From: Thermoproteota archaeon
GTDB lineage: Archaea; Korarchaeota; JAOZGF01; JAOZFZ01
Reading direction: 5' to 3'
Assembly (NCBI GenBank): GCA_027492035.1
Contig: JAOZFT010000014.1
Span: 1 to 11,697 of the forward strand
DNA length: 11,697 bases
The translations under genes and the position numbers were made by a program. The notes under the pieces were generated by a model. The model saw only the letters and a program-made list of their open reading frames with translations, did no database searches and was not told the DNA's origin. Each line of letters starts with the position of its first letter. Position 1 is the stretch's first letter. Positions 1-11,697 of this stretch are shown piece by piece.

Positions 1-477
1 ACGCTGTTTACTGTTTGGGTTTGGGACTTAAATTCGTGACGACTAGGCATGAGGAGATGCTAAAAACACCCTTAAATCTATTCTTGGAGAGGTTAAAAGG
101 GTTACACCTAGAAAGGAGATAGACTTAACCCATTACCGTGAAGCCCAAAAAGAATGGCTTTAAAGGGTTCAAGAAGGCAGCTAAATCAGATCAGAAACCC
201 ACCCATCCTCTTCGCCTCATAAAAGATGTAAGGGGTTTCTTCCCGAGAGACTCAATTACCTGTGCTGATAGAGGCAACACAGCTGTGTGAGCTGCATATA
301 TGAACAGGGGTTACGGTCCAAGAACCTATCTGTGAGCATCAGAAAATGCAGATAATCGCAGTTGTGTCGAACGACCAGGCGTACGGGGTGATAAAGGGGT
401 CCCAGAAACTCCTTTTTAACGAGAGATACGAGGAATCAACATTCATAGATGTTAAAATCCACCTAGGGTCAACTTAA
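1..477 (+). pseudogene. Thiamine-pyrophosphate-binding enzyme (acetolactate synthase large subunit-like), heavily deleted pseudogene, 5' end outside window
   Basis: Manual translation gives collinear fragments of all three domains: N-terminal 'LKFVTTRHE' (3-53), end of central domain 'GDAKNTLKSIL' (from ~53, another frame), C-terminal 'PTHPLRLIKDVRGFFPRDSITCADRGNTAV*AAYMNRGYGPRTYL*A' (TGA at 288 and 333) and 'IIAVVSNDQAYGVIKGSQKLLFNERY' (346-477). Frameshifts and large internal deletions, including the GDG motif. Confidence 0.85.
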
Positions 478-1017
478 CCCTTAATCTTTAGTTTAAGTGC
501 TTTAATGTATCCCTTTCTTGTTGTAAAAACTTCTTTGAAAACATCAGATTCTAGAAGGGTTAGATCTTGCCTAGTAGTGACTCATATGTATCTACTTTAG
601 CTTTACAAGGAAAACAACTCATATTCAGATATTCAACGATCACTTACCCTCTTCCTTCATCTTCCATTCATTTTTTTGCTGTATATTGCAAATTTTTTGT
701 GGATCCATCGTCGTTCACCTCTATTCAATTAATTCCCTACTTGCTACACTTTCTATTTTTTAGCTGGATGGCAAATTAACTTTTACAGTTCGTGGCTCAT
801 ATGAAGTAAGAGTGACACAATTGGTTTGTCTTCTCTACCCTTTTTCAGCTTTATGATTACTTACATTTTTAATCTATTTATTTCCAAATGCAGTGGTTAG
901 TTAACTTTTCCTCATGAAGTTTTCTGAGACTTGGAACCCCTTTTTGATTATTCTACCTTATAGGCGTTTCAACAGCTTCTGCTCTAAGCTTTGGGCTAAA
1001 GGCTCAAGCCCTCTACT

Positions 1018-1999
1018 TCATATTTTTCTAAATTTTCTTACATTTCTCTTAAGAGAATTTTGGATGCAAATTACCCAGTAGAGCGGGGCTGTTTTTACTT
1101 TCACGTAATCTAATGCTCCCTTAATTGATTTTCTGACTTTAGAACTTGCTACCAAATCAACTCTGATTGAAAACTCATGTAACCCATAAAGATAAATATT
1201 CCTGGAATCCTTGAGAATTACATCTCTAAGTTCAGGAGGTGGATTAGCAGGGATTTTTACAATGTTTTTTTCCCCTCTTTGAAGGCAAAGAACTTTGGTC
1301 CTTCGAAAGACCACTCAATCCCTAAAATCAACCATCTCTCTCCTAGATCCTTTAAATAGTCCTTAAGATGAGTTCTTCCTCTCTCTTTGATGTAGGATCC
1401 GACCTCTGGTGGGCCGTAACTTGCTTTTTCTTTCTTATCCCAAATATGAAAAAAGACTTCTTTACTTGACTTATCAATCCCAATTAAATAGTGAAATCTG
1501 TCAAGACGGCTTCTTCCACTAAGATATGTGTTTCCTCTCTTAGCGGTACTTTCTTCAAAGTTTAGGGCAATCTTAGCCATAATAAGGTTATAACCTTTTC
1601 TTTTAGCAACTATTTCAGGTCCTTTCCATCCAAGAGCACCTCTCAATCCTACGTCACGCTTTAGAGCACAAATTTCTAATACTTTGATTACTTACATTTG
1701 GTTTAGTCTCTAAACTTACTGCCTTGGGATCTCTTCTAATAGTATAAACTGGGTATCTTCGTTCCCATAAATCTTCTCGAAACCCTTTTTTTGAAGTTAT
1801 CATAAAACACTGTGAATTTCATAGAAATAGTAGGGCCATAAATATCCCATATTAGAATTATATTACCAGTCATATGGATGATAGAAACGATTGAAAACAA
1901 GTGGATGATAAAAAAAGTAGTTGTAGTAATTACTACAGCAATAATTTCATAAAATAATTGAAAATATTGCAAAGTCTCTCTATCACCATTTACCACCAT
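1018..1999 (-). pseudogene. Fragmented hypothetical gene(s), possibly one membrane-anchored protein (ORFs 1736-1999, 1257-1646, 1018-1314)
   Basis: Three consecutive same-strand ORFs with protein-like composition. Reading can be continued across T7 tracts at 1786-1792 (NFKK>GFREDLWERRYPVYTIRR) and 1265-1271 (KEGKK>NIVKIPANPPPEL). The N-terminal piece has a hydrophobic stretch. No family recognised. Confidence 0.4.
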
Positions 2000-2250
2000 A
2001 GGAATGCTCAGGCTTTAAAGTTCATGCTTCTGGTGGTTATTCATGGCTTTTTATGGTGTTAGGATGTGAAGATTTCTTTTAATGTTAGTGGTGTCTTAAA
2101 GCCGGGGGAATTAAGCTGTTTTGTGTGGTAGTGAATCGTGAAAAATGGATGTTTGTCTTGAGGGATCCGGGTTTTTGGGTTCTTTGCAACTCTCTTGTTG
2201 GTGTTGCTTTTTCAGTTTACTTTTTCAGGGGTTACGTAGGGGGTGAGTGG

Positions 2251-3459
2251 TTATGTTATTACGGCTAGGAAGAGTGGTAGTGTTTCATGGTCTAGTATTG
2301 TCACGTTTTTTGGGTATTTTCTGTGTGGTTTGCCGATTTTGACTTCGATTTTTAAGTTGTCGGCTATGCAGTCTATTTCAAAGGAGTTTCTGAAGTAGTA
2401 GATGGTGTTGAATTTTCTTTGTAGGTGGGATTGAACAATCCATTCGTACATGGCGCTTTCCAGGTATTTCTCTCCACACCACATGGATAGTGTGTTGGCT
2501 ATGAATTGGTCTAGAAAGAAAATTTTTTTCTCTTTCCTCCATGTCACTTTATTCTTCCATTTGTGGAAGGCTGTGTCTACAATGAACAGGTTTCTTAGAA
2601 CTTCTATGTAGTCTTGAACTGTTTTGTATGAGACTCCAACGTCTCTGCCTATGGTTGAAAAGGAGAGTGGTGAGGGTGCTTTTCTAAGTAGGCTGGAAAT
2701 TATTTCCTTGGTGAGTTGCAGGTTTTTCCCTGCCTTTAAAATTTCCCCTTCGAAACTAGCTATGAATTGCTCTTCAGCGGTTGGATCTTGGTTTATGGAG
2801 AGGGGGAAACCACCTGTAGCTAGGTAAACATGGAAGAAATCAGTTATTTTGTCTACTTTTCCCAGTAGGCTTTCCATGTCTCTTTCAAGGTTTCCAGTGG
2901 TTTCTATTTTAACTCCGTGAACCTTTAAGAATTGTCTGAAGGAGAGGGGCCTGACAAGAATTGTTTCCCCCTTTCCTCTTCTACCTGGGAAGAGCTCTGT
3001 TTCCCCTTTTAGTTTAAGGGAGGAGGAACCAGTAATGGTTAACACGTCTTTTCCAAATAGTCCGAGGTCTATGTACCCTTTTACAATCCTCCACCATTCC
3101 GGTACACTGGTTATTTCATCTAGGAAGATGTAGCTTGTTGTCAGTTTTTCAGCCCTTTTAAACTGCAGGTATGTGTCTATGAGTTTCTTTAGGGAGTGAA
3201 TGTCTGGGGTGAAGTCGCAGTTGAAATAGAAGATTTGTTCGCTTTCAATGTTTTTTAACATTTTATGTATTAGAAGTTTTAAACCTGTTGTTTTACCTGT
3301 TTGTCTGGGGCCAAGGATGAAGTTTAGGGAGAAAGGTTTTAAACTTATGTCTTTTATCCACTCTGGAACCCATTTAATTTTTGATTTTTTCCATTTCTCA
3401 ATTACAATGTCTCTTGCCCCGCTCCACCACGGGTTATGTTTTCCGATCAAGTTTCTCAT
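2251..3459 (-). CDS. Archaeal ATP-binding protein, AAA_14 ATPase with DUF4143-like C-terminal domain
   Basis: 402 aa. N-terminal HNPWW, Walker A GPRQTGKTT, Walker B IFLDEI, ITGSSS, FPGRRG, YLATGGFP, wHTH region 'GVSYKTVQDYIEVL' and C-terminal PD-(D/E)xK-like 'EIDC...IEVK'. Confidence 0.93.
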   Translation of the reverse strand: MRNLIGKHNPWWSGARDIVIEKWKKSKIKWVPEWIKDISLKPFSLNFILGPRQTGKTTGLKLLIHKMLKNIESEQIFYFNCDFTPDIHSLKKLIDTYLQFKRAEKLTTSYIFLDEITSVPEWWRIVKGYIDLGLFGKDVLTITGSSSLKLKGETELFPGRRGKGETILVRPLSFRQFLKVHGVKIETTGNLERDMESLLGKVDKITDFFHVYLATGGFPLSINQDPTAEEQFIASFEGEILKAGKNLQLTKEIISSLLRKAPSPLSFSTIGRDVGVSYKTVQDYIEVLRNLFIVDTAFHKWKNKVTWRKEKKIFFLDQFIANTLSMWCGEKYLESAMYEWIVQSHLQRKFNTIYYFRNSFEIDCIADNLKIEVKIGKPHRKYPKNVTILDHETLPLFLAVIT

Positions 3460-3614
3460 AATAGAATTAAAATTTCTAATATTTTTTAAATATTTAGAAT
3501 TTTTATTTCTTATAATTGGAAAGGAAAGAGAGAGACAGGGGAAAGGAAGAATGCTTTATTTTAATAAAAGAAAATTTTCTTTTTTAACTGGTTAAACTTT
3601 GCGGGGGAGAGGCG
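3460..3614. promoter_or_regulatory. Divergent promoter region between the ATPase and the aconitase X genes
   Basis: TTTAAA at 3485-3490 lies ~26-31 nt upstream of the ATPase start (leaderless-type spacing). TTTAATAA at ~3560-3567, perfect 18-bp palindrome at 3566-3583, TTTAAC-TG-GTTAAA at 3583-3596, and RBS-like GGGGAG before TTG 3615. Confidence 0.55.
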
Positions 3615-4832
3615 TTGTATTTAACGAAGGAGCAGGAAAAGATGTTGGATGGTGAAAGGGGGGAGGGTGTCAGGTTTGCAATGGAGGTTGTCACAAGGGT
3701 GGGGGACATATACGGCGCTGAGAAACTTGTTCAAATATCAAGTTCCCATGTGCTTGGCCATTACAGCTCCCTACATGATGCCGGGGTAGAGATGATGGAG
3801 AGGTTCACAGGTTCAAAGGCTTCATTCAGGGTCCCTACAACCGTTGACCCCATCAGCATTGAACCAGAAAGATGGAGGGACCTTAAGATTCAATCAAGCT
3901 ACGCTGAAAAACAAATGCGTTTAACCAATGCATTGATGGGTTTAGGAGTTATTCCAAGCTTTACATGTACCCCCTACGAGTGTTGCAATGTCCCTAGGCA
4001 CGGTGAAATTTTGGCTTGGTCTGAATCTTCAGCTGTAGCCTATGTGAATTCAATTGTAGGGGCAAAAACGAATAGGTTGACAGCTGGCCTGGATGTTTCA
4101 TGTGCAATCACCGGTTTAACCCCATACTTCGGTCTCTTAATACCTGAAAACAGGTTTGGCCAAGTTTTAATCGAAGTAAAGAAGAGGAAATTAGGGAACC
4201 TGCATTTCCACACGATCGGTTACATAATAGGTAAAACTGTTGGTAACAGGATTCCAGTGGTGACTGGTTTACCATTGGATGCAAAAAATTATCAGTTGAA
4301 GGGTTTAGCTTCAGCAGCTGCTTCAAGCGGTTCAGTTGCCCTTTTCCATGCAGTGGGTATATCTCCGGATGCCAGAAATGTGGATCAAGCCTTTGGACCA
4401 AATGAATTGGAGGATAAAATTGTGATAGATGAAAGTGGTATAAGGGAAGCTGAAGATGAAATAACTACTTCAAGGGAAAACCCAGATTTTGTAGCTATAG
4501 GTTGTCCACACTACTCCATCCCTGAATTGATTGAGTTAGCCCATATGGTTAAGGGTAAAAGGGTGAAAAGAAATGTTGAGTTTTGGGTTTACACCTCTAA
4601 ACACGTTGCAGCTTACATTCGAGAAATGGGGATCCTTCAAACAATAGAGGCTTCGGGGATAAGGGTTTTAACCTCTACATGCGCCGTTATTTCACCTATT
4701 AAGGAGTGGGGTTTTAAGGTGATGATGACGAACTCAGCTAAGTTTGCAAATGTTATACCTTCAGAGCATAAAATAGATGTTTACTATGCACCCCTAAAGG
4801 ATTTAATAGAATATGCAACCAAGGGGGAGTGA
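3615..4832 (+). CDS. acnX: Aconitase X catalytic (large) subunit, DUF521 family (phosphomevalonate dehydratase / cis-3-hydroxyproline dehydratase family), Fe-S protein
   Basis: 405 aa. Typical N-terminus MYLTKEQEKMLDGERGE, FTCTPY, AWSESSAV, NSIVGAKTNR, AITGLTPYFGL, AAASSGSVALFH, IGCPHYS, STCAV, TNSAK. The three candidate cluster-ligand Cys are present. Confidence 0.93.
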   Translation: MYLTKEQEKMLDGERGEGVRFAMEVVTRVGDIYGAEKLVQISSSHVLGHYSSLHDAGVEMMERFTGSKASFRVPTTVDPISIEPERWRDLKIQSSYAEKQMRLTNALMGLGVIPSFTCTPYECCNVPRHGEILAWSESSAVAYVNSIVGAKTNRLTAGLDVSCAITGLTPYFGLLIPENRFGQVLIEVKKRKLGNLHFHTIGYIIGKTVGNRIPVVTGLPLDAKNYQLKGLASAAASSGSVALFHAVGISPDARNVDQAFGPNELEDKIVIDESGIREAEDEITTSRENPDFVAIGCPHYSIPELIELAHMVKGKRVKRNVEFWVYTSKHVAAYIREMGILQTIEASGIRVLTSTCAVISPIKEWGFKVMMTNSAKFANVIPSEHKIDVYYAPLKDLIEYATKGE

Positions 4833-4833
4833 A

Positions 4834-5265
4834 GTGAAGGGGAAAGTAGTGATCAGGGGGAGGTGTATTGTTAAGGGGGAAGCTGTGGGAGAGGCCCTTG
4901 TAACTAAGCAGCCGTTCATGTTCCCCCATGGAATTAACCCTGAGACAGGGGAAATTATCGATAAAAGACATGAATTGTTTGGTTTGAATATGAAGGGGAA
5001 GATATTTATTTTCCCATATGGGAAGGGGTCAACAACCGGGTCCACATGGATACTGGAGACGATTAGATGTGGCAGTGCACCGGCTGCCATGGTTAACTTG
5101 GAAACAGAGCCTGTAATCGCAACAGGTGTTATCTTAGGCGAACTACTTTACGGTGTGAGGATACCTGTGATGGATCACCCTGACACTGACATCTTCCAAA
5201 AAATAGAGACAGGGGACCACGTGAAAATCGACGCGTACAAGGGAACAATTGAAGTGTATAAATAG
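4834..5265 (+). CDS. Aconitase X swivel (small) subunit, DUF126 family
   Basis: GRCIVKGEAVGEALVT, GINPETGEIID, GKIFIFPYGKGSTTGS (catalytic Ser motif), APAAMV, IETGDHVKID. The likely start is GTG 4834, just after the large-subunit TGA with GGGGAG upstream, rather than 4813. Confidence 0.92.
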   Translation: MKGKVVIRGRCIVKGEAVGEALVTKQPFMFPHGINPETGEIIDKRHELFGLNMKGKIFIFPYGKGSTTGSTWILETIRCGSAPAAMVNLETEPVIATGVILGELLYGVRIPVMDHPDTDIFQKIETGDHVKIDAYKGTIEVYK

Positions 5266-5281
5266 TTTATGCAGTAACAGG

Positions 5282-5307
5282 GAATCTTGAGGGAAGAGAA
5301 TTGAAAG
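5282..5307 (+). repeat. Solitary CRISPR-repeat-like sequence GAATCTTGAGGGAAGAGAATTGAAAG
   Basis: 21/26 identical to the reverse complement of the repeat at 11661-11686, with the last 14 nt identical including the ATTGAAAG handle. No neighbouring repeat at spacer distance. Confidence 0.75.
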
Positions 5308-5709
5308 TTGATTAAATTGATGGAAGTGGTAATGGAGAAGGTGCTGTATTTTATTGGCTATGTCACCGGGACTTATTGTTCCATGTTGGTGAATGAATTA
5401 ACACTTGAAAGGGTGGGGCATTACATTGGAGTATTCTACAAATTAGTGGGTTTGAAAATAAATAGGCCTAAAGTGAATGGTGAAGTAAGAATAACAACAA
5501 AGGAGGATTGTTGGTTCTACAGGTTTTTTAAGCCTCCCTATAAAGTGTGTAGGGCATTGTTTGGGTTTGACAGAGGTCTTGTACATGGACTCAGTAAAAA
5601 ACGCTTTGAACATTCCTTGATGAAAAGCCTAGCTTTAAATGCTGAATACTGTGAGTTTCATACAAGAAAGGTGAATCTAGAGGAGAAGGGTAACTACATT
5701 TTCCACTAA
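5308..5709 (+). CDS. Hypothetical protein with V4R / L-2-amino-thiazoline-4-carboxylic-acid-hydrolase-like Cys pattern, possibly N-terminally truncated
   Basis: Pattern 'CWFY...VCRALFGFDRGLVHGL...LMKSLALNAEYCEF' resembles the C...C..D..G...TLA.G...CEF signature of this fold. The ORF begins immediately after the solitary repeat, and the upstream in-frame stop lies inside the repeat. Confidence 0.55.
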   Translation: MIKLMEVVMEKVLYFIGYVTGTYCSMLVNELTLERVGHYIGVFYKLVGLKINRPKVNGEVRITTKEDCWFYRFFKPPYKVCRALFGFDRGLVHGLSKKRFEHSLMKSLALNAEYCEFHTRKVNLEEKGNYIFH

Positions 5710-5846
5710 CACTTTCTAAATGACTTAGTGTTAAAGATGTTTTTAATGTTCAGGAAGGAGGTAAACACCTTTTTAAGGGTTTTTCTTCTTGCGTAGAAAT
5801 CAGAGCTTCTACCATTCCTCTTTTACTTTACAAGCCCTTCTTAAAC

Positions 5847-6872
5847 TTATAACGGGGTAGTTCCTCTACTTATGAATGAGGAAGTAGAGTTTTTAGTTAG
5901 GAAATCTATTACTATTAAAGTGTTGTGCAGTTCGTAGAAGTTGCATCCGACGCAGTACCAACCTGTTTTACCCCTCTTTTTGCTCCAATGGTGGCAAAAT
6001 ACACTGTTTCCATAAAACTTTTTTATTGTAAAGTCTATGTTTCTGCAAGCTTCATTTAGATGCTTTTTCTCCCCTGTTGCTTTAAACAAGTCGAGAAGAG
6101 CCATGGTTGCAAGGGCTTGAATTGACAAGTATAGAATTTCCTCTTCCTCCTGGTTGATGCATCCATTCTTTCTCTTTAACTTGTCCAGGGAATATTTAAC
6201 TGTTTCTGTTCTTTCAATATATTCTGTGTTACTAGTAGACGTATAGGCTTTGCTAAGGGCTGAGAGAACTGTTAAGTTGGGGAGACCCACTAATTTGTCG
6301 TTACCCCTGGATTCACGGTAGTATTCTCCGTTAAAAAAACATTTTCTAGTTCACCGAGAATTTTCTTCCCTGTTGACAGATAAAATTTGTTGAGGGAGCT
6401 CTTGAGCCCTGAGCTGTACATGAAGCAACCAAGGGCAACTGTAGCTGAAACAACAGTTGAACCATAAAGAAGGGGAACATAGCCCATATAGTGACCTTCA
6501 CCTTCACTAAGAAATTAACGGATAGGTTGACAAGTTTATTTACGAAGGAGTAGAAATTTTTTCTTCCGATTTGATAGGCTTTAAACAATCCCAGGATGCC
6601 GAGGAAAGATTCCTTGAGAGTTTCTTGGTCGAAGATACCCTTAAGTGAGATTTTTATGCATCTGTTAACTGTTTCATAGGCCATCGCCAAGTGTTTCTTC
6701 TCAGCTAATCCCCTTTTCTCCATTTCGAAGAAGAGAACAGGTGCCCACGCTGTTACATCTCCAAAATGGTTACTCCATTCCCCATTGCCAAGGTAATGTT
6801 TCTTCATTCTGTTAAGTGTATCAGTTAATACTTTTTTTGTAGATGTTATTATTATGTTTTCACAGTGTTCAA
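5847..6872 (-). pseudogene. Six-hairpin glycosidase-like (alpha/alpha)6 protein (AGE-epimerase/GH76/YyaL-like helical repeats), frameshifted
   Basis: ORFs 6346-6807, 6290-6487 and 5847-6290 join through frameshifts at ~6510 (NFL>SEGEGHYMGYVP) and at the A7 tract 6333-6339 (ENVF>FNGEYYRESRGNDKLVGLPN). Repeated helical motifs 'GLFKAYQ', 'ALSKAYTSTSNTEYIER', 'ALLDLFKATGEKKHLNEA'. The frame is open ~80 nt upstream of ATG 6807, with a possible original TTG at 6872 after AGGGGG. Confidence 0.65.
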
Positions 6873-6992
6873 GGAGATCAACCCCCTTTTAAACTACTTC
6901 TCTCTTAGAAGTTAAATAAACACAGAGTTCCTCATGAATTATAGGTTACAAAACAAATAAAAGAAACGCTAAAGATACTGTTTAAAAATGAG

Positions 6993-7017
6993 GAATCTCG
7001 TAGAGAGGGATTAAAAG
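6993..7017 (+). repeat. Second solitary, more degenerate CRISPR-repeat-like sequence GAATCTCGTAGAGAGGGATTAAAAG
   Basis: 25 nt with 5' GAATCTC identical to the array repeat, a purine-rich core and 3' ATTAAAAG (one mismatch to ATTGAAAG). Intergenic. Confidence 0.55.
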
Positions 7018-7205
7018 TTAACTCCTCATTACATGTTTCCGGTGTATTGTATTTTGTTACGGGCTTGAGACACCTTGTCGCAGTTGAGGCCGCCATGACC
7101 CAGGAGTTCCTTTCCTTTAATAAGAACCCTTCATGATTGTGTTGGTTTCTAAAGGTATACTCGCCTGGTTGTAGTTAATACCAGTTGCTTCTTCATGAAG
7201 TCTAT

Positions 7206-7231
7206 AATCTTGTTTAGAGACAAGATTTAAA
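7206..7231 (+). promoter_or_regulatory. Candidate operator AATCTTGT-N6-ACAAGATT overlapping a TTTAAA TATA box upstream of the TrmB-family gene
   Basis: Perfect 8-bp inverted repeat at 7206-7213/7220-7227, with TTTAAA at 7226-7231, ~75 nt upstream of ATG 7305. Confidence 0.5.
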
Positions 7232-7304
7232 CAGTAACATTAACTCTTTCAGGTTACAATAGATTTTTATTGTTTAAGGGGGTTTCTCTTTTACTTGATG
7301 TTTC

Positions 7305-8030
7305 ATGGAGAGTGTCGTCGATAAACTGCAAAGACTTGGACTCACTGAGTATGAGGCCAGAGTTTATCTTAGCTTGCTTAGTGGCAATGTGAACAGTGCT
7401 TCAAGGCTTTCAGAAGGGTCAGGTGTGCCTAGGACTAAGATATATTCTGTTTTAAGGTCTTTGCATCGAAAAGGATGGGTTCGCATTTATTCAGGTGTTC
7501 CTCTGCTTTTCAAAGCTGTCGATCCACATGAAGTTTTCGCTAAGATAAGAAAGAGCTACAGTGAATTCCTGGAATCCATTCAGGCGACACTTGATAAGGA
7601 AGTGTTAAAGATGAAGGAAAAGTTTCTGATCAAAAAATTCGATGTTGGACTTGAAAAACTGCGGGAAGCTATAGAAAAAGCAAAAACTGTGTGGATAAAC
7701 AATGCAACCACCGATTTCCTTAAAAGGGTAAGTAATTCATTCAACGAAGGAGCCGAGGTAAAGGTTTCACTGTTCCCAGGGGAAATGGGAATCAAAGTAG
7801 AGGGGAATATTGAGTTTAGGGAGGCAGAAGTGAAAATTGTTTGCTTGGTGAGAAACAGGGAAACCCCTTCCATTTCAATAATTCTAGACGAGGAAAGAGT
7901 TTTCACCGTGTTTAAAGATCCCTTGAACAATCGATATTTTGTAGATGAAATGCTGTATGATGAATGCACTAAATGCTTCCTGGAATGGCATGGTTTAAGC
8001 TGGGAAGCAGAGGTAAAGGATTTGAGGTGA
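7305..8030 (+). CDS. TrmB-family transcriptional regulator (N-terminal wHTH, C-terminal putative effector domain with CxxC)
   Basis: Classic TrmB HTH 'LQRLGLTEYEARVYLSLL...ASRLSEGSGVPRTKIYSVLRSLHRKGWV...PLLFKAVDP', then a helical linker and a ~140 aa alpha/beta domain ending MLYDECTKCF...W. Confidence 0.92.
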   Translation: MESVVDKLQRLGLTEYEARVYLSLLSGNVNSASRLSEGSGVPRTKIYSVLRSLHRKGWVRIYSGVPLLFKAVDPHEVFAKIRKSYSEFLESIQATLDKEVLKMKEKFLIKKFDVGLEKLREAIEKAKTVWINNATTDFLKRVSNSFNEGAEVKVSLFPGEMGIKVEGNIEFREAEVKIVCLVRNRETPSISIILDEERVFTVFKDPLNNRYFVDEMLYDECTKCFLEWHGLSWEAEVKDLR

Positions 8031-8037
8031 TGGAGAG

Positions 8038-8472
8038 GTGCCAATTGTAGATGGTAGATATGAAGCCAAAATCTCAACGACGTTTGCCACTGTGGACGAG
8101 GGAATTGAACAGATTAAAGAAATGATTCAGAAATCAAGAAGAGTAAGGATTAACAACGTCCCAGTAAAATTGTTAAATGACCTGAAACCCTTATTGAAAG
8201 ACAAAGACTTAAAAATTATTCTTCCCCTTGGTGAAAAGCCAACTGAGGAATTAAAAAACCTGGGCGAAGTTGCAACGACAAAGTCGAGAATTTACGTTGA
8301 CTTTAAGGGCAAAGAAGCAAACACAGGGTCCTTTGTTTTTTCAACTGTCATTTTCAATGTAACATGGCTTGGAGATGAAATATTTGAGGTTTCAACGATG
8401 GAGTACAGTAAATGTGTAAAGTGCCTCCGAGAAACATTTGAAACAGCTTGGCGCTACTCAAAAAAGAAGTAA
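8038..8472 (+). CDS. Hypothetical protein, stand-alone paralog of the TrmB C-terminal domain (CxxC)
   Basis: GAGGTGA/GGAG RBS, 7 nt after the TrmB stop. Collinear similarity to the regulator C-terminus: GIEQIKEMIQKSRRVRINN vs GLEKLREAIEKAKTVWINN, and MEYSKCVKCL...AW vs MLYDECTKCF...SW. Confidence 0.85.
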   Translation: MPIVDGRYEAKISTTFATVDEGIEQIKEMIQKSRRVRINNVPVKLLNDLKPLLKDKDLKIILPLGEKPTEELKNLGEVATTKSRIYVDFKGKEANTGSFVFSTVIFNVTWLGDEIFEVSTMEYSKCVKCLRETFETAWRYSKKK

Positions 8473-9158
8473 AAACCTGTCATTAATTTGATGAAGCAAC
8501 CTAAATACATATTACATGGCAAAGTTCACTCTGAAACTGTTTTCAGCGAGCACACTTATGACCAGACGTCAATTGAGCTTCCTGACCTGTTAATGATTAA
8601 TACCTATATCTTAGGTGAGATTCTAGCCTTTTTGCTTTTACTAATTAAAAATAAAACTTCCACAGAGGTATCTATCCCATCCCTACTCTTTTTTATGTTG
8701 GTGATAGGCTGAACTTCAGCGGCAGCTGGTTTTCATCAATGCATGTTAATCATCTGTTGGTGATATTGGTAAGCATGTCTTTGTTTGAAAGGTCATCAAA
8801 GGAAAGAAGAGATTTTTGGATTGGTATAGGGGGTAGGTGTATTCCTTATACTTTGTCTGTTATTTACAATGAAAAGGTATCATTCAACTCATCCAGAGGC
8901 CTACAAGATTCTTTTAGGTATTAGCTGGCAAGGACCAGAATTTAAATAGAGACACTTTGACAAATTTTATTGCAATTAATTAAAAGGTTCATTAACTTTT
9001 TTTAGCAATTGAATAATTAAACCCATTAGAACAGAGAGTGATTAACTATTAAATTTTCAAGTTATGCCTCAGAGTATTATTTTAGGGGGATGGACACTTA
9101 TAAGTAGTTAATAAGTTAAAGTCTTAGCGTTAATTAATCCTTCTTTAAAATTTTAAAC

Positions 9159-9620
9159 GTGATTCTTTTGAGTGATACAGGTAAACTGTCTAAAGCTGTT
9201 AAACAACTTGTTAGAGAGCTTGGTGACAGAGTTGTAGCTGTATCATTGTTTGGTAGTCAGGCGAGGGGGGAGGTTACAAGTCGAAGCGACTATGACTTCT
9301 TCGTGGTTGTTAAGGATCTAAAAGAGGGGAATAGAAGGTTTAAAATCTATGATCCCCTCTATAAAGTGTTAAAAAGAGATGTTACAGTCATAGATATGGA
9401 TGAAGACTCTCTTTTTAGGGAAGACCTCACCATAAATTCTCTACTACTGAACATAGCTTGGGATAGCATAGTGCTTTATGACCCGGAAGGGAAACTAAGA
9501 AACCTTTTTAAACGAATTAAAAATGCCGTGGAGAAGAGCGGGTTAAAAAGATATAGAACAAAAAATGGAAAGTATGGTTGGAAACCTGTGAAGGGGAAGC
9601 TAAAAACAATAGAGGTATAA
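9159..9620 (+). CDS. Minimal nucleotidyltransferase (MNT, Pol-beta superfamily), antitoxin-type partner of HEPN
   Basis: 'VSLFGSQARGEVTSRSDYDFFVV' matches the GS-x10-DxD motif, followed by RDVTVI and IVLYD. The start is GTG 9159 or TTG 9168. Confidence 0.92.
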   Translation: MILLSDTGKLSKAVKQLVRELGDRVVAVSLFGSQARGEVTSRSDYDFFVVVKDLKEGNRRFKIYDPLYKVLKRDVTVIDMDEDSLFREDLTINSLLLNIAWDSIVLYDPEGKLRNLFKRIKNAVEKSGLKRYRTKNGKYGWKPVKGKLKTIEV

Positions 9621-9622
9621 AC

Positions 9623-10048
9623 TTGAAGATAAACCCTGAAAGTGAAGTAAAATATAGGGTTAAGCTGGCAAAGGGGTATTTAGAAAAAGCCGAGAAATTT
9701 TACGCCACAGAAGACTATAAAGAATCTGTGGAGGCCTCTCAACTGGCAGTGGAAAACGCTGCAAAAGCCGTTATAGCTGTGGCTAGGATTCCAAGCTGGA
9801 GCCATGATCCTTCAAGTGAACTTCTGGAAATAATGGATAAGTTACCTAAAAACAAATGGAAAATGATTGAAGAGTTAGCCAAGCTGGTGCATGAACTTGC
9901 ACCTGAGCATGGATTAACGACGTATGGTAAACCCTCAGAAGGACTGACCCCATGGGAAATATATGATAAAGGGAAGGCCCTAGAAGCTTTAAAGAAATCC
10001 AGGAAAGCTCTTCAATTAACTAGAAAAATACTTCATGGAGGAAACTGA
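9623..10048 (+). CDS. HEPN domain protein of an MNT-HEPN pair
   Basis: 'LAKGYLEKAE...SQLAVENAAKAVI...WSHD...TTYG...IYDKGKALEAL' fits the archaeal HEPN (PF05168-type) pattern. The likely start is TTG 9623 after GAGGT (9612-9616), directly behind the MNT stop. Confidence 0.9.
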   Translation: MKINPESEVKYRVKLAKGYLEKAEKFYATEDYKESVEASQLAVENAAKAVIAVARIPSWSHDPSSELLEIMDKLPKNKWKMIEELAKLVHELAPEHGLTTYGKPSEGLTPWEIYDKGKALEALKKSRKALQLTRKILHGGN

Positions 10049-10074
10049 TAGATTTCCTGGGGGAGCTTACCAAT

Positions 10075-10365
10075 GTGAAGTTGAAAGATGAAAGGTCAAG
10101 GAAAATAGCTGTGATAAATCAGGAAACCCTTAAAAACCTATCATTTGAAAAACTTGAAGGATACTTAAAGAATGGATATGGATTCATGAAGCCATGGAGC
10201 TTCAATAAAATGAGTAATGAAGTGGTCAGTGAAGGCTTAGAAGCGGTTTCAGATCAAGTTGAGGAGTTCATCAGAAACAATTTTGAAGTCATACTTTTAA
10301 GCTGTAATACACCTAAAGAAAAAAGGTTCCTTAAACAAGCTGAAAAGAGGAAATTGAAAAATTGA
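10075..10365 (+). CDS. Hypothetical protein (96 aa), possibly a gene fragment
   Basis: Open frame with Lys/Glu-rich composition like neighbouring genes, GGGGGAG upstream, co-oriented with MNT-HEPN. No motif recognised. Confidence 0.5.
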   Translation: MKLKDERSRKIAVINQETLKNLSFEKLEGYLKNGYGFMKPWSFNKMSNEVVSEGLEAVSDQVEEFIRNNFEVILLSCNTPKEKRFLKQAEKRKLKN

Positions 10366-10454
10366 GAGGGTGAAAATTTAATTTTTTAGGATCTGGGAAC
10401 CTTTAAACACATGGTAGGGGATCCTGGTAACCAATGTGGGGAAGTGGAAGTGAT

Positions 10455-10727
10455 TTGGAAGTAGTAAAATCGAGGTTCTTGATTCCATAGCAAGTGAAAC
10501 CAGGGCTTGCAGGAGGTGTGGTCTCTGGGAGAAAAGGGAAAAAAGCTGTTCCCGGTGAGGGAAGCATAGATGCCCAAATAATGTTTATAAGTGAGGCTCT
10601 AGGTGTAAATGAAGACATACGGGGAAGACCGTTTGTAGGGGCTGCCGGTAAACTTCTGGATAAACTGATAAACGATGTATTGAGACTTGAAAAAGGAGAG
10701 GTTTACATAACAAATGTTGTGAAATGT
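10455..10727 (+). pseudogene. udg: Family-4 uracil-DNA glycosylase, frameshifted and C-terminally truncated
   Basis: 'KIEVLDSIASETRACRRCGLWEKR' (CxxC at 10508-10519), +1 frameshift at ~10536, then 'KAVPGEGSIDAQIMFISEALGVNEDIRGRPFVGAAGKLLD...VYITNVVKC'. Canonical GEAPG is mutated to SEALG, and homology stops where RPP should follow. Confidence 0.9.
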
Positions 10728-10760
10728 TCTTTTTCATGGCGACAAACTTCACGTTCACCG

Positions 10761-11525
10761 TTAAATCTCTCTCCTCTTTGCACTTGAAAGGTAGCCTATA
10801 GTCCTGTAAACTTGGCTTAGAGTTACTCCTCCCCTTATCTTAAACGTTCTAACAATATCCTTGTAAATTGTAAGGTTCAAGTACGTTTTGAGGCTTTCAG
10901 CAGCTAAGTATAAATCATCCGTCTTAACAACCTCAGGATAACCACCCCCCAACAAATAATCATGCAGTAAAAGTGTTATGCGGTCTATATCCCCTGCCAA
11001 GTTGTTTGCTTTCTCTCTCAAAGTCGAATAAAAAACATTCGAATTATTTTTCTGTATTGATTTTTTCAACGCTTTCCTAAGATCAATTAACTCTATCAAG
11101 TTTTCTCTCAAAATCTTTCTTTTCCATATGAAAACGAATTGTTTCAAGAAATTTCATTGGAAACACTATTTGAAGAAGCATTAGTCCTACAAGTGCCTCT
11201 GCCCCACCTGTTAAAACGTTTACGCTTGAAGATCCCGAAACAATAAACTTCACCTTATAGCTCAGGTCAAACTATCTTTTCAGAACAAGCTCCCAGCCCT
11301 TTAGAGTCTGAACCTCATCTAAGAAAACATATACCTTTCCGTAACATCCGAAAATCACAGTTTAAGAATGTACTTTGAATAGAGGTCGAAAAATTTATAT
11401 CATTAAAAAGCTGCTCAGGAGAAGAATCTCACCATAAAAACTTGTCCCTTACAATGGCTGTGTTAGCTAATAACTTGACCAATGTAACGGTCAAAAAAGT
11501 CATTACTGAGCAACTGAGAAAGCAC
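10761..11525 (-). pseudogene. Second AAA_14-type ATPase, decayed
   Basis: From 11340 the - strand reads GKVYVFLDEVQTLKGWELVLKR*FDLSYKVKFIVSGSSS...EALVG...FPMKFLE (TAG at 11272-11274). A frameshift at ~11087 leads to YLLGGGYPEVV...TIYKDIVRTFKIR. 'FDLYSKYILK' lies near 11395-11360 and a possible relic N-terminus at 11525-11450. Walker A and DUF4143 are missing, and the 5' boundary is uncertain. Confidence 0.85.
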
Positions 11526-11600
11526 CTCTAACCATCACCTTTTTAATGACATGAACGAAAACTAAAAATCTAACCATATCCCCTCATAATCTTTGTCTCT

Positions 11601-11686
11601 CTTTCAATTCTCTTTCCTGAAACTCCTTTTCATATTTCAAATTTGCTTGATATTACTTACCTTTCAATTCTCTTTCTGTGAGATTC
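11601..11686 (-). CRISPR. Trailer end of a CRISPR array or a mini-array: two repeats and one 35-nt spacer, possibly continuing beyond the window
   Basis: CTTTCAATTCTCTTTC occurs at 11601 and 11661 (60-nt period). On the - strand the repeats are GAATCTCACAGAAAGAGAATTGAAAG (11661-11686) and degenerate GAGTTTCAGGAAAGAGAATTGAAAG (11601-11625). The GAATCTC...ATTGAAAG form resembles short repeats known from Thermoproteota, and the degenerate copy is at the expected trailer end. Confidence 0.75.
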
Positions 11687-11697
11687 TTTTCTGAAAC

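Follow-up and report, generated by a model that had tools for sequence, protein, structure and literature searches.

Why should a lone copy of a CRISPR repeat stand between two protein-coding genes on an archaeal chromosome, on the strand from which both genes are read? We examined this question in a stretch of 11,697 nucleotides from a Thermoproteota archaeon (the window, contig C3), together with the 1.87-Mb assembly from which it comes (G000) and the one close relative of that genome (G001). An earlier note on the window had described a solitary repeat in sense orientation 16 nt past the stop codon of the aconitase X (acnX) operon, identical to the array repeat in 21 of 26 letters, among them all of the 3′ 14 nt, and both the sequence and shuffling bear this description out. 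The note had further proposed that read-through from acnX would turn the repeat into a substrate for Cas6, from which either a processed messenger or a guide-like RNA might arise. Our best reading keeps the first of these ideas and leaves the second: the repeat would be a Cas6 site within an mRNA, not a guide-RNA gene, with a cut that is either used for regulation or merely tolerated.

The repeat unit between acnX and orf133

The solitary repeat unit (SRU) reads GAATCTTGAGGGAAGAGAATTGAAAG on the forward strand. It follows the TAG stop codon of the acnX small-subunit gene (5263-5265) on the same strand, and its mismatches to the repeat at the contig end are confined to repeat positions 7-10 and 12. 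Within the window, the 3′ 14-mer occurs three times with at most one mismatch, against a mean of 0.03 over 200 shuffles, none of which (0/200) reached three; the exact 14-mer is found four times in the whole 1.87-Mb assembly. Scanning the assembly with the 26-mer at up to seven mismatches returned 18 places, namely the array repeat itself without a mismatch, a C37 copy with three, the SRU with five and 15 places with seven; none had 1, 2, 4 or 6. At 21/26 or better, 0.043 places per genome and 2.7e-4 per window are to be expected under an i.i.d. model, an estimate that is about four-fold optimistic, as 15 places were observed at 19/26 against 3.7 expected. The AT- and purine-rich composition of the genome and those 15 places at 19/26 speak for a chance resemblance in purine-rich intergenic DNA. 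Against it, the expectation at 21/26 is only ~0.04 to 0.2 places per genome, the six nucleotides upstream are common to the SRU and its paralogues, and the nearest paralogue, a unit on contig C181 of the relative, differs at just 1 of 26 positions. Chance is thereby effectively refuted.

No second repeat was found within ~180 nt upstream or ~190 nt downstream (5101-5500, both strands), where the best other match reaches 14-15/26; the SRU is therefore a single unit and not a mini-array. An array comprises at least two regularly spaced repeats with unique spacers, of which the locus holds a single repeat, barring assembly collapse. Conversely, the SRU resembles the array repeat of its own genome, lies outside the array and in or beside a CRISPR-cas locus, and lacks a second repeat, as is characteristic of solitary repeats. 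By the 16-bp BLASTN criterion quoted by Shmakov et al. (10.1101/2023.03.03.530964), it is borderline against the array, with 15/16. Taken as a whole, 5282-5307 is a genuine solitary CRISPR repeat unit.

A lone repeat could also be what is left in an assembly of a real array between acnX and orf133. Both genomes are fragmented drafts (42 and ~220 contigs), most assembly k-mers exceed a 26-nt repeat in length, an array whose spacers vary can collapse, and the known array does break a contig. Such a collapse is nonetheless quite unlikely: the junctions are identical in two separate assemblies, each solitary copy carries its own central variant that is found nowhere else in the assemblies, no leader is present, and orf133 would have to start 12 nt after the terminal repeat.

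Table 1. Features of the window at the solitary repeat unit and at the contig end.
Feature	Position	Strand	Evidence and remarks
Aconitase X large subunit gene	3615..4832	+	PF04412, E 1.4e-139
Aconitase X small (swivel) subunit gene	4813..5265	+	PF01989, E 5.9e-26; 20-nt overlap with the large-subunit gene
Possible archaeal TATA box TATAAATA	5255..5262	+	Overlaps the acnX small-subunit stop; equivalent in G001 TATAAAAA
Leader-end remnant AACAGG	5276..5281	+	Consensus ACTTAAAACAAG directly precedes most family members; full A-rich leader absent at this copy
SRU, 26 nt	5282..5307	+	21/26 against the array repeat; 25/26 against the C181 unit of G001
Equivalent of the 8-nt crRNA 5′ handle, ATTGAAAG	5300..5307	+	Predicted Cas6 cut 5299/5300
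orf133, lineage-specific protein gene	5320..5709	+	Codon-position pattern against G001; in-frame TTG at 5308 a possible start
Degenerate terminal repeat, trailer end	11601..11626	-	19/26; genome scan
Spacer, 34 nt	11627..11660	-	26-nt core without a match in viral contigs
Canonical CRISPR repeat GAATCTCACAGAAAGAGAATTGAAAG	11661..11686 (read 11686-11661)	-	Direct reading and genome scan

The SRU lies on the coding strand within the 54-nt gap that separates the acnX small-subunit gene from orf133, and the ATG of orf133 follows 12 nt after it. Of the 23 substitutions that separate the relative from the source genome in 5308-5709, codon position 3 accounts for 14, position 1 for 4 and position 2 for 5, a position-3 excess of roughly 2.8 s.d. 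above one third; judged by this pattern, orf133 is a real gene under codon constraint. In a database of 5.8e9 proteins, orf133 retrieved its own cluster alone (1/1 candidates), and neither Pfam (E up to 5) nor NCBIfam gave a match. Atlas offers weak leads, namely a 'regulator' cluster at 0.91 and another cluster, at 0.89, with V4R in 33% of its members; the cysteines of orf133 may follow a V4R-like pattern. A second acnX pair resides on contig C9 of the source genome with identities of 32% and 47%, which makes the copy in the window an extra paralogue.

A CRISPR-Cas island around the unit

The reading of the SRU as a Cas6 substrate presupposes a cas6 gene in the genome, and one is present at G000:C37:1305-2189 (PF10040, E 2.9e-15; PADLOC Cas6, E 5e-22). 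The Cas6 profile PF01881 remained silent in G000, G001, G002 and G031, a false negative, as this model also misses the Sulfolobus control while PF10040 and PADLOC detect the gene on C37. The same contig carries a type III-D effector set at C37:10062-18544, composed of Cas10, four Csm3-like RAMPs, Cas5_IIID and Csm2_IIID, as well as a cas2 gene cut by the contig start, an HTH-CARF gene, a PIN gene, Csx1, Csx3 and a CARF/PD-DExK gene. Its Cas4 is apparently split. PF01867 gave no match for cas1 in the profile search of the source genome; the operon of the relative continues in the order cas2-csa1-cas1 and C37 begins inside cas2, and cas1 of the source genome probably lies beyond the end of C37.

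The last 127 nt of C37 are 100% identical to the first 127 nt of the window contig C3, so that the two are neighbours in the assembly graph, an adjacency given by overlap and not by reads. On the layout inferred from this overlap, cas2, the CARF regulator, cas6, Csx1, Csx3 and the type III-D genes on C37, followed by the window with the array at its end, would form an island of ~32 kb. The SRU would then be separated by ~7.5 kb from the preceding effector operon, by ~24 kb from cas6 and by 6.3 kb from the array that follows. Elsewhere the window encodes an AAA_14/DUF4143 ATPase, a TrmB-type regulator, an MNT/HEPN pair and several ORFs without a match; a truncated family-4 UDG is found at 10494-10787.

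What can be seen of the array is minimal: a complete repeat, a spacer of 34 nt and a degenerate terminal repeat, with just 11 nt of contig left upstream of the complete repeat. An exact-match scan of viral contigs found no match for the 26-nt core of the spacer. The repeat length of 26 nt is supported by a true array in a metagenome (locus L032), which has a near-identical 26-nt repeat and a 39-nt spacer, and G031, a genome of the same phylum, builds its arrays of a 24-nt version. The centres of these array repeats differ, reading CACA in the source genome, CATT in L032 and CA in G031.

A dispersed family of single-repeat units

The earlier note had held that a lack of the motif in close relatives would count against its proposal. 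The SRU is present unchanged in the relative (0 of 26 positions differ), with 3/19 differences in 5263-5281 on one side and 3/38 in 5308-5345 on the other. In 5263-5281, the relative has lost the stop codon of the acnX small-subunit gene and gained a new one 9 nt downstream. The locally low divergence of the SRU against its flanks is only a hint; zero changes in 26 nt are expected about one third of the time at the block-wide divergence of 4%. Conservation in this relative is in fact nearly uninformative, because the whole 2.4-kb block (window 3553-5989) is 96% identical, with 98 differences in 2437 positions. Elsewhere the two genomes share ~72-75% identity where alignable; the exceptions at 95-96% are window 3550-5989 and C37:1-2036, the latter with the other solitary unit. 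Since the flanks of the acnX block also differ between the two genomes, both the acnX block and the cas module give the impression of a recent transfer or of mis-binning.

Units of the same kind are scattered over both genomes. The family pattern GAATCT-N4-GAAAGAGAATTGAAAG, with at most three mismatches, occurs at four places in the source genome (the SRU, C37:352-377 and two array repeats, that is, two solitary and two in the array) and at nine solitary places on nine contigs in the relative. It has no match in G002, and a reversed-pattern control gave none in G000, G001 or G002. A tighter pattern found six loci in a collection of 185,579 species, five of them known sites of the relative and one an isolated Clostridiales record that we take as chance. 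Scanning metagenomes returned L032 and one further locus, L031, an isolated hit in DNA of 50% GC that we likewise ascribe to chance, and an exact-match scan of viral contigs with the SRU pattern returned nothing. Most family units share the motif ACTTAAAACAAG directly upstream, together with A-rich, leader-like DNA. The SRU thus belongs to a small, lineage-restricted dispersed family in a Thermoproteota lineage.

After two orthologues in the relative were dropped, nine distinct solitary loci remained for family statistics. Non-consensus letters make up 11/198 (5.6%) of the repeat arms, 13/36 (36%) of the central 4 nt and 37/126 (29%) of the 14 nt upstream. All positions that are invariant in true arrays (the source genome, G031 and L032) are kept at the SRU except position 12, where A is changed to G. 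The central 4 nt vary in every family member and also among the true arrays of related organisms; the mismatches of the SRU are therefore a subfamily signature rather than decay on site, and the single difference from the C181 unit indicates that the pattern was inherited and not acquired at 5282-5307. This weakens the suggestion that mismatches sparing the handle side betray selection.

Two of the nine loci end 2-14 nt before a start codon on the same strand, that of orf133 and that of a UbiA-family gene on contig C34 of the relative. Five point toward a convergent gene, with the stop of that gene 1-156 nt downstream, among them the CARF gene beside cas2, and two have no close gene at all. 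An orientation bias toward convergent genes was considered and discarded, as 5/9 equals the expectation for random insertion. In the relative, family units adjoin thiamine, ubiA and methanofuran-type genes. The orthologous region upstream of ubiA holds an intact unit in the relative and only a vestige of one in the source genome, so that some family members evidently decay; a second, more distal similarity to the unit upstream of ubiA in the source genome is marginal, with 23/1000 shuffles scoring as well.

Such decay fits an explanation in which the SRU is a neutral relic, left over from array decay or from the spread of leader-repeat fragments inside the CRISPR island, that hitch-hiked with the acnX-orf133 block, any cutting by Cas6 being incidental. 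The A-rich leader is missing at 5282-5307, the 96% identical block has left no time for decay, and the surroundings are a variable island with gene fragments such as the truncated UDG and the split Cas4. Shmakov et al. (10.1101/2023.03.03.530964) judged repeat-like elements flanking type III loci as likely non-functional. What uniform decay would not give is the pattern over the nine loci, in which the arms are ~5-6 times better conserved than the centre and the leader end, although this arm/centre contrast could reflect differences that already existed among the parent arrays. We regard a relic as a serious possibility, nearly as likely as the Cas6 site that we favor.

The shared upstream DNA raises the alternative that the family acts as DNA and not as a Cas6 site in RNA, either as a portable promoter/5′-UTR cassette or as an integration site for Cas1-Cas2, a proto-array. 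Most members carry the TATA-like ACTTAAAACAAG at a fixed distance from the repeat together with the leader-like DNA; the C34 unit replaces the Shine-Dalgarno-bearing upstream region that ubiA has in the source genome; and the C37 copy sits beside cas2 (cas2-csa1-cas1 in the relative), at a place where one would look for an array. The copy at 5282-5307, however, has kept AACAGG alone of its leader, the five loci that face a convergent gene have no gene to drive, and no expanded array with variant repeats is seen in the assemblies. We consider a role at the DNA level unlikely.

A possible Cas6 site in the acnX-orf133 transcript

The explanation that we favor, tentatively and by analogy with ncRNA60 of Saccharolobus solfataricus, is that the SRU is a Cas6-cleavable site in the acnX-orf133 transcript. 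Transcripts starting from acnX, or from the TATA-like element at 5255-5262, would run into orf133 and carry the repeat as RNA. If the latter element is used, transcription would begin near 5283-5286, where the SRU itself begins. The arms, which are conserved (GAATCT ... GRAAGAGAATTGAAAG), would be recognized by the host Cas6, and cleavage would fall 8 nt short of the 3′ end of the repeat, a position predicted from the general behavior of Cas6 and from PMC4041471. Cutting there would leave the acnX message on one side and, on the other, an orf133 message that opens with the 8-nt handle followed by 12 nt up to the AUG, and the handle-tagged 5′ end might be picked up by type III-D subunits, as seen for ncRNA60. 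The read-through envisaged in the earlier note is plausible in this respect: cas6 is present, the strand is right, and 5266-5281, from the acnX stop to the SRU, contains no oligo-T run (at most TTT).

The repeat RNAs are near-unstructured (-1.5 to -3.5 kcal/mol, z -0.8 to +0.25), and a TCTC/GAGA hairpin within the repeat was rejected because shuffled sequences fold at least as well. Cas6 would thus have to recognize the repeat by its sequence, which is retained. Rfam gave no match in the window at E up to 1. Weighing against a Cas6 site are the distance of ~24 kb from cas6, which is not adjacent, the change at arm position 12, the uninformative conservation in the relative, the decayed ubiA unit of the source genome and the draft state of both genomes.

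The closest known counterpart is ncRNA60, a single repeat-like motif near cas6-3 that is cut in vitro by Cas6-3 at the crRNA site, which leaves a crRNA-like 5′ handle; its product makes up ~1.5% of the reads of the CSM complex, where it is abundant, and its function is given as unknown (Sokolowski et al., 2014; PMC4041471). The two cases have in common a crenarchaeal-type host, a Csm-type (type III) complex and a lone motif outside an array in a cas neighborhood, and the source genome likewise combines a cognate cas6 with a type III effector. ncRNA60 is a separate non-coding RNA adjoining cas6-3, whereas the SRU lies between protein genes, with a start codon 12 nt downstream and cas6 ~24 kb away.

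A cut by Cas6 would also yield a handle-bearing RNA, and the earlier note had considered that the repeat and 5308-5345 might form a crRNA-like RNA that guides an effector to a partly complementary host target, or one that titrates Cas proteins. A T-rich run, TATTTTATT, sets in ~40 nt past the repeat, and solitary repeat units and mini-arrays with such roles have been described. The would-be guide found no support: 5308-5345 consists of the 12-nt gap and the start of orf133, and no distal repeat follows within 5101-5500. The best matches of 5300-5350 in the source genome are 14 nt long (E 0.22 or worse), with none of at least 11 nt on C37. An exact-match scan of viral contigs found no match for 5308-5331. 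No type I Cas7 (PF01905) or Cas5 (PF09704) was detected in G000 or G001 with models that are poorly sensitive, being silent on the Sulfolobus control as well. CreA/CreR mini-CRISPRs, whose degenerate CRISPR-derived repeats give crRNA-like RNAs with host-directed roles, are described as a pair of repeat-like units around a spacer that has a partial match, beside a PAM, in a cas or toxin promoter, and as working with type I or V effectors that bind DNA (10.1101/2023.03.10.532045, PMC10097628); none of these features was found for the SRU. Racr RNA anti-CRISPRs, also solitary repeat units, imitate the repeat of the host and are reported to be encoded by viruses or other mobile elements (PMC10651486). 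The SRU is chromosomal, with no viral or integrase families among the window ORFs and no counterpart in viral contigs, though the 96% block common to both genomes suggests mobility of some kind. Both a regulatory guide and an RNA anti-CRISPR are very unlikely.

According to Shmakov et al. (10.1101/2023.03.03.530964), standalone repeats, single repeat units and mini-arrays are widespread, and type III elements near arrays or in flanks, lacking conservation or targets, are probably degraded and non-functional. These elements are like the SRU in being repeat-like, outside an array, in or beside a CRISPR-cas locus and without a detectable distal repeat. Most of them sit in type I or V-A loci, with cas promoters as their targets, and, unlike them, the SRU family is dispersed over the chromosome (nine contigs in the relative), shares a leader-end motif and has two members that abut start codons.

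Beyond a Cas6 site at one locus, the dispersed units could together constitute a domesticated control of host genes by Cas6 and the type III-D effector, with sense and antisense modes, a long shot in our estimation. At the sense units (acnX/orf133, and ubiA in the relative), the mRNA, once cut by Cas6, would carry a crRNA handle at its 5′ end, just a few nucleotides ahead of the start codon, and effector subunits could assemble over the ribosome-loading region, tying expression to the abundance of CRISPR-Cas. At the five antisense loci, the crRNA would be perfectly complementary to the convergent mRNA, with the handle paired too; since the mRNA flank would pair with the handle, the outcome would be slicing without Cas10 signalling.

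Lone CRISPR repeats are already known, chiefly for regulating cas genes or serving viruses as decoys, and the SRU is not a new system. Should it be a relic, the finding is ordinary. Our limited search of the open-access literature found no description of a Cas6 site between the cistrons of a host operon or of dispersed leader-plus-single-repeat units.

Engineered Csy4/Cas6 sites insulate cistrons in synthetic operons, where polycistronic RNA is cut into messages that behave separately. These insulators are synthetic and placed between two ORFs; if Cas6 cuts the SRU, it would be their natural counterpart, a CRISPR processing site inside an ordinary operon that links the expression of a metabolic gene, or of a gene of unknown function, to the state of the immune system. 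The dispersed family is more unusual than the copy at 5282-5307 itself. Spread over the chromosome, with nine units in the relative and two units at start codons, it bears on how arrays are born, collapse and are co-opted.

Blocks of high identity shared by the two genomes

The assembly under study (G000) and its close relative (G001) share only two blocks at 95-96% identity, located at 3550-5989 of the window and at 1-2036 of L040, the G000 contig C37 that carries cas6 and type III-D genes, and each of the two blocks contains one solitary repeat. The remaining alignable DNA of the two genomes is approximately 72-75% identical. Because the two repeat-bearing blocks stand so far above this level, the sequence comparison suggests that parts of the CRISPR island were transferred recently or, alternatively, that contigs were mis-binned.

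Other genes of the window and the CRISPR island

As another aconitase X pair is encoded on contig C9 of G000, the pair in the window is an additional paralogue. The NCBIfam model nearest to the window pair is cis-3-hydroxy-L-proline dehydratase, but the score of 287 bits lies far below the 700-bit cut-off. The MntA-like/HEPN pair constitutes a toxin-antitoxin-type module. The uracil-DNA glycosylase-like ORF is probably a gene fragment, covering only positions 20-84 of the 184-position family-4 model. On L040, the two Cas4 ORFs match the N- and C-terminal halves of Cas4 models. The Cas6 of this lineage is detected by PF10040 and the PADLOC models, while PF01881 (Cas_Cas6_C) is blind to it and to the Sulfolobus control alike; the control was also silent with PF01905 and PF09704.

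Coordinates of the genes and repeats discussed in this part
Feature	Location	Remarks
Cas4, seemingly split into two ORFs	L040 3654-3998 and 4018-4305	different frames
Family-4 uracil-DNA glycosylase-like ORF, 97 aa	window 10494-10787	
Overlapping nucleotidyltransferase (MntA-like) and HEPN pair	window 9159-10048	between acnX and the array
Second aconitase X pair, distantly related	G000:C9:22515-23960	subunits 32% and 47% identical to those of the window
Second solitary repeat	G000:C37 (L040) 352-377	preceded by a 115-nt A-rich leader; leader and repeat, 238-377
Solitary repeat with a leader	L029 (G001 C34) 2078-2103	a UbiA-family prenyltransferase gene starts 2-14 nt past its end
Array end, near-identical 26-nt repeat	L032 (metagenome contig) 25-115	
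Two-repeat mini-array	L032 1050-1142	~0.9 kb beyond the array end

Repeats outside the window

In the mini-array of the metagenome contig, the first repeat is degenerate on its 5' side. A k-mer scan also returned a dense short-period direct repeat at G000:C18:2044-2352, probably a repetitive coding region.

Upstream of the ubiA-family gene, the Shine-Dalgarno-bearing region of G000 (C21, ~137,750-137,950) is replaced in G001 by the leader and solitary repeat, of which G000 retains just a vestige similar to the end of the leader.

On C37, the solitary repeat has the cas2 start on one side and the stop of an HTH-CARF gene on the other; the HTH-CARF gene is encoded on the opposite strand and ends 8 nt past the repeat. 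The same arrangement of leader, solitary repeat, cas2, and HTH-CARF gene is found in G001 (contig C40, L030). Adjoining cas2-csa1-cas1, this site is the expected place for an array, and a crRNA-like transcript from the repeat would run antisense to the CARF mRNA at its 3' end.
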